In this document: positions 1-64,000 of the stretch, in pieces
Position numbering within the stretch: the first letter of the stretch is position 1
How the letters are laid out: each line of letters starts with the position of its first letter
Source of the DNA: a virus
DNA: 64,000 nucleotides
Virus record (IMG/VR): IMGVR_UViG_3300042900_000549
Coordinates: 1 to 64,000 of that record
Reading direction: 5' to 3' (one strand)
Translations under genes and position numbers: made by a program
The notes under the pieces: generated by a model
Told to the model about the DNA's origin: nothing
Database searches by the model: none
What the model saw: the letters and a program-made list of their open reading frames with translations, nothing else

Positions 1-924
1 TACCTACATAAAGCAATAAAATCTCTCAATCAACTTCGGATGATTGAAGATTCTTTGGTAATTTATCGTATATCAAGAGCACCAGAACGTAGAATTTTCT
101 ATATTGATGTGGGTAATTTACCTAAAGTAAAAGCAGAACAATATCTCCGTGATGTTATGATGCGATATCGTAATAAACTTGTATATGATGCAAATACCGG
201 TGAAATACGTGATGATAAGAAATTTATGAGTATGATGGAAGATTTTTGGTTGCCACGTAGAGAAGGTGGACGTGGAACTGAAATCACTACACTTCCGGGC
301 GGACAAAATCTTGGAGAAATTACTGATATTAAGTATTTTCAAGAAAAACTCTACCGTTCACTAAATGTTCCGCCAACAAGAATAGGTGGAGAAGGTGGGT
401 TTAATCTTGGACGTTCATCTGAAATTTTAAGAGATGAATTAAAATTTACAAAATTTGTTGGGAGATTGAGAAAAAGATTTTCTAATATGTTCAGTGATAT
501 GCTGAGAACTCAATTAATTCTTAAAAATATAATTACTCCAGATGACTGGAAAATTATGAGAGAGCATATTCAATATGATTTCTTATACGATAATCATTTC
601 TCTGAGTTGAAAGAAGCAGAATTAATGACTGAAAGATTGAATATGGCAGCAACAGCAGAACCTTATATTGGTAAATACTATTCACAAGATTATGTAAGAA
701 GGAAAATTCTTCGTCAAACTGATGAAGAAATTGTGGAACAAGATATTTTAATTAAAAAAGAAATAGAAAGTGGTATTATTCCCGATCCAAATGCCCCAAT
801 TGATCCAAATACGGGAATGCCTATGGTGACAGGTGATTCTAGTAATGGATCATCTGGACAAGTTCCTATGGATCCGGGAATAGATGAAAAGAGTATGGAA
901 CCCCCAACAGAAAAAGGAATCTAA
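1..924 (+). CDS. g20: Portal vertex protein gp20 (5' end outside window)
   Basis: Frame open from base 1 (YLHKAIKSLNQLRMIEDSLVIYRISRAPERRIFYIDVGNLPK...EDFWLPRREGGRGTEITTLPGGQNLG), canonical T4-like portal motifs. Confidence 0.97.
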   Translation, partial: YLHKAIKSLNQLRMIEDSLVIYRISRAPERRIFYIDVGNLPKVKAEQYLRDVMMRYRNKLVYDANTGEIRDDKKFMSMMEDFWLPRREGGRGTEITTLPGGQNLGEITDIKYFQEKLYRSLNVPPTRIGGEGGFNLGRSSEILRDELKFTKFVGRLRKRFSNMFSDMLRTQLILKNIITPDDWKIMREHIQYDFLYDNHFSELKEAELMTERLNMAATAEPYIGKYYSQDYVRRKILRQTDEEIVEQDILIKKEIESGIIPDPNAPIDPNTGMPMVTGDSSNGSSGQVPMDPGIDEKSMEPPTEKGI

Positions 925-954
925 ATAAAGTATAGTTAATTATTTTTTAAAACT

Positions 955-1110
955 ATGGATGAATTAATGGATATGATTCTGACAGATGAATCGCCGTCAC
1001 AAATTAGTGATAAAATTAAAGATATTTTATTTGCTAAGTCTACAGAAAAAATAGATTCTTTTAGACCAGCAGTTGCTGCGTCATTATTTGATGGTGATGA
1101 AGGGGAATGA
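955..1110 (+). CDS. Small acidic protein, possible prohead core (gp67/68-like by position)
   Basis: Manually read 51-aa ORF MDELMDMILTDESPSQISDKIKDILFAKS..., not in ORF track; lies between g20 and g21. Confidence 0.6.
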   Translation: MDELMDMILTDESPSQISDKIKDILFAKSTEKIDSFRPAVAASLFDGDEGE

Positions 1111-1176
1111 ATTTTGTTGGAGTTATAATCTAACTTAACTGAACAATAAATATATAATATAAAACATTGTAAAATA

Positions 1177-1443
1177 ATGCAAAGAACTAAAATAATTGGA
1201 ACTGCAGTTCAAACCCAAACAAGTGCTGGATCCGCTACGAGCATTAGTGCTTCAACTTGCGTTCGTTTATTTAATAATACTGCTGGCGTTTCAACTGTAA
1301 GTATATCAACTTCAGTTGGGGCGGCAACTACCTTGTCATTTGCTATGCCCACAAATTCTGTTGAATTTATAGAAAAACTCCCAACAGATGTAATTTTTAC
1401 ATCTGTTGCTATTCAAGCAAACCAAGTAGGATTTACTAATTAA
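1177..1443 (+). CDS. Hypothetical virion-associated protein
   Basis: Thr/Ser-rich 88-aa ORF in head operon, preceded by AATAAATA late-promoter-like motif. Confidence 0.6.
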   Translation: MQRTKIIGTAVQTQTSAGSATSISASTCVRLFNNTAGVSTVSISTSVGAATTLSFAMPTNSVEFIEKLPTDVIFTSVAIQANQVGFTN

Positions 1444-1447
1444 GGCA

Positions 1448-2095
1448 ATGAAACTAATCACCGAAGAAATAGAAAAAGTTGAAGTTATTACCGAAGGAAC
1501 TGGTAGTAATAAAAGACTTTATATAACAGGACCTTTCTTACAATCAGAATGTGTAAATAGAAATGGTAGAATGTATCCTTTTTCTATTATGGAAAGGGAA
1601 GTAAAGCGTTATAATGAAAACTATATTCAAAAAGGTCGTGCTCTTGGGGAATTGGGACATCCAGAAGGACCTACTGTAAATTTAGATCGGGTTTCTCATA
1701 AAATTGTTTGTCTTGAGCAAAAAGGCAACACTTGGATTGGGAAAGCACAAATTTTATCAACTCCTATGGGTAAAATTGCCGAATCACTTCTTGGTGATGG
1801 CGTTTGTCTTGGAGTTTCCTCTCGTGGTATTGGATCACTAAGAGAGAACAATAAAGGTTACAAAGAAGTTGGTGAGGATTTTATGCTTGCCACCGCTGCT
1901 GACATTGTTGCAGACCCTTCTGCACCTGATGCTTTCGTCTCAGGAATTATGGAAGGTGTTGAGTGGATTTGGAATAATGGTGTTCTTGAGCAAAAAGTTT
2001 CAAGAATACATAAAAGAATTAATACTTTAGTAGATTCTAAACAACTAGAAGAGAACAAATTAAATTTATTCAATGACTTCTTAAATTCATTGTAA
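1448..2095 (+). CDS. g21: Prohead protease gp21
   Basis: NRNGRMYP, ALGELGHP, LGVSSRGIGSL, DIVADPSAPDAFV motifs. Confidence 0.96.
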   Translation: MKLITEEIEKVEVITEGTGSNKRLYITGPFLQSECVNRNGRMYPFSIMEREVKRYNENYIQKGRALGELGHPEGPTVNLDRVSHKIVCLEQKGNTWIGKAQILSTPMGKIAESLLGDGVCLGVSSRGIGSLRENNKGYKEVGEDFMLATAADIVADPSAPDAFVSGIMEGVEWIWNNGVLEQKVSRIHKRINTLVDSKQLEENKLNLFNDFLNSL

Positions 2096-2105
2096 TTTCT
2101 TAAAT

Positions 2106-2113
2106 TATAAATA
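2106..2113 (+). promoter_or_regulatory. T4-type late promoter TATAAATA
   Basis: Exact TATAAATA upstream of g22; the same motif occurs at 30172, 36733, 41194, 53617, 53690, 59863 and 62850. Confidence 0.8.
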
Positions 2114-2151
2114 AATATAGTTATTAACAAAGGTTAAAACGGAGAGTTCAA

Positions 2152-3354
2152 ATGTCTCGTGGTAAAAACTTACAGGAAATGGAATCAGGCACAAAGAAAT
2201 CCACAACTGCCGTAAATGCTAACGCAAAAGCAGGGGATGCAATGCCTAAACTTGCGTCTGGTGCAGTTGCTGGTCAAACTGGTAGTTGGGAAGATTTAGG
2301 TGGACCTACTCCAGATAATTATACATCGGATGAGAATGGTCCAGCAAAACTTAAGGATGCTGGTTCCGGCCTTAAGCAAGTTAAGGATGTAGTAAATAAA
2401 GGCGCAAAGTCTGCCGATCCTATGAAGGGTCTTAAGAAATCTGATGCCGTAAAGGAAGAAGAAGAATTGGGAGATGAAGATCTTATTTCAGAAGAAGATT
2501 CTGAAGATGAAGATCTAATCTCCGAGGAAGATGAAGATGAAGATGAAAAAGAAGATAAAGGTAAGAAAAAGTCCAAGAAAGATGATGAGGACGAAGAGGA
2601 TGATGATGAAGATGAAATGAAGGAGGAGTTTGATATTGAAGAAGATGTCAATGCTCTACTTCATGGAGAAGATCTCTCAGAAGAATTCCAAGAAAAAGCA
2701 AGGATGATTTTTGAATCTGCTCTTCGTTCAAAAGTTAATGAAATACGTGAGTCACTTGAAGTTCAATATGAAGAGAAACTCATAGAAGAAGTTCTAGTAA
2801 TCAAAGAAGAACTAGAAGAGCGTCTAGACGCTTATCTAGAGTATGTTGCTGAAGAGTGGGTAGATGAAAACACTCTTGCTATTGAGACCGGTCTCAAGGA
2901 AGAACTCACTGAGTCATTCCTTGGTGGTCTCAAGCAACTTTTTGAAGAACATTATGTAGAAATCCCTGAAGAAAAATATGATGTACTTGAGAATATGGTA
3001 GGAAAACTTGATGATATGGAGACTAAACTCAACGAGCAAATTGAAAGAAATATTCAACTCAACAAGCGTCTCTCAGAGTCGGTTGCTGATAGAATCTTTG
3101 ATGAAATTTCTGAAGGTCTTGCGACCACTCAGAAGGAAAAGCTCGCTTCACTTTCCGAAAGTGTAGAGTTTGAGAGTGAGACAGAATATCGTGGAAGACT
3201 AGAGACTTTGAAGGAATCATATTTTCCTTCAAGAGTAGTTTCTTCATCTGCAACAACTGAAACATTATCTGAAGGAGTAAACGTTGCAACTGAGTATCAC
3301 TCAGATTCAATGAATACTTACTTGAGGACTCTTTCAGCAGTTGTAAAACGCTGA
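2152..3354 (+). CDS. g22: Prohead core scaffold protein gp22
   Basis: Very acidic coiled-coil protein, LSEEFQEKARMIFESA and YLEYVAEEWVDEN motifs, between g21 and g23. Confidence 0.93.
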   Translation: MSRGKNLQEMESGTKKSTTAVNANAKAGDAMPKLASGAVAGQTGSWEDLGGPTPDNYTSDENGPAKLKDAGSGLKQVKDVVNKGAKSADPMKGLKKSDAVKEEEELGDEDLISEEDSEDEDLISEEDEDEDEKEDKGKKKSKKDDEDEEDDDEDEMKEEFDIEEDVNALLHGEDLSEEFQEKARMIFESALRSKVNEIRESLEVQYEEKLIEEVLVIKEELEERLDAYLEYVAEEWVDENTLAIETGLKEELTESFLGGLKQLFEEHYVEIPEEKYDVLENMVGKLDDMETKLNEQIERNIQLNKRLSESVADRIFDEISEGLATTQKEKLASLSESVEFESETEYRGRLETLKESYFPSRVVSSSATTETLSEGVNVATEYHSDSMNTYLRTLSAVVKR

Positions 3355-3408
3355 ATTTACTATTTAATCAAACAAAACAATTTCAATTTTTTACAGAGGT
3401 AAAAGGCA

Positions 3409-4821
3409 ATGTTTCAATCAGAAAGATTGCAAGAAAAGTGGGCACCACTTCTGAACTATGAGGGTCTTGATCCAATCAAAGATTCACACAGAAAGGCTGT
3501 AACTGCTGTCTTGCTAGAGAACCAAGAAAAATTTTTAAGAGAGCAAAGTTCTTTCTCTCACGGAGAGTTCCTTACTGAATCTCCAACTATGTCCGCTGGA
3601 ACCGGTGGATTTGGTGGAGACGCCTCTTCGGGTGGACCTGTTGCAGGTTTTGATCCAGTTCTAATTTCACTAATTAGACGCTCAATGCCTAACTTGGTCG
3701 CTTATGACCTCGCTGGCGTTCAACCAATGACCGGACCTACTGGTCTTATCTTTGCTATGCGTTCACGTTACGGCGATCAGCGCACTGGAGATAATGAGAC
3801 CTTCTACAACGAAGTAAATACCGCTTTCTCTGCTCAAAACAGCACTGGCACTGCAACTCAAGGTAATTATACCGGTGCAGCAGATGATGGTGCTTCTGTA
3901 GGTTTCGGTACTACTACTAACCAAAGTGGCGATAATCCAGGTCTTCTTAATCCCAATGGTCAGTTGTCTTATACAACTGGTCAGGGTATGCAAACTGCCG
4001 ATTCTGAGGCACTAGGTCAGGCTGGTGGTCCTCAGTTCAACGAAATGAATTTCTCTATTGAGAAAGTTCTAGTTGAAGCAAAGTCACGCGCCCTGAAAGC
4101 TGAGTACAGTCTTGAACTTGCTCAAGACCTCAAGGCAATTCACGGTCTAAACGCCGAGGCAGAACTTGCGAATATTCTTTCTACTGAAATCCTTGCGGAA
4201 ATCAATAGAGAAGTAATTCGTACCATCTACAAGGTTGCTAAGCCTGGCGCTCAAGCAAACGTAGCAACTGCTGGCGTATTTGACCTTGACGTTGACTCAA
4301 ACGGTCGTTGGAGCGTTGAGAAGTTCAAGGGTCTACTCTTCCAGATTGAGCGTGATGCTAACGCTATCGCCCAACAAACTCGTAGAGGAAAGGGTAATGT
4401 TATTATGTGTTCTGCTGACGTTGCTTCCGCACTAAGCATGGCTGGTGTACTTGATTACACTCCTGCTCTAAATGCAAACCTCAACGTAGATGACACTGGT
4501 AACACCTTTGCTGGTATTCTACTTGGCAAGTTCCGCGTCTATATTGATCCTTATGCTGCGAACGTAAGTTCCAACCAATATTATGTTGTTGGTTATAAGG
4601 GTTCTTCACCTTATGATGCTGGTCTATTCTATTGTCCTTATGTTCCTCTCCAGATGGTTCGCGCCGTTGGTGAGAATAGTTTCCAACCAAAAATTGGATT
4701 TAAGACTCGTTATGGTCTTGTTGCTAATCCATTCGCGGAAGGTTCTGCTCAAGGTCTTGGTAGAATTACTGCAAGTAGCAATACTTACTACCGTCGTGTA
4801 CTTGTTAAAAATCTTATGTGA
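3409..4821 (+). CDS. g23: Major capsid protein gp23
   Basis: GVQPMTGPTGLIFAMRSRY, KSRALKAEYSLELAQDLKAIHGL, FQPKIGFKTRYG. Confidence 0.98.
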   Translation: MFQSERLQEKWAPLLNYEGLDPIKDSHRKAVTAVLLENQEKFLREQSSFSHGEFLTESPTMSAGTGGFGGDASSGGPVAGFDPVLISLIRRSMPNLVAYDLAGVQPMTGPTGLIFAMRSRYGDQRTGDNETFYNEVNTAFSAQNSTGTATQGNYTGAADDGASVGFGTTTNQSGDNPGLLNPNGQLSYTTGQGMQTADSEALGQAGGPQFNEMNFSIEKVLVEAKSRALKAEYSLELAQDLKAIHGLNAEAELANILSTEILAEINREVIRTIYKVAKPGAQANVATAGVFDLDVDSNGRWSVEKFKGLLFQIERDANAIAQQTRRGKGNVIMCSADVASALSMAGVLDYTPALNANLNVDDTGNTFAGILLGKFRVYIDPYAANVSSNQYYVVGYKGSSPYDAGLFYCPYVPLQMVRAVGENSFQPKIGFKTRYGLVANPFAEGSAQGLGRITASSNTYYRRVLVKNLM

Positions 4822-4846
4822 GTCTCATTTGAGATTAAACAATACT

Positions 4847-4871
4847 GGGGAGGAGAAATCCTCCCTTTTTT
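4847..4871 (+). terminator. Intrinsic terminator after g23
   Basis: GGGAGGA-GAAA-TCCTCCC followed by T run. Confidence 0.85.
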
Positions 4872-4912
4872 ATTGTAAATTTTTAAATTAAGAACTAAAT
4901 AGTTAAAAAACA

Positions 4913-5473
4913 ATGTTTAAAGGTCAAATAGAAAATAGAAATTTTTTATCCTCAGTAGGATTTAAATTTACTCTCAATAGAGCACCTAAAGTTGCTTTTT
5001 TTTCAAATACTGCTAATATACCATCAATTACTTTAGGTGTAGCAGAGCAACCGAATTATTTAAATAATATTCCAATTCCTGGAGATAAAATGGAATTTGA
5101 AGATTTCACTCTACGATTTCTTGTAGATGAAAATCTTGAAAATTATATGGAAATTCAAAACTGGATGCGAGGTCTTGGATTCCCAGAATCACTCAAAGAA
5201 ATATATGATTGGCAAAATACAAATGAACAATTTGAGCAACCATACAATTCTCAAATGAATCTATACTCGGATGGCACTTTACTTGTTCTAAACAGTAATA
5301 AAAATTTTAATTTCAATATTAAATTCAGTTCAATGTTTCCATATCAATTAAGCACTTTACAGTTTGACGCTACAAATATTGATGAAGAATATTTTACTGC
5401 AGACGTATCATTTAAATATATGATGTATAATATAGTAGATAGAATAGGAAATCCATTAAATCCAACAAAATAA
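4913..5473 (+). CDS. g3: Tail tube terminator / tail completion protein gp3
   Basis: NFLSSVGFKF, IPGDKMEFEDFTLRFLVDENLENYMEIQNWM; synteny after g23. Confidence 0.85.
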   Translation: MFKGQIENRNFLSSVGFKFTLNRAPKVAFFSNTANIPSITLGVAEQPNYLNNIPIPGDKMEFEDFTLRFLVDENLENYMEIQNWMRGLGFPESLKEIYDWQNTNEQFEQPYNSQMNLYSDGTLLVLNSNKNFNFNIKFSSMFPYQLSTLQFDATNIDEEYFTADVSFKYMMYNIVDRIGNPLNPTK

Positions 5474-5476
5474 ATT

Positions 5477-5911
5477 ATGATTGATCTCGAAAAAATACAG
5501 GGAATGTGGGAAAAAGATTCAATAATAGATCCAGATAACTTGCACACAGAATCTTTAAACACTCCGGTACTTCATGCAAAGTATCACGATATGTTTAATA
5601 ATATATTACTTCTTAAGAAGAAAGCAGAACAACAGAAAAGAAATATAAGGCATCAAAAATATGAGTACTACACAGGAAAAGCAGATCCTGATGTTTATGT
5701 GGAAAATCCATTTCCTAAAAAAATAAGAGATAAAGACACCCTTCAAAAATATATGGATGCAGACGAAAGTCTTTCTCAATCATCTCTAAAAGTAGAATAT
5801 TATGATGTAATGTTAAGTTATCTTCAAGATATTCTGAAGATGATTCATAATAGAAACTACCAAATAAAAAATGCAATTGATTTTCAAAAATTTGCAAGTG
5901 GGTTAGGGTGA
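5477..5911 (+). CDS. uvsY: Recombination mediator UvsY
   Basis: LHAKY...YEYYTGKA...RNYQIKNAIDF; synteny with uvsW. Confidence 0.9.
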   Translation: MIDLEKIQGMWEKDSIIDPDNLHTESLNTPVLHAKYHDMFNNILLLKKKAEQQKRNIRHQKYEYYTGKADPDVYVENPFPKKIRDKDTLQKYMDADESLSQSSLKVEYYDVMLSYLQDILKMIHNRNYQIKNAIDFQKFASGLG

Positions 5912-5943
5912 TACAATAAATACTCATAGAAATTGATTATTCT

Positions 5944-7419
5944 ATGAGTGACGTAGTTATATCTAAAAAGAATGAAGTTTTCATAAAGTTGGAATGCGAT
6001 CCTCATATCTTATATGAATTAGCACCATACTTTAGTTTTACTGTGGAATCGGCAAAGTTTATGCCACAGTATAGAGGAAAGAGGTGGGATGGAGAAATAA
6101 GACTACTAAGTACTGCTACTGGCGAAATATATGCGGGTCTTTTAGATAAGGTTATAGCAAAAATTAAAAATCATGGATATACTTATGAATTTAAGTCTAA
6201 TAAGTATTATGGTGCTCCTTTTGAAATAAATGAAGAAATATCACCAGATGGAGTATCTGGTTATATGAATCATATTTGCAATTTTACGCCATATGATTAT
6301 CAAATCAATGCTGTATATGAATGTTTGAGGTATAATAGAAAAACAATTATATCAGCAACATCTTCAGGTAAATCTTATATGATTTACTCAATTGTAAGAT
6401 ACTATGCAACAAAAGGGTTTAAAACATTAGTTGTATTTCCCACAACATCTTTGATTCATCAAATGTTTAAAGATTGGTCTGAGTATGGGTGGGATCCAGA
6501 AAATCATTGTCATATGATTTATTCAGGTCAAGAAAAGGATACAAATTTACCAATTACTCTTTCAACTTGGCAAAGTATTCATAAGTTAGATAAATCTTTT
6601 TTTGAAAATTATGATTGCGTGATTGTTGATGAATGTCACGGATGTAAAAGTAAAAGTCTTATTGACATTATGAAGAAGTCTCATAATGCAAAGTATCGCT
6701 TCGGATTTACCGGAACACTTTCTAATGGAGGAAAAGACTCACAAACTCACGAGTGGGTTATCTCTGGGTTATTTGGTCCATCATATAAAGCAGTAGGAAC
6801 AAAAGAACTAATTGAAAAGGGAAGGGCATCTGAATTGGATATTCATTGCCTAGTACTAAAGCATAATCCACAAAAATTTGATAAGTATGAGGATGAAATT
6901 CAATTTCTTATTACGAATGAGAAGAGAAACAATTTCATCAAAAATCTTGCTCTTGATATCAAAGGAAATACTCTAATTTTATTTTCAAGAGTAGAAACTC
7001 ATGGACTACCTTTATACGAACTCATAAATAATGGTAGTGATAATAATCGTAAAATATTTTTTGTTCACGGTGGAGTTGATGTTAAAGAACGAGAGCAAGT
7101 AAGGGAGATTACTGAAAGAGAAAACAACGCAATAATCGTTGCTTCTTATGGTGTGTTTAGTACAGGTATTTCAATCAAAAATTTACATAATGTAATTTTT
7201 GCTTCTCCAAGTAAGTCAAGAATTCGTAATTTACAGTCAATCGGTAGAGTTTTAAGAAAAGGAAGTAATAAAGATAAAGCAACTCTTTATGATATTTCTG
7301 ACGATTGTACTTATAATTCAAGAAAAAACTATACATTAAATCACTTTATAGAAAGGATTAAGATTTATACTGAAGAAGATTTTAATTACGAAATAATAAC
7401 AATCAATCTAAAAGAATAA
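5944..7419 (+). CDS. uvsW: SF2 DNA helicase UvsW
   Basis: Walker A ATSSGKS, DECH box, GFTGT, QSIGRVLR. Confidence 0.95.
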   Translation: MSDVVISKKNEVFIKLECDPHILYELAPYFSFTVESAKFMPQYRGKRWDGEIRLLSTATGEIYAGLLDKVIAKIKNHGYTYEFKSNKYYGAPFEINEEISPDGVSGYMNHICNFTPYDYQINAVYECLRYNRKTIISATSSGKSYMIYSIVRYYATKGFKTLVVFPTTSLIHQMFKDWSEYGWDPENHCHMIYSGQEKDTNLPITLSTWQSIHKLDKSFFENYDCVIVDECHGCKSKSLIDIMKKSHNAKYRFGFTGTLSNGGKDSQTHEWVISGLFGPSYKAVGTKELIEKGRASELDIHCLVLKHNPQKFDKYEDEIQFLITNEKRNNFIKNLALDIKGNTLILFSRVETHGLPLYELINNGSDNNRKIFFVHGGVDVKEREQVREITERENNAIIVASYGVFSTGISIKNLHNVIFASPSKSRIRNLQSIGRVLRKGSNKDKATLYDISDDCTYNSRKNYTLNHFIERIKIYTEEDFNYEIITINLKE

Positions 7420-7420
7420 T

Positions 7421-7810
7421 ATGGAAGATGACTTTTATGCTTCAATTAAGTTAAAGACTGGAGAAGAGATATTTGCTCGTGTTCTCCCGTGTGATGAAGA
7501 AAATAAAATAACATTAATTGTTACAAATCCAATTATAATTACAAGTGTCAAAGGTCGTGGAGATTCCTCTGGTTACAAAATAGAACCATGGATGAAAACA
7601 ACAACTGAAGATATGTTTATAATTCATATGAATAATGTAATAACTATGACTGAAACAAACGATTTAGAGATAATTATGATACATCAATCATTTGTAAGAA
7701 GAATTGAGGATATGAAAAATAACAGACATAGTGTATCACGTAAAATGGGATACATTGCAAATGTAAATGATGCTAAAGAACTATTAGAAAAGATTTATAA
7801 CAACTCATAG
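7421..7810 (+). CDS. Conserved T4-like hypothetical protein (Sm-like fold suspected)
   Basis: ASIKLKTGEEIFARV N-terminus, typical gene between uvsW and g55. Confidence 0.65.
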   Translation: MEDDFYASIKLKTGEEIFARVLPCDEENKITLIVTNPIIITSVKGRGDSSGYKIEPWMKTTTEDMFIIHMNNVITMTETNDLEIIMIHQSFVRRIEDMKNNRHSVSRKMGYIANVNDAKELLEKIYNNS

Positions 7811-7907
7811 ATATCACTTCGTGATAGTTTCCTTCGGAAACTAATCTTGTTATATAATTATTCTAGTAATATAGAAGCTTTAACTCACTCTCAAAACCCA
7901 CAAGCCT

Positions 7908-7937
7908 ATTATACATACATTCGTATAGGTCTGTCAA
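7908..7937 (-). promoter_or_regulatory. Consensus sigma70 promoter on the minus strand with no downstream ORF
   Basis: Reverse complement reads TTGACA (7937-7932), 18 nt, TATAAT (7913-7908). Confidence 0.65.
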
Positions 7938-7996
7938 GTGGTTGTTATTTCAGCAATTACGTGTTATAATATCTACATAATAAATTAGAAATACTT

Positions 7997-8536
7997 ATGA
8001 TTTCAACTGAAGTAATGGCAAAGAGAAAAAGGTCTGTTCATTATGTGAACAATAAAGAATTTTTAGAAGCACTCATTGTTTATAAAAAGAAATTAAGGGA
8101 CGCAGCAGAAAAAGAAATACCCAATATTACTGATGATGAATTAAAAAAATGGGTTAGTCCAAATAGACCTCCAATTCCAAATTATATTGGTGAATGTATT
8201 CTTAAAATTGCTACGCACCTATCCTTTAAACCTAATTTTGTAAATTATATGTTTAAAGATGACATGATTTCCGATGGCATCGAAAATTGCATTCAATATC
8301 TTCATAACTTTAATCCAGAGAAATCTCAAAATCCTTTTGCATACTTTACTCAAATTATTCACTTTGCATTTCTTCGTCGTATTCAAAAAGAAAAACGTCA
8401 ATTAGAAATCAAAAATAAAATTTTAGAAAGAACTGGGTTTGATGAAGTCTTTACAGATGATAATCATATTGACGGTACAAACTATTCGGATTATAATTCT
8501 ATTAAAGATAATGTACATATCCGAATGAATTCTTGA
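7997..8536 (+). CDS. g55: Late-transcription sigma factor gp55
   Basis: HYVNNKEFL, YIGECILKIATHLS, DMISDGIENC, NPFAYFTQI. Confidence 0.95.
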   Translation: MISTEVMAKRKRSVHYVNNKEFLEALIVYKKKLRDAAEKEIPNITDDELKKWVSPNRPPIPNYIGECILKIATHLSFKPNFVNYMFKDDMISDGIENCIQYLHNFNPEKSQNPFAYFTQIIHFAFLRRIQKEKRQLEIKNKILERTGFDEVFTDDNHIDGTNYSDYNSIKDNVHIRMNS

Positions 8537-8538
8537 AT

Positions 8539-9576
8539 ATGCGCGTAGCAATTTTAACAGACACCCACTGGTCTGCCAGAAAGTCTTCCAGATTATTTCA
8601 AGATTATTTTGAGCAATTCTATAAAAATGTGTTTTTCCCGACGCTGGAACAGTACGGGATTGATACAGTTATTCATATGGGTGATGCTTTTGATAGTCGT
8701 AAATCAATTGATTTTGCTGGACTTGATTGGACTCGTAAAGTTGTACTTGAACCACTTTCAAAATATAAGGTTCATCTAATTACTGGAAATCACGATGTTT
8801 ATTTTAAGAATTCTAATAAAGTAAATTCTCCTGAACTTTTACTTAAAGATTATGGGAATATAACAACTTACTCTGAACCAACTGAGGTTAATATTGGGGG
8901 TTTAAATATTCTTCTTCTTCCCTGGATTAATTCTGAAAATCAAGATAAATCATTTAAATTGATTAAGAATACTAAAGCAAAGGTTGTAATGGGGCACCTT
9001 GAACTTCAAGGATTTAGAGTAAATAAAAACTTAGTAATGAATGAACATGGATTGGAAGCAAATATTTTTTCAAACTTCGCAAAGGTATTTTCTGGTCATT
9101 ACCACACTCGTTCTGATAATGGAACTGTCTTCTATCTGGGTAATCCTTACGAGATATACTGGAATGATGTAAATGATCCTCGTGGATTTACTATTTTTGA
9201 TACTGAAACATTAGAACATTTTCATATAGATAACCCCTATCGTATGTTCTATAACATATATTATGAGGACACTCCATATCAGACATTTGATGTGAGGGAG
9301 TATGAGAATAAAATTGTTCGGGTAATTGTTCGTAAAAAAACAGATATTAAGCAATTTGAAAGATTTGTTGATAAACTTTATACTGCGAATATTAGTGAAA
9401 TTAAAATTGTTGAAAATTTTCAAATTATAAACTTGGAAGAGTTTGAGGCATTTGAATCTGAAGATACTTTTTCTATTCTCCAAAGATATGTGACTGAAAG
9501 TGAATGTGAACTGGATAAAACTACTATAATTAATATACTGGAAGAAGTATACAAAGAAGCATTAGAGATGGTATAA
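8539..9576 (+). CDS. g47: Recombination endonuclease subunit gp47 (Mre11/SbcD-like)
   Basis: Metallophosphoesterase motifs TDTH, GDAFD, GNHD, SGHYH. Confidence 0.95.
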   Translation: MRVAILTDTHWSARKSSRLFQDYFEQFYKNVFFPTLEQYGIDTVIHMGDAFDSRKSIDFAGLDWTRKVVLEPLSKYKVHLITGNHDVYFKNSNKVNSPELLLKDYGNITTYSEPTEVNIGGLNILLLPWINSENQDKSFKLIKNTKAKVVMGHLELQGFRVNKNLVMNEHGLEANIFSNFAKVFSGHYHTRSDNGTVFYLGNPYEIYWNDVNDPRGFTIFDTETLEHFHIDNPYRMFYNIYYEDTPYQTFDVREYENKIVRVIVRKKTDIKQFERFVDKLYTANISEIKIVENFQIINLEEFEAFESEDTFSILQRYVTESECELDKTTIINILEEVYKEALEMV

Positions 9577-9851
9577 TGTATCTCATAACACTTGAAGGGA
9601 ACGAAGACGAAGGTGTCTATGCTGCCGTGGATGAGTTAGGTAATAATATTGTTTATATCTTTGAAGAAAGAGATGATGCTGTTAGATTTGCAATGTTATT
9701 AGAAGAAGATGATTATCCTAAAATGAGTGTAGTTGAAGTTGAAGAAAAAGTTGTTGTGAAATCATGTGAAATACGTGATTATGAGTATAGAATCTTCACT
9801 CCAAACGATATTGTAATTCCACCTCAACCAGAAAATACTGATTTTATTTAA
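9576..9851 (+). CDS. Conserved cyanophage hypothetical protein (DUF3110-like)
   Basis: FEERDDAVRFAMLLE motif; between g47 and g46. Confidence 0.6.
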   Translation: MYLITLEGNEDEGVYAAVDELGNNIVYIFEERDDAVRFAMLLEEDDYPKMSVVEVEEKVVVKSCEIRDYEYRIFTPNDIVIPPQPENTDFI

Positions 9852-9853
9852 AA

Positions 9854-11563
9854 ATGATTGATTTTGAAAAAATAAAGTTCAAAAACTTTTTAGGTGTTGG
9901 AAATCAATTTACTGAAATTGATTTTAAGAAATCTGCAACTACATTGATTATTGGTTCAAATGGTGCTGGAAAAACTACACTTTTGGATGCTCTTACTTTT
10001 GTTCTTTTTGGTAAGTCATTTCGTGGCATTAATAAACCACAATTAATTAATGCCACCAACGAACGTGATTGTGTCGTAGAAGTTGAATTTAAAATTGCAA
10101 CAACTGCATATAAAGTTCGCAGAGGAATTAAACCAAATATTTTTGAGATATATCGTAATGGATCCTTATTAGACCAAAGTTCTTCTGCGGTAGACCAACA
10201 AAAATGGTTTGAGCAATCAGTTCTTAAAATGAACTATAAGTCATTTACTCAAATTGTAATTATTGGTAGTAGTAACTTCGTTCCTTTTATGCAACTTTCC
10301 TCTACTCATCGTAGAGAAGTAATTGAAGATTTGCTTGATATTAAAATCTTCTCGTCTATGAATACCATTATTAAGGATAAAATTCGTCAAATTAAAGATG
10401 AGATCCGAACTCTAGATTTGAAGAAACAAACCCTCAAAGATAAAGTTGAAATGCAAAAAAACTTTATTGATGAACTTGAAAATCGTGGAAAAGAGAATAT
10501 CAAGCAGAGAAAAAGTAAAATCAATATTTTAATTGATGAAGTTGAAGTTTATATAAATGAAAACTCATTGCTTGATCAGAATATTTTTTCTCTGAATAAA
10601 AACCTCGAGGAAGTAAATGATGCTTCTATTAAATTAAAAAAACTCGGTAATCTTAAAGGTAAAATTTCACAAAAAGTATCAACTATTACTACTGAGTATA
10701 AATTTTTCAAAGAGAATACGGTATGCCCTACTTGCACTCAAGAAATTGGGGAAAAATTTAGGTTAAATAAGATTAGTGATGCTGAAAAAAAAGCAAAAGA
10801 ACTTCGTGATGGATATAGTGAACTTGAACAAGTAATTCAAGATGAGGAAGAACGAGAAAGACAATTTCTTATGCTTTCAAAAGAATTATCAAAACTATCA
10901 AATGAAATTTCCCAGAATAACACTCGCATCTCTAGTCATCAAAGACAAATTCGGGATTTTGAATCAGAAGTTCAAACAATTGCCGAACAACTTGAAAATA
11001 GAAATACTGAACATGAAAAACTAAAAGTATATATTGAAACTCTTAAAAATATTTTTGATGAACTATCTTCCAAAAAAGAGTTAGTTACTTATCACGATTT
11101 TACATATTCTCTTCTCAAAGATAGTGGAGTTAAGTCAAAGATTATTACAAAATATCTTCCATTAATTAATCAACAAATTAATCGTTATCTTCAGATGATG
11201 GATTTTTATATTAATTTTACTCTGGATGAAGAGTTTAATGAGAAGGTACAATCACCAATTTATGAAGACTTTTCTTATAATTCATTTAGTGAGGGTGAAA
11301 AGTCTAGGATAAATCTTGCGTTATTGTTTGCCTGGAGAGAAGTAGCAAAGTTAAAAAATTCCGTTTCTTGCAATCTTATTATTTTTGATGAAGTATTTGA
11401 TAGTTCATTAGATAGTTCGGGAACTGATGAATTTTTGAAAATTATTCGTTATGTGATTAGTGATGCTAATATATTTGTAATTTCTCATAAGAGTGGCTTG
11501 GAGGACAAATTTGAAAGTGTCATAAGAGTTGAGAAGAGAAAGAATTTTTCACATATACTCTAA
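9854..11563 (+). CDS. g46: Recombination ATPase gp46 (Rad50/SbcC-like)
   Basis: Walker A GSNGAGKT, Zn-hook CPTC, signature FSEGEK, Walker B IFDEVFD. Confidence 0.96.
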   Translation: MIDFEKIKFKNFLGVGNQFTEIDFKKSATTLIIGSNGAGKTTLLDALTFVLFGKSFRGINKPQLINATNERDCVVEVEFKIATTAYKVRRGIKPNIFEIYRNGSLLDQSSSAVDQQKWFEQSVLKMNYKSFTQIVIIGSSNFVPFMQLSSTHRREVIEDLLDIKIFSSMNTIIKDKIRQIKDEIRTLDLKKQTLKDKVEMQKNFIDELENRGKENIKQRKSKINILIDEVEVYINENSLLDQNIFSLNKNLEEVNDASIKLKKLGNLKGKISQKVSTITTEYKFFKENTVCPTCTQEIGEKFRLNKISDAEKKAKELRDGYSELEQVIQDEEERERQFLMLSKELSKLSNEISQNNTRISSHQRQIRDFESEVQTIAEQLENRNTEHEKLKVYIETLKNIFDELSSKKELVTYHDFTYSLLKDSGVKSKIITKYLPLINQQINRYLQMMDFYINFTLDEEFNEKVQSPIYEDFSYNSFSEGEKSRINLALLFAWREVAKLKNSVSCNLIIFDEVFDSSLDSSGTDEFLKIIRYVISDANIFVISHKSGLEDKFESVIRVEKRKNFSHIL

Positions 11564-11585
11564 ATACTTCAAACCAGTAAGACCG

Positions 11586-11732
11586 ATGCAAGTTCCAAAC
11601 CGATTTCATCATTCCAAAAAGGATCAGAAGCGAAAACTGAAACCTCAAGCACTCCGACAAGCGAGAGAACGACTCGCCCAGTTCAAAAAGCGTCACAGTA
11701 CCTCCCCCAAAAAGGGAGGTTCTTTTGTATGA
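11586..11732 (+). CDS. Small basic hypothetical protein
   Basis: MQVPNRFHHSKKDQKRKLKPQALRQAR...; CTAAATA late-like motif upstream. Confidence 0.5.
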   Translation: MQVPNRFHHSKKDQKRKLKPQALRQARERLAQFKKRHSTSPKKGGSFV

Positions 11733-11756
11733 TGAATTCAATTCAACAAAATTCAA

Positions 11757-13940
11757 ATGTCAGTCAATTTTGAAATTAAAGGAATGCTCGCTCGTCTTCT
11801 TGCAACAGAAGATCTGATTGTTGAACATAAGAAAGTTGATACCGCATGTTTTAATGTTCACACTCGGGTTCTTACTCTTCCTATGTGGGAGAAGGCAAGT
11901 AATGTAGTTTACGATATGCTTGTTGCTCATGAAGTATCACACGCACTTTATACTCCTGATGAGGATATGTCCCCTATGGGAGTACCTCACCAGTTCGTAA
12001 ATATCGTTGAGGATGCCCGTGTAGAGAAACTTGTTAAACGCCGCTATATGGGTCTCTCAAAGACCTTCTACGGTGCATATAAGGAGCTCCAAGAACAAGA
12101 TTTCTTTTCTCTTGATGATGAAGATGTTCCTACAATGAATCTTGCTGACCGCGTAAATTTATATTTTAAGGTTGGAAATTTTATTGACCTTGAGTTTAAT
12201 GAACCCGAACAAGAAATTGTAAATGAAATTGCAAATATCGAAACTTTTGATGATACAATCGTCGCTGCTAAAAAACTATACGAATATTGTAAGCAAGAGC
12301 AAGAAAATATAGAGTCAAAACTTCCTGAAATTAACGCTCACGAACAAAGCAATTCTGATGAAGGTACAGAACCCGATCAACAAACTGAAATGCTTAATGA
12401 TGGAGATCAGGAAGATGGCGCTGGTGAAAGTCAACCTCAAGAATCTCCTCTGCGAGAAGATTTGACTAATCCATCTTCACAAACAGGTGGAACTGCATCC
12501 TCTATTGGACAAGAGAAAGAAGATCCTACAGTGAAAACAATGGATTCTCTTCAAAAATCTATTGAGAGTCTTGTAAATCAAAGTGGTTATGAAAATAATT
12601 ATGTTGAGATTCCTTTACTAAATCTGGAAACAGTGATTGTAAGTAACAAAGAGATTCATTCTTATATTGAGGAGTTTTACCATGAAGAACAAAGATTTCA
12701 AGACGAAAAATTGGCAAAATATTCCCACATTACTCATCCTAATATTTTTGAAGAATGTGACTCTAGTTATCAAAAGTTCAAAAAGTCTGCTCAAAAAGAA
12801 GTCAATTATTTAGTGAAAGAGTTTGAGTGCAAAAAGGCAGCAGATTCTTATGCTAGAGCAACAACATCTCGCACCGGAGTATTGGATTGCTCTAAACTCC
12901 ATACCTATAAATTTAATGATGACATTTTTCGTAAGGTAACAACTCTGTCTGATGGAAAAAATCACGGATTGATTTTTATTCTTGACTGGAGTGGATCAAT
13001 GTCGTCGGTAATGTTGGACACTATCAAACAACTGTATAATTTGATTTGGTTTTGTAAGAAAGTATCAATTCCGTTTGAAGTTTATGCATTCACTGGTGAT
13101 TGGGCACAGGTTTCTTATGATAAAAATGGTAAACCAAGTTACCCTCAACCACACTACGAAAAAAAATCTGGAATGTTTAATGTAGATGAACGATTTAATC
13201 TACTCAACCTTCTGACGAGCAGTGTAAACGGAAAGACTCTGGAAGAGCATATGGTGAACCTGTGGCGGGTTGTTTCATCTCTTAGGGGATATACTGGGTT
13301 TTCCAATCCTCCCCGTCTAACGTTCTCTGGGACGCCTCTGAATGAGAGTATGATTTCTCTTCATGCAGTTATTCCTAATTTTCAAAAAAATAATAAAGTT
13401 CAAAAAGTTCAGTGTGTAGTTTTGACTGATGGTGAAGCACCAGTTCTTAATTATCACTTAGAAATTAAACGTTATGTTGATTCCGAACCTTATATGGGAA
13501 CTCGTAGACTCAATCCTTCAACTACTTTCATTCGTGATCGTAAGTTAGGAACAACTTATAAAATTGGCAATGAATCTTACCAGTTTACTGATGCTCTTCT
13601 TCAAAATCTCCGTGATTGGTTTTGTGATGTAAACTTTATTAGTATGCGAATTATGAATGGCCGAGATGCCGGAGAGATCATCAAGCGTTATTGTGGTTAT
13701 CGTGGTAATGAACACGATAAGGTAATGTCTGATTGGAAAAAAAATAAGAGTTTTACTATTACCAATAGTGCATATAATGGGTACTTTGGTATGTCTTCTA
13801 ATTCTCTGTCTCAAAATAGTGAGTTTGAAGTTTTGGATGACGCAACTAAAACTCAAATCAAATCTGCTTTTGTAAAATCCTTGAAAACAAAGAAACTGAA
13901 CAAGAAAATTCTTGGAGAATTTGTAGAACTTATTGCTTGA
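11757..13940 (+). CDS. Metallopeptidase-like/vWA-domain protein (CobT-like partner of MoxR ATPase)
   Basis: HExxH (AHEVSH), acidic linker, MIDAS DWSGS plus GTPL and LTDGE. Confidence 0.85.
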   Translation: MSVNFEIKGMLARLLATEDLIVEHKKVDTACFNVHTRVLTLPMWEKASNVVYDMLVAHEVSHALYTPDEDMSPMGVPHQFVNIVEDARVEKLVKRRYMGLSKTFYGAYKELQEQDFFSLDDEDVPTMNLADRVNLYFKVGNFIDLEFNEPEQEIVNEIANIETFDDTIVAAKKLYEYCKQEQENIESKLPEINAHEQSNSDEGTEPDQQTEMLNDGDQEDGAGESQPQESPLREDLTNPSSQTGGTASSIGQEKEDPTVKTMDSLQKSIESLVNQSGYENNYVEIPLLNLETVIVSNKEIHSYIEEFYHEEQRFQDEKLAKYSHITHPNIFEECDSSYQKFKKSAQKEVNYLVKEFECKKAADSYARATTSRTGVLDCSKLHTYKFNDDIFRKVTTLSDGKNHGLIFILDWSGSMSSVMLDTIKQLYNLIWFCKKVSIPFEVYAFTGDWAQVSYDKNGKPSYPQPHYEKKSGMFNVDERFNLLNLLTSSVNGKTLEEHMVNLWRVVSSLRGYTGFSNPPRLTFSGTPLNESMISLHAVIPNFQKNNKVQKVQCVVLTDGEAPVLNYHLEIKRYVDSEPYMGTRRLNPSTTFIRDRKLGTTYKIGNESYQFTDALLQNLRDWFCDVNFISMRIMNGRDAGEIIKRYCGYRGNEHDKVMSDWKKNKSFTITNSAYNGYFGMSSNSLSQNSEFEVLDDATKTQIKSAFVKSLKTKKLNKKILGEFVELIA

Positions 13941-13963
13941 TAAATACCTAAAAAGTTTATACA

Positions 13964-14401
13964 ATGAAAACTTTTAAGCAGTTCATTCAAATATCTGATC
14001 AAATTGCAGAAAAAATTGATGGTAAATCTGCAAAAGATCCAGGATATTCTCTTAAGGATTGGTTTAAGGGTGGTGGATGGGTTCAGACTGGTGGTAAATA
14101 CGATGGAAAACCTTGTGCAAAACAACCAGGACAAACTACAAAACCATATTGTAGAGACCCGGATGATCGTGTATCCCTAGATAAAGATGAAAGAGAAAAG
14201 AGAGCAAAGAAAAAACGCAGGGAAGATCCAAATCCAAATAGAACAGGATCTGCAAAAATTGTAACTCAAGAGGAAGTAGGTGAAAAAGATAATTGTTATA
14301 AAAAAGTAAAATCCCGTTATCGTGTTTGGCCTTCGGCCTATGCTTCAGGGGCTCTTGTAAAATGTCGTAAAGTTGGTGCCGATAATTGGGGCAATAAATG
14401 A
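13964..14401 (+). CDS. Hypothetical protein, candidate internal head protein
   Basis: MKTFKQFIQ N-terminus, basic body, GATAAATA late-like motif upstream. Confidence 0.6.
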   Translation: MKTFKQFIQISDQIAEKIDGKSAKDPGYSLKDWFKGGGWVQTGGKYDGKPCAKQPGQTTKPYCRDPDDRVSLDKDEREKRAKKKRREDPNPNRTGSAKIVTQEEVGEKDNCYKKVKSRYRVWPSAYASGALVKCRKVGADNWGNK

Positions 14402-14487
14402 AAGACCAGTTGGTAAACTGACCACTGAGTGCGTAGTGAGCAGCATTTTTCTTATATAATAACTTCAGTTGAAACAAAACATTCATC

Positions 14488-15612
14488 ATGTCTCGCACCA
14501 AAATGACTGACGATCAAATTGTCAATGCACTCAAAGAAACTTTTGGTTTAGAACTAACCTCTGCTGATATTAAAGGTTTTTGTGCTTCTAAAAATCTATC
14601 TTATCCCACAGTTACTCGCCGCCTAGAGCAATTTAAAACCAATCGTGGACGTTGGAACCTAGAAGTGACTCAACAAAAAGTTGAACAAATTGAGCGTTCT
14701 TACGCTAATATTACAGTTCTACCTGAGGTTCATCAAAACCTTATTCCAGATAAAGATGATACATTTGTCAAGTTTGGCAATTTTAGCGATATTAAACGTA
14801 TTATTCAATCCCGTATTTTTTATCCTACGTTCATTACGGGTCTTTCCGGTAATGGTAAAACGCTTAGTGTTGAACAAGCGTGTTCTCAACTCAACCGTGA
14901 ATTGATTCGTGTAAATGTTACAGTAGAAACTGATGAAGATGATCTTATTGGGGGTTTTCGCCTTGTTAATGGCGAAACAGTGTGGCACAATGGACCCGTC
15001 ATTGAAGCACTTGAACGTGGCGCAATCCTACTTCTCGATGAGATTGATCTTGCATCTAATAAAATCCTCTGTCTTCAGTCAGTTCTAGAAGGTAAAGGTG
15101 TCTTCCTGAAAAAGATTGGTCGTTTTGCGAAACCTGCCGTTGGGTTTAATGTGATTGCAACTGCTAACACTAAGGGTAAGGGTAGTGAGGATGGTAGATT
15201 CATCGGTACTAATATTTTGAATGAGGCTTTTCTAGAACGTTTCCCAGTGACTTTTGAGCAACAGTATCCTTCCACTTCTATTGAAGTTAAGATCCTTGAA
15301 GGTGTTGCATCTCAACTGAATGTGAAAGATTCTGATTTCTGTAAGAGGCTTGCTGATTGGGGTGATATTATTCGTAAGACATTCTACGATGGTGGAATTG
15401 ATGAAATCATCAGCACTCGTCGTCTAGTTCATATCATTCGTGCTTACAGTATCTTTGGTGATAAAGCAAAAGCGATTCAAGTATGTGTAAACCGATTTGA
15501 TGATGAGACCAAGACTGCCTTCTTGGAACTGTATGATAAGATTGATGCCGACTTTGTAATGCCTATTGAAGTTCATTGGACTGATGATCTTGACAACATC
15601 CCGCAATTCTGA
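14488..15612 (+). CDS. cobS: MoxR/CobS-like AAA+ ATPase
   Basis: GLSGNGKT, LLLDEID, ATANTKG, NEAFLERF, ISTRRL. Confidence 0.9.
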   Translation: MSRTKMTDDQIVNALKETFGLELTSADIKGFCASKNLSYPTVTRRLEQFKTNRGRWNLEVTQQKVEQIERSYANITVLPEVHQNLIPDKDDTFVKFGNFSDIKRIIQSRIFYPTFITGLSGNGKTLSVEQACSQLNRELIRVNVTVETDEDDLIGGFRLVNGETVWHNGPVIEALERGAILLLDEIDLASNKILCLQSVLEGKGVFLKKIGRFAKPAVGFNVIATANTKGKGSEDGRFIGTNILNEAFLERFPVTFEQQYPSTSIEVKILEGVASQLNVKDSDFCKRLADWGDIIRKTFYDGGIDEIISTRRLVHIIRAYSIFGDKAKAIQVCVNRFDDETKTAFLELYDKIDADFVMPIEVHWTDDLDNIPQF

Positions 15613-15652
15613 TATAATGAGGGGTAGGTAAAACTATGACCTTCCCCTCATT

Positions 15653-16099
15653 ATGGATGATCAAATTAAAATAGACAACGACTGGAGACCAATGCCAAAT
15701 ATAGTTGAATCCGCTATGTCTATTAACGAACATAGTGGGTACTTTGACCTTACAAAAACTTCTTTTACTATGACTGATAAAACAAATCATCTTTGGAAAT
15801 ATAACGAAGATAAAATTTTGAAAGAAATTCAGGATTATGTGACCAGCACCTATCACGGACATTATTGTGGCGATAGTGATGGTTATGCTGATATTCAGAC
15901 TATTGATCTGATGGCAGCAAAGAAACTGGCAGCAGGTTTCTGTCAGGCAAACATCCTCAAATATGGTTCTCGTTATGGAGACAAGGATGGACGCAATAAG
16001 CGTGACTTGATGAAGGTCATTCACTATGCTATGCTACTTCTCCACTTTGACGGGCATTATACTCGTAAAGATAATGGACTTACTGAATTCACACGCTGA
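15653..16099 (+). CDS. DUF3310-like conserved phage protein (true start may be downstream)
   Basis: GFCQANILKYGSRYGDKDG..DLMKVIHY motif. Confidence 0.65.
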   Translation: MDDQIKIDNDWRPMPNIVESAMSINEHSGYFDLTKTSFTMTDKTNHLWKYNEDKILKEIQDYVTSTYHGHYCGDSDGYADIQTIDLMAAKKLAAGFCQANILKYGSRYGDKDGRNKRDLMKVIHYAMLLLHFDGHYTRKDNGLTEFTR

Positions 16100-16108
16100 T
16101 TAATTATT

Positions 16109-16774
16109 ATGAAACTATCTGACAATACTATTTCTATTCTCAAAAACTTTTCTGGAATCAACCAGTCACTTCTGTTCAAGCAAGGCAATACACTAAAAAC
16201 AATTAGTGTGATGAAAAATATTCTTGCAGAAGCAACTATTGAGGAGGATTTTCCTAAAGATTTCGGTATCTATGATCTCAATCAATTTCTAAATGGTCTT
16301 TCTATTCATAAGAATGCTGAACTTGACTTTGGGAACGATAACTATATTGTGATTCGTGAGGGTAAATCACGATCCAAGTATTTTTTTGCTGACCCTAGCG
16401 TGATTATTACTCCTCCTGATAAGTCAATTAATCTTCCTAGTCAAGATGTCTGCTTTCTTCTAGATACCAAAGAACTAGATCGCCTACTCAAAGCGGCTGC
16501 AGTGTATCAACTTCCAGATTTTTCCGTAGTAGGAGAAGCGGGTGTTGTGAAACTAGTTGTTCGTGATAAGAAGAATGACACTTCAAATGATTTTTCTGTA
16601 GTTGTAGGAGAGACTGATGATGTATTCACCTTCAACTTTAAAGTAGAAAATCTTAGAATTCTACCAGGGAATTATGATGTGGTGATCTCTCAAAAACTTC
16701 TCGCACAGTTTAAAAATACAAATATTGATGTATCTTATTGGGTTGCTCTAGAACCTGATAGTACTTTTGGTTGA
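16109..16774 (+). CDS. g45: Sliding clamp gp45
   Basis: MKLSDNTISILKNFSGINQS, FGIYDLNQFL, YWVALE. Confidence 0.95.
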   Translation: MKLSDNTISILKNFSGINQSLLFKQGNTLKTISVMKNILAEATIEEDFPKDFGIYDLNQFLNGLSIHKNAELDFGNDNYIVIREGKSRSKYFFADPSVIITPPDKSINLPSQDVCFLLDTKELDRLLKAAAVYQLPDFSVVGEAGVVKLVVRDKKNDTSNDFSVVVGETDDVFTFNFKVENLRILPGNYDVVISQKLLAQFKNTNIDVSYWVALEPDSTFG

Positions 16775-16792
16775 TAACATTATTACTTTATT

Positions 16793-17323
16793 ATGAATAT
16801 TTTTGCAGTGGATTCACATCCACAACTAGCTGCACAACAACTTCCAGACCGCCACATTTGCAAGATGAGTCTTGAAATGTGTCAAATGGTTTCTATTATT
16901 TACTCTAATTGGTATCATAATTGGGGGGAAGTCTATAAAGCAGATGGAACTCCTTATAAAACTGAAAAAGGTGCCTTTAGGAACCATCCTTGTACTATTT
17001 GGTTGAGTGAATCCTATGAAAACCTTGCCTGGGGAATCTCCCACGGACTTGCTCTTACTGCAGAATATAATTTTCGCTACGGAAAAATACATTCTTGCGC
17101 CAAAACTTTGTTTGAAGCAAAAAAACTCTTTCACAAAAAAGTTGGAAAATCAATTGTAATGCATCGTATGGTCAGTGACTTTGCTCGTGCAATGCCAGAT
17201 GATTTGAAGTATAATAATACTATTGATACGATTACCGCATATCAAAGGTATGTTGCAACCAAACCTTGGGTGAAAGACAACTACCTTCGTACTCCTGAAA
17301 GAAAACCTAATTGGGTAAATTAA
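16793..17323 (+). CDS. Pyrimidine-dimer DNA glycosylase-like (DenV-related) protein
   Basis: MNIF...DRHICKMSLEMCQM, NHPCTIW, EYNFRYGKIHSC, AMPD, AYQRY. Confidence 0.65.
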   Translation: MNIFAVDSHPQLAAQQLPDRHICKMSLEMCQMVSIIYSNWYHNWGEVYKADGTPYKTEKGAFRNHPCTIWLSESYENLAWGISHGLALTAEYNFRYGKIHSCAKTLFEAKKLFHKKVGKSIVMHRMVSDFARAMPDDLKYNNTIDTITAYQRYVATKPWVKDNYLRTPERKPNWVN

Positions 17324-17326
17324 ATT

Positions 17327-18271
17327 ATGACAAGTGAATTCCTTTTTGTGGAAAAGTACAGGCCTCAAGTAATTGATGACTGCATTCTTCCTGATGATAC
17401 TAAAAAAACATTTAAAGAGTTTGTGGCAAAGGGTGAAATCCCAAATCTACTCCTGTCTGGACCTCCTGGTATTGGTAAAACTACAATTGCAAAAGCACTC
17501 TGTAATGAACTTGGAGCAGATTTTTATATAATCAATGGATCTGATGAAGGTCGGTTCTTAGATACTGTGAGAAATCAAGCAAAGAACTTTGCATCTACAA
17601 TGTCCCTGACTGGTTCTTCTAAACACAAAGTCATTATTATTGACGAAGCAGATAATACGGGCAATGATGTTCAAATGCTTCTACGTGCAAATATTGAGGC
17701 ATTTTATAACAACTGCCGATTTATCTTCACCTGCAACTACAAGAACAAAATCATTGAACCATTGCATTCACGTTGTGCTTGTATTGATTTTACTATTAGG
17801 GGAAAGCAAAAAGCACAACTCGCGGCAAACTTCTTCAATCGCCTTCAAACAATTCTAAATCTAGAAAGAATTGAATATGATCAAAAAGTTCTTGCTGAAT
17901 TAGTATCAACGTACTTTCCAGATTTTCGTAGAGTTCTTAATGAGTGTCAACGGTATGCGACAAGTGGAAAGATTGATGCTGGGATTTTAGCATCATTTTC
18001 TGATATTTCTATAAATGAGTTGATTAAAAACTTGAAAGATAAAAACTTTACTGAAGTTAGGAAATGGGTTGTATCTAATCTAGATAACGACACAACTACA
18101 ATTCTCCGTAAGATTTATGATTCTCTGTATGATAATCTAGTTCCCGCATCTATTCCAGCGGCAGTTCTTATTATTGCTAAGTATCAGTATCAGGGAAGTT
18201 TTGTAGCGGACCAGGAAATCAATCTTCTGGCCGCTCTTACTGAATTAATGTGTGAATGTGAGTTCAAGTGA
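17327..18271 (+). CDS. g44: Clamp loader large subunit gp44
   Basis: VEKYRP, GPPGIGKTT, IIDEAD, PLHSRC, FPDFRR. Confidence 0.96.
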   Translation: MTSEFLFVEKYRPQVIDDCILPDDTKKTFKEFVAKGEIPNLLLSGPPGIGKTTIAKALCNELGADFYIINGSDEGRFLDTVRNQAKNFASTMSLTGSSKHKVIIIDEADNTGNDVQMLLRANIEAFYNNCRFIFTCNYKNKIIEPLHSRCACIDFTIRGKQKAQLAANFFNRLQTILNLERIEYDQKVLAELVSTYFPDFRRVLNECQRYATSGKIDAGILASFSDISINELIKNLKDKNFTEVRKWVVSNLDNDTTTILRKIYDSLYDNLVPASIPAAVLIIAKYQYQGSFVADQEINLLAALTELMCECEFK

Positions 18272-19332
18272 GTTTAATTCTTTCTGATAAAGACGCAGTT
18301 TACGCTGCGAATAAGTTTATAAATTATTATTCCCAATTTAATAGGATTGATGATTATCTTCGTTTTGTAAAAAAGGATAGAATTTCTTCTCGTCCCGGAT
18401 CATTATTTGGTGCAGAAACAGAAATGTTTGACCAATTTGATATTCATCCAAAAGATATGAGTATTCGTATTCATATTGTAGATACTGATCCAAAACCATC
18501 TTCGCGGTTTAATCAATGGTTGTATTCGGAAACACTTAATCTAACTGCATCAAATGCGGTGGAGGAAGCAATTCCAGGAAGAACTCATAAGTGGATTGTG
18601 GAAGAAACAAACACTCAAAAGGTTTTGGGAGTAGTTCGTTTTGGTTCTCCAACTATTAATTCAAAACCAAGAAACGATCACTTCAGTAAAGTTCTTCCTC
18701 TTGATGTAATTAATGATGAGTTTGTGATGGGATTTAATATAGTTCCTGTGCAACCATTTGGATACAATTATCTGGGAGGTAAACTTCTTGCTCTTCTTGC
18801 TTGCTCTAATGAATTAAAGAGACAATTTGATCAAAAGTATGGAACTGATTTAAAATACTTTGAAACAACCTCTTTGTATGGAACTACGAAGGGGATGTCT
18901 ATGTATGACGGATTAAAACCATATCTTCGCCACATTGGAGATACTGAAAGTAATTTTCTGCCCTTGTTTCACGATGGTGAGTTTCGTGATTTCTTCTGGT
19001 GGTTTAATGAAAGGAACGGTGGGGAACGTTTGATTTCTGCTGATAAATCATCCAAAAAACTCAAAATTCAACAAAAGATGATTGCGATTATTCGTAAGTC
19101 TCTTAATAGTGAAGAAAAACTTAAGGAGTTTAATGATGTAATTGATAAGGCAAAAACCCTTACAGAAAAGAAAAGGTACTACCTCTCGAAATTTGGTCAC
19201 GAAGTTGATGATGTGATTGAGTGGTGGAAAAGAAAAGCATCTAACCGATATGAAAAACTAAAGTCTGAAGGAAGATTAAGAACTAAACTTGAGATATGGG
19301 AACCTGGTTCTAACTTGGAGATTATACGATGA
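18268..19332 (+). CDS. DUF4338/DruA-like protein
   Basis: VPVQPFGYNYLGGKLLALL and ETTSLYG motifs recall DruA/DUF4338; overlaps both g44 and g62. Confidence 0.6.
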   Translation: MSLILSDKDAVYAANKFINYYSQFNRIDDYLRFVKKDRISSRPGSLFGAETEMFDQFDIHPKDMSIRIHIVDTDPKPSSRFNQWLYSETLNLTASNAVEEAIPGRTHKWIVEETNTQKVLGVVRFGSPTINSKPRNDHFSKVLPLDVINDEFVMGFNIVPVQPFGYNYLGGKLLALLACSNELKRQFDQKYGTDLKYFETTSLYGTTKGMSMYDGLKPYLRHIGDTESNFLPLFHDGEFRDFFWWFNERNGGERLISADKSSKKLKIQQKMIAIIRKSLNSEEKLKEFNDVIDKAKTLTEKKRYYLSKFGHEVDDVIEWWKRKASNRYEKLKSEGRLRTKLEIWEPGSNLEIIR

Positions 19333-19715
19333 CTTATGAGTTGAAAGATTGGTTGAATTCCATTAATTTTACTAAAGAAAATTTAATGGAAGAAGATAAA
19401 ACTTCAAAAAAAGATTATGCACCATATATCATTAATAAATGTTTGTCTGCACATATTGAATGCATTCTTTTTGCAAATGAAATGAATATGAATCATTCAT
19501 TAGACAAAGATATGCAATATTCATTTTATCTAAATACTTTGAGGAAACGGAAGAGATTTTCTCCCTGGATCCGTAAAGATAAAGTTCAAGATTTAGAGTA
19601 TGTAAAACGTTACTATGGTTATAGTAATGATAAGGCAATTCAAGCTTTAAAAATTCTAAACAAAACTCAATTGAACTTCATAAAACAACGACTTGAAACT
19701 GGCGGAATGAAATGA
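19329..19715 (+). CDS. g62: Clamp loader small subunit gp62
   Basis: YAPYIINKCLS, LFANEMN, RKRKRFSPW, VKRYYGYS. Confidence 0.92.
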   Translation: MTYELKDWLNSINFTKENLMEEDKTSKKDYAPYIINKCLSAHIECILFANEMNMNHSLDKDMQYSFYLNTLRKRKRFSPWIRKDKVQDLEYVKRYYGYSNDKAIQALKILNKTQLNFIKQRLETGGMK

Positions 19716-20155
19716 CTAACCAAACAATTGAACCACAAGTAAACTGGTCTCCCGATATGATGGTGGAGGTTATTCTTAATGAACCAGATGACTTTTTAAA
19801 AGTACGTGAAACTCTAACACGTATTGGAGTTGCATCAAGAAAAGAAAAAAAACTATACCAGAGTGCTCATATTCTCCATAAACAAGGACGATATTATATT
19901 GTAAGTTTTAAAGAACTTTTCGCTCTTGATGGCAAACATGCAAATCTTACTGTAAATGATATACAACGTCGTAACAGAATTGTTCATCTTCTCGCTGATT
20001 GGGGACTTGTGTCTGTAGTAAATCCAGACAAAATTGCTGATATAGCACCTCTAAATCAAATTAAAGTTCTTCCTTTTAAAGAAAAGGGTGAGTGGGAATT
20101 AGAACAAAAATATAATATTGGATCTAAGAAACGATCTCAGGAAGTAGGGGAGTAA
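19712..20155 (+). CDS. regA: Translational repressor RegA
   Basis: PDDFLKVRETLTRIGVAS, LYQSAHILHKQGRYYIVSFKELF. Confidence 0.96.
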   Translation: MTNQTIEPQVNWSPDMMVEVILNEPDDFLKVRETLTRIGVASRKEKKLYQSAHILHKQGRYYIVSFKELFALDGKHANLTVNDIQRRNRIVHLLADWGLVSVVNPDKIADIAPLNQIKVLPFKEKGEWELEQKYNIGSKKRSQEVGE

Positions 20156-20168
20156 ACCGAATAAAAAT

Positions 20169-20195
20169 GGTGGGAAATTACATCCCACTTTTTTT
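20169..20195 (+). terminator. Intrinsic terminator after regA
   Basis: GGTGGGA-AATTACA-TCCCACT followed by T run. Confidence 0.75.
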
Positions 20196-20212
20196 ATGAT
20201 CTTGTATAATTA

Positions 20213-20270
20213 ATAATGTCAAATGCTTCGGGTTTGACATTATAAACCTCGCTTTTTAAGGAGAAAACAA
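20213..20270 (+). promoter_or_regulatory. Structured hsp20 leader, ROSE-like RNA thermometer candidate
   Basis: Hairpin ATAATGTCAAAT/GTTTGACATTAT then CTCGCTT-TTT-AAGGAG pairing the SD with a bulged G. Confidence 0.55.
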
Positions 20271-20699
20271 ATGAATTTACTTGCAAAGTATCAAACTGAC
20301 AATGTTGAAAAATTTTTAAGAGATGTTGACAGGTATTCAATTGGTATGGACGAATGGTTTCATAGAATGGGAAGCTTGCATCAAACTGAATCAAATTATC
20401 CACCGTACAATTTAGTTAAAGAAAATAACATTACTTTTAGATTGGAAGTTGCTCTCGCAGGATTTAAAAAAGAAGAAATTTTTGTAACTACCGAATCAGG
20501 TAAACTCTTCGTTGAAGGGCAAACTGAAAAGGAAGATGTTGAATATGTACATCAGGGATTGGCAAAAAGGGCATTCACCCGATCTTGGACTTTATCAGAC
20601 GATGTAGAAGTCTGTAATGTAGTTTTTGAGGATGGATTATTGACTATTGAGTTGAAACGAATTATTCCGGAACATCAGCAAAAGAAAGTTTGGTTTTAA
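20271..20699 (+). CDS. hsp20: Small heat-shock protein Hsp20
   Basis: NYPPYNL, LEVALAGF, RAFTRSWTL, FEDGLLTIEL. Confidence 0.95.
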   Translation: MNLLAKYQTDNVEKFLRDVDRYSIGMDEWFHRMGSLHQTESNYPPYNLVKENNITFRLEVALAGFKKEEIFVTTESGKLFVEGQTEKEDVEYVHQGLAKRAFTRSWTLSDDVEVCNVVFEDGLLTIELKRIIPEHQQKKVWF

Positions 20700-20724
20700 A
20701 TAGTATTTAATATCATTATCGCTA

Positions 20725-20777
20725 GAGGGGTGAACTGGCAAAATTCAGTTGACATCCCTCTTTTTTTATGTTAAAGT
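20725..20777 (+). terminator. Terminator hairpin with embedded sigma70 promoter
   Basis: GAGGGGTG-AACTG...CAGTT-GA-CATCCCTC-T7; TTGACA (20749) 17 nt TAAAGT (20772). Confidence 0.65.
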
Positions 20778-20798
20778 GCATACACGTATGAGAGTATT

Positions 20799-21155
20799 AT
20801 GACTGTAAAACTTGTAATCTTCAAATCTGGAGAAAATATAATTTCAGATGTTAAAGAAGGTTTTTATGGAGAAAAACTTGCTTGCTATATTCTAGAAAAT
20901 CCATGCAAAGTGTTTGTCAATGGATCTTATAAAGTAATTGATGATGATCAAGATGCTGGAAATATGGTAAGTATTTCATTGCATCAATGGCCTTCACTGT
21001 CTAAAGATACAACAATAGAAATTGTTCCTGAGTGGATTGTTACTCTTGTGGAACCAAATTCTCAACTTAAAGAAATGTATGAAACTCAGGTATTAGAAAA
21101 TGGAAACGAAATTGATAGTATTACAGAACAACTTGATGTTAGTAACACAGATTGA
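20799..21155 (+). CDS. Conserved cyanophage hypothetical protein
   Basis: MTVKLVIFKSGENIISDVKE; usual gene upstream of g43. Confidence 0.7.
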   Translation: MTVKLVIFKSGENIISDVKEGFYGEKLACYILENPCKVFVNGSYKVIDDDQDAGNMVSISLHQWPSLSKDTTIEIVPEWIVTLVEPNSQLKEMYETQVLENGNEIDSITEQLDVSNTD

Positions 21156-21351
21156 GGAAGTTGGTGTAGATATTGGTGAACCCGATTGTAAGTTAATTAA
21201 ACCATTTGTCCTTCATAAAGATGAAACATTGTCTCCTTGGTTAATTGATGTTACTAGTGAAACTACTTTTATGATTAGTTCCGAAAAGATACTAACTCTT
21301 ACTAATCCAAAACCAACTCTTCTTGAAAAATATCAAAATCTTACTAAATAA
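21100..21351 (+). CDS. Conserved cyanophage hypothetical protein
   Basis: DIGEPDCKLIKPF motif; stop overlaps g43 start. Confidence 0.7.
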   Translation: METKLIVLQNNLMLVTQIEEVGVDIGEPDCKLIKPFVLHKDETLSPWLIDVTSETTFMISSEKILTLTNPKPTLLEKYQNLTK

Positions 21352-23849
21352 TGCGCTTTTACACAAACGTACAAATGATCGGGAATAAGTTTCTCGTTCG
21401 CGGTTATGATAATGGTGAACACGTTATGTTTAAAGAAGAGTATTCACCTACTCTTTTTGTAAAATCAAAAAATGAATCAAAATACAAAACTCTAGAAGGA
21501 GAATATGTAGAACCAATTCAACCTGGTTCAGTGAAAGATTGTCGTGAATTTTATAAAAAGTATGACGGTATAGAAAATTTTAAGATTTATGGAAATGAAC
21601 GATATGTGTACCAGTACATATCAGACAAATATCCAGAAGATGAAATTAAGTTTGATACTACTAAAATTAAATTGGTGACTCTTGATATTGAAACCACTTC
21701 AGAAAATGGATTTCCTGATCCAAAAGAGTGTGTTGAAGAAATACTATTAATTACAATTCAAGATTACACCACTAAGCAGATTATTACTTGGGGAACAAGA
21801 TCTTTTAATAATACTCAAAAGAATGTAAAGTATATTGAATGTGAATCTGAATATGCTCTTCTTAATTCATTTCTTCATTATTGGGAAAATAATACTCCAG
21901 AGGTAGTAACTGGGTGGAACATTGAATTTTTTGATATTCCTTATATTTGCGGAAGATTGAATAGAGTTCTTGGTGATAAGAGAGCAAAATGTTTTTCTCC
22001 TTGGGGACTAGTTTCTCAAAATGAAGTGTGGGTAAATAATCGTCAACAGATTTGTTATGATATTAAGGGAATATCTCAACTAGATTATTTAAAACTTTAT
22101 AAGTGGTCTCCAGCAACTTCTAATCAGGAATCGTATCGTCTAGATCATATTGCAAGCGTAGAACTGGGGCAGAAAAAATTAGATCACTCCGAGTTTGATA
22201 CTTTCAAGGACTTTTATACCAGGGGGTGGCAAAAGTTTGTAGAATATAATATTGTTGACGTAGAACTTGTTGACCGTTTGGAAGACAAGATGAAACTGAT
22301 TGAACTTGCTCTTACGATGGCATATGATGGTAAAGTGAACTATGAGGATGTGTTTTCACAGGTTAGAATGTGGGACACTATTATCTACAATTACTTGAAG
22401 AAGAGAAATACGGTTATTCCACCAAAAGAAAAAACTGATAAAAATGAGAAGTATGCTGGTGCTTATGTAAAAGAACCTGTTCCGGGTGTTTATGATTGGG
22501 TTGTTAATTTCGATTTAAACAGTCTATATCCACATTTAATTATGCAATTCAATCTGAGTCCAGAAACTCTTGTTGATGAAAGGCACCCTACTGTAACTGT
22601 AGATAAGATTCTTAATCAAGAACTTACTTTTGAGAAGTATGGTGATTATGCAGTGTGCCCTAATGGTGCTATGTATCGCAAGGATATCCGTGGATTTCTT
22701 CCGGAACTAATGGAAAAAATGTACAATGATCGTGTCATTTTTAAGGAAAAAATGATTGATGCAAAAAAACAGTATGAGAAGAAAAAAACAAAAGAATTGG
22801 AGAAGGAAATTTCCAGATGCAATAACATTCAAATGGCAAAAAAGATCTCTCTTAACTCTGCTTATGGAGCCATTGGAAATGAATGGTTCAGGTACTTTAA
22901 ATTAGCAAATGCTGAAGCAATTACTTTGTCTGGACAAGTTGCAATTCGTTGGATTGAGAGTAAAATGAATATATATTTCAATAAACTACTCAAAACTGAG
23001 GATGTGGATTATGTTATTGCTTCTGACACTGACTCCATTTATCTTCATATGGGTCCTCTGGTTGAAACTATATACAAAGGACGAGAGAAAACTACTGAAA
23101 GCGTTGTTTCGTTCCTTGATAAGATCTGTCAAGTGGAACTTGAAAAGTATATTGAAGGTTGCTACCAAGAACTGGCGGAGTATATGAATGCATATGACCA
23201 GAAAATGCAGATGAAGCGGGAGAATATTGCTGACCGTGGAATTTGGACTGCCAAGAAACGCTATATTATGAACGTTTGGGATAGTGAGGGTGTTCGCTAT
23301 ACTGAACCAAAACTTAAAATTATGGGTATTGAAGCAATTAAATCTTCAACTCCAGCACCTTGCCGTCAGATGATTAAAAATGCTTTAAAACTAATGATGA
23401 ATGGAACCGAAACTGATATTATAAATTTCATTGAAAAATGCAGAGTTGACTTTTACAAATTATCTCCAGAAGAAATTTCATTTCCTCGATCAGTTTCTGA
23501 TGTAATAAAATATAAATGTTCAAACGGCATTTATGGTAAAGGAACTCCAATTAATGTTCGTGGGGCATTGCTTTTCAATCATCATATTAAAGAAAAAAAA
23601 TTAACAAACAAATATTCTTTGATACAAAATGGAGAGAAAATTAAATATTGTTACTTAAAAAAACCAAATCCAATCTATGAAAATGTTATATCATTCATTC
23701 AAGATTTTCCTAAAGAATTGGGTCTAAATTCTTATATTGATTATGATACTCAATTTGAAAAAGGATTTCTTGAACCACTCAAAGTAATTTTAAATGCTAT
23801 CGGGTGGGATGATGAGAAAAAAGTTACACTTGATTCTTTCTTCTCTTAG
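21351..23849 (+). CDS. g43: Family B DNA polymerase gp43
   Basis: Exo DIET; pol motifs FDLNSLYPH, KISLNSAYGAIGN, SDTDS; no intein visible. Confidence 0.98.
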   Translation: MRFYTNVQMIGNKFLVRGYDNGEHVMFKEEYSPTLFVKSKNESKYKTLEGEYVEPIQPGSVKDCREFYKKYDGIENFKIYGNERYVYQYISDKYPEDEIKFDTTKIKLVTLDIETTSENGFPDPKECVEEILLITIQDYTTKQIITWGTRSFNNTQKNVKYIECESEYALLNSFLHYWENNTPEVVTGWNIEFFDIPYICGRLNRVLGDKRAKCFSPWGLVSQNEVWVNNRQQICYDIKGISQLDYLKLYKWSPATSNQESYRLDHIASVELGQKKLDHSEFDTFKDFYTRGWQKFVEYNIVDVELVDRLEDKMKLIELALTMAYDGKVNYEDVFSQVRMWDTIIYNYLKKRNTVIPPKEKTDKNEKYAGAYVKEPVPGVYDWVVNFDLNSLYPHLIMQFNLSPETLVDERHPTVTVDKILNQELTFEKYGDYAVCPNGAMYRKDIRGFLPELMEKMYNDRVIFKEKMIDAKKQYEKKKTKELEKEISRCNNIQMAKKISLNSAYGAIGNEWFRYFKLANAEAITLSGQVAIRWIESKMNIYFNKLLKTEDVDYVIASDTDSIYLHMGPLVETIYKGREKTTESVVSFLDKICQVELEKYIEGCYQELAEYMNAYDQKMQMKRENIADRGIWTAKKRYIMNVWDSEGVRYTEPKLKIMGIEAIKSSTPAPCRQMIKNALKLMMNGTETDIINFIEKCRVDFYKLSPEEISFPRSVSDVIKYKCSNGIYGKGTPINVRGALLFNHHIKEKKLTNKYSLIQNGEKIKYCYLKKPNPIYENVISFIQDFPKELGLNSYIDYDTQFEKGFLEPLKVILNAIGWDDEKKVTLDSFFS

Positions 23850-23856
23850 TGATAGA

Positions 23857-23979
23857 ATGAATCTACCTATTTCAGAAAAAGAACTCAAGTATATACTTGA
23901 AAGGGTAAAAGAAAATCGAAAACTTTATAATAAATTATGGAGTTTTTGGATTGAATACACACATCAAAATAGCAAATAA
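23857..23979 (+). CDS. Small hypothetical protein
   Basis: MNLPISEKELKYILER...LYNKLW; fills the g43-uvsX gap. Confidence 0.5.
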   Translation: MNLPISEKELKYILERVKENRKLYNKLWSFWIEYTHQNSK

Positions 23980-23981
23980 AT

Positions 23982-24983
23982 ATGGACTTTCTTAAAGATA
24001 TTGTAAAAGAAATTGGTGGAGAATACACCCAACTTGCTTCGGATATTGATGAAACTGAAACTTATGTGGATACGGGTTCGTACGTTTTTAACGCTCTTGT
24101 ATCTGGTAGTATATTTGGTGGTGTATCTGGGAATAAGATTACTGCAATCGCTGGAGAAACTTCTACTGGAAAAACTTTCTTCAGTCTTGCCGTCGTTAAA
24201 AATTTCCTTGATAATAATCCTACTGGATATTGTCTGTATTTTGATACTGAAGCAGCAGTCACAAAGTCCCTTCTGGAAAGTAGGGGAGTTGACACAAATC
24301 GTTTGGTGGTTGTCAATGTAGTTACGGTAGAAGAATTCCGCACAAAAGCACTTAAGGCAGTTGATATTTACCTAAAGAAAAAAGAGGATGAAAGAAATCC
24401 TTGTATTTTGGTATTGGACTCTCTGGGAATGCTTTCAACGAATAAAGAGATTAATGATGCCTTGGCTGAGAAAGATACGCGGGATATGACTAAGGCACAA
24501 CTTATCAAAGGTGCCTTTCGTATGCTGACTCTCAAATTGGGACAGGCAAAGATTCCTATGCTAGTTACAAATCACACATATGATAGTATGAGTCTTTATG
24601 GTGGAAAGCAAATGTCGGGTGGTTCTGGACTACAATATGCAGCGTCTACAATCATCTATCTTTCTAAGTCAAAGGAGAAAGATGGAACCGAAGTAATTGG
24701 AAACATTATCAAGGCAAAGACTCACAAATCACGTTTAAGTAAGGAAAATCAACAAGTAGAAATTCGTCTATTCTATGATTCACGGGGTCTTGACCGTCAC
24801 TATGGTCTTCTTGAACTTGGTGAATTGGGTGAACTCTGGAAGAACGTAGCAGGTCGTTATGAGATTGATGGTAAGAAAATCTATGCCAAAGAGATTCTTA
24901 AAAGTCCAGAAAAGTATTTTACTGATGAGGTAATGGAAAAACTTGATGTAATTGCTAAAGGCGAATTTAGTTACGGAGCATAA
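23982..24983 (+). CDS. uvsX: RecA-like recombinase UvsX
   Basis: AGETSTGKT, YFDTE, LDSLGML, VTNHTY, SGGSGLQY. Confidence 0.96.
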   Translation: MDFLKDIVKEIGGEYTQLASDIDETETYVDTGSYVFNALVSGSIFGGVSGNKITAIAGETSTGKTFFSLAVVKNFLDNNPTGYCLYFDTEAAVTKSLLESRGVDTNRLVVVNVVTVEEFRTKALKAVDIYLKKKEDERNPCILVLDSLGMLSTNKEINDALAEKDTRDMTKAQLIKGAFRMLTLKLGQAKIPMLVTNHTYDSMSLYGGKQMSGGSGLQYAASTIIYLSKSKEKDGTEVIGNIIKAKTHKSRLSKENQQVEIRLFYDSRGLDRHYGLLELGELGELWKNVAGRYEIDGKKIYAKEILKSPEKYFTDEVMEKLDVIAKGEFSYGA

Positions 24984-24989
24984 AATTAA

Positions 24990-26375
24990 ATGGAGAAAAT
25001 TGAGTTTCTAATTTTGAGAAACCTATTATATAATGAAGATTATACTAGGAAAGTATTACCGTTTATTAAAGCAGATTATTTCCAAGATTCTAATCAAAGA
25101 ATTGTATTTGAAGAAATATACTCCTTTATTTCAGAATATAATAAACTCGCTACCAAAGAAGTTCTCTGTATTGAATTAGAAAAAAGAAATGACTTAAATG
25201 AAGAAACCTTTAAAGAAACTCTGAATGTAGTTTTTGCTCTCGAAGATGTTCCTGTTGAGAAGAACTGGGTTGTTGATACTACCGAAAAGTGGTGTCGTGA
25301 TAGGGCAATCTATCTTGCACTTATGGAATCTATTCATATTGCGGATGGTGGTGATGGTAAGAAAAATCGTGATTCAATTCCATCAATTCTTTCCGATGCT
25401 CTTGCAGTAAGTTTTGATAATCACGTTGGACACGATTATCTTCAGGATTATGAAGAACGTTATGAATCTTATAGAAGAAAGGAGGATAAAATTGAATTTG
25501 ATCTTGAGTATTTTAACAAAATCACCAAAGGCGGTCTCCCCAACAAAACTCTTAATATTTGTTTAGCTGGAACAGGAGCTGGAAAAAGTTTGTTTATGTG
25601 TCACGTGGCAGCATCAGTTCTTCTACAAGGTAAAAATGTTCTGTACATTACGCTTGAAATGTCGGAAGAAAAAATTGCTGAAAGAATTGATGCAAATCTC
25701 TTAAATGTCAATATTCAAGATATTGCAGAACTTCCTAAAAGTGTATTTGAATCTAAAGTTAATAGTATTGCTAAAAAAACTCAAGGTACTTTGATCATCA
25801 AAGAGTATCCTACTGCTTCTGCTCACTCTGGTCATTTTAAGGGATTAATTAATGAACTTGCTCTCAAGAAATCATTTAAACCTGATATTATCTTTATTGA
25901 TTATTTGAATATTTGCTCCTCGTCTAGATTTAAAGGTGGGAGTAATATAAATTCCTATACACTAGTTAAGTCTATTGCGGAAGAACTTCGTGGTCTTGCT
26001 GTGGAATTTAATATTCCTATTGTCAGTGCAACACAGACTACCAGATCCGGTTTTGGATCATCTGATGTTGAACTAACGGATACTTCAGAATCTTTCGGTC
26101 TTCCTGCGACTGCTGACCTTATGTTTGCTCTGATTAGTACTGAAGAACTTGAAGAACTTGGGCAAATTATGGTTAAACAACTTAAAAATCGGTATAATGA
26201 CCCAACACTATATAAAAGATTTGTTGTTGGAATAGATAGGGCAAAAATGAGACTTTATGATGTAGAACAAAGTGCTCAGAAAGATATACTTGACTCTGGT
26301 AAAGAAGAAGAGTATAATTACGAAGAAACTAAAAATTCATCACTAAAAGAAAAATTTGGACAATTTAAATACTAA
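24990..26375 (+). CDS. g41: Replicative helicase gp41
   Basis: AGTGAGKS, TLEMSEE, IDYLNI, SATQTTR, SESFGLPATAD, QLKNRY. Confidence 0.97.
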   Translation: MEKIEFLILRNLLYNEDYTRKVLPFIKADYFQDSNQRIVFEEIYSFISEYNKLATKEVLCIELEKRNDLNEETFKETLNVVFALEDVPVEKNWVVDTTEKWCRDRAIYLALMESIHIADGGDGKKNRDSIPSILSDALAVSFDNHVGHDYLQDYEERYESYRRKEDKIEFDLEYFNKITKGGLPNKTLNICLAGTGAGKSLFMCHVAASVLLQGKNVLYITLEMSEEKIAERIDANLLNVNIQDIAELPKSVFESKVNSIAKKTQGTLIIKEYPTASAHSGHFKGLINELALKKSFKPDIIFIDYLNICSSSRFKGGSNINSYTLVKSIAEELRGLAVEFNIPIVSATQTTRSGFGSSDVELTDTSESFGLPATADLMFALISTEELEELGQIMVKQLKNRYNDPTLYKRFVVGIDRAKMRLYDVEQSAQKDILDSGKEEEYNYEETKNSSLKEKFGQFKY

Positions 26376-26376
26376 T

Positions 26377-26790
26377 ATGACACAAGTAATTGATACAAAC
26401 AAATATATTGAATTTGTTCGTCAGACTACAAGTCCTGCAAGCAGTGACTTCGCAGCACTTCTTACACGACTAACAGAGCTTGAGGTATCTGCTAACGCTG
26501 ATGTTCCTCGTCTTATGACTGCTGCTTTTGGTATCAGTGCAGAAGCGGGAGAGTTCACTGAAGTTATTAAAAAAATCTTCTTGCAGGGTAAACCTTATAA
26601 TGAAAATAATGTCTTTCACCTAAAACGAGAATTGGGTGATATTTGTTGGTACATTGCACAAGCATGTATGGCTCTTGATACTACTTTTGAGGAGGTTCTA
26701 CAAATGAACTATGAAAAATTGAGTGCTCGTTACCCAGAAGGAACTTTTGATGTATTTCGAAGTGAAAATCGTGTAGAAGGAGATTTGTGA
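26377..26790 (+). CDS. mazG: MazG nucleotide pyrophosphohydrolase
   Basis: AEAGEFTEVIKK, ELGDICWY, NYEKLSARYP. Confidence 0.93.
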   Translation: MTQVIDTNKYIEFVRQTTSPASSDFAALLTRLTELEVSANADVPRLMTAAFGISAEAGEFTEVIKKIFLQGKPYNENNVFHLKRELGDICWYIAQACMALDTTFEEVLQMNYEKLSARYPEGTFDVFRSENRVEGDL

Positions 26791-26814
26791 AATAAAATGA
26801 TCTAAATATAATGC

Positions 26815-26847
26815 AATAGGATAGTTTTTAAACTGTCCTATTTTTTT
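26815..26847 (+). terminator. Intrinsic terminator after mazG
   Basis: AATAGGATAGTTT/AAACTGTCCTATT plus T run. Confidence 0.75.
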
Positions 26848-26904
26848 ATAGCATAAATTTTCAAAAAAATTAGAACAAATAAATATAATTATATCTAACT
26901 ACAT

Positions 26905-27546
26905 ATGAAAAAGTTCTCTCAATTCATTCAAGAAGCAAATAATACCTTGTCTGAGTTTGTTGACAAGAATAAAAATCTTGCTGTCTTTAATGCAAAAAGA
27001 GTTCGTCTTCCTAGTGGTGGAAGATTAGTTCCCAATGGTCATGGTGATTATCACGATAGTGTAACTGGCGAATTTATTGCAAAATCAAAAGTTACTTCTG
27101 GAGGAACAGTTGCTTTAAAATTTTCCAATCAAAATCAAAGAATTGGAAAAAGAGATCGTGATCAAGATAGATCTAAACTTTCACCACTTGTCCCACCATC
27201 ACACCAAGTTGCAGAAGAGTTTGAAAAACAATTACGAGATAAGTATGTTCGTGGAGAAATATTCAATGAGGGGGATTGGGTGGAAAATCCCAATACTGGT
27301 TTAACTGGAAAGATTATTCGTAGAGGAACAAATTATCTTATCTGTGTTACGGAAGATAATGTGATGTTTAAACCTTGGATTAGAGATGTTGTGGAATGGA
27401 CGAATAAATCTGGAGTTCCCGCAAATCAAAGAGAAGTTGGAACTGACGCTCTACGCAAATATGTTATGTCAGTTTCCGATACTAAGGCAATTGATAATTT
27501 TAGTATTAAAAAATTCATAAATAAGTATAAAGTAAAAAGAACATAA
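26905..27546 (+). CDS. Protein resembling the termini of cyanophage cytidylyltransferase-like proteins, without the NTase core
   Basis: GHGDYHDSVTGEFIAK and TGLTGKIIRRGTNYLICVTED segments; no HxGH nucleotidyltransferase motif. Confidence 0.55.
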   Translation: MKKFSQFIQEANNTLSEFVDKNKNLAVFNAKRVRLPSGGRLVPNGHGDYHDSVTGEFIAKSKVTSGGTVALKFSNQNQRIGKRDRDQDRSKLSPLVPPSHQVAEEFEKQLRDKYVRGEIFNEGDWVENPNTGLTGKIIRRGTNYLICVTEDNVMFKPWIRDVVEWTNKSGVPANQREVGTDALRKYVMSVSDTKAIDNFSIKKFINKYKVKRT

Positions 27547-27550
27547 GAAA

Positions 27551-29608
27551 ATGCTATCTCATATCACGACCGATTTACATCAAGTATATCTTGAAGAAGT
27601 TTTTACTCCTCAATTAGGGAAACCTGGGGCATCTACTCCAGCAAAATCCAAATCTTCTTCAGATATTGATGGTGACGGAGATGTTGACTCTTTTGAGAAA
27701 AAAGTTCGTCAAGTAGTTTATGATGTTCGTCATATAATGAAAGAAAAGAAAGTTCCTGCTGAAAAAGCATTTGAACTGAGAACCTCAAAAACTAACTATG
27801 GTGCAGAAGTAATTAATACCGCGAAAGAAAAACTTGGCATTAGAGGTGGATCAGTAACTTCTGTGTCTGAAGAATCTTCTACAAGAATGGTGAAAGTAAC
27901 TATAAATTATAAAAATGGTACAATTGATAGGAGGAATGTACCTTATGGTGAAATCTCTCAATTAAGAAGTAAACCGACAATTAGTTCTGTTGAAATAAGT
28001 TCAAATAAAGTTTCTTATTCCAATTCTAGCAAAGGATTAGATCCAGTAGGTCAAGAAGACTCTGATATTAATAATGATGGTAAGGTAAATAAAACTGATG
28101 GATACCTTAAAAAAAGGAGAAGTGCAATTGGAGGCGCTATTGCATCAAGAACTTCTAAAAAGAAATTGAAAACTTATGGTGTAAGTGAAGAATTTTCAAA
28201 TTGGAGAGAAGATCTTAAGGAAGTAGTTTCTAATGTTTCTGATGAAATTGCTTCAAGAAAGGAAAAGCAAATAAAAGAAAAACCTGTAAATAATTATAAA
28301 GATAAAATTGTTGTTATTAATCCAACCTTTAGTGAAAAAAATGACATTCTTGGTGGTACAATATTAGAAGCATTTGAACTTAATGAAGACTATCTTAATG
28401 AGGCAGTAGATATTGCTACTGAGTTTTTCTGTAACTGCGGACTAAATGAGAATGGAGTTTATAGTGTTATTGAAGAACTTGGGGAAGAAAAATTCACTGA
28501 ATTTGTTTTTGATCTTGCTGAAGAATATTTCTTAAGTGAATCTAGAACTTTAATTGGAAAGAAAAAATCTCCTGCAACTGGAAAACAATTAGGAATTTCT
28601 AGAAAAGCAGCACCAGGAAAAACAACAAAAGCAGCAGTTGAAAAGGGTGGAACTACTTCTAAAATGCAATCAGCACCTCGCTCCGGAACTATTAAGAAAA
28701 AAGATATTGGAAAAGCAATAGATGCAGATAAAGCAAAACAGGCAGTAGATACCGCAAAAAAAACTCAAGCACCTTCATCCGAAAAATCTAGGCCTGCCGG
28801 ACAAGAAAAAATTCGTCAAACAGCGAAGTCGGCAATTGCAAGAGCAACATCACCCGAAGCAAAAAAAACTGTTGGTAATATCGCAAAAGGTGCTGCCGAT
28901 ACTGTTGCTAGAGTTGGACTTTCTGCTTGGGAAGGTCATAAGAAAGCAATGGAAACTAAAAAGAAAGGTGGATCTGTTGCACAACAACTTGGTTCAGGTG
29001 CTGGAAAGGCATTGAAAAGTTTTTTCACAAGGGGAACTAAACAATTTAAAGAATGGGTTGAGTACTTGATTAGTGAAGGATATGATCTTTCTGATTCGAC
29101 TACTGAAGAACTCTATGAAGAATATGGATACTTATGTGAGAAGGCGGAAAGTGAGCAACAGCAAAAACTTTTTGGACTTGCTCTCTCAGTAAAGCGTGGC
29201 GACACACCAAGATCTGAAGCAAGTGCTGAAGTTATTAAAATTGTTGATACTATGAGTGAAAAGAAAATACGTGATTTTGCATCAACTTCTCATAGTGAAG
29301 TTCCTAAAAAAAAAGTAACTGAAGCGATTTCTAGAGTAAGACCTGGCCGCCGCACGGATACCGAAAGCCGACAGAGGGAGATTATGAAAATACAAACGGA
29401 TAATGCAAGAGAAAAAATTGGTGAAGATATAGATTCTTTTGCAACGGCCAATCCAAATATATCTACATTGAATGTGAGAATTGCTAGATTGAAAGCGTTA
29501 AATGATCCGAATAAGGAAAAACTACTAAAGACGTTAATTACTCAACAACAAAGACTTGAATTGCAGGCATCGACAAAAAAAACTAAGGTATCCGAACCTC
29601 AAACATAA
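27551..29608 (+). CDS. Large low-complexity protein, candidate internal head protein
   Basis: Alternating acidic and Lys/Ala-rich blocks; DIDGDGDVD and DINNDGKVN EF-hand-like loops; AESEQQQKLFGLALSVKRG motif. Confidence 0.7.
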   Translation: MLSHITTDLHQVYLEEVFTPQLGKPGASTPAKSKSSSDIDGDGDVDSFEKKVRQVVYDVRHIMKEKKVPAEKAFELRTSKTNYGAEVINTAKEKLGIRGGSVTSVSEESSTRMVKVTINYKNGTIDRRNVPYGEISQLRSKPTISSVEISSNKVSYSNSSKGLDPVGQEDSDINNDGKVNKTDGYLKKRRSAIGGAIASRTSKKKLKTYGVSEEFSNWREDLKEVVSNVSDEIASRKEKQIKEKPVNNYKDKIVVINPTFSEKNDILGGTILEAFELNEDYLNEAVDIATEFFCNCGLNENGVYSVIEELGEEKFTEFVFDLAEEYFLSESRTLIGKKKSPATGKQLGISRKAAPGKTTKAAVEKGGTTSKMQSAPRSGTIKKKDIGKAIDADKAKQAVDTAKKTQAPSSEKSRPAGQEKIRQTAKSAIARATSPEAKKTVGNIAKGAADTVARVGLSAWEGHKKAMETKKKGGSVAQQLGSGAGKALKSFFTRGTKQFKEWVEYLISEGYDLSDSTTEELYEEYGYLCEKAESEQQQKLFGLALSVKRGDTPRSEASAEVIKIVDTMSEKKIRDFASTSHSEVPKKKVTEAISRVRPGRRTDTESRQREIMKIQTDNAREKIGEDIDSFATANPNISTLNVRIARLKALNDPNKEKLLKTLITQQQRLELQASTKKTKVSEPQT

Positions 29609-29803
29609 AATGTTTTTTATGAACCAGAAGGCGATGTAATTTGTGAAAAAATAAGATAATAAAAATTTACGAACAAAAACTACCCCCCATCTCCGACAGA
29701 TCATAGACTAAGATTTGGAAAATTTGATGAATTGTTAAAATAAGTAAAATCTCTAAATATATTAGGATACAAAATCTCAAACAAATTCATTCGGGAGAAA
29801 ACA

Positions 29804-29986
29804 ATGAAATTCAATGTATTAATTAAACTCGGTGAAAATCTTGTCGAAATGTTCTGGGAGAGTTGCGAAGTTAAAAGATTCGTAGTACGTCTTCTTGAAA
29901 AGTATGCAAAAAGTACCGATAATGATATTGATGATGTTGCGGTGAACTTAGTGAAAACAAAACTTCTCAATAACTGCCCAGAGTGA
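29804..29986 (+). CDS. Small hypothetical protein
   Basis: LLEKYAKSTDNDIDDVAV; GGAG SD upstream. Confidence 0.65.
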   Translation: MKFNVLIKLGENLVEMFWESCEVKRFVVRLLEKYAKSTDNDIDDVAVNLVKTKLLNNCPE

Positions 29987-30156
29987 TGTTGGAGTGTTTT
30001 CTTCTTAACTGGGGAATTGCTCTTATTCTGGCTTTATTATTAGGATTGTCCGAAGCACTAGATGAAATTCCAAGTGTGAAGGCAAATAGTGTTCATAGAT
30101 TAATTAAAAATATTTTAATATCATTAGTCAAAAAAGATAAAACAAAGGAGAAGTGA
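29986..30156 (+). CDS. Small membrane protein (holin-like candidate)
   Basis: Manually read MLECFLLNWGIALILALLLGLSEALDEIPSVKANSVHRLI...; one TM helix, basic C-terminus, ATG overlaps upstream TGA. Confidence 0.5.
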   Translation: MLECFLLNWGIALILALLLGLSEALDEIPSVKANSVHRLIKNILISLVKKDKTKEK

Positions 30157-30172
30157 GAACTTCTCTTTTTTT
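30146..30172 (+). terminator. Intrinsic terminator abutting a late promoter
   Basis: AGGAGAAGT-GAGA-ACTTCTCTT plus T run, followed by TATAAATA. Confidence 0.7.
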
Positions 30173-30213
30173 ATAAATACTCATAGCAAAAAAAATAGTA
30201 AAAGGTAAAAAGA

Positions 30214-31113
30214 ATGGCACTCTGGGGAACTGCAGATAGTCTTTATTCGGTAGGAATTGTAACAGTAAACTACTCAACAAAACAAGTTATTGGATCTGGT
30301 ACATCATTTACTGCTGTTGGAATTTCTACTGGTGATGTAATTACTATTGGAGCAGGTGGAACTTTTGGTTCAGCAGTAATTTCTGGAATTACTTCTGATA
30401 CACTTATTTCAATTGCTACAACGCAATATTTAAGTGGTGCTGTTATTTCTGGAGTTGCTTATACACTTTCTGAGAGACCAGTATATACTCTTGAAGATTC
30501 AAACTACTCTTCAAATGTTGTTGGTCTAACTTCAACGGTTCCAACTCATAACATTTATGGTGTTGACATCTATGAAATGGCATCACTGACACCTGGTAAT
30601 AGTGGTCTTGCTACACAATACGGTGGATTCCATGCGGGATGGGTTGGTATTCATACTTATATTGATATGCATGGTAATCTAAGAGTTAAATCAGAAACTC
30701 TTGTAGCAATGTCAGGAATTACAACTCTAGGGCAAGCGACATTTACTGCTGCTGGAGATGCTCTTGATGATTCTATATTCCCAGATCGTTATATTACTAT
30801 TACTACTCAACCGGTAAGTTTGGTTGGCGTTGCTACAACTTCTACACAATCATTCTCAGTTGTTGCATCAGCAACACCAGATGCTACTCTTGCTTATCAA
30901 TGGCAGTATTCATCCAATGCGGGTGTTGCATATACTGCAATTACCAGTCCTCTTAATAATATCGTTTATACTGGAACGACTGGAACTACCTTGGGAATTG
31001 GAAGCACAACAGTTGGCGCAAATAGACCAGATGGTTTCTACTACCGTGTTGGAGTATCTACAACTGGCGTAGCAACTGTATTCTCCAATGGTGTAATTCT
31101 TGACTATGTTTGA
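30214..31113 (+). CDS. Virion structural protein with C-terminal Ig-like domain
   Basis: MALWG start, HAGWVG..RVKSETLVAM, C-terminal ITTQP...AYQWQYS...YYRV; late promoter. Confidence 0.7.
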   Translation: MALWGTADSLYSVGIVTVNYSTKQVIGSGTSFTAVGISTGDVITIGAGGTFGSAVISGITSDTLISIATTQYLSGAVISGVAYTLSERPVYTLEDSNYSSNVVGLTSTVPTHNIYGVDIYEMASLTPGNSGLATQYGGFHAGWVGIHTYIDMHGNLRVKSETLVAMSGITTLGQATFTAAGDALDDSIFPDRYITITTQPVSLVGVATTSTQSFSVVASATPDATLAYQWQYSSNAGVAYTAITSPLNNIVYTGTTGTTLGIGSTTVGANRPDGFYYRVGVSTTGVATVFSNGVILDYV

Positions 31114-31119
31114 TAATAT

Positions 31120-31506
31120 ATGATATTCAATGAACTAAATGAAGACAACTTTTTATTATTTGCTATTAAGAATTATGAAAATCCTCAAGCAGTCGCTAAA
31201 GAAGATTTTGATAAAGACTTAAATCATTTCAAATATATTAAAAGACTTTTAAAAAGGTATAAAAAAACAGGTGAATTAAAAACTCACCTGTTAATTAATC
31301 ACTTTATTGTTTTGTATAATATATTTGGTGAGGCAACTACTCCTATGTTATTTTTTAAATTGGAAAGAGAAATGTGGTCTCAAGTAAAAACTTTTATAAT
31401 GTTTTTAAATCGTTTACCTGAGTTTCCAAAGTCTTATCTTAATGATATTCAAGTAGATTTAAATTGTTTAGAGCAACTTCAAAAAATTTACATTAAAGAT
31501 GAATAA
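31120..31506 (+). CDS. Conserved T4-like hypothetical protein
   Basis: FAIKNYENPQ, FKYIKRLLKRY, LINHFIVLYNIFG. Confidence 0.75.
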   Translation: MIFNELNEDNFLLFAIKNYENPQAVAKEDFDKDLNHFKYIKRLLKRYKKTGELKTHLLINHFIVLYNIFGEATTPMLFFKLEREMWSQVKTFIMFLNRLPEFPKSYLNDIQVDLNCLEQLQKIYIKDE

Positions 31507-31729
31507 GATTGATAGGGTTATACAATATTTTAGAAATCTTAAAGAGGAAGCGCCAACAATGTCTTCTGGAAATGGAGGATTTAGTGGATCTTCTTCTTCT
31601 CAAGGTCCAACTGCAGGATTTGATCCCGTAATTGGATTTAGAAAAAGAATAGGTGGAAAAATTGATGGCAGATCTGTAGCAAAAAAATATAAAAATTGGA
31701 TGAAATCTTTGGGATTACTTGAAAGATAA
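31499..31729 (+). CDS. Hypothetical protein
   Basis: 76-aa ORF, Gly/Ser linker, GPTAGFDP motif. Confidence 0.55.
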   Translation: MNKIDRVIQYFRNLKEEAPTMSSGNGGFSGSSSSQGPTAGFDPVIGFRKRIGGKIDGRSVAKKYKNWMKSLGLLER

Positions 31730-31801
31730 ATATAATTAATAGAAGTTTATTCTATGCTAAGGTGAGTTACAGGATACTAAACACTTACCCAAAGCAACGT
31801 C

Positions 31802-32188
31802 ATGTCCGAAGAATCCGTAAAGATCGCCGTGTTGGAACAAAAATTGGTAGATCTTAAAGATATAGTATTAAAAATTGATGATGCTATTGAAAAATTAAGT
31901 GAAGTAAACATTAACGTAGGAAAAATGCTTGCCGTCCATGAGCAAAAAATTGCAAAACAAGAAACTACGGACGAGATACTATTTGCAAAAATTGACAAAC
32001 TCCGTGATAAAATGGACGGCGATCATAACAAGGTATTGTCTAGAATACAAGAAATAGAAAAGCGTATTTGGGTTGGCGTAGGAGCAATTGCTACACTCTC
32101 ATTTTTAATTAATCATTCTTCTCTTGTTGGAAAATTCTTGACTCCAGAACCAGCACCTGTTATAATACAGGAGAATATTAAGAACTAG
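31802..32188 (+). CDS. Coiled-coil protein with C-terminal TM segment
   Basis: KMLAVHEQKI coiled coil then WVGVGAIATLSFLI; directly upstream of primase. Confidence 0.65.
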   Translation: MSEESVKIAVLEQKLVDLKDIVLKIDDAIEKLSEVNINVGKMLAVHEQKIAKQETTDEILFAKIDKLRDKMDGDHNKVLSRIQEIEKRIWVGVGAIATLSFLINHSSLVGKFLTPEPAPVIIQENIKN

Positions 32189-32190
32189 TT

Positions 32191-33159
32191 ATGAATTTGA
32201 TTGAGGATAAGTTTATCAATCTTTTATCTCTTCGTTTAGAAAAATTTAAAAAGATTAAACCGGGACTTTATAATTGCCGTTGTCCTATTTGTGGAGACTC
32301 CCAAAAAAATAAATCAAAAGCAAGAGGATATTTTTATGATGTAAAAAATAACACTAATTTTAAGTGTCATAATTGTGGTGTAAACATATCTTTTAATAAT
32401 TTTTTAAAACAAATTGACCCAATTTTATATCGGCAATTTTCTATTGAGAAATTTAAAACTGGAACTACTGGGAAGAATTTTGTAGTTGAAGAACCCAAGT
32501 TTCACTTTGAAAAACCGAAGTTTCAAATTAAATTGAATCTTCCGAAAGCAACAGAAAATGAGGAAGCAAAAAAATATTTGGAAAGTAGAAAATTAAATCC
32601 TAATAAATTTTATTACAGTGAAAAATTTAAATCCTGGGTCAACTCAATACAACACACATTTTCAGATTTAAAGTATGAAGAACCAAGAATAGTAATCCCA
32701 CTACTTTATAATAATAAGTTTGTGGGACTTCAAGGAAGATCTTTAAATTTAAAGTCTATTAAATATATTACTATAATGTTTGATGATGACGCACCAAAAA
32801 TCTATGGTCTCGATGAAGTCCAAAAAAACAAAACTGTCTACATCGTGGAAGGTCCATTTGATTCCACATTCATTCTCAATTCAATTGCTTTATGTGGAGC
32901 TGATGGTGATCTTGATAAGTGGAATATTCACAATCGTGTTTGGATATACGATAACGAACCTCGTAATGCCGAGATTCACAAACGAATCGCAAAATGTATT
33001 GATAATGAAGAGAGAGTCGTAATTTGGCCCGAAACAATTAAATGTAAGGACATTAACGATATGGTTTTATCTGGACTTAATGTTCAGTCTGTGATAGAAT
33101 CAAATACTTACTCTGGTTTAGAAGCAAAACTTAAATTCACTACCTGGAAGAAAATATGA
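32191..33159 (+). CDS. g61: DNA primase gp61
   Basis: Zn ribbon CPICGDS...CHNCG; TOPRIM VEGPFDS, YDNEPRN, KDINDM. Confidence 0.96.
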   Translation: MNLIEDKFINLLSLRLEKFKKIKPGLYNCRCPICGDSQKNKSKARGYFYDVKNNTNFKCHNCGVNISFNNFLKQIDPILYRQFSIEKFKTGTTGKNFVVEEPKFHFEKPKFQIKLNLPKATENEEAKKYLESRKLNPNKFYYSEKFKSWVNSIQHTFSDLKYEEPRIVIPLLYNNKFVGLQGRSLNLKSIKYITIMFDDDAPKIYGLDEVQKNKTVYIVEGPFDSTFILNSIALCGADGDLDKWNIHNRVWIYDNEPRNAEIHKRIAKCIDNEERVVIWPETIKCKDINDMVLSGLNVQSVIESNTYSGLEAKLKFTTWKKI

Positions 33160-35459
33160 GCAATGGAACAAACGTAGTCAAGAGAAATGGTTTAATTGAA
33201 TCTCTTGACCTAGATAAGATGCACTTGATGGTTGAAGAGGCATGTAAGGGTCTTGCAGGTGTCTCTGCGAGTCAAGTTGAGATGACCTCTGGTATTCAAT
33301 TCTATAGTGGAATCTCCACTCAAGAAATACAAGAAATTCTTATTCGCAGTGCAAGTGATCTTATTGATTTGGATCATCCAAACTATCAATTTGTTGCCGC
33401 CCGACTTCTTTTATTTTCTGTTCGCAAGCAACTTTATGGGAAGATGAAGGAACTTCCTAATCTTGAGCAACACATTTACCAGTGTGTTAATCATGAAGTT
33501 TATGATAAGGATATTTTCAACAAATACTCCAAAGAAGAAATTGAACGTGCGGATTCTTATATTGATCACGACCGAGACTACCTGTTCACTTATGCAGGTC
33601 TTCGTCAAGTAGTTGATAAGTATTTGGTTCAAGATCGTAGTAGTGGTGGAGTATATGAAACACCACAATTCATGTATATAATGATTGCTCTGACTATCTT
33701 TGCAGAGTATCCGAAAGAAACTAGAATGTCTTACGTCAAGAGGTATTATGACGCAATATCCAAACACAAAATCAACATTCCCACACCAATCATGGCGGGT
33801 GTTAGAACCCCACTTCGTCAATTTGCATCTTGTGTTTTGGTTGATGTTGATGACACCCTCGATAGCATCTTTAGCAGCGATATGGCTATTGGCAGGTATA
33901 TCTCACAGAGGGCTGGTATTGGTATCAACGCAGGCCGAATCCGTGGTATCAACTCTAAAATCCGAGGTGGAGAAGTTCAGCACACTGGTGTTGTTCCTTT
34001 CCTTAAAAAGTTTGAATCCACTGTACGATGCTGCACCCAAAATGGAATCCGGGGTGGATCTGCTACGGTTCATTTTCCAATCTGGCACCAAGAAATAGGG
34101 GATATTCTTGTACTGAAAAATAACAAGGGAACTGAAGATAATCGTGTTCGCAAACTTGATTATTCAATTCAACTTAGTAAAATCTTTTATGAAAGGTTCA
34201 TTCAAGATGGTGAGATTACTTTGTTCTCTCCGCATGATGTACCTAGACTTTATGATTCTTTTGGTCTTCCTGAGTTTGATTCTCTTTATGTAGAATATGA
34301 GAATAATTCATCCATTCCAAAGAAAACTATTCGGGCACAAGACCTCATTCTCAGTCTCCTCAAAGAACGTGCTGAAACTGGTCGTATCTACATTATGAAT
34401 ATTGATCATTGTAATTCACATAGTTCCTATAAGGACCAAATTACAATGAGTAATCTTTGTCAAGAAATTACAGAACCCACAACACCAATCCAACATATTG
34501 ATGATGATGGACCTCAAGAAATTGCCACTTGTATTCTATCTGCAATAAATGTTGGTAAAGTAAAATCTGATGAGGAACTTGAGGAACTTTGCAATCTCTC
34601 TATTCGTTCTTTAGAGGAACTTATTGATTATCAAAACTATCCTGTCAAGGCAGCGGAAAACTTTACCAAGCGCCGTAGATCTCTTGGAATAGGTTATATT
34701 GGTCTTGCGCACTACCTTGCTAAACTTGGGTTCAACTACGACTCACAAGAGGCGTGGGATGCCGTTCACGGTCTTTCTGAGTCCTTCCAGTATTACCTTC
34801 TTAAAGTATCCAATCAGATTGCTAAAGAGAAGGGTCATTGTGAATATTTTGGTCGTACTAAGTATGCTGATGGCATTCTTCCTATTGATACATATAAAAA
34901 AGACGTAGATCAAATTTCATCCACACCACTTCAACATGATTGGGAAAGTCTTAGGGCATCTATCCTGGAACACGGTCTCCGGCACTCAACACTGTCCGCA
35001 CAGATGCCTTCTGAGAGCAGTTCCGTTGTGTCAAATGCAACAAATGGAATTGAACCACCTCGTGGATACTTGTCCATTAAAAAGTCCAAGAAAGGACCAC
35101 TTAAGCAAATTGTACCTCAGTATCAATCACTTAAAAATAATTATACGCTTCTTTGGAATATGCCTAGCAATCGGGGTTATATTAATATTGTTGCTGTTAT
35201 GCAAAAGTTCTTCGATCAAGCAATTTCTGGAAACTGGTCGTATAACCCAGAAAATTATGCCGATAATGAGGTTCCTGTTAGCGTAATGGCACAAGATATG
35301 CTCACTTGTTTTAAGTTGGGACATAAAACCGCCTACTATCAAAACACTTATGATATTAAGACTGATGAGGTAGTTGAAGAATCAAAACCAGAACTTCAAT
35401 CTCTTCTAAATGATATTATAAGTTCTGATGAAGATGCGTGTGAAAGTTGTGCGATCTAA
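33156..35459 (+). CDS. nrdA: Class Ia ribonucleotide reductase alpha subunit
   Basis: ATP cone VVKRNG, RQFASCV, SNLCQEI, QMPSESSS, C-terminal CESCAI. Confidence 0.97.
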   Translation: MSNGTNVVKRNGLIESLDLDKMHLMVEEACKGLAGVSASQVEMTSGIQFYSGISTQEIQEILIRSASDLIDLDHPNYQFVAARLLLFSVRKQLYGKMKELPNLEQHIYQCVNHEVYDKDIFNKYSKEEIERADSYIDHDRDYLFTYAGLRQVVDKYLVQDRSSGGVYETPQFMYIMIALTIFAEYPKETRMSYVKRYYDAISKHKINIPTPIMAGVRTPLRQFASCVLVDVDDTLDSIFSSDMAIGRYISQRAGIGINAGRIRGINSKIRGGEVQHTGVVPFLKKFESTVRCCTQNGIRGGSATVHFPIWHQEIGDILVLKNNKGTEDNRVRKLDYSIQLSKIFYERFIQDGEITLFSPHDVPRLYDSFGLPEFDSLYVEYENNSSIPKKTIRAQDLILSLLKERAETGRIYIMNIDHCNSHSSYKDQITMSNLCQEITEPTTPIQHIDDDGPQEIATCILSAINVGKVKSDEELEELCNLSIRSLEELIDYQNYPVKAAENFTKRRRSLGIGYIGLAHYLAKLGFNYDSQEAWDAVHGLSESFQYYLLKVSNQIAKEKGHCEYFGRTKYADGILPIDTYKKDVDQISSTPLQHDWESLRASILEHGLRHSTLSAQMPSESSSVVSNATNGIEPPRGYLSIKKSKKGPLKQIVPQYQSLKNNYTLLWNMPSNRGYINIVAVMQKFFDQAISGNWSYNPENYADNEVPVSVMAQDMLTCFKLGHKTAYYQNTYDIKTDEVVEESKPELQSLLNDIISSDEDACESCAI

Positions 35460-35527
35460 GTTTCATAACAATTAAAAACCTTAAATATGTTAGGGTGAGT
35501 TGAGTTCAAATTAATTAAAGAAAAAGT

Positions 35528-36703
35528 ATGCAGTACAATTTTATGGCACCAGAAGAGCAAAACATTAAAGGAATGACGGTTTTTAATACTAAAGAAGTGG
35601 ATACTAAAAAGCAACCAATGTTTTTTGGTGCTCCTCTAGGAGTTCAAAGATATGACTCATATAAGTATCCAGTTTTTGATAAATTAACCCAACAACAATT
35701 AAGTTATTTTTGGAGACCCGAAGAAATCTCACTTCAAAAAGATCGCGGAGATTATCAAACTCTCCGTTCAGAACAGAAGCATATTTTTACTTCTAATTTG
35801 AAGTATCAGATTATGCTTGATTCTATTCAAGGTCGTGGTCCCGGTATGGCATTTTTACCATATTGTTCGCTTCCTGAACTAGAGGCATGTATGACTGTGT
35901 GGGAATTTATGGAGATGATCCATAGTCGCTCATACACTTATATTATCAAAAATATCTATTCAGATCCTTGCGAAATTTTTGATACAATTATTCATGATGA
36001 GCGTATTCTAGAACGCGCCGCAAGTATTACTGAATCTTATGATGAATTTATTCAATCAGCACAAAGTTATGGTACTTCTGAATCTTGGAAGCACAGACTT
36101 GAAGGAGTTAATTACGCAAAGGAGAATCTCAACGATGTTAAAAGAAAACTTTACAGAGCAGTCGCAAACGTTAATATTCTTGAAGGTATTCGCTTCTACG
36201 TTAGTTTTGCTTGCAGTTTCGCCTTTGGTGAACTCAAACTTATGGAAGGATCTGCGAAAATCATATCACTCATCGCAAGAGATGAATCACAACATTTAGC
36301 ACTCACACAAAACATTCTAAACAAATGGAAAGAGGGTGATGATCCTGAAATGCAACAGATTGCAAAAGAAGAAGAGGAGTGGGTTTATGCGATGTTTGAT
36401 CGTGCGGTAAATGAAGAAAAGAAGTGGGCAGACTATCTTTTCAAAGATGGGTCTATGATTGGTCTTAATGATAAACTTCTTCAGAGATATGTTGAATGGA
36501 TTGCAAATCGCCGTATGAAAGCAATTGGCCTCAAACCAGTTTATGATATTCCTGCGAATAATAACCCACTTCCTTGGACTTCTCACTGGTTGAATTCGAA
36601 AGGTCTTCAGGTGGCCCCTCAGGAAGTGGAAGTTGAAGCATATTTGATTGGTGGAATCAAACAGGATGTTAAGACAGATACATTTAGTGGATTTAAACTT
36701 TAA
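35528..36703 (+). CDS. nrdB: Class Ia ribonucleotide reductase beta subunit
   Basis: FWRPEE, EMIHSRSY, LEGIRFYVSF, IARDESQH, VAPQE. Confidence 0.97.
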   Translation: MQYNFMAPEEQNIKGMTVFNTKEVDTKKQPMFFGAPLGVQRYDSYKYPVFDKLTQQQLSYFWRPEEISLQKDRGDYQTLRSEQKHIFTSNLKYQIMLDSIQGRGPGMAFLPYCSLPELEACMTVWEFMEMIHSRSYTYIIKNIYSDPCEIFDTIIHDERILERAASITESYDEFIQSAQSYGTSESWKHRLEGVNYAKENLNDVKRKLYRAVANVNILEGIRFYVSFACSFAFGELKLMEGSAKIISLIARDESQHLALTQNILNKWKEGDDPEMQQIAKEEEEWVYAMFDRAVNEEKKWADYLFKDGSMIGLNDKLLQRYVEWIANRRMKAIGLKPVYDIPANNNPLPWTSHWLNSKGLQVAPQEVEVEAYLIGGIKQDVKTDTFSGFKL

Positions 36704-36709
36704 TGTATT

Positions 36710-36733
36710 GGGAGTTTCTAACTCCCTTTTTTT
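36710..36733 (+). terminator. Intrinsic terminator after nrdB, abutting a late promoter
   Basis: GGGAGTT-TCT-AACTCCC plus T run, then TATAAATA. Confidence 0.8.
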
Positions 36734-36769
36734 ATAAATAAATATAAATTGTAAGACTTTAAAATTAAA

Positions 36770-38098
36770 ATGACCTCTTTCAACATTTACGAAGCATACG
36801 CTGCTGTTTATAATGAAGACCTTAGAGAAGATATTCTTTCTGTTGATGAAGAATTTGAATTCATTGATGGGTTGAGTGATAATGAACTTGATGAAGTAAT
36901 GGAAGAAATAATTTCAGAAGGAACCGATATTTCTGAATGTTTTGAAGTATTTGATGAAATTATTTCGGAAGCAAAAGTAACTATTGGTGCTGGTTCAGGT
37001 GGAGAAGGAGTTGAACCTAGAACAGTAAAATATGGTTCTGCCAAAGTTACCTCAGGAAGAGGTTCTGTAATGGCAGCAAAAGAAAGGCAATCTGCAAGAA
37101 AAGCATCAAGAAGAGCAGAAAGAGTAGAAAGAATCAAATCTTCTGTAAAAAGAGCAGCAGAAAAGGTAAAAACAAAATCTGCTGGTGTAGTATCTGCTGC
37201 TGCTGGTGGTGCTGCTGAAGCAGGTAGATCTGCTAAAGGTGCTGCTAGTGCAGCTAAGAAAAAAGTAACTGGAAAACTTGCTGCAGCAAAGGAAAGAATT
37301 AAAGGTGCTGTTAAATCTGGTAGAAGTGCCGTTGCTGGTGGTCTTCGCAAAGCAGCATCAAAAATTGAACCAAAAGAAACCGAGAAAAAAGGTAAGGAAA
37401 TAAAAGATGCTGCTAAAGAAAGAATTTCCACAATTCGCCCAAATCTAGGTGTAGGAAGAAAAGAACGTGTATCTTCCGCTGGAATTAGATCAACTGGTGG
37501 ACCAATAGGTCGTTCGGGGAGTCAAGGTAGAGCACTTCCTCCTGTAGGAAAAACAAAATCTGGAAAGACTTTAACATCTTCTCAGAGATCTACTCAAACT
37601 TCAGCACAGAATAGGAGACTTTCATCAAGACTTGGTGAAAATTTTGATCTTCTTGCTGGAATAATTCTTGAGGATTTAATCAACGAAGGTTATGCAGAAA
37701 CCTTTGAAGAAGCACTTTATGTTCTTGAATCAATGTCTGATTATGCTGTAGGTGATATTGCAGAATCTTATCTTGCAGAAGAAGTTGAAACTGTTGATCT
37801 GTATGATGTAGTTCTAGAGCACCTACTTGATGAAGGTTATGCGGATACTGAAGATGAAGCTTCTGTAATCATGGCAAATATGAGTGAGGAGTGGAGAGAT
37901 GAAATTCTTGAAACCAAACTTGATCCAAGAGGTCGCCCCGCTTCTGGTCCAATGAATGCATATTCCAAACCAAAATCAAAACCAGACCAAGCACATTTAG
38001 ATGCTATCAAATCATATGAAGAGAAGCAGAAAAAGAAAACTCCAGAGCAAAAAGCAGCGGAACTAAAGGCTTACAGGGAAAGACAAGAAAATAGATGA
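36770..38098 (+). CDS. Acidic/basic block protein, candidate internal head protein
   Basis: Late promoter; EAYAAVY N-terminus, Lys/Ala/Arg-rich core, two L(I/L)xEGYA repeats. Confidence 0.7.
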   Translation: MTSFNIYEAYAAVYNEDLREDILSVDEEFEFIDGLSDNELDEVMEEIISEGTDISECFEVFDEIISEAKVTIGAGSGGEGVEPRTVKYGSAKVTSGRGSVMAAKERQSARKASRRAERVERIKSSVKRAAEKVKTKSAGVVSAAAGGAAEAGRSAKGAASAAKKKVTGKLAAAKERIKGAVKSGRSAVAGGLRKAASKIEPKETEKKGKEIKDAAKERISTIRPNLGVGRKERVSSAGIRSTGGPIGRSGSQGRALPPVGKTKSGKTLTSSQRSTQTSAQNRRLSSRLGENFDLLAGIILEDLINEGYAETFEEALYVLESMSDYAVGDIAESYLAEEVETVDLYDVVLEHLLDEGYADTEDEASVIMANMSEEWRDEILETKLDPRGRPASGPMNAYSKPKSKPDQAHLDAIKSYEEKQKKKTPEQKAAELKAYRERQENR

Positions 38099-38119
38099 GT
38101 TAAATATTAAATTATAAGT

Positions 38120-38144
38120 GAGGGTCTTTATGACCCTCTTTTTT
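38120..38144. terminator. Terminator between convergent genes
   Basis: GAGGGTC-TTTAT-GACCCTC plus T run. Confidence 0.7.
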
Positions 38145-38568
38145 ATTCTATTAATAAACTTTTTTCAACAATACTATAAAGGTTTCCAACTTCACTACTA
38201 AAAAATTTACCTTCCACATTCGTATTGTAGTAATCTTCTCTTAAGATTACATCTCTTTTAAATTGTTCCATAGTCTCGTAAAAACTCATAGATTTCTTAT
38301 GAGGGCAAAGATATAATATTTCTCTTAAGAACTTATCTTCTCCTAATACTTTTACATCTGAGATTAATTCATCGCAAGATCCGTAATATGTTTGCCATTC
38401 ACTTTCTTTGGTTTTTCTTCTTCCTGTTTTACGATCTTTTTGGCGAGTCCAGAAGTGTTTTTTGCCAATATATTTCTTATTGTTCACCAGATTTGTAATT
38501 AGATATACAAACCCTTCCATACCTTTAGGAACTTCTACAAAATCTATATTATTGTACTTCCAAGTCAT
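38143..38568 (-). CDS. Short GIY-YIG (Seg-like) nuclease
   Basis: GFVYLITNLVNNKKYIGKK, YYGS, YYNTN. Confidence 0.8.
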   Translation of the reverse strand: MTWKYNNIDFVEVPKGMEGFVYLITNLVNNKKYIGKKHFWTRQKDRKTGRRKTKESEWQTYYGSCDELISDVKVLGEDKFLREILYLCPHKKSMSFYETMEQFKRDVILREDYYNTNVEGKFFSSEVGNLYSIVEKSLLIE

Positions 38569-38643
38569 TCTATAAGCATTACTAATAAGACTATGTATGC
38601 TATGAGTTTTTGTGGTATGCTGGATATATAGTTTAAAATTCTT

Positions 38644-39000
38644 ATGAAAATTTTTAGAGCACTATCAAAACTCTATAACTACTTGACAAAAGAAAAATCC
38701 TCAGTAGACTATGAAGAACCTCAAGTTCACAAAGAACCTGAAACCCAAATTATTGAGGAAGAAGAAATCTTGGAATCAACAATTGAAAACTGTTATGTAT
38801 CTGATGTGCGCGATTGGGCTATAAAAAAGATTGAACTTCTTCACGAAGCAGATCGTCATAGAAATGCAAAAGCACTTCTTGCTGAGTTTGCCGAATGGAT
38901 TAATATTCCAGAAGGTACTGAAGAACTGGATTATCTTTGTATAGAAGATAATGAGTGGACTGATGAGAAAGAAGTGGATGTGAGGAAACCGAACCCTTGA
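38644..39000 (+). CDS. Hypothetical protein
   Basis: 118-aa acidic ORF. Confidence 0.6.
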   Translation: MKIFRALSKLYNYLTKEKSSVDYEEPQVHKEPETQIIEEEEILESTIENCYVSDVRDWAIKKIELLHEADRHRNAKALLAEFAEWINIPEGTEELDYLCIEDNEWTDEKEVDVRKPNP

Positions 39001-39025
39001 CAAAACCTAAATAACCTCATATAAT
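38997..39025 (+). promoter_or_regulatory. Consensus sigma70 promoter
   Basis: TTGACA-17-TATAAT. Confidence 0.8.
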
Positions 39026-39030
39026 GCAAA

Positions 39031-39150
39031 GGAACCCACTCAAAAAGTGGGTTTTGTCATAATGAGTCTGTGACGTGACACTTAGAGCCGTGGAAGATGC
39101 CCTTCGAGAGAGGTGGTATACCCCTCTTCTATACGGATGCCGAATTCTAT
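39031..39150 (+). ncRNA. Structured GC-rich 5' leader (candidate cis-regulatory RNA)
   Basis: AACCCACT/AGTGGGTT, TGTCA/TGACA, CCGTGGAAGA/TCTTCTATACGG and CTTC-GAGA-GAGG stems. Confidence 0.5.
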
Positions 39151-39158
39151 TAAACTAA

Positions 39159-39803
39159 ATGCAACAATTTTTTACTGTATCCTTTCCCCTTCTGGCGATG
39201 GTTACAACCAGCACAGTAACACTGCCCCAAGTGTTTCCTCCTCCCCCCGTGAATGGTCCGCCACCATTCTCTATTATACGAGAGGAACCTACACCAAAGA
39301 CAGCGACCAGAGAGGTTGCTCCAGTTAAACCAAAAGAAAAAAGACTGATTTGTAAAGGATGCAATACTAATGAAACTAAGACTGTAGAATTTTTACAGGA
39401 ACGTGGAATTACTGACAAAAACGCCCTAGCTACCATTATGGGTAATATCCGACAAGAGTCTACCTTCACACCTAATGTATGTGAGGGTGGTGCTAGAGTG
39501 TCTTATAGTGCTTGTAGGAGTGGTGGTTTTGGAATTATACAATGGACTAATGCTCCAAGGTATAATGGATTAGGAAATCATGCTGCCCGTACTGGTGGTG
39601 ACCCATCAACTCTTGATACTCAATTGCAATATATGATGTATGAAGGTGATTGGAAGATGATTGAGAACCAAATGAAAACTCCTGGTAAGTCCATTACTGA
39701 TTATATGAGACTTGCTAGAAAATGGATCCGTTGGGGACATACTGGAGCAAGAGTTGATTATGCTTATAACTATGCAAATAAGTTAGTTCTTACTGAAGTC
39801 TAA
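39159..39803 (+). CDS. Exported phage-tail-lysozyme-family cell-wall hydrolase
   Basis: Signal-like N-terminus, Pro-rich linker, ALATIMGNIRQES, GFGIIQWT, TQLQYM. Confidence 0.75.
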   Translation: MQQFFTVSFPLLAMVTTSTVTLPQVFPPPPVNGPPPFSIIREEPTPKTATREVAPVKPKEKRLICKGCNTNETKTVEFLQERGITDKNALATIMGNIRQESTFTPNVCEGGARVSYSACRSGGFGIIQWTNAPRYNGLGNHAARTGGDPSTLDTQLQYMMYEGDWKMIENQMKTPGKSITDYMRLARKWIRWGHTGARVDYAYNYANKLVLTEV

Positions 39804-39855
39804 AAACACATACAATAGAATAAATATTGGGGATTGTTACATTTCCCCTTTTTTT

Positions 39856-40257
39856 ATGTTTAATTTTAATTTTGGAAAGAAGAAACCAAGTATAAAACAA
39901 TATGCAATTATAGGGATTGTATTATCTTCCACAATTGCAATACTCTCACAGTGCTCTAGCATACCTAGCAATCAACTCTGGGATTTACTGGATGAAATAC
40001 AGAGAAAATATTTTCCGCAAACTATATTGAATGAGTTTATTATTAAAGATGATAAGAAACTCGAAAGAAGAATTGTTCGGGATGTTGATAGAGCAATTGA
40101 TGATTATTGGAAACAATCTGAAGAGAAACCCGTAGAAGTTCCTGCTCCAATATTTTCAGAAAAACCTATTGATGAATCCGCGTGTTATACCAAAGAATGT
40201 AAGTCACTCGGAGGAGAAATGCGTTTATGTGCCCCCTGGGTTGATGACTGTAAGTAA
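39856..40257 (+). CDS. Membrane-anchored hypothetical protein
   Basis: N-terminal TM helix; C-terminal CYTKECKSLGGEMRLCAPW. Confidence 0.65.
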   Translation: MFNFNFGKKKPSIKQYAIIGIVLSSTIAILSQCSSIPSNQLWDLLDEIQRKYFPQTILNEFIIKDDKKLERRIVRDVDRAIDDYWKQSEEKPVEVPAPIFSEKPIDESACYTKECKSLGGEMRLCAPWVDDCK

Positions 40258-40300
40258 AAAATGTTATATATAAGCATATCTTATTTTTATGGAGATTATT

Positions 40301-40495
40301 ATGTCACAAACATCACAAGAACTACTTAATGCTATTGAAGAGTGGAAAGTAGAAGACGAAAAGTTTACTGCTGGCAATAATGCCGCTGGTACTCGTGCCC
40401 GTAAGGCGCTACAAGAGGTTGGTAAACTGGTTAAGACCCGTAGAGGTGAGATTACCGAGGAGAAGAGCGCTCGTAAGGCGGCAAAGGGGGGTTGA
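40301..40495 (+). CDS. Histone H1/Hc1-like small DNA-binding protein
   Basis: KFTAGNNAAGTRARKALQEVGKLVKTRR; GGAG SD. Confidence 0.7.
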   Translation: MSQTSQELLNAIEEWKVEDEKFTAGNNAAGTRARKALQEVGKLVKTRRGEITEEKSARKAAKGG

Positions 40496-40520
40496 CAAAC
40501 CAAGAGGATCCTGGTATTCT
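40492..40520 (+). promoter_or_regulatory. sigma70 promoter heading the tRNA cluster
   Basis: TTGACA-17-TATTCT with extended -10 TG. Confidence 0.7.
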
Positions 40521-40528
40521 TAGGAAGT

Positions 40529-40597
40529 GAGAGTGATGCCAAAAGCACGGCACCCCGATAAGGGATACAGTAGAAGAACGCAAAGTCTTCCACTCTC
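40529..40597 (+). ncRNA. Orphan cloverleaf RNA (not a canonical tRNA)
   Basis: GAGAGTG/CACTCTC closing stem with three internal hairpins. Confidence 0.5.
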
Positions 40598-40600
40598 TAT

Positions 40601-40673
40601 GGGTCAATAACTCAGTTGGTAGAGTAGCGGGCTTTTAACCTGTAAGTCGTGAGTTCGAGTCTCACTTGACCCA
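40601..40673 (+). tRNA. tRNA-Lys(UUU)
   Basis: GGGTCAA/TTGACCC acceptor; GCGGG-CT-TTT-AA-CCTGT; GTTCGAGT T loop. Confidence 0.93.
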
Positions 40674-40711
40674 CTTGACAATTGGATCCAGAGATGGTAT
40701 GATTGTCTTAT

Positions 40712-40784
40712 GGGCACGTAGCATAATGGATAATGCATCATCCTTCTAAGATGTCGATTGCTGGTTCGACCCCAGCCGTGCCTG
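40712..40784 (+). tRNA. tRNA-Arg(UCU)
   Basis: GGGCACG/CGTGCCT; CATC-CT-TCT-AA-GATG; GGTTCGAC. Confidence 0.9.
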
Positions 40785-40785
40785 T

Positions 40786-40983
40786 TGAAGTAGTCGTTAT
40801 GCACATAGCATAGAAAGACGCTTCATATATAAAAGGATAGAGGTTAAGTCCCTGTTATATCCTTATGAGATATATCACACCTAATCCATCAAATCAAGAA
40901 AGTGCTGGGCAAACTTTGGAGGTTTTCTCCACTACCATTTGTGGGCTTCTGAGAACAGGAGAAATAAGGTTTGGTACTTTCTT
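40786..40983 (+). ncRNA. Three adjacent structured elements between tRNA-Arg and tRNA-Gly
   Basis: Hairpins at 40786-40825 and 40835-40887; four-way junction 40896-40983 closed by AAGAAAGTGCTGGGC/GTTTGGTACTTTCTT. Confidence 0.45.
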
Positions 40984-41029
40984 CAAAACACTTGACAATC
41001 TAAGATTTATGTCTTATGATTGTCTTATT

Positions 41030-41100
41030 GCGGGTATGGTGTAGTGGCAACACAAGAGTTTTCCAAACTTTTATCCTCGGTTCAAATCCGTGTACCCGCT
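41030..41100 (+). tRNA. tRNA-Gly(UCC)
   Basis: GCGGGTA/TACCCGC; AGAGT-TT-TCC-AA-ACTTT; GGTTCAAATCC. Confidence 0.9.
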
Positions 41101-41119
41101 TGAACCATAAGGTTCCTAT

Positions 41120-41191
41120 TCCACAATAGTTCAGTGGTAGAACTCAAAACTGTTAATTTTGCTGTCCCTGGTTCGAATCCAGGTTGTGGAG
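41120..41191 (+). tRNA. tRNA-Asn(GUU)
   Basis: TCCACAA/TTGTGGA; CAAAA-CT-GTT-AA-TTTTG; GGTTCGAATCC. Confidence 0.92.
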
Positions 41192-41223
41192 TTTATAAAT
41201 ACCCAAAGAAATATGAAAATATT

Positions 41224-41484
41224 ATGGAAAACTTACGAATTAGATGTAAATCTTGTAATAGAGAACTGGAGGGTCACCCATCAAAAACAGTTTCTTGTGG
41301 ATGTTCTAATATGGCAACTATAGTAAACAATAATAAAATTACTGCACTTAATTTGTCTAATGTGGTGATGTTAAACTCTCCACATACAAAACAAACCAAT
41401 AATGTCCTTACTAATGATGATATTATGTGGCAGGAAGCTCGAAGACAACGTAAAGTTCGCCGTTTAGACTTTGAGATTCGTTGA
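41224..41484 (+). CDS. Small Cys-rich (Zn-binding) hypothetical protein
   Basis: CKSC...CGC; late promoter at 41194; the ORF-track start at 41134 lies inside tRNA-Asn. Confidence 0.7.
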   Translation: MENLRIRCKSCNRELEGHPSKTVSCGCSNMATIVNNNKITALNLSNVVMLNSPHTKQTNNVLTNDDIMWQEARRQRKVRRLDFEIR

Positions 41485-41495
41485 TGATTTTTATT

Positions 41496-41580
41496 GGAAA
41501 GGTGACCGAGCGGTTTATGGTGTTTGTCTTGAAAACAAAAGATGTGGAAGCATCCGGAGGTTCGAATCCTCTCCTTTCCG
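41496..41580 (+). tRNA. tRNA-Ser(UGA)
   Basis: GGAAAGG/CCTTTCC; TTTGT-CT-TGA-AA-ACAAA; long variable arm GATG-TGGAAG-CATC. Confidence 0.92.
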
Positions 41581-41685
41581 TTACATAAGATACTAAAACT
41601 CATTTAATATTATAATGTCAACACATAATACTCATAGTTAGTATAATAATTATACTAAATTATTAGTATAAACGCACAAAACTCA

Positions 41686-41847
41686 ATGGACGATCACACT
41701 TACCAAAATTGGGTTAAGATCAAAGAAACTTTTGAATCATCCGGTAATACTAATAATATGTTTTACACAAGAGCGTGTGAAATAGTTAAAACTAAAAGAG
41801 ATCCTATGGATAAATTTTGGAATAAAAATAAACACTTGACAAATTAA
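41686..41847 (+). CDS. Small hypothetical protein
   Basis: Manually read MDDHTYQNWVKIKETFESSGNTNNMFYTRACEIVK... Confidence 0.6.
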   Translation: MDDHTYQNWVKIKETFESSGNTNNMFYTRACEIVKTKRDPMDKFWNKNKHLTN

Positions 41848-41877
41848 AGTTTTACTGCTATTATACATAAAGAAATA

Positions 41878-41951
41878 CGGGCATTAGCGCAGTTTGGTAG
41901 CGCGTTCCGTTTGGGGCGGAAAAGTCAGAGGTTCAAATCCTCTATGCCCGA
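41878..41951 (+). tRNA. tRNA-Pro(UGG)
   Basis: CGGGCAT/ATGCCCG; TTCCG-TT-TGG-GG-CGGAA. Confidence 0.93.
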
Positions 41952-42031
41952 TTGCCAGAAATTAAACTGGCACACTCAAATTTAAAACTCTTATAAATTC
42001 TATTATAATGTCTACAACAATTGCTCGAGGA

Positions 42032-42202
42032 ATGGAAAGTTTCACCGTAGAAGATTTTCAAAAACACTTTGATGAATTAATGGAACGAGTTGAGAATGGA
42101 GAGTCTTTTCTCATTACAAGCGAATATGGAAATGCAGTAATGATACCATATTGTGAATTTGACGAAGGTAGTTCTTTTTGTAATCACGACGATGGTTGCT
42201 GA
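42032..42202 (+). CDS. Phd/YefM antitoxin-like small protein
   Basis: MESFTVEDFQKHFDELMERVENGESFLITSEYGNAVMIPY matches the Phd N-terminal pattern; GAGGA SD. Confidence 0.6.
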   Translation: MESFTVEDFQKHFDELMERVENGESFLITSEYGNAVMIPYCEFDEGSSFCNHDDGC

Positions 42203-42211
42203 TCCTTTTGT

Positions 42212-42285
42212 GGGAATGTAGCTCAATTGGTTAGAGCACAGACCTTATAAGTCTGAGGTTCTGGGTTCAATCCCCAGCGTTCCTA
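42212..42285 (+). tRNA. tRNA-Ile(UAU)
   Basis: GGGAATG/CGTTCCT, discriminator A; CAGAC-CT-TAT-AA-GTCTG. Confidence 0.88.
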
Positions 42286-42361
42286 TTGGACACTTTTTTC
42301 AGTGTTCTACTTGACTATAAAACAACAATCTAGTATAATTACAGAGTCAACTTAAAAAACA

Positions 42362-42574
42362 ATGTCTCTTACTTTAAAATTCAAAAAAGATCTTCAAACA
42401 CTTCGTGCTGCAGCAAAGGGTGATTTTTATCTTGATGTAAAGAATCCGAAACTTTACAAAAAAGTCCGTAAGTTCTATCAAAATGAAGGAGTTATTTTTT
42501 CTGATGATCCTCTTGACAATTATGATATTCTAATTGATTATCTTGTTCAAGATCTTGAGACCGTTGAAGCATAG
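42362..42574 (+). CDS. Conserved cyanophage hypothetical protein
   Basis: LDVKNPKLYKKVRKFY; TTGACT-17-TATAAT promoter at 42311-42339. Confidence 0.7.
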   Translation: MSLTLKFKKDLQTLRAAAKGDFYLDVKNPKLYKKVRKFYQNEGVIFSDDPLDNYDILIDYLVQDLETVEA

Positions 42575-42582
42575 TAATTCTA

Positions 42583-42775
42583 AAGACACGGACGGTCTAT
42601 AACAGCACTGGTCGGGAGCAACCCCCTTTAGTCACGGAGAGACTCTAAAAGTACTGGTGGATCCAAAATGACCCCTCAATAGGTTTCCAATTTCCTTCAA
42701 AAATTGGTGGTGCGGATGGGATCTTACTCCCGCCTGGTTTCCAATTTCCAGTTAAAGAATTGGTGGCGAGCCTGG
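42583..42775 (+). ncRNA. manA/wcaG-like cyanophage structured RNA (tandem pseudoknot modules)
   Basis: Two ACGGA-loop hairpins and two GG-TTT-CCAATTT-CC..AATTGG pseudoknots, each followed by TGGYG-like motifs; upstream of an NAD-dependent epimerase. Confidence 0.7.
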
Positions 42776-42785
42776 TAAAAACCTA

Positions 42786-42822
42786 AAGGAGAGTTGCATA
42801 AACTCTCCTTTTTTAGTATAAT
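42786..42822 (+). terminator. Intrinsic terminator overlapping a promoter
   Basis: AAGGAGAGTT-GCATA-AACTCTCCTT plus T run; TTGCAT (42794) 17 nt TATAAT (42817). Confidence 0.75.
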
Positions 42823-42848
42823 ATATAAGAGGAGATTTAAAGCATTTT

Positions 42849-43889
42849 ATGAGTGAATATACAAAAACAGCACTAGTTCTGGGTGCTGGTGGTTTCATTG
42901 GAAGTCACATGGTTAAAAGACTACGATCAGAAGGATATTGGGTTCGTGGAGTGGATCTTAAATACCCAGAGTTCTCTAATCATCAATGCAACGAGTTTAT
43001 TATTGGAGATCTTAGAGATCCTCTCTTTGTGGAAAGAGTCATTCTGTTCAAAGGAGAATTGGGAAACTTTTATAATCATGTTCCATCTCGTTATCTGCAG
43101 GGATTTGATGAAATCTATCAGTTTGCTGCTGATATGGGTGGAGCAGGATTTGTTTTTACTGGAGAGAATGATGCAGATATTATGCATAATTCAGTAACGA
43201 TTAATCTGAATGTTTTGGAATCAGTTCGTAAGTTTAATGACTTTAAGGATACAAATAGGACTAAAATTTTCTACTCTGGTTCTGCTTGTATGTACCCAGA
43301 GTATAACCAATTAGATCCTGATAATCCCGACTGTCGTGAAGAATCCGCATACCCCGCAGCACCAGATTCAGAATATGGATGGGAAAAACTCTTTTCTGAA
43401 CGATTGTTTTTCGCATATCATCGTAACTACGGGATTGATGTTAGGGTTGCTCGCTATCATAATATCTTTGGACCTGAAGGAACCTGGGAAGGTGGGAGAG
43501 AAAAATCCCCCGCAGCAATCTGTAGAAAGGTTGCATACCTCCCAGAAACAGGTGGTGCGATAGAAGTATGGGGTGATGGTCTTCAGACTCGTTCATTCCT
43601 TTATATTGATGAGTGTATTGAAGCAACTCGTCGTATGATGGAATCCGAATTTATTGGACCAGTAAATATTGGTTCTGAAGAAATGGTCACCATCAATCAA
43701 CTTGTGGAGACTGCTGCAAAGGTCTCTGGTAAAGTAGTTCAGAAAGTATATAAATTAGATGCACCTCTTGGTGTTCGTGGTCGCAACTCAAATAATGATC
43801 TTATCCGTAAAGAACTTGGATGGGATTATTCACAGACACTTGAAGAAGGTATTCATAAGACTTATGAGTGGATTTTAGATCAAATTTGA
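42849..43889 (+). CDS. NAD-dependent nucleotide-sugar epimerase (GDP-mannose 3,5-epimerase-like)
   Basis: GAGGFIG, FAADMGGAGF, SACMYP, YGWEK, WGDGLQTRSF, GVRGRNS. Confidence 0.92.
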   Translation: MSEYTKTALVLGAGGFIGSHMVKRLRSEGYWVRGVDLKYPEFSNHQCNEFIIGDLRDPLFVERVILFKGELGNFYNHVPSRYLQGFDEIYQFAADMGGAGFVFTGENDADIMHNSVTINLNVLESVRKFNDFKDTNRTKIFYSGSACMYPEYNQLDPDNPDCREESAYPAAPDSEYGWEKLFSERLFFAYHRNYGIDVRVARYHNIFGPEGTWEGGREKSPAAICRKVAYLPETGGAIEVWGDGLQTRSFLYIDECIEATRRMMESEFIGPVNIGSEEMVTINQLVETAAKVSGKVVQKVYKLDAPLGVRGRNSNNDLIRKELGWDYSQTLEEGIHKTYEWILDQI

Positions 43890-43940
43890 TACCTCTGCTA
43901 CTGACAATTTTAATATCAAATTAATTTTTGTAAAAGTAAA

Positions 43941-44744
43941 ATGATTGGATTTAATCACTTAGGTAAGGTAGGACAACTAGGAAACCAGATGTTCCAGTAT
44001 GCTGCCACCAAATCTATCGCTAGAAAGATTGGAACAGACTTTATGATTCCTGATCATAGAGAAGTTGTTGTTGATGTTCTTGGTAATAAACTTTATGTAG
44101 AACTTTTTAAGGTATTTACCTTGGATCCAGTTAATCGAGGATACTTAAATATTAAACAGGAAGATTATCTACACGAATCCACTTTTGAATTTGATGAAAA
44201 GTTCTTTGAATTGGATCCTAATAAGGATATCTCTCTATTTGGATACTTTCAAACTGAAAAGTATTTCAAGCATATTGAGAGTGAAATTCGTGAAGACTTT
44301 ACCTTTCAAGATCAATATGTAAATGAATGTGCCGACATTTTGGATCAGTTTGACACCCCAATTGCTTTACACATTCGTAGAGGAGACTTTCTAATTAATT
44401 CATTAAATCATGCTAATCTACCAATTGAATATTATGAGACAGCACTTCAACAGTTTGATCATAATCGTCAAGTTGTAATCTTTTCTGATGACCCATTTTG
44501 GTGTAAAAATCAATCACTTTTTACTGATGATAGATTCTTGGTCTCTGACGGGAATAGTTCATATCATGATCTTTACTTGATGTCTAAGTGCTCTGATTTT
44601 ATTATTTCTAACAGCACTTTTAGTTGGTGGGGATCTTGGTTAGCAAATACTGGAAAGGTTGTTGCTCCATCTCTCTGGTTTGGACCCAATAATTCCAGTA
44701 AGAATGTAAAAGATCTTTATTGTGATGGGTGGACAATCCAATGA
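43941..44744 (+). CDS. Alpha-1,2-fucosyltransferase (GT11)
   Basis: GQLGNQMFQYA, GYFQTEKYF, HIRRGDF, FSDD, NSTFSWW. Confidence 0.9.
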   Translation: MIGFNHLGKVGQLGNQMFQYAATKSIARKIGTDFMIPDHREVVVDVLGNKLYVELFKVFTLDPVNRGYLNIKQEDYLHESTFEFDEKFFELDPNKDISLFGYFQTEKYFKHIESEIREDFTFQDQYVNECADILDQFDTPIALHIRRGDFLINSLNHANLPIEYYETALQQFDHNRQVVIFSDDPFWCKNQSLFTDDRFLVSDGNSSYHDLYLMSKCSDFIISNSTFSWWGSWLANTGKVVAPSLWFGPNNSSKNVKDLYCDGWTIQ

Positions 44745-45451
44745 AAATGTCTATTGCCATTCCTACATATGAATCTAAAAGTAGAGGTGGTGAATTTTTA
44801 AATGATTTACTTCGAACAATTGAAATACAGACATTTAAAGATTTTGAAGTAGTTATTTCTGATCATAGTATCAATAATAAATTATTAAAAGTTGTTGATC
44901 AATATGTACAAAAATTTAAAATTGTTTATGTTAAGAATGAAGAACTTAGAGGAAATGGTCCTGCAAATACAAATAATTCTATTGAAAATTGTTCAGGTAA
45001 AATTATTAAGGTAATGTTTCAGGATGACTTTTTTTATGATGATGAGGCATTAGAAAAGATTTACAATGCCTTTGAATCTGATACAAAGTGGTTGTTATGT
45101 GCTTGTAACCACACAAGAAATGATGGTAATTCTTTTTATGGTGACTTGTATCCTGCTTGGAATAATGATATACTTAATGGAGTGAATACAATTAGTTCTC
45201 CGTCTGTCTTGGCAACAAGGCGTGAAGTTTTTGAAAAGGTTAAATTTGATCCAAATTTAGTGATGATGATGGATTGCGAATTCTATTATCATGTTAAAGA
45301 AATTTATGGAGACCCAGTTTATTATCATGATGTGTTAGTGTCTAATAGAGTTCATAATGATCAAATATCTTCTATGTATTTAAAAGAAGATTATCAAAAA
45401 AAATTTAATAGTGAACTTTTATATTGTAAAAAAAAGCATGGAGTTAAGTAA
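44741..45451 (+). CDS. Glycosyltransferase family 2
   Basis: SIAIPTY, EVVISDHS, MFQDD, ISSPS. Confidence 0.85.
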   Translation: MKMSIAIPTYESKSRGGEFLNDLLRTIEIQTFKDFEVVISDHSINNKLLKVVDQYVQKFKIVYVKNEELRGNGPANTNNSIENCSGKIIKVMFQDDFFYDDEALEKIYNAFESDTKWLLCACNHTRNDGNSFYGDLYPAWNNDILNGVNTISSPSVLATRREVFEKVKFDPNLVMMMDCEFYYHVKEIYGDPVYYHDVLVSNRVHNDQISSMYLKEDYQKKFNSELLYCKKKHGVK

Positions 45452-45452
45452 A

Positions 45453-45503
45453 ATGCCTAAAGTTTTGATTGTTGAATTTGGATTTGTTGGATCTGTAAAA
45501 TAA
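45453..45503 (+). pseudogene. Remnant of a Rossmann-fold (nucleotide-sugar dehydrogenase-like) gene start
   Basis: MPKVLIVEFGFVGSVK* resembles KVxIVGxGFVG with the first Gly replaced, then a stop. Confidence 0.4.
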
Positions 45504-45509
45504 TAAACC

Positions 45510-46211
45510 ATGAAAATTGCTGTTATAACTGCTTCAATAGGAACAAATAAACTATTACCTCAACAAAAGTATGATGGTGTTGATTATCATGCTTTTGTTG
45601 ATAATAGTGAAAATAATAACGATTGGGTTGAACATCCAGATCTTCAATATTGGAATCAACATTCTGCTATTCAATTTTCTTCAGACCCAGTTTATGCAAA
45701 TCGAAGAAATGCAAAGATTTATAAGATAATTCCTTTTGCATTTCTTCCAGATTATGATTATTATTTTTGGATTGATTCGACTCATATTTTAGAACAAAAT
45801 CCAAATAATCTTGTAGAAACTTATCTTAAAGATGCTGACGTTGCAGTTTTTAAACATCAACAACGGGAATGTATTTACAAAGAGGGTGAGTTTATCAAAC
45901 AAATTAAATTTGATTATTCAAATTTAATTGATGATCAACTTGCTTTTTATAAGAATATGTGCTATCCTGAAGGTAATGGATTGTATGAACTTCCGGTAAG
46001 ATTTCAACGCAATAATGAATTAACACAAAAAATGGGATTGATGTGGTGGGAGCAAATTTGTATGTTTTCATCTAGAGATCAATTAAGTTTCCCTTTTGTA
46101 TGCCATCAACTTAATATTAATTTATCAATATTACCTGGTGCTGCTAATACAATCCGAGGTAATTCTATCGCACCTCAAGTAATTATGTCCAATCATAGTA
46201 GAATATTCTAA
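45510..46211 (+). CDS. DUF616 (TOD1/MUCI70-like) glycosyltransferase
   Basis: AKIYKIIP..FLPDYDYYFWID, FKH..RECIYKE, SSRDQLSFP. Confidence 0.75.
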   Translation: MKIAVITASIGTNKLLPQQKYDGVDYHAFVDNSENNNDWVEHPDLQYWNQHSAIQFSSDPVYANRRNAKIYKIIPFAFLPDYDYYFWIDSTHILEQNPNNLVETYLKDADVAVFKHQQRECIYKEGEFIKQIKFDYSNLIDDQLAFYKNMCYPEGNGLYELPVRFQRNNELTQKMGLMWWEQICMFSSRDQLSFPFVCHQLNINLSILPGAANTIRGNSIAPQVIMSNHSRIF

Positions 46212-47533
46212 TGTGTAGTTTTCTTTTTACTGATAAAGATATAAATGATTTAGATCACGTTAATCATTTTATGAAGTTTCGTGGACCAGATTTGACTAAA
46301 ACTATTGAGATTAATGAATATACATTTATTCATAATATTTTGTCAATTACCGGAACGTTCTCTGAACAACCTTTTGTGAATCATGATGATCAAATTGTTT
46401 GTATTTATAATGGCGAAATCTATAACTATCTAGAATTTGGTGAATACAATTCTGATGGTGAATGTCTCATTCCATTATATAAAAAATATGGGGATAAGTT
46501 TGTAAAAGAACTTGATGGTGAGTTTGCTATCGTCCTTGTTGACTTTAAGAATAATAAAATCATTATATCTACTGATGTATTTTCCACAAAACCATTATGG
46601 TTTTCGATTGGAGATCAACTTGCTGTAGCAACGTATGAGTCTGCAGTAAAAGCATTAGGATTTAGAAAGGCAACTAAACTTGATGCAAATACCACACAAG
46701 TTTTTGATTTGGAAACCAGAAAATTACTTCAAGAATTTTGTGTTTATGAATTTGATTTAATACAACATAAAACCGACTTTTCTGATTGGATTATTTCATT
46801 TGAAAATTCTATTCGAAAGCGTACATCCAATCTTAGAGAAAATATCTTTATTGGACTTTCGAGTGGATATGATAGTGGTGGAATTGCTTGTGAATTGAAT
46901 AAACAAAATGTTCCGTATAAAGCATATACTGTAGTTGGAAGTGAAAATAAGGAAATCTTGGATAAGAGATTTTCTATGTTTAATGAAAATTGTTCTGGGC
47001 AATATCTTGAAGATAATCGTTGGCAATATAGAGATTACATTAATCGGAATGTGGAAGAATTTAAATATAGAATTTATTCTTCAAGTAACGACTATAATGA
47101 GTTTGATAGGAGACTTCAGGATGATAACGGATCTTGTGGTCTATCTATGATTTGTGATAATGCTAAAAGGGAAGGAAAAAAAGTATATCTTTCTGGATCT
47201 GGGTCCGATGAAATTTTTTCTGACTATGGATTTAATGGTGAGAAAAAGTTTCTCCACAGTAATTTTGGTGGATTATTTCCAGAAGATCTAACTACAATCT
47301 TTCCATGGGCATCTTTTTATGGAAGTACAATGGTTTCATACTTGGCAAAGGAAGAATATGTTGCTGGATCTTATGGTATAGAAACTAGGTATCCATATCT
47401 GGATACATATGTCGTACAAGAATTTTTATGGTTAAATTGCAATCTTAAAAATTTAAAATACAAATCAGTTTTGGATGAATATTTAACTAAATCAAACTAT
47501 CCATTTGAAAAAAATATTAAAAGAGGATTTTGA
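46211..47533 (+). CDS. Asparagine synthetase B-like glutamine amidotransferase
   Basis: N-terminal Cys2, RGPD, YNGEIYN, LSSGYDS, SGSGSDEIF, ETRYPYLD. Confidence 0.88.
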   Translation: MCSFLFTDKDINDLDHVNHFMKFRGPDLTKTIEINEYTFIHNILSITGTFSEQPFVNHDDQIVCIYNGEIYNYLEFGEYNSDGECLIPLYKKYGDKFVKELDGEFAIVLVDFKNNKIIISTDVFSTKPLWFSIGDQLAVATYESAVKALGFRKATKLDANTTQVFDLETRKLLQEFCVYEFDLIQHKTDFSDWIISFENSIRKRTSNLRENIFIGLSSGYDSGGIACELNKQNVPYKAYTVVGSENKEILDKRFSMFNENCSGQYLEDNRWQYRDYINRNVEEFKYRIYSSSNDYNEFDRRLQDDNGSCGLSMICDNAKREGKKVYLSGSGSDEIFSDYGFNGEKKFLHSNFGGLFPEDLTTIFPWASFYGSTMVSYLAKEEYVAGSYGIETRYPYLDTYVVQEFLWLNCNLKNLKYKSVLDEYLTKSNYPFEKNIKRGF

Positions 47534-47535
47534 TA

Positions 47536-48159
47536 ATGGACAATGAATTAAAAAATACATTTACTCAAATATACAAGACTAAAATTTGGGGAGAAGGATC
47601 TGGGCAAGGATCAACAGATGAACTTATTGTTAATACTTATATTAATGATATTTCTGCTTTTTTAAAATCTTTTAATAACAAACCAAAAATCATAGATCTT
47701 GGATGTGGAGATTTTAATGTTGGATCTAAAATTATTGAATATTCTTCTGAATATATTGCTTGTGATATAGTGGAGTTTATTATAAAAGAAAATAAAAAAA
47801 AATATTTTGATGCAAATGTAGAATTTCAAGTATTGGATATATCTAAGGACGATCTTCCCTTAGGTGATATTGCAATTATTCGGCAAGTTCTTCAACATTT
47901 ATCCAATAGAAAAATAAATAATATACTAAAAAATATATACGATACTTACCAGTACGTTATAATTACGGAGCATATTCCAAAAGATAAATTTATACCCAAT
48001 ATTGATATGTCTTCTGGGAATAAAACTAGAATTGAATTGAATAGTGGGGTTGTTGTAACTGAAAGTCCATTTTCATTAAAAATAAAGGATCAGAAACTTA
48101 TAAGTTCAATTACACTTGGGGATACGGTATTAAAAACATTAGTGTATCAATTACACTAA
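47536..48159 (+). CDS. Class I SAM-dependent methyltransferase
   Basis: SGQGS, IDLGCGDF, RQVLQHL. Confidence 0.85.
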   Translation: MDNELKNTFTQIYKTKIWGEGSGQGSTDELIVNTYINDISAFLKSFNNKPKIIDLGCGDFNVGSKIIEYSSEYIACDIVEFIIKENKKKYFDANVEFQVLDISKDDLPLGDIAIIRQVLQHLSNRKINNILKNIYDTYQYVIITEHIPKDKFIPNIDMSSGNKTRIELNSGVVVTESPFSLKIKDQKLISSITLGDTVLKTLVYQLH

Positions 48160-48216
48160 TGTTGACATTAAATAAATAATGTTTTAAAATAAAATTAAAA
48201 TTGGAGATTTAAACAA

Positions 48217-48786
48217 ATGGCAACATATGATGGTAATGGAAATATGATTAGTACTTTATCTGTTGAAGTTCTAAAAAAATATCCAAATGAAATATTTGTA
48301 GAAACTGGAACTCAAAATGGTCATGGTACTCAAATTGCTCTAGATTGTGGATTTAAAAAAATTCTGACAATCGAAATTGATCATGAACAAATTTTGCGTA
48401 CTAGTAAAAGGTTTGAAAAAGAAATTGAATTGGGAATTATTGAAATTATTGAGGGCGATACTTTTAAAGTCTTTGAAGATGTTCTGAATAAGGTTGATAA
48501 ACAAGCTACATTTTGGTTAGATGCCCATTGGGATGGTGGACCTACAAAAGGTGAATATAAATGTCCTCTTCCATTTGAATTAGAATTACTATTGAATCAT
48601 ACAATTAAAACTCATACAATATTAGTTGATGATAAGAGGATTATTGGAAATCCAAATAGTACATGGGGAGATGATCTAGATCTTAATTTAATTATTGAAT
48701 CGATGATGGACATTAATCCTGATTATAAAATTTCTTTTGAGGATGGATGTATTCCGGATGATATTATTGTTGCCTGCTTGAAATGA
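48217..48786 (+). CDS. Methyltransferase-fold protein
   Basis: FVETGT..G, TIEID, FWLDAHW, ILVDDKR. Confidence 0.7.
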   Translation: MATYDGNGNMISTLSVEVLKKYPNEIFVETGTQNGHGTQIALDCGFKKILTIEIDHEQILRTSKRFEKEIELGIIEIIEGDTFKVFEDVLNKVDKQATFWLDAHWDGGPTKGEYKCPLPFELELLLNHTIKTHTILVDDKRIIGNPNSTWGDDLDLNLIIESMMDINPDYKISFEDGCIPDDIIVACLK

Positions 48787-49538
48787 GTAAAAATTTAGCA
48801 ATAACTTGCTTATCAAAGGGATACTCTAACCATGATGAATATGTAGAGATAATTTCTAGAAATAAAAGTATACTTAAATATATTGGAAAAGACTATCCAA
48901 TTCTTATATTTAACGAAGGAAATATTTCGATAAATCATCAAAATTACATCTCCAGTTTTACTCCGGAGTTAAAATTTGAATTTATAAACATAGAAGAGAT
49001 CTGGAATTCTCAATATCCATATTCTTCTATGTGTAGATTTTTTTCATATTATATATGGAATTATTGTAAACATTACGATTATGTTATGAGAATTGATACT
49101 GATTGTGAGATTATACAAGGCGAGAATGTTCTTTCTAACTTAGAAAATAAAAATGTTTATTATAAAACAGTATCTTGGCCATGGGGAGAAAATCATCCAA
49201 TGACAAATATCAGTCTCCCTCAATTTATTGAGTCAATAACTAATATTGATAGGAATAATTTTTATCATAAATTTCCATATACGAATGTTTATCTAAGTCA
49301 AGTTAATTTTTGGTTGGATAGTGAAGTTAATAGGATTTTAAAAAATATCTGCTTATCAGATTTACAATTGATTAATAGATGGGGAGATCTTCCAATTTTG
49401 GGATCATTATTAAATATTTTTGCAAAAGAAAATATTGGAACTTTGCAATTAAAATATAAACATAAATCTCATAATTGCATAGTTGATTGTATTAATCAAA
49501 AAGTTATTGATGGTAATAATATTGTTTGGAATTGTTGA
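48783..49538 (+). CDS. GT15/KRE2-like mannosyltransferase
   Basis: YSSMCRFFS, YDYVMRIDTD, YTN, RWGDLPI. Confidence 0.7.
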   Translation: MSKNLAITCLSKGYSNHDEYVEIISRNKSILKYIGKDYPILIFNEGNISINHQNYISSFTPELKFEFINIEEIWNSQYPYSSMCRFFSYYIWNYCKHYDYVMRIDTDCEIIQGENVLSNLENKNVYYKTVSWPWGENHPMTNISLPQFIESITNIDRNNFYHKFPYTNVYLSQVNFWLDSEVNRILKNICLSDLQLINRWGDLPILGSLLNIFAKENIGTLQLKYKHKSHNCIVDCINQKVIDGNNIVWNC

Positions 49539-49539
49539 T

Positions 49540-50343
49540 ATGAAATATAGTATTTTTACAACAGCAAATAAATCTTATTACCCTTTTCTGGATATATTTA
49601 CAGGTTCTGCTTTAGCAAATTGTAAAAATCTTGATAAAATTTACGTTGCAGATAGTGGACTTGGAAAATACCAAAAAACTATTAAAGATAAAAATAAAGT
49701 TAGTATTTTGGATACTGATTGTATTGATGAATATCGCGGTGTTCATTCTGATGGATGGGTAAAAGCAACTCAAATAAAAACCAAATATCTCAATAAGATT
49801 TTTCATGTAATTGATTTTGATCATCCAGTCATTATGATTGATAGTGATGTTTGTATTTTACAAGATATAGAACCAATCATTTCACCACACTATGATATTC
49901 AAGTTACAACAATGAGTACTGGTGGTCATACAAGAGATGATGGTATTTACATTAGTGAGATTGCAAGTTTTGTTATTTTTAATAATATTCCAAAATGTAA
50001 AAGATTTATTCAACGATGGATTAGACAAATGGAAAAATTTTCCGAAAATAAAACTTCTTTTCCACATGAAACTCCGGCATTAAATATTACTCTTAAAAAT
50101 AATTTTGATAATTTAAATATTGGATATTTGGATGAGATAAAAGTATGTGCGGATTTGGAAATTGTAGATGGCACTTATTCTGTACATTTTAAAAGTAATG
50201 GATCTACCAAAGATAATCCAGTAGTTAATTTTGAAAAAAGAATTTTTTCAGTACAAAATAAAACAAATAATGATTTGGAACTTGATGGTTATTTGAATGA
50301 GCAAGTTTATGCTGATTGGAGAAATGAACATGAAACTAACTGA
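49540..50343 (+). CDS. Nucleotide-diphospho-sugar transferase-like protein
   Basis: IMIDSDV DxD motif, HETPALN. Confidence 0.6.
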   Translation: MKYSIFTTANKSYYPFLDIFTGSALANCKNLDKIYVADSGLGKYQKTIKDKNKVSILDTDCIDEYRGVHSDGWVKATQIKTKYLNKIFHVIDFDHPVIMIDSDVCILQDIEPIISPHYDIQVTTMSTGGHTRDDGIYISEIASFVIFNNIPKCKRFIQRWIRQMEKFSENKTSFPHETPALNITLKNNFDNLNIGYLDEIKVCADLEIVDGTYSVHFKSNGSTKDNPVVNFEKRIFSVQNKTNNDLELDGYLNEQVYADWRNEHETN

Positions 50344-51214
50344 TAATAGACATTCCCTTTACATTTATTGTGATGGTGGATTTGGAAACCGATTTAATTC
50401 TTTAGTTTCCGGTCTTCTTATATCTAAATTTACTAAAATTGATCCCGTTATTGTGTGGCCCATTACAAATTGGTGTAGATCAAAATTTTCAACTTTGTTT
50501 GACAATGAATTTGATGTAGTTGAATATAATCTCAATTATTTTGGCATTAATACTCATGAATATGAATTCTTAATGCATGGTAATTTTTTAAATTTTAACA
50601 CTCAAGTTCATCATCCACAAAATTTTAGATCTATTGATGATATATGTGCATTTTGTCTTGATTCATCAAAGAATAAAATAGTCTACAACAATGATGCAAT
50701 TCCATATTATATTGGTAAAGATTTAATTGGTATGGTAATAAAAGACTTGATATTTAATAAAAATATAATTAGAGAAGCAAACAATTATATACAGAATAAT
50801 TTGGGAGAAGAATTTGTTGGAATTCATTTAAGAAATACTGATTTCTTTGATCCCCACAAACCAAATTTCAATCAAATTTATCAATACGTATTAGAGAATA
50901 GAAATAAAAAATATTTTGTATGTTCTGATGATAAAGAAATGGAGGACATGTTTAATGAATTAGAAAATGTATTTGTCTATCCAAAAACAAGTTATGTAAA
51001 AAAGTTGACTGAAGATGGTGAATGGAGATCTATTATCGTTGATGATACTGGAATTGAATATCCCTTCAATGTAGAAAGGTCAGATGAGAGTGTGCAGCAA
51101 GCAATTGTAGACTTGTACATCTTGTCAAAATCTGATATAATGAAAACTTCTGACAGTTCATTTTTACAGACATCCATTTTATTAAAAAACTCATACGAAA
51201 ATGGACAAAAATAA
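50330..51214 (+). CDS. O-fucosyltransferase/NodZ-like GT-B glycosyltransferase
   Basis: GGFGNRF, GIHLRNTD, FVCSDD, AIVDLYILS, SSF. Confidence 0.75.
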   Translation: MKLTDNRHSLYIYCDGGFGNRFNSLVSGLLISKFTKIDPVIVWPITNWCRSKFSTLFDNEFDVVEYNLNYFGINTHEYEFLMHGNFLNFNTQVHHPQNFRSIDDICAFCLDSSKNKIVYNNDAIPYYIGKDLIGMVIKDLIFNKNIIREANNYIQNNLGEEFVGIHLRNTDFFDPHKPNFNQIYQYVLENRNKKYFVCSDDKEMEDMFNELENVFVYPKTSYVKKLTEDGEWRSIIVDDTGIEYPFNVERSDESVQQAIVDLYILSKSDIMKTSDSSFLQTSILLKNSYENGQK

Positions 51215-51992
51215 ATCATCATATAAACTCAAAAACTTTGGTCCCATATATTACCTAAATCTGGACGGTCAACCGGAAAGAAAAGAGTATATGGAAGATC
51301 AATTTGAATATTGGGAAATTGAAAATTATACACGTATCTCTGCATATGATGGTCGTGAAGATGATCTAAGTGATATTCTTAAAGGTAAGTATCCAGATAT
51401 GATGTCTTCAGGTGAGATTGGATGCGTAACATCTCATCTTAAGGCAATCAGACACTGGATGGAAACCTCTGATAGTCCATATGCAGTTATTATGGAAGAT
51501 GATTGTGATATAGGTGTTGCTAAGTACTGGAACTTTACCTGGCAAGATTTTATTGCTCGTGCTCCTTATGCTTGGGATGTAATTCAACTTGCAATTATTT
51601 GTACAGGAGATATTGTAGTTCCTGTTCATAATCGGTTTGTGAATGATTTTTCTACTGCGTGTTATGTAATTACTCGTCATCATGCTCAGAAATTAATTAA
51701 TAATCACATCCGTGCTGATAAGTACAAACTTGATAATGGTGTAAAACCAAGAGCAGTTGCTGATGATTTAATTTATAATTCTGGATGTACTTATGCTACT
51801 CCTATGCTCTTATATAAAACAGATCTAGGATCCACTATACATCCAGAGCATGTGGATATTTTTCATAAGAATAGTTATAATGCAATATTAAATTTTTGGG
51901 AAACTCAAGGAAGTCAGTTGACATTAGATCAAATTACGAGTTATGACCCTTATCTGGGTAGGATAACCGAACCTTCTCAAAAGTCCGCTTGA
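51201..51992 (+). CDS. Glycosyltransferase family 25
   Basis: YYLNLD..PER, RISAYDG, GEIGCVTSH, IMEDD, STACY. Confidence 0.88.
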   Translation: MDKNKSSYKLKNFGPIYYLNLDGQPERKEYMEDQFEYWEIENYTRISAYDGREDDLSDILKGKYPDMMSSGEIGCVTSHLKAIRHWMETSDSPYAVIMEDDCDIGVAKYWNFTWQDFIARAPYAWDVIQLAIICTGDIVVPVHNRFVNDFSTACYVITRHHAQKLINNHIRADKYKLDNGVKPRAVADDLIYNSGCTYATPMLLYKTDLGSTIHPEHVDIFHKNSYNAILNFWETQGSQLTLDQITSYDPYLGRITEPSQKSA

Positions 51993-52086
51993 CAAATTCA
52001 AAATTCTGGTCTATCATAAATATGTTCTTAGAATCCCTTGTTGGAATTCTTAACACTTGTCCTTTAGTATAAAAACAAAAAACTTT

Positions 52087-53613
52087 ATGAAAATCGAACA
52101 ACTGATGCTTGCGCCCGTTGCTCTTGGTATGATTGCTCCCATTGCCGCAAATGCTGCAGAAATGAATCTTGTAGCAGTCAATCAATATGCCACCAGCGAT
52201 CAGGTTACAAGTGTCACACAGTTCTCTGATGTTCGTCCAAGTGATTGGGCATATCAGGCACTTTCAAATCTTGTAGAACAATACGGTTGCGTTGCTGGTT
52301 ATCCTAATGGCACCTTTAAAGGTGGTCAGGCAATGACCCGTTATGAGGCAGCAGCACTTCTGAATGCTTGCCTAGATCGTGTTACTGAAGTCACTGACGA
52401 ACTCAAGAAACTTCTGAATGAATTTCAGGGTGAACTTGCGATTCTTCGTGGTCGTGTAGATGGTCTAGAAGCAAAGGTGGGTGAACTGGAGGCAAATCAA
52501 TTCTCTACCACCACCAAACTTCGTGGTGATACTCGTTGGGTTCTTGGCGGTATTTCCTACGGTGGAGACAGTAAGGACAACTACAAGAATCTTCGTGAAT
52601 CTGTATCCTTTAATTATGATGTTCGTCTGAACTTTGATACTTCATTCACTGGTAAGGATCTACTTCGCACTCAACTTCGTGCTGGTAACTTTAGGGATAG
52701 TGCCTTTGGTGCCGCTCCTACGCCTCTTACCAAACTAGATGCTGGATTTGAAGAGAACATCGGTAATGCTGATGGTGGTGATGTAGTTGCGATTAATCGT
52801 CTCTACTACAAGTTCCCTGTTGGCAAAGAGTTTACTGTTGTTGGTGGTCCAGTAGTTCGTCAGGATGATCTGCTTGCTGTGTGGCCTTCTGTATACACCT
52901 CTGATAAGATCCTGAAGGTCTTCCAGTTTGCCGGTGCTCCAGGTGCCTACAATCAGATCCTGGGTGGCGGTGCTGGTGCTTATTGGAAGAGGGGTGGTTG
53001 GTCTGTCGGTGCCGCTTATGTTGCCGGTAATGCTGACCAAGGTAATAGTGCAACTGGTGGTATTGCTAACGGGAACTCTGCTGCTTCTAGCACAGTTCAA
53101 CTTGCATACACTGGAAAGAACTGGAACCTGACTGGTGCTTACAACTACTCCAACTATGGTGTAAGTAATGCTGGTACTTCTTTTGAAACCAGTCTTCTTC
53201 CTAATGCAACTACTGGTGGTCAGACTAACTCTGTCTCTCTTGCTGGTTATTGGCAACCCATTAAGTCTGGATGGGCACCTTCTGTTTCCGCTGGTTGGGG
53301 TTACAATGCAATCGGTTATAATGAAGGTGATGGTGTAACTTCTCAATCTTGGTACACTGGTCTGGTTTGGAAAGATGTGATTGCAAAGGGTAATGCTCTT
53401 GGTGTTGCAGTTGGTCAACCTACCTTTGTTACTAATGTCGATAATGGAAACGCTAATGATGGTCAGTATGCTCTTGAGGCATACTACAAGATGCAGGTAA
53501 CTGATAATATTTCAGTTACGCCAGCAATTTTCTATCTGTCTGCACCTCGTGGAGAGACTGATAAGAACCTGGATGCATTTGGTGCATTAGTGCAAACAAC
53601 TTTCCGTTTTTGA
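52087..53613 (+). CDS. Cyanobacterial Som-type outer-membrane porin with SLH domain
   Basis: FSDVRPSDWAYQALSNLVEQYGCVAGYPNGTF, TRYEAAALLNACL, QFSTTTKLRG, C-terminal TTFRF; promoter TTGACA-17-TATCAT at 51989-52017. Confidence 0.93.
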   Translation: MKIEQLMLAPVALGMIAPIAANAAEMNLVAVNQYATSDQVTSVTQFSDVRPSDWAYQALSNLVEQYGCVAGYPNGTFKGGQAMTRYEAAALLNACLDRVTEVTDELKKLLNEFQGELAILRGRVDGLEAKVGELEANQFSTTTKLRGDTRWVLGGISYGGDSKDNYKNLRESVSFNYDVRLNFDTSFTGKDLLRTQLRAGNFRDSAFGAAPTPLTKLDAGFEENIGNADGGDVVAINRLYYKFPVGKEFTVVGGPVVRQDDLLAVWPSVYTSDKILKVFQFAGAPGAYNQILGGGAGAYWKRGGWSVGAAYVAGNADQGNSATGGIANGNSAASSTVQLAYTGKNWNLTGAYNYSNYGVSNAGTSFETSLLPNATTGGQTNSVSLAGYWQPIKSGWAPSVSAGWGYNAIGYNEGDGVTSQSWYTGLVWKDVIAKGNALGVAVGQPTFVTNVDNGNANDGQYALEAYYKMQVTDNISVTPAIFYLSAPRGETDKNLDAFGALVQTTFRF

Positions 53614-53616
53614 GGT

Positions 53617-53724
53617 TATAAATAAAATCACCTGACTTGTTGGCGCTTTTCAGGTAAAGATTGGGGGGCAGTAATGCCCTCTTTTCTTGTATAAATAGTT
53701 TCGCCAACAAGTTAGAGAATAACA
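53617..53724 (+). promoter_or_regulatory. Tandem late promoters flanking a hairpin and terminator; hairpin loop complementary to downstream leader
   Basis: TATAAATA 53617; CTGACTTGTTGGCG 53632-45; GGGGGCA-GTAA-TGCCCTC-TTTT; TATAAATA 53690; CGCCAACAAGTTAG 53702-15. Confidence 0.7.
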
Positions 53725-54441
53725 ATGACTTCACAAAGTCCAAGAATTTACACATATAAAATCACATTTGAAGAAGTTCCTTATTATTACTATGGGGTTC
53801 ATAAGGAACAAGGATTTGATGAAGAGTATTGGGGAACTCCCGTAACAAACCGCTGGTGTTGGGAATTTTATACTCCAGAGAAACAAATATTGGAACTATT
53901 TGAATATAGTGATGAAGGTTGGATAGAAGCGCAAGAAGTTGAAAAAAGAATAATTAAACCAATCCTTAATAATAAATGGTGCCTTAATGAAAATTGTAAA
54001 GGGATAATTTCTATAGAAGGATGTAAAAAAGGTGGGAGGATTATGGGAAACTATCTTTATAAAAATGGATTAGGTATTCACGCATTAACAAAAGAACAGC
54101 AGATTGAAAATGGAAAGAAGGGAAATAAGGAGGGTAAAAGAAGAAGTGGAAAAAATGCATATCTTATGAAAACTGGAATTCACGCTTTTACTGCCGAAGA
54201 AAAAAAAGAACTTGGAAGAAAGAGTGGTCGTATTAATTTTGAGATGGGACTTGGAATTCATTCTTTAACCCCAGAGCAAAGAGTTGAAAATGGAAAAAAG
54301 GGTGGAAAAATTGCAGGAAGAATAGTTTCCTCTCAAAGATGGAGATGTTTAGTGACCGGATATATTGCTGCCGCTGGTCCGCTAGCATCTTATCAAAAAG
54401 CAAGAGGTATTGATAAGAGTTTAAGAGAAAGATTGTCTTAA
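53725..54441 (+). CDS. Free-standing GIY-YIG-like homing endonuclease with three GIH..KKGG repeats
   Basis: IYTYKIT...YYYG, YWG, EVEKRII, CLNEN; repeats GLGIHALTKEQ / KTGIHAFTAEE / GLGIHSLTPEQ. Confidence 0.65.
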   Translation: MTSQSPRIYTYKITFEEVPYYYYGVHKEQGFDEEYWGTPVTNRWCWEFYTPEKQILELFEYSDEGWIEAQEVEKRIIKPILNNKWCLNENCKGIISIEGCKKGGRIMGNYLYKNGLGIHALTKEQQIENGKKGNKEGKRRSGKNAYLMKTGIHAFTAEEKKELGRKSGRINFEMGLGIHSLTPEQRVENGKKGGKIAGRIVSSQRWRCLVTGYIAAAGPLASYQKARGIDKSLRERLS

Positions 54442-54481
54442 CCAAATCTTAGTTGACTCCAAACTTTATTTGCGATAGACT
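54437..54481 (+). promoter_or_regulatory. Putative Pho box plus sigma70 promoter for pstS
   Basis: CTTAACCA-AAT-CTTAGTTG (11-bp period) overlapping TTGACT-17-TAGACT. Confidence 0.55.
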
Positions 54482-54515
54482 GTTTATGAAGTTTATTTTA
54501 TCTTCAAAATTTTTT

Positions 54516-55484
54516 ATGAAAATTAAAAATCTATTTGCTATTGGTCTAATTGTTGCTACCCCGGTTGCGGCAATTGCGGGGACTACTCTAAACGGTGCGG
54601 GAGCCTCCTTTCCATTTTCCATCTACAGTAGATGGTTTAATGATTATGCACGAACTTCTGGGAATAGGGTTAATTATCAGTCCGTTGGTTCTGGTGCTGG
54701 TGTTCGTCAATTCATTGCGGGAACTGTTGATTTCGCAGCATCCGACGAACCAATCAAATCCTCCGAAGCCGCCAAAGTAAAGCGTGGAGTTGTTCAAATT
54801 CCAATGGTTGGAGGTACGATTGCAATTGCTTACAATAAACCCGGTTGTACTCTTAAACTGACTCAACAACAAACCGTAGATGTATTTCTCAGTAAGATTA
54901 ATGACTGGAAGCAACTCAAGTGTGCTCCCGGTAAAATCACTACAGTTCATCGTTCTGATGGTTCCGGCACTACATTCGCCTTCACTAACTCCCTAGAAGC
55001 ATTCTCATCCTCTTGGACCCCAGGTGTAGGCAAGAGTGTTAAATGGCCTGTAGGGGTTGGAGGAAAGGGTAATGAGGGTGTTTCGGGTATCATCAAGAAT
55101 ACTCCTGGTTCTCTTGGTTATGTCTCTTATTCCTTTGTGAAGTCTCAAAATCTTCAAGTAGCGCAACTTCAAAATAAATCTGGAAAGTTTGTTCCTCCAA
55201 ATGCATCAAGTGGTTCTGCTGCTCTAAATCAAATTAAACTGGATTCAAATCTTGCTGGAGAAAATCCAAACCCATCAGGTGTGAATTCTTATCCAATTTC
55301 AACCCTAACTTGGGTTCTTGCTTATAAGAATGGGAATGGTGCAAAGACTGATGAAATTCGTGGAGTTCTGAACTATGCTTTGGGTTCTAAAGCACAAATG
55401 ATTGCTGATGATTTGGGTTATGTTCCTTTGAGTGGTAGTGTTCTGAATAAGGCACGACTTGCAGTGAATCGTATCAGCAAGTGA
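54516..55484 (+). CDS. pstS: Phosphate-binding protein PstS
   Basis: GAGASFP, YQSVGSGAG, DFAASD, HRSDGSGTT, GKGNEGV, YPISTLTW. Confidence 0.96.
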   Translation: MKIKNLFAIGLIVATPVAAIAGTTLNGAGASFPFSIYSRWFNDYARTSGNRVNYQSVGSGAGVRQFIAGTVDFAASDEPIKSSEAAKVKRGVVQIPMVGGTIAIAYNKPGCTLKLTQQQTVDVFLSKINDWKQLKCAPGKITTVHRSDGSGTTFAFTNSLEAFSSSWTPGVGKSVKWPVGVGGKGNEGVSGIIKNTPGSLGYVSYSFVKSQNLQVAQLQNKSGKFVPPNASSGSAALNQIKLDSNLAGENPNPSGVNSYPISTLTWVLAYKNGNGAKTDEIRGVLNYALGSKAQMIADDLGYVPLSGSVLNKARLAVNRISK

Positions 55485-55581
55485 TCTAAGAACAGTTAGG
55501 AAACTGGCACATTACGGTTTCCCAATGCTTGACTTCAAACAAAATTTCATATATAATGACATAGTTCTTTATAAGACTACA

Positions 55582-55791
55582 ATGACCGTTACGACCAATG
55601 AGCACGGACAGCAAAACCTGTTCGCAAAGGAACCTGAGATGTATGTGTCTCCAACAGATGCAGAGCGTTATGCACTTGAGACTTATGCTGAAAAAGCAGA
55701 AAAAATGAATGGAAAATTTGCTATGTTAGGATTTGTTGCCGCAGTTGTTTCTTATGCACTCACCGGGAATCTCTTCTTTGGTGTAATCTGA
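55582..55791 (+). CDS. hli: High-light-inducible protein
   Basis: QQNLFAKEP; AEKMNGKFAMLGF chlorophyll-binding motif; TTGACT-17-TATAAT at 55529-55557. Confidence 0.9.
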   Translation: MTVTTNEHGQQNLFAKEPEMYVSPTDAERYALETYAEKAEKMNGKFAMLGFVAAVVSYALTGNLFFGVI

Positions 55792-55889
55792 TGAACGAAC
55801 TCATTTTTACCGTAACGAGCATTTCTTTTCTTGTGCTTCTGGCACACTCTATCAATCAACTTTCCGACACTTACTAAGGAGAAACAAAA

Positions 55890-56009
55890 ATGAAATTTGG
55901 ATTTACGCCCGAGGCAGAAATTTTAAATGGCAGACTTGCTATGTTAGGATTTGTAATTGCCGTTGGTACTTATCTCACTACCGGGCAATTGCTTCCCGGA
56001 GTATGGTGA
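55890..56009 (+). CDS. hli: High-light-inducible protein (second copy, absent from ORF track)
   Basis: MKFGFTPEAEILNGRLAMLGFVIAVGTYLTTGQLLPGVW; AAGGAG SD. Confidence 0.9.
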   Translation: MKFGFTPEAEILNGRLAMLGFVIAVGTYLTTGQLLPGVW

Positions 56010-56104
56010 CTTCTGATATTATCCCAATATTCTGTGGAATATTTGTATCATCAATCGCTCTGACTGTATTGAAATTCTCAAATAAAAAATAACAATATCA
56101 ATGT

Positions 56105-56137
56105 ACTCCTCCTAAATATTGGGAGGAGTTTTTTTTT
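56105..56137 (+). terminator. Intrinsic terminator with CTAAATA late-like motif in its loop
   Basis: ACTCCTCCT-AAATATT-GGGAGGAGT plus T run. Confidence 0.75.
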
Positions 56138-56142
56138 ATTAT

Positions 56143-56298
56143 ATGCCTAGGGGTCAGATCACAAAGGATCATTTTAAGGTTTTGATTCTTGAGCAAAAAA
56201 ATAAAGTACAACATGAATCTTATAGAGATGAGTATAAGAATTTAGTACATAAACACCTTAATGAACTTATAGATAGATTAGAAGAATTCCGGTATTAA
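56143..56298 (+). CDS. Small hypothetical protein
   Basis: Manually read MPRGQITKDHFKVLIL...HKHLNELIDRLEEFRY. Confidence 0.55.
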   Translation: MPRGQITKDHFKVLILEQKNKVQHESYRDEYKNLVHKHLNELIDRLEEFRY

Positions 56299-56299
56299 A

Positions 56300-56995
56300 A
56301 TGCAAATAGATATACATAACTTTTTTCTGCATTATGACCCAAAGAATCCAAAACACGTTGCAGCAGTAGAGAAACTTGAAAAGGATTTGGAACAAAAGCA
56401 ACCAGATTTAATTCAAGATAATTCTGGATGGGTAGAAATATTCAGAGAAAAAGCACCAGTTCCTGCACAGACAGGAGTTCTATCAGTTCCATATTACCCA
56501 CAAACTGATAATTACAGAGATGCTAACCGTACTTGTAACAGTTCTAGTTGTGCTATGTGTCTTGAATATCTTAAACCAGGCACGTTAAAGGGAGTAAAAG
56601 GTGACGATGCTTACGTTCAAAAAGTATTCGCAATTGGTGATTCAACAGACCATACAGTTCAAACCAAAGTTCTTGAGAGCTATGGTGTTAAGTCGCAGTT
56701 TAGTTACAATCTTTCTTTTGCTGATATTGATAAGAGTTTATCTGCTGGAAAACCTGTTGTTATTGGTATTCTGCACAGGGGGTCTCTTTCTTCACCTACT
56801 GGGGGGCACATGATTGTAGTCATCGGCAAGAAAGGTAGTGACTATGTGGTGAATGACCCCTACGGCAGTCTTAACGACGGTTACACGGGCGCGGTGACCA
56901 ATGGTAAGGGAGCAGTGTATAAAAAATCTGAACTTACTTACAGGTGGTTGGAGAATGGTAAGGATAAAACAGGTTGGGGAAGAATCTTTAAATGA
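56300..56995 (+). CDS. C39-like cysteine peptidase (probable cell-wall hydrolase)
   Basis: LSVPYYPQ, RTCNSSSCAM, GGHMIVVIG, VNDPYG. Confidence 0.8.
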   Translation: MQIDIHNFFLHYDPKNPKHVAAVEKLEKDLEQKQPDLIQDNSGWVEIFREKAPVPAQTGVLSVPYYPQTDNYRDANRTCNSSSCAMCLEYLKPGTLKGVKGDDAYVQKVFAIGDSTDHTVQTKVLESYGVKSQFSYNLSFADIDKSLSAGKPVVIGILHRGSLSSPTGGHMIVVIGKKGSDYVVNDPYGSLNDGYTGAVTNGKGAVYKKSELTYRWLENGKDKTGWGRIFK

Positions 56996-57453
56996 CTTTA
57001 AAGGCAGGAATAGATTTAATTAAAAAGTTTGAGGGATGTCATCTTAAATCATATCCAGACCCACTATCTGGGGGTCTTCCAATCACTATTGGTTGGGGAT
57101 CTACTCGTAAGAAAGATGGGTCTTCATTTAAACTTGGTGACACCATTACTCAAAAGGAAGCAGATGAATTGTTGATTGCTCAATGTGAGAATCAGTTCTT
57201 ACCATCACTTTCTAAAATCCCATATTGGAGAGAAATGAATGACAATCAACGCGGAGCACTTTTATCCTTTGCTTACAATCTCGGTGCTGGCTTTTACGGC
57301 GGAAGTGGGTTTAATAGTATCACTCGTAACCTTCGTGAAAAAAATTGGGCAGCAATCCCAAAAACATTAGAGATGTATCGCAATCCTGGCAGCAATGTTG
57401 AGGTAGGATTATTGAGACGCAGAAAAGCAGAAGGTAAATTATGGTCAACCTAA
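56992..57453 (+). CDS. GH24 lysozyme/endolysin
   Basis: IKKFEG..YPDP...TIGWGST, ALLSFAYNLG, GLLRRRKAE. Confidence 0.92.
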   Translation: MTLKAGIDLIKKFEGCHLKSYPDPLSGGLPITIGWGSTRKKDGSSFKLGDTITQKEADELLIAQCENQFLPSLSKIPYWREMNDNQRGALLSFAYNLGAGFYGGSGFNSITRNLREKNWAAIPKTLEMYRNPGSNVEVGLLRRRKAEGKLWST

Positions 57454-57786
57454 GTAAGGTCCCGCAATTCCATCATTCAACATTCTTTCATTGATCGTAA
57501 CAGGATCTCCAACACAATAAAGAGTTCCCAAAAATCTTCCATACTTATCTTCTTTGGAAGTTTCAATAATCCACTCTCCTTCACGGGAGAGTTCTTTTTT
57601 TAGCCATTCTTTTGCTGCCAGACCTTTTACCTTCTCCACTGTATCGGTGGTTCTGGTTTCAGCAGCATCAATACCATTAAGTCTAACTCTATGAGATATT
57701 GTAATACCAAAACCTAAATCGATATCAACATCAATAGTATCACCATCAACTATTTTTTTGATGGCCTTGATCTTATAACTATACAT
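57445..57786 (-). CDS. Staphylococcal-nuclease-like (SNase) protein
   Basis: IVDGDTID, RVRLNGIDAAE, DKYGRFLG. Confidence 0.88.
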   Translation of the reverse strand: MYSYKIKAIKKIVDGDTIDVDIDLGFGITISHRVRLNGIDAAETRTTDTVEKVKGLAAKEWLKKELSREGEWIIETSKEDKYGRFLGTLYCVGDPVTINERMLNDGIAGPYLG

Positions 57787-57934
57787 TTTTACCTCCTTTT
57801 TTCCAAATTCTACGAATTGCTGAACGAACTTCTGGTGCTTGCTGTTTTATTTTGATGTTTCGGTTCTCATTGAAGAAACCATCATTAGTCAGTAATCTAA
57901 TGAGTATGAGTATCGGAAGAATTATTTTCGTCAT
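57779..57934 (-). CDS. Small hypothetical protein
   Basis: MTKIILPILILIRLLTNDGFF...; part of a minus-strand mini-operon. Confidence 0.5.
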   Translation of the reverse strand: MTKIILPILILIRLLTNDGFFNENRNIKIKQQAPEVRSAIRRIWKKGGKNV

Positions 57935-58025
57935 TATCCCAGTTAAGAATTTTGTAAATGCACCATAGGGATCCAATCAGTCCAATACCTAATAGTATAT
58001 TTACACTCCATACTGGGTCAGTCAT
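57897..58025 (-). CDS. Small membrane protein
   Basis: Manually read MTDPVWSVNILLGIGLIGSLWCIYKILNWD... Confidence 0.45.
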   Translation of the reverse strand: MTDPVWSVNILLGIGLIGSLWCIYKILNWDNDENNSSDTHTH

Positions 58026-58216
58026 AATCTTCCTTCTGTTTTATGTATCCATTCCTTCAACTCAGCAACATATTTTCTAAGTTCCTGTGCCTTATTTAGA
58101 TGCCATTCATCACCACTCTTGAAGTACTCCTGAGTATGATTATCTATTGCCTTCAGAATATTGTGTATGGGAGTATTCCAATGCTCTCTATGGGGAGTAT
58201 TCCATTCCCGTGGCAT
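58022..58216 (-). CDS. Conserved cyanophage hypothetical protein
   Basis: MPREWNTPHREHWNTPIHNILKAIDNH...WHLNKAQELRKYV. Confidence 0.65.
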   Translation of the reverse strand: MPREWNTPHREHWNTPIHNILKAIDNHTQEYFKSGDEWHLNKAQELRKYVAELKEWIHKTEGRL

Positions 58217-58305
58217 TTTTTGGGAAGCAGTTTGAAGTATTTAGATTAGTGAAATCCACAATTGGTCCAGAAAAAAATAAACGACGAGATATTTGAGAAA
58301 AGGGG

Positions 58306-58334
58306 TTGACAGCAGGTTCTGATGGTGCTATGAT
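58306..58334 (+). promoter_or_regulatory. psbA sigma70 promoter
   Basis: TTGACA-17-TATGAT, overlapped by GATAAATA late-like motif. Confidence 0.75.
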
Positions 58335-58372
58335 AAATACATAAGCAAGTCAGGGAATCCTCACATTGCTCC

Positions 58373-58470
58373 CGTGCTTACCGAGACTTTGCACGATAAA
58401 TACGTCTCTCATATCTTCTCTAGGGGTGAGAAGAAATACTGATCCTATTCGTCTCCCTACGAATTATTAC
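58373..58470 (+). ncRNA. PhotoRC-II-like RNA in psbA leader
   Basis: Tandem pseudoknots CGTGC/GCACG with GAGAC/GTCTC and TCTTCTC/GAGAAGA with TAGGG/CCCTA. Confidence 0.7.
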
Positions 58471-58487
58471 TTAACCCTTTTTTACAA

Positions 58488-59807
58488 ATGACTGCTACAA
58501 TTGCTACACGCTCTAATACTAATCTATGGAATGATTTCTGTTCCTGGATTACTTCAACGAATAACAGGTTATATGTTGGGTGGTTCGGAGTCCTTATGAT
58601 TCCCTGCCTTCTCGCAGCGACTACTTGCTTCATTATTGCTTTTATTGGTGCTCCCCCTGTTGATATTGATGGGATCAGAGAACCAGTTGCTGGGTCTCTT
58701 ATGTACGGAAACAACATCATCTCTGGTGCCGTTGTTCCTTCTTCTAATGCTATCGGACTTCACTTTTATCCTATCTGGGAAGCAGCAAGTCTTGATGAAT
58801 GGCTCTATAATGGTGGTCCTTTTCAACTTGTTGTATTTCACTTCCTCATCGGCATTTATGCTTATATGGGTCGTGAATGGGAACTCTCCTATCGTCTAGG
58901 AATGCGTCCCTGGATTATGGTTGCTTACAGTGCTCCTGTTGCTGCTGCTACTGCCGTATTCCTAGTCTATCCCTTTGGTCAAGGTTCTTTCTCTGATGCT
59001 ATGCCTCTTGGAATTTCTGGAACCTTTAATTATATGCTTGTCTTCCAGGCAGAACATAACATCCTTATGCACCCCTTTCACATGTTAGGCGTCGCAGGTG
59101 TCTTCGGCGGATCACTTTTTAGCGCCATGCACGGTTCACTGGTGACTTCTTCACTGGTTCGTGAGACTACTGAAACTGAATCCCAAAACTACGGATATAA
59201 GTTCGGTCAAGAAGAAGAGACTTACAACATTGTTGCTGCACACGGTTACTTCGGTCGTCTTATTTTCCAATATGCGTCTTTCAATAACTCACGCAGTCTC
59301 CACTTCTTTCTGGCTGCCTGGCCAGTAGTTGGTATTTGGTTTACTGCTCTTGGCGTAAGCACAATGGCATTTAATCTGAACGGTTTTAATTTTAACCAGT
59401 CCATCGTTGATAGTCAAAACCGAGTAGTTCCTACTTGGGCGGACATTTTAACACGAGCAGGATTGGGTATGGAAGTGATGCACGAAAGGAACGCACATTA
59501 GTAAAATAGTGTCCTTACTGAGAAATTGGTAAGTGTAAATCGGATGAATTGCTGGAAACCCTCCAAATATAAGGGCAATCAGCATCCAAGTCTCAGATAC
59601 ATCTGAGAAAGGTTCAACGACTACCTGAGGGATATAGTTCCCTTAATAACAGGCAAGAGCGTCCGACACCTAAGTTCTAATAGAATACGGTGATGATATA
59701 GTCTTCTCCATAAGAATGGTAAACTTATGGGTCCAGAGAACTTTCCTTTAGATCTTGCATTTTTAGAATCAACCCCAGTTGCTCTAACGGCACCTACAGT
59801 AGGTTGA
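58488..59807 (+). CDS. psbA: Photosystem II D1 protein; exons 58488-59498 and 59739-59807 (359 aa spliced)
   Basis: Full D1 sequence; joining gives ...EVMHERNAH|[22 protein letters not shown]. Confidence 0.96.
59499..59738 (+). mobile_element. Group I self-splicing intron (240 nt, no ORF)
   Basis: Exon ends in U, intron ends in G; P1 ACAU|UA pairs with UAGUGU (U.G at splice site); P AATTGCTGGAAA, Q AATCAGCA, R TTCAACGACTA, S GATATAGTC; P3 TCGGATG/CGTCCGA. Confidence 0.93.
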
Positions 59808-59836
59808 TATAACTTCCAACTAATGGTATAATATTG

Positions 59837-59861
59837 AGGAACTCTTCGGGGTTCCTTTTTT
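59837..59861 (+). terminator. psbA terminator
   Basis: AGGAACTC-TTCG-GGGTTCCT plus T run, followed by TATAAATA. Confidence 0.85.
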
Positions 59862-59899
59862 GTATAAATAACTATAGCACTAACTTTGGATTAGAAGTA

Positions 59900-60634
59900 A
59901 TGAAAAATGTATTTTACACTTATGCTTATTTGAGGGAGGATGGAACTCCTTATTATATTGGTAAGGGTAAAGGTAAAAGAGCATATGATAGAAAAAGGCA
60001 TAGTGCTTATGTCCCATCAAGAAATAGGATTTTAATATTAAAGAAAAATCTTACTGAAGATGAAGCATTTATTCACGAAATTTATATGATTTCAATCTTT
60101 GGTAGAAAAGATTTGGAAACTGGTATTCTTTATAATCTAACAGATGGTGGAGATGGACCTTCTGGATATGTTTATACAGAAGAACAAAGGAAAAAAATGG
60201 GAGATATGCGTAGAGGAAAGAAGAGACCAAGACAAAGTAAGATTATGAAGGAAAAAAATCATTTACAAATAGTGAATGAAAATAAAATAAACGAATTGAG
60301 AAAAAATTGTCCACCAGAAAAAATTGCTGAACTTTATATTGAGGGTAAAACTCTTAGAGAAATAAAATCAATTTTGGGATGTGGGATGGTTTGGATTAGA
60401 AAATCATTGGATGAAATGGAAGTTAAAATAAGACATAGAAACGACTATGGAAATCCTATGAACGACAAAGAAGTTAGAGATAAAATTTCTCAAAAAGCAA
60501 TAGAAAGAGGTGCTTGGTCTGGGGATAAAAATCCAAATTCAGGGGAAGGTATTTGTAGGGATAAAATAATACAAAGAACAAAAGAAGTAAATACTGGAAA
60601 ACAAAATTGGAAGTATAGGAAACCTAAAAACTAA
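59900..60634 (+). CDS. Free-standing GIY-YIG homing endonuclease with NUMOD3-like and HTH-like C-terminal regions
   Basis: [47 protein letters not shown]; late promoter 59863. Confidence 0.85.
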
Positions 60635-60699
60635 AATGCTAATAATCCTCACAGTCTTCCAAGTATTCGGATTCTTCCTCTTCATAATGTCTCTGCTCT

Positions 60700-60756
60700 C
60701 TTGACGCCATTCAATAAGACTGCTATAATACGCACAAAGACACAAAACAATTATGA
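60700..60756 (+). repeat. Early-promoter cassette, copy 1
   Basis: CTTGACGCCATTCAATAAGAC-TGC-TATAATA...ACAAAG...CAAAACA..TTATGA; TTGACG-17-TATAAT. Confidence 0.85.
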
Positions 60757-61520
60757 CTGAATTCACACAAGAACAAGTAGAAGAATTTAATAAATGCAAA
60801 AATGACCCAGTATATTTCATTAACAATTATGTGAAATTTGTAACTATTGATAAGGGACTCACAGACTTCAAACTCTATCCCTATCAAGAAGACCTGATTA
60901 ATAAGTATCATAACAACCGCTTCAATATATGTAAAAGTTCAAGACAAGTAGGTAAAACTTCAACTGGTCTCTTCTATGTTTTACATCACATAATTTTTAA
61001 TGATAATGTGACTGATGGGATATTCTCCTTTAATACATTAAATGCTCGTAATAGTTTACAAAGATTAATGACTGCTTATGAAAATCTTCCAGAATGGATG
61101 CAACATAAGGTTATCATTAAGAATAAGTCCACATTAGAATTGGAGAATGGTTCTAGAGTTATTGTAGGTAATACAACATATAATAGTTTCAAGGGTCGGA
61201 TGTTTAATCTTACCTTCCTAGATGAGTTTGCATTTGTTCCAGATAAAGATGCACAGAGCGTAGTAGATATAATGCTCCCTATGTTTACTGCAAATAAATC
61301 TAGTAAAGTCGTCATTGCATCTTCATTTAAACCTAAAGATAACTGCTTCAATAAAATCTGGAAAGACTCTGAAGATGGTAAGAATTCTTTTGTAAGAACT
61401 ACAATCAAATGGTATGAGATTCCAGGGAGGGATGAAGAATGGAAAGAACAGATGATTGCTAATATAGGTATTGATGCCTGGAATCAGGAATTTGAATGTG
61501 AGTCTGCAGAGAACCCTTGA
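60753..61520 (+). CDS. Stand-alone large-terminase (gp17)-like ATPase domain
   Basis: KCKNDPVYFINNYVK, LYPYQ, SRQVGKTS, FLDEFAFVP, W.EIPGRDEEWK, ends at QEFECE; no nuclease domain. Confidence 0.85.
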   Translation: MTEFTQEQVEEFNKCKNDPVYFINNYVKFVTIDKGLTDFKLYPYQEDLINKYHNNRFNICKSSRQVGKTSTGLFYVLHHIIFNDNVTDGIFSFNTLNARNSLQRLMTAYENLPEWMQHKVIIKNKSTLELENGSRVIVGNTTYNSFKGRMFNLTFLDEFAFVPDKDAQSVVDIMLPMFTANKSSKVVIASSFKPKDNCFNKIWKDSEDGKNSFVRTTIKWYEIPGRDEEWKEQMIANIGIDAWNQEFECESAENP

Positions 61521-61571
61521 CGCCATTCAATAAGACGCCTATAATACTCACAAAGTCGCAAAACATTATGA
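61516..61571 (+). repeat. Early-promoter cassette, copy 2
   Basis: CTTGACGCCATTCAATAAGAC-GCC-TATAATA...ACAAAG...CAAAACA.TTATGA. Confidence 0.85.
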
Positions 61572-61786
61572 AAGCAACAGAATTTTGCTATTGGTTACAG
61601 GGTTATTTTGAACTGGACCAGGCATCCTCAAAACCTGGGAACTCCCTCTCAGACGAGCAAGTAGAGGTCATTCGGAGGCATCTTGCACTAGTCTTTAAGC
61701 ACGACATTGACCCACAAGCAGGACCATCAAAATATCAGGCAGCGTTGAATGATATTCATGGTGGTAATGGAATGTATAGGTGTTGA
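61568..61786 (+). CDS. Hypothetical protein
   Basis: MKATEFCYWLQGYFEL...IRRHLALVF; starts after promoter copy 2. Confidence 0.7.
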   Translation: MKATEFCYWLQGYFELDQASSKPGNSLSDEQVEVIRRHLALVFKHDIDPQAGPSKYQAALNDIHGGNGMYRC

Positions 61787-61798
61787 TAAAAATTAATT

Positions 61799-62158
61799 AT
61801 GGATTGGTTAGAACCCCTTAGACAAGATACTGAAAGAATCCGCCAGGAAAACATAAAAATCAGAGAAGAGACTGAAAAACTTAGAGAGAGTAACCGAAAA
61901 CTTAAAGAATTAAATCAAAACCCAGAAAGACTATCAAAAATCGTTGAAAAGACAACTATGACTGAAAAAACATTTGACCCAAACCCAACAACTGAATGTG
62001 TAGCAAAAGAACCTACAGAAAGTCAGATTAGAAAGCGTATGGAATTAACTCAAGAAAGTTATTATACTGCTAGAGAAAATCTCCGAGAAGAAGCATACAA
62101 AACAACACATAGCAAACCACCAGGACAATCTTGGGGGGATTACTGGAAAAGTTATTGA
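61799..62158 (+). CDS. Hypothetical coiled-coil protein
   Basis: 119-aa ORF. Confidence 0.55.
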   Translation: MDWLEPLRQDTERIRQENIKIREETEKLRESNRKLKELNQNPERLSKIVEKTTMTEKTFDPNPTTECVAKEPTESQIRKRMELTQESYYTARENLREEAYKTTHSKPPGQSWGDYWKSY

Positions 62159-62174
62159 AATTAGGAGAAACTAA

Positions 62175-62315
62175 ATGAAAGAAGAACAGAATGAAAAAAC
62201 ACCAGAACAACTTTTTGAAGAAGTTCTAATGGATAGGAATGGACTATCTCTTATGGATTTATTGGTACATCCAGATTTAAAAACCTTTGTTGATAATTTT
62301 GAGGATAACAAATGA
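62175..62315 (+). CDS. Small hypothetical protein
   Basis: AGGAG SD; MKEEQNEKTPEQLFEEVLMDR...; stop overlaps next start. Confidence 0.5.
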   Translation: MKEEQNEKTPEQLFEEVLMDRNGLSLMDLLVHPDLKTFVDNFEDNK

Positions 62316-62671
62316 CTTTCTCAAGAGCAATTCTAGGAACCGATAAGACCAAAATGAACTGGTGGCAGTATTGGGTCGGTCACTGTTTTATGACTGGATG
62401 GACTTCAATGTATTACAATTTTCATACCTGGATGGATCTTGTATGGTTTGAGGACAATCAAAAGAACTATACACTCCTAAAAGACGATGAACCCTTTGAG
62501 CAGTGCTATCTGACTTTCTGGTGTGATTTGAATGATGACGACACTTATCCGCAAGAATTCTTGGAATCTCTAATGGGACTTGTAGATAGAATAAAGCGAG
62601 GTGAAGAAGAGATAATTCCAATTGATGAAAATTACTTGGATAATATAAAAAGAGAGTTATATGGCGAATAA
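62312..62671 (+). CDS. Hypothetical protein
   Basis: Trp-rich N-terminus; DDTYPQEFLESL. Confidence 0.6.
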   Translation: MTFSRAILGTDKTKMNWWQYWVGHCFMTGWTSMYYNFHTWMDLVWFEDNQKNYTLLKDDEPFEQCYLTFWCDLNDDDTYPQEFLESLMGLVDRIKRGEEEIIPIDENYLDNIKRELYGE

Positions 62672-62819
62672 ATATGCCGTCATTCTTCATAGTCTTGTAG
62701 ATAATGCAACAGTCTCTATTCAAGTTTTGGTGAATAGTGAAATGACTGCAAGACAACTGAAGACTTATTATCAATCTTTAAGTATTACTATTTCTAATGT
62801 GGAGGTGATTTCAGTATGA
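62661..62819 (+). CDS. Small hypothetical protein
   Basis: Manually read MANKYAVILHSLVDNATVSIQV... Confidence 0.4.
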   Translation: MANKYAVILHSLVDNATVSIQVLVNSEMTARQLKTYYQSLSITISNVEVISV

Positions 62820-62877
62820 TGGGACCAGAACTCATAAGACCCATAACAATATAAATATATAAGAAATATAATTTTTG

Positions 62878-63654
62878 ATGGAAGAACTTTCAGAATTATT
62901 TAAAATAGTTGCAGAAGAAAAGAAAAAGAAAAAACTAGAGATGGAATCTTTAGTTGGTGATTCTTTTGAAAAACTTTTTATTGAGCAACTGAAACCTAAA
63001 AAGAAAAAAAATATTCTAAAGAAAATACAAGAACCCCAAATTGTTGAAGTAATAGAAGTAAAAAAAGATACTTTAATAGAAAAATCATTAGGTCTTCTTT
63101 CAGAACCCTCGGAAGTTAAACAGCAAACTGATCCCTTAACACCACTAGATCAAAACTTTGCAACACTTGATGATTTACAAAAGCATTATAGCACTTTCCT
63201 GTCTCGTATTCAGCAACAACTCTCTACAGTAGGTGGAGGTGGTGAAACTCGTCTTGAGTTCTTGGATGATATTGATAGGAACTCTGCAAAGACTGATAAT
63301 TACTTTCTCAAATATGATGCAACGCTCAATAAGTGGATAGGAGATCCTGCTGATGGCGTAGGTATTACAAGTATTGTATCCATTGCAGGAGTTACTACAT
63401 ACTATCAAGCAAATGCTGCTGATGATTATATTGGTGTAAGTGCTAATGTTCCTGTGACGATTGTATTACCACAAATACCTTCTTATGGTAAAAAACTGAT
63501 TGTAAAAGATGAGGGAAATCGAATAAATACATATAATATTACAGTTCAAGCAGGTATTGGTAAGAGTGTCGAGAATGATATTTCAGTCATTATGAGTAGC
63601 AATCACCAATCCTTTAGTTTTTTCTATAATGGTTCCAACTGGTATATCGTATAA
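62878..63654 (+). CDS. Virion structural protein
   Basis: Late promoter 62850; QQLSTVGGGGETRLEFLDD; C-terminal TIVLP..IVKDE..YNGSNW beta domain. Confidence 0.7.
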   Translation: MEELSELFKIVAEEKKKKKLEMESLVGDSFEKLFIEQLKPKKKKNILKKIQEPQIVEVIEVKKDTLIEKSLGLLSEPSEVKQQTDPLTPLDQNFATLDDLQKHYSTFLSRIQQQLSTVGGGGETRLEFLDDIDRNSAKTDNYFLKYDATLNKWIGDPADGVGITSIVSIAGVTTYYQANAADDYIGVSANVPVTIVLPQIPSYGKKLIVKDEGNRINTYNITVQAGIGKSVENDISVIMSSNHQSFSFFYNGSNWYIV

Positions 63655-64000
63655 TGTCTTATAATCCTCTTCCACAACCAGCAGATGTAGTAGTTAATAC
63701 AGGGGTATCTACAAGTCCTGTAAGTTTTTCCAATCCATTTCCAGTATCTCTTGGTTCTTCCAATATTACAATTACTGGTGATGTAAATGTAGGTACAACA
63801 GTATCAGTCACAAGTACTCCACAAGACCCAGTTCATACGCACATCACAGAAGTTGGTTCAAGTGGTATTTTAGAGGATGAAAATATTCCTTATCTTCCAG
63901 TTGGCATTTCCTCATTACTGAATACTGTATCAATCTCAAATACAAGTTTTTATATTCTAAATCCAGTTACTTCGGTAACCGTAGGAGGAACTGTATCAAT
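63654..64000 (+). CDS. Ser/Thr/Val-rich structural protein (3' end outside window)
   Basis: Open frame MSYNPLPQPADVVVNTGVSTSPVSFSNPFPV... to window end. Confidence 0.6.
   Translation, partial: MSYNPLPQPADVVVNTGVSTSPVSFSNPFPVSLGSSNITITGDVNVGTTVSVTSTPQDPVHTHITEVGSSGILEDENIPYLPVGISSLLNTVSISNTSFYILNPVTSVTVGGTVS

What the first reader, a model, noticed from the sequence alone, without database searches (positions are those of the whole stretch)
53617..53724. Late promoter - short RNA - terminator - late promoter module whose RNA loop is antisense to the endonuclease leader
Seen: TATAAATA (53617), then hairpin ACCTGA-[CTTGTTGGCGCTTT]-TCAGGT, a GNRA-capped terminator (53663-53685), a second TATAAATA (53690), and a leader CGCCAACAAGTTAG (53702-15) that is complementary over 14 nt (one G.U) to 53632-45 and abuts the ribosome-binding region 9 nt before the ATG. 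Established: T4 homing endonucleases such as I-TevI are silenced by RBS-sequestering hairpins that a late promoter bypasses. Inference: here the anti-leader has its own promoter and terminator and is displayed in a loop, so it could be a discrete ~60-nt sRNA repressing the nuclease mRNA in trans (type I antitoxin-like), or an RNA partner of the nuclease. I do not know this architecture from described systems.
Basis: partly seen in the sequence, partly recalled or inferred. Interest (0 to 1): 0.75.

Follow-up and report, generated by a model that had tools for sequence, protein, structure and literature searches.

The report
Portable RNA control cassette of cyanophage homing nucleases
The described promoter-hairpin-terminator-promoter-leader unit is real and is one copy of a conserved, mobile RNA control cassette found in front of many different homing-endonuclease genes of freshwater T4-like cyanophages; whether it also makes a free small RNA remains untested.

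Summary
Observation confirmed. Every element sits at the stated coordinates. The 14-nt anti-leader at 53632-45 is the best non-self partner of the leader in the whole window.

It is one copy of a conserved module: late-promoter motif P1, hairpin, intrinsic terminator, late promoter P2, leader, ATG. I found 40 distinct copies in IMG/VR contigs plus 7 more in the cultured phages S-SRM01 (5 copies) and B3 (3).

- **Pairing:** the two arms differ between copies but stay complementary. Wobble pairs point to sense-strand RNA.
- **Genes served:** the module precedes nuclease genes with several unrelated N-terminal domains, GIY-YIG-like and HNH-like.
- **What is known:** a late promoter inside a leader-occluding helix is known from T4 and Aeh1, and was noted for cyanophage-like endonuclease genes in 2009.
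- **What I did not find described:** the enclosed terminator, the P1 motif (39 of 40), a hairpin starting at P1's predicted start site, and hypervariable, mutually orthogonal arms.

These features favour a trans-acting RNA of about 60 nt, but no RNA data exist. An overlapping window of this genome carries the same first-reader note.

The parts
53617..53624 (+). P1: T4-type late-promoter motif TATAAATA, 3 nt after the porin stop codon and followed by no ORF
   Evidence: The core TAAATA is kept in 39 of 40 distinct modules and in all 8 modules of S-SRM01 and B3. It is the only one of 8 plus-strand TATAAATA sites in the window without an ORF start 20-38 nt downstream. Promoter activity not tested.
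53630..53655 (+). Hairpin 1: stem ACCTGA/TCAGGT with a 14-nt loop. It starts at the predicted P1 start site (sixth nt after the motif; this spacing is recalled from T4).
   Evidence: An equivalent hairpin starts at -1..+3 of the predicted start in 40 of 40 modules, with 23 distinct outer stems.
53632..53645 (+). Anti-leader (5' arm): four stem bases plus ten loop bases, complementary to 53702-53715
   Evidence: Covariation shown.
53663..53689 (+). Intrinsic terminator: 8-bp stem, GTAA loop, then TTTCTTG. It lies inside the long-range helix and directly abuts P2.
   Evidence: The terminator helix covaries in homologues (7 of 7 pairs with changes on both sides in A4).
53630..53688 (+). Predicted short RNA of about 59 nt (hairpin 1 plus terminator), not observed experimentally
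   Evidence: Fold at -24.1 kcal/mol, z -3.7. Predicted lengths across the 40 modules are 51-68 nt, median 62. No RNA run was listed.
53690..53697 (+). P2: late-promoter motif TATAAATA, 27 nt before the ATG. The predicted mRNA start is near 53703.
   Evidence: TAAATA present in 40 of 40 modules, ending 24-30 nt before the ATG.
53702..53715 (+). Leader (3' arm), complementary to the anti-leader. It begins at about +1 of the P2 transcript and ends 9 nt before the ATG, overlapping the purine-rich AGAG.
53725..54441 (+). 238-aa modular homing-endonuclease-like gene. It has a GIY-YIG-like N-terminal domain (weak support), G-x-G-I-x-x-L-T repeats, and a conserved C-terminal domain W-x-C-x-x-T-G...Y-Q-K-A-R-G-I-D.
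   Evidence: phrog_314 'homing endonuclease' at E 0.041 for this protein and 3e-9 for family member L008. ESM Atlas points to GIY-YIG clusters, score 0.95. The C-terminal domain is shared with a Pfam-positive GIY-YIG protein. No Pfam or PDB hit for the protein itself.
52057..53613 (+). Upstream OprB/SLH porin-like gene. Its transcripts would run into hairpin 1 and the terminator.
   Evidence: In 16 of 18 related contigs the porin gene is followed by a different hairpin and terminator and no endonuclease gene.
8018..8446 (+). Homologue of the T4 gp55 late sigma factor. Context only: it makes TATAAATA-type late promoters plausible in this phage.
   Evidence: E 6.9e-18, 43% identity to T4 gp55.

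Best explanation
This is one copy of a conserved, mobile 5' control cassette that travels with free-standing homing-endonuclease genes of freshwater T4-like cyanophages.

Shown here:
- An anti-leader of 14-16 nt sits in and next to the loop of a small hairpin. It is complementary to the first 14-16 nt of the transcript that the inner late promoter P2 would make.
- This pairing is maintained by compensatory change in sense-strand RNA.

Inferred:
- The pairing keeps the nuclease mRNA poorly translatable. It buries positions -22 to about -8, including part of the purine-rich ribosome-binding region.
- Any transcript that carries both arms (read-through from the porin gene or from P1) is silenced in cis. 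This is the T4 I-TevI / Aeh1 mobE device.
- P1, hairpin 1 and the terminator form a small gene for an RNA of about 60 nt. Its loop seeds pairing with the 5' end of the P2 mRNA in trans, and pairing then opens the hairpin stem. This resembles IS10 RNA-OUT acting on RNA-IN (recalled, no paper read).
- Nuclease synthesis therefore stays low and specific to each cassette, even late in infection.
- The hypervariable arms would keep the several cassettes of one phage genome from cross-reacting.
For: Conservation:
- 27 of 30 assessable distinct upstream regions of N-terminally complete homologues carry the module.
- A covariance model finds 45 plus-strand hits at E<0.01. Of the 45 sequences analysed (44 of these hits plus L009 at E 0.035), 40 are distinct.
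- S-SRM01 has 5 copies and B3 has 3.

Pairing:
- Cognate arm/leader duplexes are -16.7 to -26.3 kcal/mol. Non-cognate means are about -10 to -15.
- On an alignment not fitted to structure, 15 pairs are 94.7% paired and 8 have changes on both sides. Slid controls give 38-47% paired, and 0 of 500 shuffles reach the covariation score.
- On the model-fitted alignment, 14 of 15 pairs are compensatory.
- Isolated mismatches inside the helices are 24 G.U-type against 6 A.C-type. This points to sense-strand RNA.

Cis mode:
- The long-range helix is in the minimum-energy fold of the read-through RNA in 39 of 40 modules.
- Median unpaired probability of -16..+3 is 0.42 in the read-through RNA against 0.64 in the P2 mRNA.

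Short RNA and trans mode:
- P1's TAAATA is present in 39 of 40 modules while its flanks vary.
- P1 comes with the cassette. 16 endonuclease-free porin loci lack the module, and only 1 of them has TAAATA near the stop codon.
- In this window, 7 of 8 plus-strand TATAAATA sites precede ORF starts. P1 alone precedes only a hairpin and a terminator.
- Hairpin 1 starts at -1..+3 of the predicted start in 40 of 40 modules and is followed at once by the terminator.
- Helix positions 0-10, mostly loop-side bases, are largely Watson-Crick. Position 11 and beyond carry most of the wobbles and mismatches.
- The arm core differs between modules (p-distance 0.62) more than third codon positions of the adjacent gene (0.41) and much more than the P2 region (0.16). 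It shows no correlation with coding divergence (r 0.02).
- Modules that share a genome are orthogonal: cognate duplexes are -19 to -26 kcal/mol and non-cognate -5 to -15.5.

Late transcription:
- The genome has a gp55 homologue.
- A review reports NATAAATA as the cyanomyovirus late-promoter motif (PMC2984593, passages read).
Against: - No RNA evidence of any kind. Neither the start sites, nor the RNA of about 60 nt, nor repression has been observed.
- P1 is less consensus-like than P2. It reads TATAAATA in 8 of 39 modules, against 28 of 40 for P2.
- P1 and P2 are the same promoter class, so a trans RNA adds no obvious timing logic.
- The helix stops 7-9 nt before the AUG, which stays unpaired. 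Repression is therefore assumed, not demonstrated. The review notes that a similar non-sequestering hairpin in Aeromonas phage 25 has unproven effect (PMC2988022).
- Hairpin 1 is only moderately stable (-3 to -10 kcal/mol, median z -1.75).
- The cis device alone explains the helix, P2 and the terminator.
- Sequences in the counts are related, so the shuffle and binomial figures overstate independence.
- The start-site spacing and the IS10 analogy are recalled, not read.
Confidence: 0.5

Rival explanations
1. Cis-only device of the T4 / Aeh1 type. The terminator stops most transcription coming from the upstream gene. Any read-through RNA is translationally silenced by the long-range helix. Only P2 late transcripts, which lack the 5' arm, are translated. 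P1 and hairpin 1 are accessory: for example a weak or inactive promoter motif, a 3'-end stabiliser for the upstream mRNA, or a co-transcriptional folding intermediate.
For: - It matches documented systems: I-TevI/II/III, segB and Aeh1 mobE, with terminators in T4 mobE and segF (PMC2988022, passages read).
- It matches the 5'UTR hairpins enclosing TATAAATA reported for 10 of the hairpins found in 15 of 16 endonuclease 5' UTRs from cyanophage-like metagenomic loci (PMC2677866, section 14 read).
- The long-range helix is in the minimum-energy fold of the read-through RNA in 39 of 40 modules.
- The pair at helix position 0, one nt before the predicted P2 start, also covaries. This fits pairing on a longer transcript.
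Against: It does not explain:
- why TAAATA is kept at a fixed distance before the hairpin in 39 of 40 modules and arrives with the cassette;
- why hairpin 1 is kept in 40 of 40 modules with 23 different outer stems;
- why the arms diverge faster than adjacent third codon positions and are orthogonal within a genome.

A strong terminator inside the helix also leaves few transcripts on which a cis helix could act.
Confidence: 0.33
2. The helix is not a translational repressor. It would instead be a processing or stability element, or part of transcriptional insulation. The 14-16-bp duplex enclosing the terminator could be a double-strand RNase site. It could be a 5' stabiliser of P1 read-through mRNA. 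Or polymerases from P1 stalling at a terminator that abuts P2 could interfere with P2.
For: - The AUG and the last 7-9 nt of the leader stay unpaired in the helix form.
- The terminator's T-run ends 1-3 nt before P2 in many modules, including this window.
- Transcript processing of endonuclease mRNAs by RNase E is documented in T4 and Aeh1 (PMC2988022, passages read).
Against: - The terminator-to-P2 spacing is not fixed. About 20-25 extra nt separate them in L014, L016, L019, L023, L024 and L030.
- A duplex of 14-16 bp is short for a typical double-strand RNase substrate (recalled).
- No data were obtained on processing.
Confidence: 0.08
3. DNA-level reading. The two arms are inverted copies of an operator bound by the nuclease's DNA-binding domain downstream of both late promoters. 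This would be autorepression as in I-TevI, and the arm sequence would track each enzyme's target specificity.
For: - I-TevI binds an operator that overlaps its late promoter and resembles its homing site (PMC2988022, passages read).
- The arms are cassette-specific and lie directly downstream of both promoter motifs.
Against: - Mismatches inside the helices are 24 G.U-type against 6 A.C-type. A G.U at helix position 11 recurs in many modules. This is the signature of RNA pairing on the sense strand, not of two DNA sites.
- Modules with identical arms precede nucleases with different N-terminal domains. Examples are S-SRM01 55959 against L037, and L052 against L042.
- Proteins with near-identical C-terminal domains have unrelated arms.
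Confidence: 0.04
4. The short RNA is a physical partner or guide of the nuclease.
For: A variable segment in a conserved scaffold next to a nuclease gene superficially resembles guide-RNA loci.
Against: - The variable segment matches the cassette's own leader, not a foreign target.
- The same module precedes GIY-YIG-like and HNH-like nucleases, and one protein with no nuclease-like N-terminal domain by eye (L039).
Confidence: 0.02

Closest known systems
Late promoter inside an RBS-occluding hairpin: T4 I-TevI, I-TevII, I-TevIII and segB; Aeromonas phage Aeh1 mobE (review PMC2988022, passages read)
   Same: - A homing-endonuclease gene of a T4-like phage.
- A TATAAATA late promoter placed between the two arms of an RNA helix.
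- Longer transcripts are occluded at the ribosome-binding region, and late transcripts lack the 5' arm.
- Terminators also limit endonuclease transcripts in T4 mobE and segF.
   Different: - The arms are 56 nt apart in this window, and the helix encloses a complete intrinsic terminator.
- A second conserved late-promoter motif and a local hairpin precede the helix.
- The helix stops 7-9 nt before the AUG.
- The arms are hypervariable.
- One module type serves several nuclease families.
- T4 itself gives no significant match to the module model (best E 0.25).
5'UTR hairpins of free-standing endonuclease genes in 'fractured gene' loci of cyanophage-like metagenomic DNA (Dassa et al. 2009, PMC2677866, sections 13-14 read)
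   Same: - Endonuclease genes of cyanophage-like DNA, many from a freshwater lake.
- A hairpin upstream of the start codon in 15 of 16 5' UTRs; ten of these hairpins contain TATAAATA.
- Two conserved motifs that pair on the stem.
[quoted passage not shown]
- This may be the same element or a relative.
   Different: - It is described only as a cis translational hairpin.
- The word 'terminator' occurs 0 times in that paper's text.
- The sections I read mention no upstream promoter, short RNA, covariation or arm diversity.
- Its Figure 4 and Supplementary Figure S4 could not be seen, so identity of the elements is untested.
IS10 RNA-OUT / RNA-IN antisense control of transposase (recalled, no paper read)
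   Same: - A selfish element limits synthesis of its own DNA-cutting enzyme.
- The loop of a small stem-loop RNA pairs with the extreme 5' end of the enzyme mRNA. Pairing runs down one side of the stem and covers the ribosome-binding region.
   Different: - RNA-OUT is transcribed from the opposite strand and overlaps its target.
- Here both RNAs would come from the same strand, in tandem, and the complementarity is an inverted repeat.
- No experimental evidence exists here.
CfrI antisense RNA of cyanophage S-PM2 (PMC2984593 and PMC12197685, passages read; annotated in NC_006820)
   Same: A non-coding RNA of a T4-like cyanophage, physically linked to a homing-endonuclease gene (F-CphI).
   Different: - CfrI is about 225 nt long. 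It lies on the opposite strand and overlaps psbA and F-CphI.
- S-PM2 has no copy of the module described here (0 matches at E<=1).
Type I toxin-antitoxin systems (recalled)
   Same: A small RNA would block translation of a potentially harmful protein encoded next to it.
   Different: - The target is a 238-aa modular nuclease, not a small membrane toxin.
- The RNAs do not overlap.
- Both promoters are the same late class.
- Nothing suggests addiction logic.

Membership tests
T4/Aeh1-type translational control of homing endonuclease genes (late promoter within an occluding hairpin) | A late promoter (TATAAATA) lies between the two helix arms, so the late transcript lacks the 5' arm | tested here: met
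   P2 at 53690-97 lies between the arms 53632-45 and 53702-15. P2 is present in 40 of 40 modules.
T4/Aeh1-type translational control of homing endonuclease genes (late promoter within an occluding hairpin) | The helix sequesters the Shine-Dalgarno sequence and/or the start codon on longer transcripts | tested here: inconclusive
   The helix covers -23 to -10 (window) and reaches -9..-7 in others. It overlaps only half of the AGAG, and the AUG is free. Median unpaired probability of -16..+3 is 0.42 in the read-through RNA against 0.64 in the P2 mRNA.
T4/Aeh1-type translational control of homing endonuclease genes (late promoter within an occluding hairpin) | The phage has a gp55-type late sigma factor | tested here: met
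   gp55 homologue at window 8018-8446, E 6.9e-18.
T4/Aeh1-type translational control of homing endonuclease genes (late promoter within an occluding hairpin) | Longer (early or middle) transcripts reach the gene and are not translated | not testable with these tools
   No RNA run was listed. Here a predicted strong terminator lies inside the helix, unlike the T4 cases.
Trans-acting base-pairing small RNA (antisense-like repressor) | Own promoter | tested here: inconclusive
   The motif is conserved in 39 of 40 modules, arrives with the cassette, and is the only ORF-less TATAAATA on the plus strand. Activity was not measured.
Trans-acting base-pairing small RNA (antisense-like repressor) | Own intrinsic terminator giving a discrete short transcript | tested here: met
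   Met by prediction only: and 40 of 40 modules with predicted lengths of 51-68 nt.
Trans-acting base-pairing small RNA (antisense-like repressor) | A discrete RNA is detected in infected cells | not testable with these tools
   No RNA holder was listed, so no reads could be laid.
Trans-acting base-pairing small RNA (antisense-like repressor) | An exposed seed is complementary to the target's translation-initiation region, and the pairing is conserved | tested here: met
Type I toxin-antitoxin | The antisense RNA overlaps the mRNA of a small toxic peptide | tested here: not met
   Same strand, no overlap, and a 238-aa modular nuclease as target.
GIY-YIG homing endonuclease (for the ORF 53725-54441) | A match to a GIY-YIG domain model | tested here: not met
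   No Pfam family at E<=0.01. 1 of 23 family members matches PF01541, at E 0.95 only. The family profile has no PDB match. hhalign to a Pfam-positive GIY-YIG relative aligns only the C-terminal domain.
GIY-YIG homing endonuclease (for the ORF 53725-54441) | Weaker family signals and the motif pattern (GIY ... YIG ... Arg ... Glu ... Asn) | tested here: inconclusive
   phrog_314 'homing endonuclease' at E 0.041 for the window protein and 3.2e-9 for member L008. ESM Atlas gives GIY-YIG clusters at 0.95. By eye, the alignment has I-Y-x-Y-K-I ... Y-Y-Y-Y-G ... E73 ... N88, but no conserved Arg after the second motif. The residue roles are recalled from I-TevI.
Modular free-standing homing endonucleases sharing the C-terminal W-x-C-x-x-T-G...Y-Q-K-A-R-G-I-D domain | The same C-terminal domain is fused to recognised nuclease domains in relatives | tested here: met
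   L059 has Pfam GIY-YIG at 24.0 bits (cut-off 22.6) and phrog_314 at 1e-24. L041 matches phrog_655 'homing endonuclease' and has H-N-H-like motifs by eye. hhalign gives 99.3% probability on the C-terminal domain.
Any Rfam family | A match to a curated covariance model | tested here: not met
   No match within the module 53617-53727. Elsewhere in window 53000-54600 there are only two chance-level matches (E 0.86 and 0.98).

The most novel reading that the evidence does not exclude
Each homing-endonuclease cassette of these cyanophages encodes its own private anti-leader small RNA of about 60 nt. A late promoter drives it and a terminator bounds it. Its hypervariable loop seed pairs with the extreme 5' end of the cognate nuclease mRNA and represses it in trans. 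The seeds diversify under selection, so the several selfish cassettes that share one phage genome (five in S-SRM01) stay mutually orthogonal. This would be an RNA-OUT-like control system with incompatibility-group-like specificity, carried by homing endonuclease genes and exchanged between nuclease families.
Probability: 0.42. Interest if true: 0.8.

Novelty: new variant of a known kind. Interest (0 to 1): 0.66.

Why it matters
Homing endonuclease genes are selfish elements that must be expressed enough to spread without harming their phage. Their control has been worked out almost only in T4 and Aeh1.

This element shows that freshwater cyanophages use a single portable RNA cassette for many unrelated nucleases. 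The cassette keeps a conserved scaffold, and its complementary arms evolve quickly.

If the short RNA is real, it would be a trans-acting RNA regulator of a homing endonuclease; my searches of the held library turned up no such case. It would also provide a natural set of orthogonal RNA repressor/leader pairs.

The question is directly testable, because two cultured phages carry several copies: S-SRM01 has five and B3 has three.

Tried and rejected
- **RNA evidence:** The look-up of sequencing runs (kind rna) listed no RNA holder for 53300-54500.
- **Protein family of the window ORF:**
  - Pfam gave nothing at E<=0.01. Scanning 23 family members gave only scattered weak hits.
  - The family profile had 0 PDB matches at E<=10.
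  - hhalign against the Pfam-positive GIY-YIG relative L059 aligned only the C-terminal domain.
- **F-CphI:** I first recalled that the S-PM2 match was F-CphI. The annotation shows it is the neighbouring ORF S-PM2p181, so that idea was dropped.
- **Rfam:** nothing within the module; only two chance-level matches (E 0.86 and 0.98) elsewhere in 53000-54600.
- **A purely trans example:** the second endonuclease gene of the window (59900-60634) has a terminator and TATAAATA but no adjacent anti-leader. The best partner of its leader elsewhere in the window (-17.8 kcal/mol, near 14361) lies inside an ORF, not in a promoter-hairpin-terminator unit. I treat it as chance.
- **Module in model phages:**
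  - S-PM2 gave 0 matches. T4 gave only E 0.25 and 0.41.
  - blastn with a consensus-like module found only S-SRM01 among 50,697 phage records.
  - The window's own genome has a single copy.
- **Column-wise pair counts for hairpin 1:** the MAFFT alignments A2 and A5 do not keep the 3' strand of hairpin 1 in register between subgroups. Only the 14-sequence subgroup A3 was counted (82% paired, 2 of 11 pairs with changes on both sides). The rest rests on per-sequence folds, which pair by construction.
- **Rows left out:**
  - L029 and L031 had no in-frame start found.
  - L005 is cut 37 nt upstream of the ATG.
  - L027/L028, L032 and L034-L036 lack the module.
  - The hit L013:3344-3437 is cut by the contig end and was left out.
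  - A4 includes weak and minus-strand hits up to E 1.
- **Literature:**
  - Searches, and passages read, turned up no description of a P1-hairpin-terminator-P2 unit or of a trans RNA controlling a homing endonuclease.
  - The library lacks most subscription journals. Gibb & Edgell 2007/2009, Millard 2010 and Zeng 2009 were seen only as citations.
Full report
**1. The observation**

- TATAAATA at 53617-24, which I call P1.
- A hairpin ACCTGA/TCAGGT at 53630-55 with a 14-nt loop.
- A terminator stem-loop at 53663-82 (8 pairs, GTAA loop), followed by TTTCTTG.
- A second TATAAATA at 53690-97, which I call P2.
- A leader at 53702-15 that pairs with 53632-45 through 13 Watson-Crick pairs and one G.U. 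It ends 9 nt before the ATG of a 238-aa ORF (53725-54441).

The complementarity is more than chance:
- The leader was scanned against 12,792 windows on both strands. Apart from its own antisense strand, the best partner is this site (z -7.5).
- The 59-nt P1-to-terminator RNA folds at z -3.7. The 125-nt read-through RNA folds at z -5.7 with the long-range helix in its minimum-energy structure. No shuffle out of 200 does as well in either case.

Motif counts alone are not enriched. TATAAATA occurs 9 times against 8.0 expected. Placement is informative, however. Seven of the eight plus-strand copies lie 20-38 nt before an ORF start, and P1 is the exception.

**2. Context**

The window is part of an 83.7-kb IMG/VR record of a T4-like cyanophage.
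- An OprB/SLH porin-like gene lies upstream, and a PstS-like gene downstream.
- The genome has a gp55 late-sigma homologue at 8018-8446.
- The nearest named relative at this locus is Synechococcus phage S-SRM01, family Kyanoviridae, from a freshwater reservoir.
- A review reports NATAAATA as the cyanomyovirus late-promoter motif and says g55, g33 and g45 are present in these phages (PMC2984593, passages read).

**3. The ORF**

It has no Pfam hit and no PDB hit by profile.

Evidence that it is a homing endonuclease:
- phrog_314 'homing endonuclease' matches at E 0.041 for this protein and at 3.2e-9 for family member L008.
- ESM Atlas features of residues 1-100 point to GIY-YIG clusters, score 0.95 (a lead only).
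- The alignment of 23 members shows three parts: a conserved N-terminal domain with a GIY-YIG-like motif pattern by eye, a variable number of short repeats, and a conserved C-terminal domain.
- That C-terminal domain is fused in relatives to a Pfam-positive GIY-YIG domain (L059, 24.0 bits against a cut-off of 22.6). It is also fused to an HNH-like domain (L041, phrog_655) and to other GIY-YIG-like domains.

The C-terminal third also matches S-PM2p181, the ORF next to F-CphI, and not F-CphI itself. I file the protein as a modular homing-endonuclease-like protein. Its GIY-YIG membership is unproven.

**4. The module is conserved**

- A protein-based search of IMG/VR gave 61 loci.
- Of 31 distinct upstream regions of N-terminally complete homologues, one is cut by a contig end. 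Of the other 30, 27 carry the same layout: N-N-TAAATA, about 5 nt, hairpin, G+C-rich terminator with T-run, (T/C)-TAAATA, 5 nt, the 3' arm, a purine-rich block, then ATG.
- S-SRM01 has the same layout with entirely different arm sequences.
- A covariance model built from 14 of these sequences found 45 plus-strand hits at E<0.01 in the held DNA. I analysed 44 of them plus L009, and 40 of the 45 sequences are distinct.
- The model found 5 copies in the S-SRM01 genome and 3 in phage B3.
- It found 1 copy in the window's own genome, none in S-PM2, and nothing significant in T4.

**5. The pairing is selected and acts in RNA**

- Cognate anti-leader/leader duplexes are -16.7 to -26.3 kcal/mol. Non-cognate combinations average about -10 to -15.
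- On the MAFFT alignment A3, which is not fitted to any structure, the 15 long-range pairs are 94.7% paired and 8 show changes on both sides. Slid controls are 38-47% paired, and 0 of 500 shuffles reach the covariation score.
- On the model-fitted alignment A4, 14 of 15 pairs show compensatory change. That alignment leans towards the structure and includes weak hits.
- In a gapless comparison anchored on P2, helix positions 3-9 each use three or more Watson-Crick pair types.
- Isolated mismatches inside the helices of 47 modules are 24 G.U-type against 6 A.C-type. A G.U recurs at helix position 11. The modules are related, so the binomial p of 0.0014 overstates independence. The direction of the bias is still what sense-strand RNA pairing predicts, and two DNA sites would not give it.

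**6. What the helix would do in cis**

- In 39 of 40 modules the minimum-energy fold of an RNA running from the predicted P1 start to +30 contains the long-range helix wrapped around the terminator hairpin.
- The P2 transcript alone is nearly unstructured.
- Median unpaired probability of -16..+3 is 0.42 in the read-through RNA and 0.64 in the P2 transcript.
- The helix ends 7-9 nt before the AUG, so occlusion is partial.

This is the arrangement described for T4 I-TevI, I-TevII, I-TevIII, segB and Aeh1 mobE (PMC2988022, passages read). Dassa et al. reported hairpins in 15 of 16 endonuclease 5' UTRs from cyanophage-like metagenomic loci. Ten of those hairpins enclose TATAAATA, and two conserved motifs pair on the stem (PMC2677866, sections 13-14 read). 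The cis device is therefore a known kind, and their element may be the same one. Their text never uses the word 'terminator'. I could not see their figure or supplement.

**7. Features the cis device does not explain**

(a) P1.
- Its TAAATA core is present in 39 of 40 distinct modules, in all 8 copies in the cultured phages, and in 26 of the 27 modules found by protein homology alone. Meanwhile the flanking bases vary.
- It arrives with the cassette. Of 18 related contigs carrying the porin gene, 16 have no endonuclease gene and no module after it. Only one of those 16 has TAAATA near the stop codon. One contig is cut. One (L076) has an endonuclease gene with a complete module.

(b) Hairpin 1.
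- It starts at -1..+3 of the start site predicted from T4 spacing (sixth nt after the motif; recalled) in 40 of 40 modules.
- It has 23 different outer stems and is followed at once by the terminator. The predicted RNA is 51-68 nt, median 62.

(c) Seed geometry.
- Helix positions 0-10, mostly the loop side of the anti-leader, are largely Watson-Crick. Most wobbles and mismatches fall at position 11 and beyond, towards the stem side.
- The complementarity begins at about +1 of the P2 transcript. A free mRNA 5' end would therefore meet an exposed loop.

(d) Arm diversity.
- The arm core differs between modules (mean p-distance 0.62) more than third codon positions of the adjacent gene (0.41), and far more than the P2 region (0.16).
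- It shows no correlation with coding divergence (r 0.02). The arm is the more divergent of the two in 298 of 351 pairs.
- Modules that share a genome are orthogonal. Cognate duplexes are -19 to -26 kcal/mol and non-cognate -5 to -15.5.

A stem constrained only to pair should evolve more slowly than neutral sites. This pattern looks like a specificity determinant. Third codon positions are an imperfect neutral reference, and the start of the gene is unusually conserved at the DNA level, so this argument is suggestive only.

**8. The cassette is portable**

The same module precedes genes with the following N-terminal types:
- The window's N-terminal domain.
- Two other GIY-YIG-like domain types.
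- A Pfam-positive GIY-YIG domain.
- HNH-like domains: one type in L029, L041 and L044, and two more in S-SRM01.
- One protein with no nuclease-like N-terminal domain by eye (L039).

Modules with identical arms sit before different N-terminal domains, for example S-SRM01 55959 and L037, or L052 and L042. This argues against an RNA partner of one particular nuclease. It also argues against arms acting as protein-specific operators.

**9. Reading and odds**

- The anti-leader/leader pairing is real, and I take it to be a negative control on nuclease synthesis.
- I favour (0.5) a dual mode. Read-through RNA is silenced in cis, and a P1-driven terminated RNA of about 60 nt acts in trans on the P2 mRNA.
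- The cis-only reading is the main rival (0.33).
- Processing, stability or interference roles (0.08), a DNA operator (0.04) and a nuclease-bound RNA (0.02) are less likely.
- Nothing here shows that any of these RNAs exists. No RNA run was listed.

**10. Novelty**

- Rfam has no match within the module.
- Six literature searches and the passages read found no description of the enclosed terminator, the outer promoter, the short RNA or the arm diversity. The library is incomplete and supplements are closed.
- I rate the finding a new variant of a known kind. If the trans RNA is confirmed, it would be a distinct and more novel control system.

An earlier first-reader note from an overlapping window of the same genome (e1-6126559) describes the same place and gives the same reading. 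It is not independent evidence.

Noticed in passing
window 59839-60634: A second free-standing endonuclease gene (ATG at 59900; GIY-YIG-like N-terminus; phrog_314 at 1.7e-9) follows the psbA region. It has a terminator and TATAAATA (59863) but no adjacent anti-leader. The module model matches only its terminator-plus-promoter part (21.4 bits, E 0.51).
   Followed up: partly
window 53725-53750 and the homologous loci: The first eight or nine codons are nearly identical at the DNA level across many otherwise diverged homologues. They form a 5-bp hairpin directly after the AUG (53727-53741 in the fold). This may be a further translation-control or recombination element.
   Followed up: no
L066-L082 (contigs related to the porin gene): In most relatives the porin gene is followed by a small hairpin, a terminator and an early-type promoter for an hli-like gene. 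Relative to them, both the endonuclease gene and pstS at 53725-55484 of the window look like insertions.
   Followed up: partly
S-PM2 NC_006820 137109-137738 (L064): The hypothetical ORF S-PM2p181, directly downstream of F-CphI and overlapping it by 4 nt, shares the C-terminal domain of the window's endonuclease-like protein (42% identity over residues 148-237, E 1e-10). It may be a DNA-binding module associated with F-CphI.
   Followed up: no
L029:1449-1541: A decayed module lies in front of an N-terminally truncated homologue. P1 and hairpin 1 are present, the terminator is degenerate, and there is no P2. A second, intact module with an HNH-type gene lies about 1.5 kb downstream.
   Followed up: no
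L020, L021, L040: One or two tandem copies of a 10-nt unit that resembles the promoter but has a changed core lie between the terminator and P2. These look like promoter-like decoys or duplication scars.
   Followed up: no
L004:1400-1503: This is the only module without the P1 motif. It also has the weakest arm/leader pairing (-16.7 kcal/mol, two G.A mismatches). Its leader is identical to that of S-SRM01 and L037, while its hairpin is of another type, which suggests a recombinant.
   Followed up: no
L033:1340-1405; L071 after the porin stop: tRNA-like sequences lie directly upstream of one module (L033) and directly after the porin terminator in L071. I judged them by eye and did not run them through the tRNA finder.
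   Followed up: no
window 14361-14380: The leader of the second endonuclease gene has a 16-bp imperfect complement (-17.8 kcal/mol, z -5.1) inside the ORF 13964-14401. I judged this to be chance.
   Followed up: partly

What the first reader, a model, noticed from the sequence alone, without database searches (positions are those of the whole stretch)
60753..61520. ATPase-only large-terminase paralogue under an early promoter: candidate decoy or packaging antagonist
Seen: a 255-aa ORF with T4-gp17 ATPase motifs (LYPYQ adenine-binding, SRQVGKTS Walker A, FLDEFAF Walker B, IASS at the coupling-motif position) that stops just after QEFECE, with no RNase-H-like nuclease following. It sits far from the head/packaging module behind a TTGACG-17-TATAAT promoter rather than a TATAAATA late promoter. 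Established: QEFECE is near the ATPase/nuclease boundary in T4-like terminases, and Avs/AVAST STAND defence proteins sense phage large terminases. Inference: a clean domain-boundary truncation with intact motifs looks selected rather than decayed; it could be a decoy for terminase-sensing immunity, a dominant-negative inhibitor of co-infecting phages, or a repurposed ATPase.
Basis: partly seen in the sequence, partly recalled or inferred. Interest (0 to 1): 0.78.

Follow-up and report, generated by a model that had tools for sequence, protein, structure and literature searches.

The report
Nuclease-less terminase copy beside cyanophage psbA
A lake cyanophage carries, next to its photosynthesis gene psbA, an extra early-expressed copy of only the ATPase half of its DNA-packaging enzyme; it belongs to an undescribed, conserved gene family found only in uncultured phages, and its job is still unknown.

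Summary
ORF 60753-61520 (255 aa) is a T4-type large-terminase (gp17) ATPase domain with intact motifs. It has no nuclease domain and sits behind a perfect TTGACG-17-TATAAT promoter, about 60 kb from the portal gene.

It is not a one-off fragment. About 40 short homologues (56-90% identical) form one clade nested in cyanomyovirus gp17. No protein of 448 aa or more exceeds 54% identity. None of 50,697 deposited phage records carries the family.

All four loci with DNA place the gene just downstream of psbA and a homing-endonuclease gene. One of these records also has a full-length g17. The window's own contig starts inside g20, just downstream of where g17 lies in relatives.

Pairwise dN/dS is 0.26-0.36, against about 0.05 for genuine gp17. 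The gene sits between two near-identical promoter-leader repeats, and a co-occurring lake variant lacks it.

New here: the family ends 2-19 residues after the site where genuine g17 genes are split by a known atypical split intein plus a GIY-YIG endonuclease. The tidy domain-boundary truncation may therefore be a homing-site scar, not only the result of selection.

Function is untested. A gp17 mimic that engages packaging partners is my best guess. The Avs-decoy idea has no support.

The parts
1..762 (+). 3' part of the portal gene g20. The contig starts inside it. Context only: it marks where the packaging module lies.
   Evidence: Portal_T4 PF07230, E 1.1e-130, profile 177-433. In relatives g17 ends 3,670-4,599 nt upstream of this stretch.
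58488..59501 (+). psbA (D1) first exon, followed by a group I intron at about 59489-59722. This is the conserved left neighbour of the family.
   Evidence: ORF and translation. Rfam Intron_gpI 88.2 bits and PhotoRC-II at 58361-58447. psbA lies upstream of the paralogue in L085, L086 and L088 too.
59900..60634 (+). Free-standing GIY-YIG/NUMOD-like homing-endonuclease gene behind a TATAAATA at 59863.
   Evidence: PHROG phrog_314 'homing endonuclease' 1.3e-10. The Pfam GIY-YIG hit is below cut-off. 28% identity, E 2e-6, to the endonuclease inside a fractured g17. TATAAATA.
60637..60705 (+). Small 22-codon hydrophobic ORF, or a repeated DNA element, that ends in the -35 box. It is conserved upstream of the paralogue in L085 and L086, with a partial second copy at record 65603-65635.
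   Evidence: Several Logan contigs break or branch here.
60700..60755 (+). Promoter-leader unit, copy 1: -35 TTGACG at 60701, -10 TATAAT at 60724, leader, ATG.
   Evidence: 90% identical over 50 nt to copy 2.
60753..61520 (+). Nuclease-less gp17 (TerL) ATPase-domain paralogue, 255 aa. This is the finding.
61516..61570 (+). Promoter-leader unit, copy 2. The ORF's TGA stop lies inside its -35 box. It drives ORF 61568-61786.
   Evidence: In P0001, P0002 and P0020 the protein tail ...EDLDAIQ is what this element gives if read one base out of the window's frame. That is my reading; their DNA was not seen.
61568..61786 (+). 72-aa ORF of unknown function. Together with the paralogue it is missing from the co-occurring variant.
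   Evidence: PHROG phrog_28500, unknown function, 6.2e-7. Joint 60755->61799.
61799..62158 (+). Next ORF. Its ATG is the right-hand junction of the variant that lacks the cassette.

Best explanation
Shown:
- The ORF is a real member of a gene family that encodes only the ATPase domain of a T4-type large terminase.
- The family is a single clade derived from cyanomyovirus g17.
- It is found only as short forms and lies just downstream of psbA and a homing-endonuclease gene.
- Here it sits in a unit bracketed by two near-identical sigma-70-type promoter-leader repeats.
- It is under purifying selection, about five times weaker than on gp17, and it is dispensable: a co-occurring variant lacks it.

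Inferred origin (about 0.45): an intein-less g17 was cut at or near the homing site of the TerL split-intein/GIY-YIG element. The 5' piece was captured in the psbA-flanking endonuclease hot spot.

Inferred mechanism (about 0.3-0.35): the protein is made early. It keeps an ATP-binding core and the helix-loop-helix stretch that in T4 contacts the portal, but it has no DNA-gripping nuclease/translocation domain. It would therefore act as a gp17 mimic. It would occupy a gp17 partner (portal clip, small terminase or the gp17 ring) without moving DNA. That would either modulate the phage's own packaging or poison the motor of a co-infecting cyanomyovirus.
For: Family and clade:
- 37 short forms make one branch (SH-aLRT 100, stem 0.72) inside a starred group with five cyanomyovirus gp17 representatives.
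- The 120 best near-length proteins split into about 34 short forms at 56-90% identity and gp17 pieces at 54% or less.
- The best protein of 448 aa or more is 54% identical, and the 120 listed of 7,563 hits all carry Terminase_6C.

Motifs in 40 family members: Q45 40/40, R64 38/40, GK[ST] 39/40, DE 37/40.

Selection:
- pN<pS in 6 of 6 pairs, Fisher p from 9e-6 to 2e-14.
- dN/dS 0.26-0.36, against 0.05-0.06 in the 4 of 8 gp17 pairs that gave a value.

New surface: 20 family-specific conserved sites, 14 of them at residues 206-244. That stretch aligns with T4 gp17 residues about 300-347, including W333-E357. A review states that portal-interacting residues lie in a helix-loop-helix by the hinge and that the peptide inhibits packaging in vitro (passage, PMC9958956).

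Context:
- psbA and an endonuclease gene lie upstream in 4 of 4 loci with DNA.
- Full-length g17 (560 aa) is present in the same record as L085.
- Flanking repeats.
- A 313-nt contig joins 60755 to 61799 in 2 of 4 runs laid, at depth 17.7 vs 43.8 and 15.3 vs 35.3.

Origin:
- Genuine g17 in L190 and L135 is split at ...FE|C... by an intein plus a GIY-YIG gene. The L190 C-half matches PDB 6DSL_B, E 1.2e-52.
- 5 of the 120 near-length hits are halves bearing an intein N-fragment at the same site.
- Family tails such as CKFLGS match the residues that follow the site in intact gp17.
- Endonuclease-flanked cassettes are reported either in the gp17-gp18 region or near psbA (section 27 of PMC3037559).
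Against: - No expression, ATPase or binding data exist. No RNA run holds the stretch.
- Selection is relaxed.
- The aromatic residue before the adenine-binding Q is kept in only 17 of 40 members, against 31 of 31 gp17.
- 18 of 40 have a one-residue insertion in Walker A.
- Single members show DE->DD (L086), G->A in Walker A (P0244) or loss of the last 25 residues (L087/L088).
- A protein that binds a portal as conserved as this one (83-98% identity across 27 relatives) would also hit the phage's own motor, which needs an extra assumption.
- The gene is dispensable in nature and absent from all isolates.
- The homing-site origin rests on a coincidence of position. Only 8 of 165 genuine g17 have TTGAC in that stretch, so promoter microhomology does not explain the junction.
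- The mapping of the T4 portal-contact residues (333-352) is recalled, not read in a call.
Confidence: 0.35

Rival explanations
1. Repurposed ATPase with a job unrelated to packaging, for example acting on host or phage DNA or proteins early in infection. The terminase ancestry would be only history.
For: Catalytic residues are kept in 37-40 of 40 members, which a pure binder would not need. There is a long stem branch and 20 family-specific conserved sites. The promoter is sigma-70 type, not late. Some members have an unrelated 55-aa module fused at the N terminus. Elsewhere that module is a separate 57-67 aa ORF.
Against: No new domain or partner is identifiable. The DNA-binding/translocating half is the part that was lost. 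The adenine-stacking residue and Walker A geometry are altered in about half of the members.
Confidence: 0.25
2. Selfish hitch-hiker: a g17 fragment created by endonuclease damage that spreads with the psbA-flanking homing elements. Its apparent constraint is residual and it is slowly decaying.
For: It is always beside homing-endonuclease genes of three different families. There is presence/absence polymorphism. dS among copies is low (0.25-1.4) while gp17 pairs of similar or higher protein identity are saturated, which suggests recent spread. dN/dS is five-fold higher than for gp17. Truncated and motif-damaged members exist. The boundary lies at a known homing site.
Against: pN<pS is highly significant in all 6 pairs, including the closest one (dN 0.081, dS 0.252). 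The frame is open at 250-330 aa in about 40 cluster representatives across two deep subclades. Family-specific residues are conserved at 90% or more.
Confidence: 0.2
3. N-terminal half of a fractured (split-intein or intron-split) g17 that is joined to a nuclease half encoded elsewhere. It would then be the phage's real terminase.
For: Such halves exist, end at the same ...FE| site and are 293-319 aa long (PMC2677866 passages). The record is only 43% complete.
Against: The ORF has only 6 residues after the Cys and no intein N-fragment motif. No Terminase_6C or intein C-fragment gene is in the 83.7 kb. No intron follows the ORF. The family is a separate clade at most 54% identical to any gp17. 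A relative carries it together with an intact 560-aa g17.
Confidence: 0.03
4. Decoy that soaks up terminase-sensing Avs/STAND immunity of the host.
For: Only the general facts that Avs1-3 sense large terminases (passages of PMC13581612) and that the gene has an early-type promoter.
Against: KpAvs2 is reported to bind the terminase ATPase domain and to become toxic on co-expression (passage of PMC11564622). An early ATPase-only copy should then activate rather than blind the sensor. No terminase decoy turned up in the library search. The two papers I opened use the word only for mass-spectrometry target-decoy filtering. No PADLOC family matched, which says little. Host defence content is unknown.
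Confidence: 0.05

Closest known systems
T4 gp17 ATPase domain (residues 1-360; PDB 2O0H, 3EZK, 3CPE)
   Same: Same fold family by sequence (E about 1e-32). The same motif set aligns column for column: YQ, SRQxGKT, DE, S/T motif III. It ends at T4 residue about 357, the limit of the ATPase domain.
   Different: It is a natural stand-alone gene, not a laboratory construct. It lacks the first ~100 residues of T4 gp17, though only about 20 relative to cyanophage gp17. It has 20 family-specific conserved residues, mostly in subdomain II. It is encoded away from the packaging module under an early-type promoter.
N-terminal halves of fractured terminase genes with atypical split inteins (GOS-TerL, AceL-TerL and Cat-TerL type; Dassa et al. 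2009, PMC2677866)
   Same: ATPase-only ORFs of T4-like phages from lakes and oceans. They break at the same ...FE|C... position and are associated with a GIY-YIG endonuclease gene.
   Different: Those carry a 25-45 aa intein N-fragment. They are followed by the endonuclease gene and an intein-C-plus-nuclease gene, sit in the packaging module, and are about 90% identical to ordinary gp17 (L190). The window's ORF has none of these features and keeps residues from beyond the splice site.
Promoter-early stem-loop (PeSL) cassettes of T4-type phages (Arbiol et al. 2010, PMC2839356; Comeau et al. 2014, PMC4122927)
   Same: Variable ORFs are bracketed by repeated early-promoter units. Gene gain, loss or replacement between close relatives has junctions at those units. 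Titles and abstracts were seen.
   Different: No stem-loop/terminator part was found between the repeats. The word 'cyanophage' does not occur in PMC4122927. PMC2839356 was not read beyond the listing.
Endonuclease-flanked mobile cassettes of marine cyanomyoviruses (Sullivan et al. 2010, PMC3037559)
   Same: The paper reports hot spots between gp16 and gp17 and near psbA. It also reports a cassette that sits in the gp17-gp18 region in four genomes and near psbA in a fifth. This gives a plausible route from g17 to psbA.
   Different: That cassette carries carbon-metabolism genes. No terminase fragment is mentioned in the passages and section I read. Its supplementary tables and figures were not seen.

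Membership tests
T4-type large terminase (gp17/TerL) | N-terminal ATPase domain (Terminase_6N) with Walker A, Walker B plus catalytic Glu, adenine-binding Q and motif III | tested here: met
   Pfam 51.4 bits against a cut-off of 22. Motifs align with T4 gp17. All are present in the window's copy.
T4-type large terminase (gp17/TerL) | C-terminal RNase H-like nuclease/translocation domain (Terminase_6C) | tested here: not met
   Not in the ORF. No match in the whole 83,721-bp record at E<=1. The ORF stops at T4 residue about 357.
T4-type large terminase (gp17/TerL) | Position in the packaging module (g16-g17-g18-g19-g20) | tested here: not met
   About 60 kb from g20. In 46 of 80 related loci g17 lies 3.7-4.6 kb upstream of the g20 stretch.
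Fractured terminase half with split intein | Intein N-fragment (Cys/Ser1 motif, 25-45 aa) directly after ...FE | tested here: not met
   The window's tail after FE is CESAENP. 0 of the ~34 family members among the 120 listed show the motif, while 5 gp17 halves do.
Fractured terminase half with split intein | Downstream endonuclease gene followed by an intein-C-plus-nuclease gene | tested here: not met
   The downstream ORFs have no terminase or intein match. The contrast is L190 and L135.
PeSL-type mobile regulatory cassette | Repeated early-promoter units flanking a variable ORF | tested here: met
   Two copies, 0 mismatches to a 30-specified-base pattern; none expected by chance.
PeSL-type mobile regulatory cassette | Stem-loop (terminator) joined to the promoter | tested here: not met
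   No terminator-like site between 59952 and 62660.
PeSL-type mobile regulatory cassette | Insertion, deletion or replacement between close relatives with junctions at the units | tested here: met
   Joint 60755->61799 in runs X15 and X16, with the left arm lying in the promoter-leader unit.
Anti-defence decoy for Avs sensors | Binds the sensor without activating it and protects the phage | not testable with these tools
No host genome or Avs partner is known.

The most novel reading that the evidence does not exclude
The family is a phage weapon. It is an early-made, nuclease-less terminase mimic that docks on portals or terminase rings of co-infecting cyanomyoviruses and blocks their DNA packaging. 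It spreads between phages by riding the psbA homing-endonuclease hot spot. This would be a natural dominant-negative packaging inhibitor and a new class of inter-phage competition gene.
Probability: 0.15. Interest if true: 0.85.

Novelty: new variant of a known kind. Interest (0 to 1): 0.6.

Why it matters
Large terminases are treated as single-copy, strictly vertical hallmark genes. They are used as phylogenetic markers and are the targets of bacterial Avs sensors.

A conserved, mobile, ATPase-only offshoot has three consequences. First, it can confound marker-based counts and annotation: sources name members 'terminase family protein' or 'FluMu gp28-like'. Second, it shows that a core motor domain can be recruited as an accessory gene. 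Third, it offers a natural test of whether a motor subunit without its DNA-moving half regulates or sabotages packaging.

The position match with the TerL split-intein homing site also gives a concrete example of how selfish endonucleases may create new genes from essential ones.

Tried and rejected
1. Full-length g17 in the record: none. The second weak Terminase_6N hit at record 70783-71115 (18.1 bits, below cut-off) lies in a 256-aa ORF that reads like PhoH. That is my reading, not tested.

2. I first thought the 55-aa N-terminal extension of P0007 and L085 came from the ORF upstream of g17 in S-H9-2. This is rejected: BLASTP E 0.13, and a tblastn of the extension hits only L085/L004 among all loci held plus the record.

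3. Promoter microhomology (TTGAC in the g17 codons at the boundary) as the cause of the junction: only 8 of 165 genuine g17 have it. Weak.

4. The metagenome scan with the family alignment returned 80 loci, all genuine gp17 at 49-53%, because the chosen peptide patterns are shared with gp17. It served only as a comparison set.

5. RNA evidence: no RNA holder was listed among the 23 runs, so nothing can be said on expression. No variable letters were found inside the ORF in the 4 runs laid, so no population pN/pS was possible.

6. Rfam on L190 and L135 gave no match. The interruption there turned out to be a split intein, not an intron.

7. The Protein Atlas gave only terminase-fragment clusters. 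PADLOC gave no match.

8. Literature: searches found no paper in the held library that describes an ATPase-only terminase paralogue in cyanophages or a terminase decoy. Subscription papers and supplements were not searched. Supplementary tables and figures of PMC3037559 (gene clusters near psbA) and of PMC2677866 (terminase intein alignment) might bear on this and were not seen.

9. YN00 estimates failed with math errors on most pairs, so NG86 and my own site counts were used. For 4 of 8 gp17 pairs dS was too saturated to compute.

10. Rows dropped from the tree: P0003 (internal duplication), P0012 and P0015 (insert or long tail), P0019 and P0035 (truncated), L087 (same as L088), L004 (same as L085). 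gp17 was thinned to 34 representatives at under 80% identity out of 185. In one search three long-branch gp17 rows (L144, L141, L083) were dropped, and P0003, P0012, P0015 and P0019 were put back.
Full report
**What is there**

ORF 60753-61520 (+) encodes 255 aa. It matches Pfam Terminase_6N (E 1.4e-13), a PHROG terminase family (2.7e-52) and the solved T4 gp17 structures (E about 1e-32).

I aligned it with T4 gp17 from the T4 record, six genuine cyanophage gp17s and twelve relatives. It covers T4 residues about 100-357. The adenine-binding YQ, SRQxGKT, DE and motif III columns are all occupied by the expected residues.

The functional names and T4 residue numbers of these motifs are partly recalled. 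The general statements on the ATPase centre, subdomains I and II and the coupling motif were read in passages of PMC3012670 and PMC9958956.

The ORF ends six residues after a conserved Cys (...QEFEC-ESAENP). Neither the ORF nor the 83,721-bp record has a Terminase_6C nuclease domain.

The promoter TTGACG-17-TATAAT at 60701-60729 is one of nine perfect sites of that form, all on the + strand, against 0.14 expected. The nearest TATAAATA motifs are at 59863 and 62850.

**Which phage, and where its real terminase is**

The record is a 43%-complete fragment. It carries psbA with a group I intron and a PhotoRC-II element, and the 3' part of the portal gene g20 at its very start. I read several other ORFs as T4-like replication and baseplate genes from their sequences; they were not scanned against any family library. 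Twenty lake-water metagenome runs hold the stretch.

I fetched 80 loci through the portal fragment:
- 32 have a whole g17 upstream of g20, and 14 have a g17 cut by the locus end. Its end lies 3,670-4,599 nt before the portal stretch.
- 2 have g17 elsewhere.
- The remaining 32 all have under 6.5 kb of upstream flank.

The window's contig therefore stops just short of where its own g17 should be. I could not show that gene directly.

**It is a family**

A length-restricted protein search gave 480 hits among 701 candidates. Of the 120 listed:
- About 34 are short proteins (247-360 aa) at 56-90% identity. Each ends within 19 residues after the ...FE-Cys, except one with a 95-aa tail and three without the motif.
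- 72 are pieces of ordinary gp17 that run on into the nuclease domain.
- 5 are halves of fractured gp17.

Among proteins of 448 aa or more, the best is 54% identical, and all 120 listed (of 7,563 hits) carry Terminase_6C.

In a tree of 37 short forms and 34 gp17 representatives, the short forms are one branch (SH-aLRT 100, stem length 0.72). That branch lies inside a starred group with five cyanomyovirus gp17s, among them S-H9-2 and the gp17 of record G001. This was a quick search, so the support should be read with the tool's caveat on long branches.

The family has two subclades:
- 20 rows of the window's type (SRQxGKT, FLDEFAF).
- 17 rows with a one-residue insertion in Walker A and LLDEIG.

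No isolate carries the family. tblastn of the window protein, P0027 and P0007 against 50,697 phage records gave only matches under 60%, all to annotated gp17 in the rows listed. A 55-aa query from the family-specific C-terminal part hit 603 records, one place each, all under 60%.

The window's exact protein is on record from 24 contigs, the longest 127,955 bp. Close members lie on contigs of 225-255 kb.

**Context**

In all four the gene follows psbA within about 1.3 kb, with a homing-endonuclease-like gene between:

| Locus | Endonuclease-like gene between psbA and the paralogue |
|---|---|
| Window | GIY-YIG/NUMOD-like |
| L085 | GIY-YIG/NUMOD-like |
| L086 | Weak T5orf172-like match, below cut-off |
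| L088 | Endonuclease VII family, 1.8e-16; psbD follows |

Record G001, which holds L085, also has an intact 560-aa g17 next to the sheath gene, about 35 kb away.

Sullivan et al. 2010 report hot spots 'between gp16 and gp17' and 'near psbA'. They also report an endonuclease-flanked cassette found in the gp17-gp18 region in four genomes and near psbA in a fifth (passages and section 27).

**Cassette anatomy and dispensability**

The ORF lies between two promoter-leader units (60700-60755 and 61516-61570). They match a 30-specified-base pattern without mismatch and are 90% identical over 50 nt. The ORF's TGA is inside the second -35 box.

L085 and L086 show a degenerate copy of the same element at the 3' end of their ORFs. 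The junction therefore looks ancestral to the family.

Four lake runs were laid on 60400-61900. Contigs confirm both junctions of the ORF. Two runs also hold a 313-nt contig that joins 60755 to 61799, at depth 17.7 vs 43.8 and 15.3 vs 35.3. By its length, this contig replaces the paralogue and the next ORF with about 238 nt of other sequence; that figure is my inference from the piece table. The runs may include the source sample, so this is not independent confirmation of the assembly. It does show a co-occurring form without the gene.

**Selection**

| Pair | dN | dS | dN/dS (NG86) |
|---|---|---|---|
| Window - L085 | 0.206 | 0.79 | 0.26 |
| L086 - L088 | 0.081 | 0.252 | 0.32 |

- The other four pairs give 0.26-0.37, with dS about 1 or higher.
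- pN<pS in 6 of 6 pairs, Fisher p from 9e-6 to 2e-14.
- Genuine gp17 N-domains give 0.05-0.06 in the four pairs where dS could be computed.
- Of 63 sites at least 90% conserved in 31 gp17s, 29 are kept at 90% or more in 40 family members and 42 are kept as the majority residue. Twenty family-specific conserved sites exist, 14 of them at residues 206-244.

Against full function:
- The aromatic residue before the Q is kept in only 17 of 40 members.
- 18 of 40 have the Walker A insertion.
- Single members show DD, EE or YE for DE, and GKA for GK[ST].
- P0244 has A for the Walker A Gly.
- L087/L088 lack the last 25 residues, with no frameshifted continuation.

**The boundary**

Two genuine g17 genes among my loci (L190, L135) are broken at gp17 residue about 264. 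This corresponds to the ...FE|C... of the family.
- In L190 the first gene ends with a 29-aa tail that begins with a Cys.
- A GIY-YIG gene follows (Pfam 1.9e-7).
- The next gene starts with 108 residues that match the PDB chain 'Consensus engineered intein CatC' (6DSL_B, E 1.2e-52), then ...SHN|CEFLGSVDTLI.
- L135 has the Ser-first version, with a NUMOD3-bearing endonuclease gene and a Terminase_6C second half.

This is the known 'fractured gene' arrangement. Dassa et al. 2009 list a terminase locus from Lake Gatun whose intein is split at an unusual point (passages). A 2025 review describes the GOS-TerL, AceL-TerL and Cat-TerL atypical split inteins (passages).

The family's proteins end 2-19 residues after this site. 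Many keep the residues that follow it in intact gp17 (CKFLGS, CKFVDS, CEFLNELE). None has an intein N-fragment.

I infer that the ancestor was an intein-less g17 truncated at or near the homing site. The 'clean' domain boundary may therefore be a scar of endonuclease activity. This is an inference from position only.

**Mechanism**

Nothing on function could be tested: structure prediction and complex prediction were closed.

The best-supported guess rests on three points:
- The ATP-binding core is retained.
- The DNA-moving half is lost.
- The stretch aligned to T4 W333-E357 has a conserved but altered surface.

A review places portal-interacting residues in a helix-loop-helix by the hinge and reports that the peptide inhibits packaging in vitro. 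The exact residue range 333-352 is recalled.

On this reading the protein is a gp17 mimic that binds a packaging partner without translocating DNA. Whether it tunes the phage's own packaging or harms competitors is open.

The Avs-decoy idea has no support and one argument against it. KpAvs2 is reported to bind the terminase ATPase domain and to become toxic with it.

**Verdict**

The finding is real and the family appears undescribed in the library I could search. It is a new variant of a known kind: a terminase ATPase domain turned accessory gene.

- Descriptive part (family, context, selection, dispensability): about 0.85.
- Homing-site origin: about 0.45.
- gp17-mimic mechanism: about 0.3-0.35.

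Noticed in passing
L190 2573-4542; L135 7929-10570: Genuine g17 genes are fractured at ...FE|C... by an atypical split intein, with a GIY-YIG/NUMOD3 endonuclease gene between the halves. The L190 C-half matches PDB 6DSL_B (Cat intein) at 1.2e-52. Five more such N-halves are among the protein hits (P0060, P0086, P0089, P0094, P0104).
   Followed up: yes
window 60637-60705; record 65603-65635; L085 and L086 upstream of the paralogue: A roughly 33-70 nt element (TTCGGATTCTTCCTCTT... type) lies just before early-type promoters. At 60637 it reads as a 22-codon hydrophobic ORF, but the second copy has no start codon. Several Logan contigs branch here, as if it were a recombination joint.
   Followed up: partly
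P0005-P0007, P0009, P0011, P0013 (=L085 7845-8030); P0278-P0286: A 55-aa module (MKPLNTDMNAQRWAKEF...) is fused to the N terminus of many family members. Elsewhere it exists as a stand-alone 57-67 aa ORF. It has no Pfam match and is not related to gp17 loci.
   Followed up: partly
window 58361-59800: psbA is preceded by a PhotoRC-II RNA (57.9 bits) and interrupted by a group I intron (88.2 bits) just before the D1 C-terminal segment. psbA in L085 carries further insertions, including a LAGLIDADG ORF (8.2e-9).
   Followed up: partly
G001 contig 7125-8909 (L229/L230): The portal gene of the L085 phage matches Portal_T4 in two pieces, about 445 nt apart, within one 728-aa open frame. This suggests an in-frame insertion, possibly an intein.
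   Followed up: no
P0040, P0048, P0054-P0056, P0064, P0073, P0088, P0105 (about 339-340 aa, some on contigs over 100 kb): Many ordinary gp17 ORFs stop about 60-70 residues into the nuclease domain, after ...DYSAF..., on long contigs. This may be a second recurrent break point in g17.
   Followed up: no
P0016-P0018, P0021-P0023: These family members carry a ~70-aa stretch after Walker A that resembles ordinary gp17 more than it resembles other family members. This suggests gene conversion or mosaicism.
   Followed up: no
record 70603-71373: A 256-aa ORF gives a sub-threshold Terminase_6N hit (18.1 bits). By its P-loop and length it reads like PhoH, common in cyanophages.
   Followed up: no
P0027 (MDW7641551.1): A family member is deposited as 'terminase family protein [Nitrosarchaeum sp.]' from a MAG. 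This is probably a phage contig binned with an archaeon.
   Followed up: no
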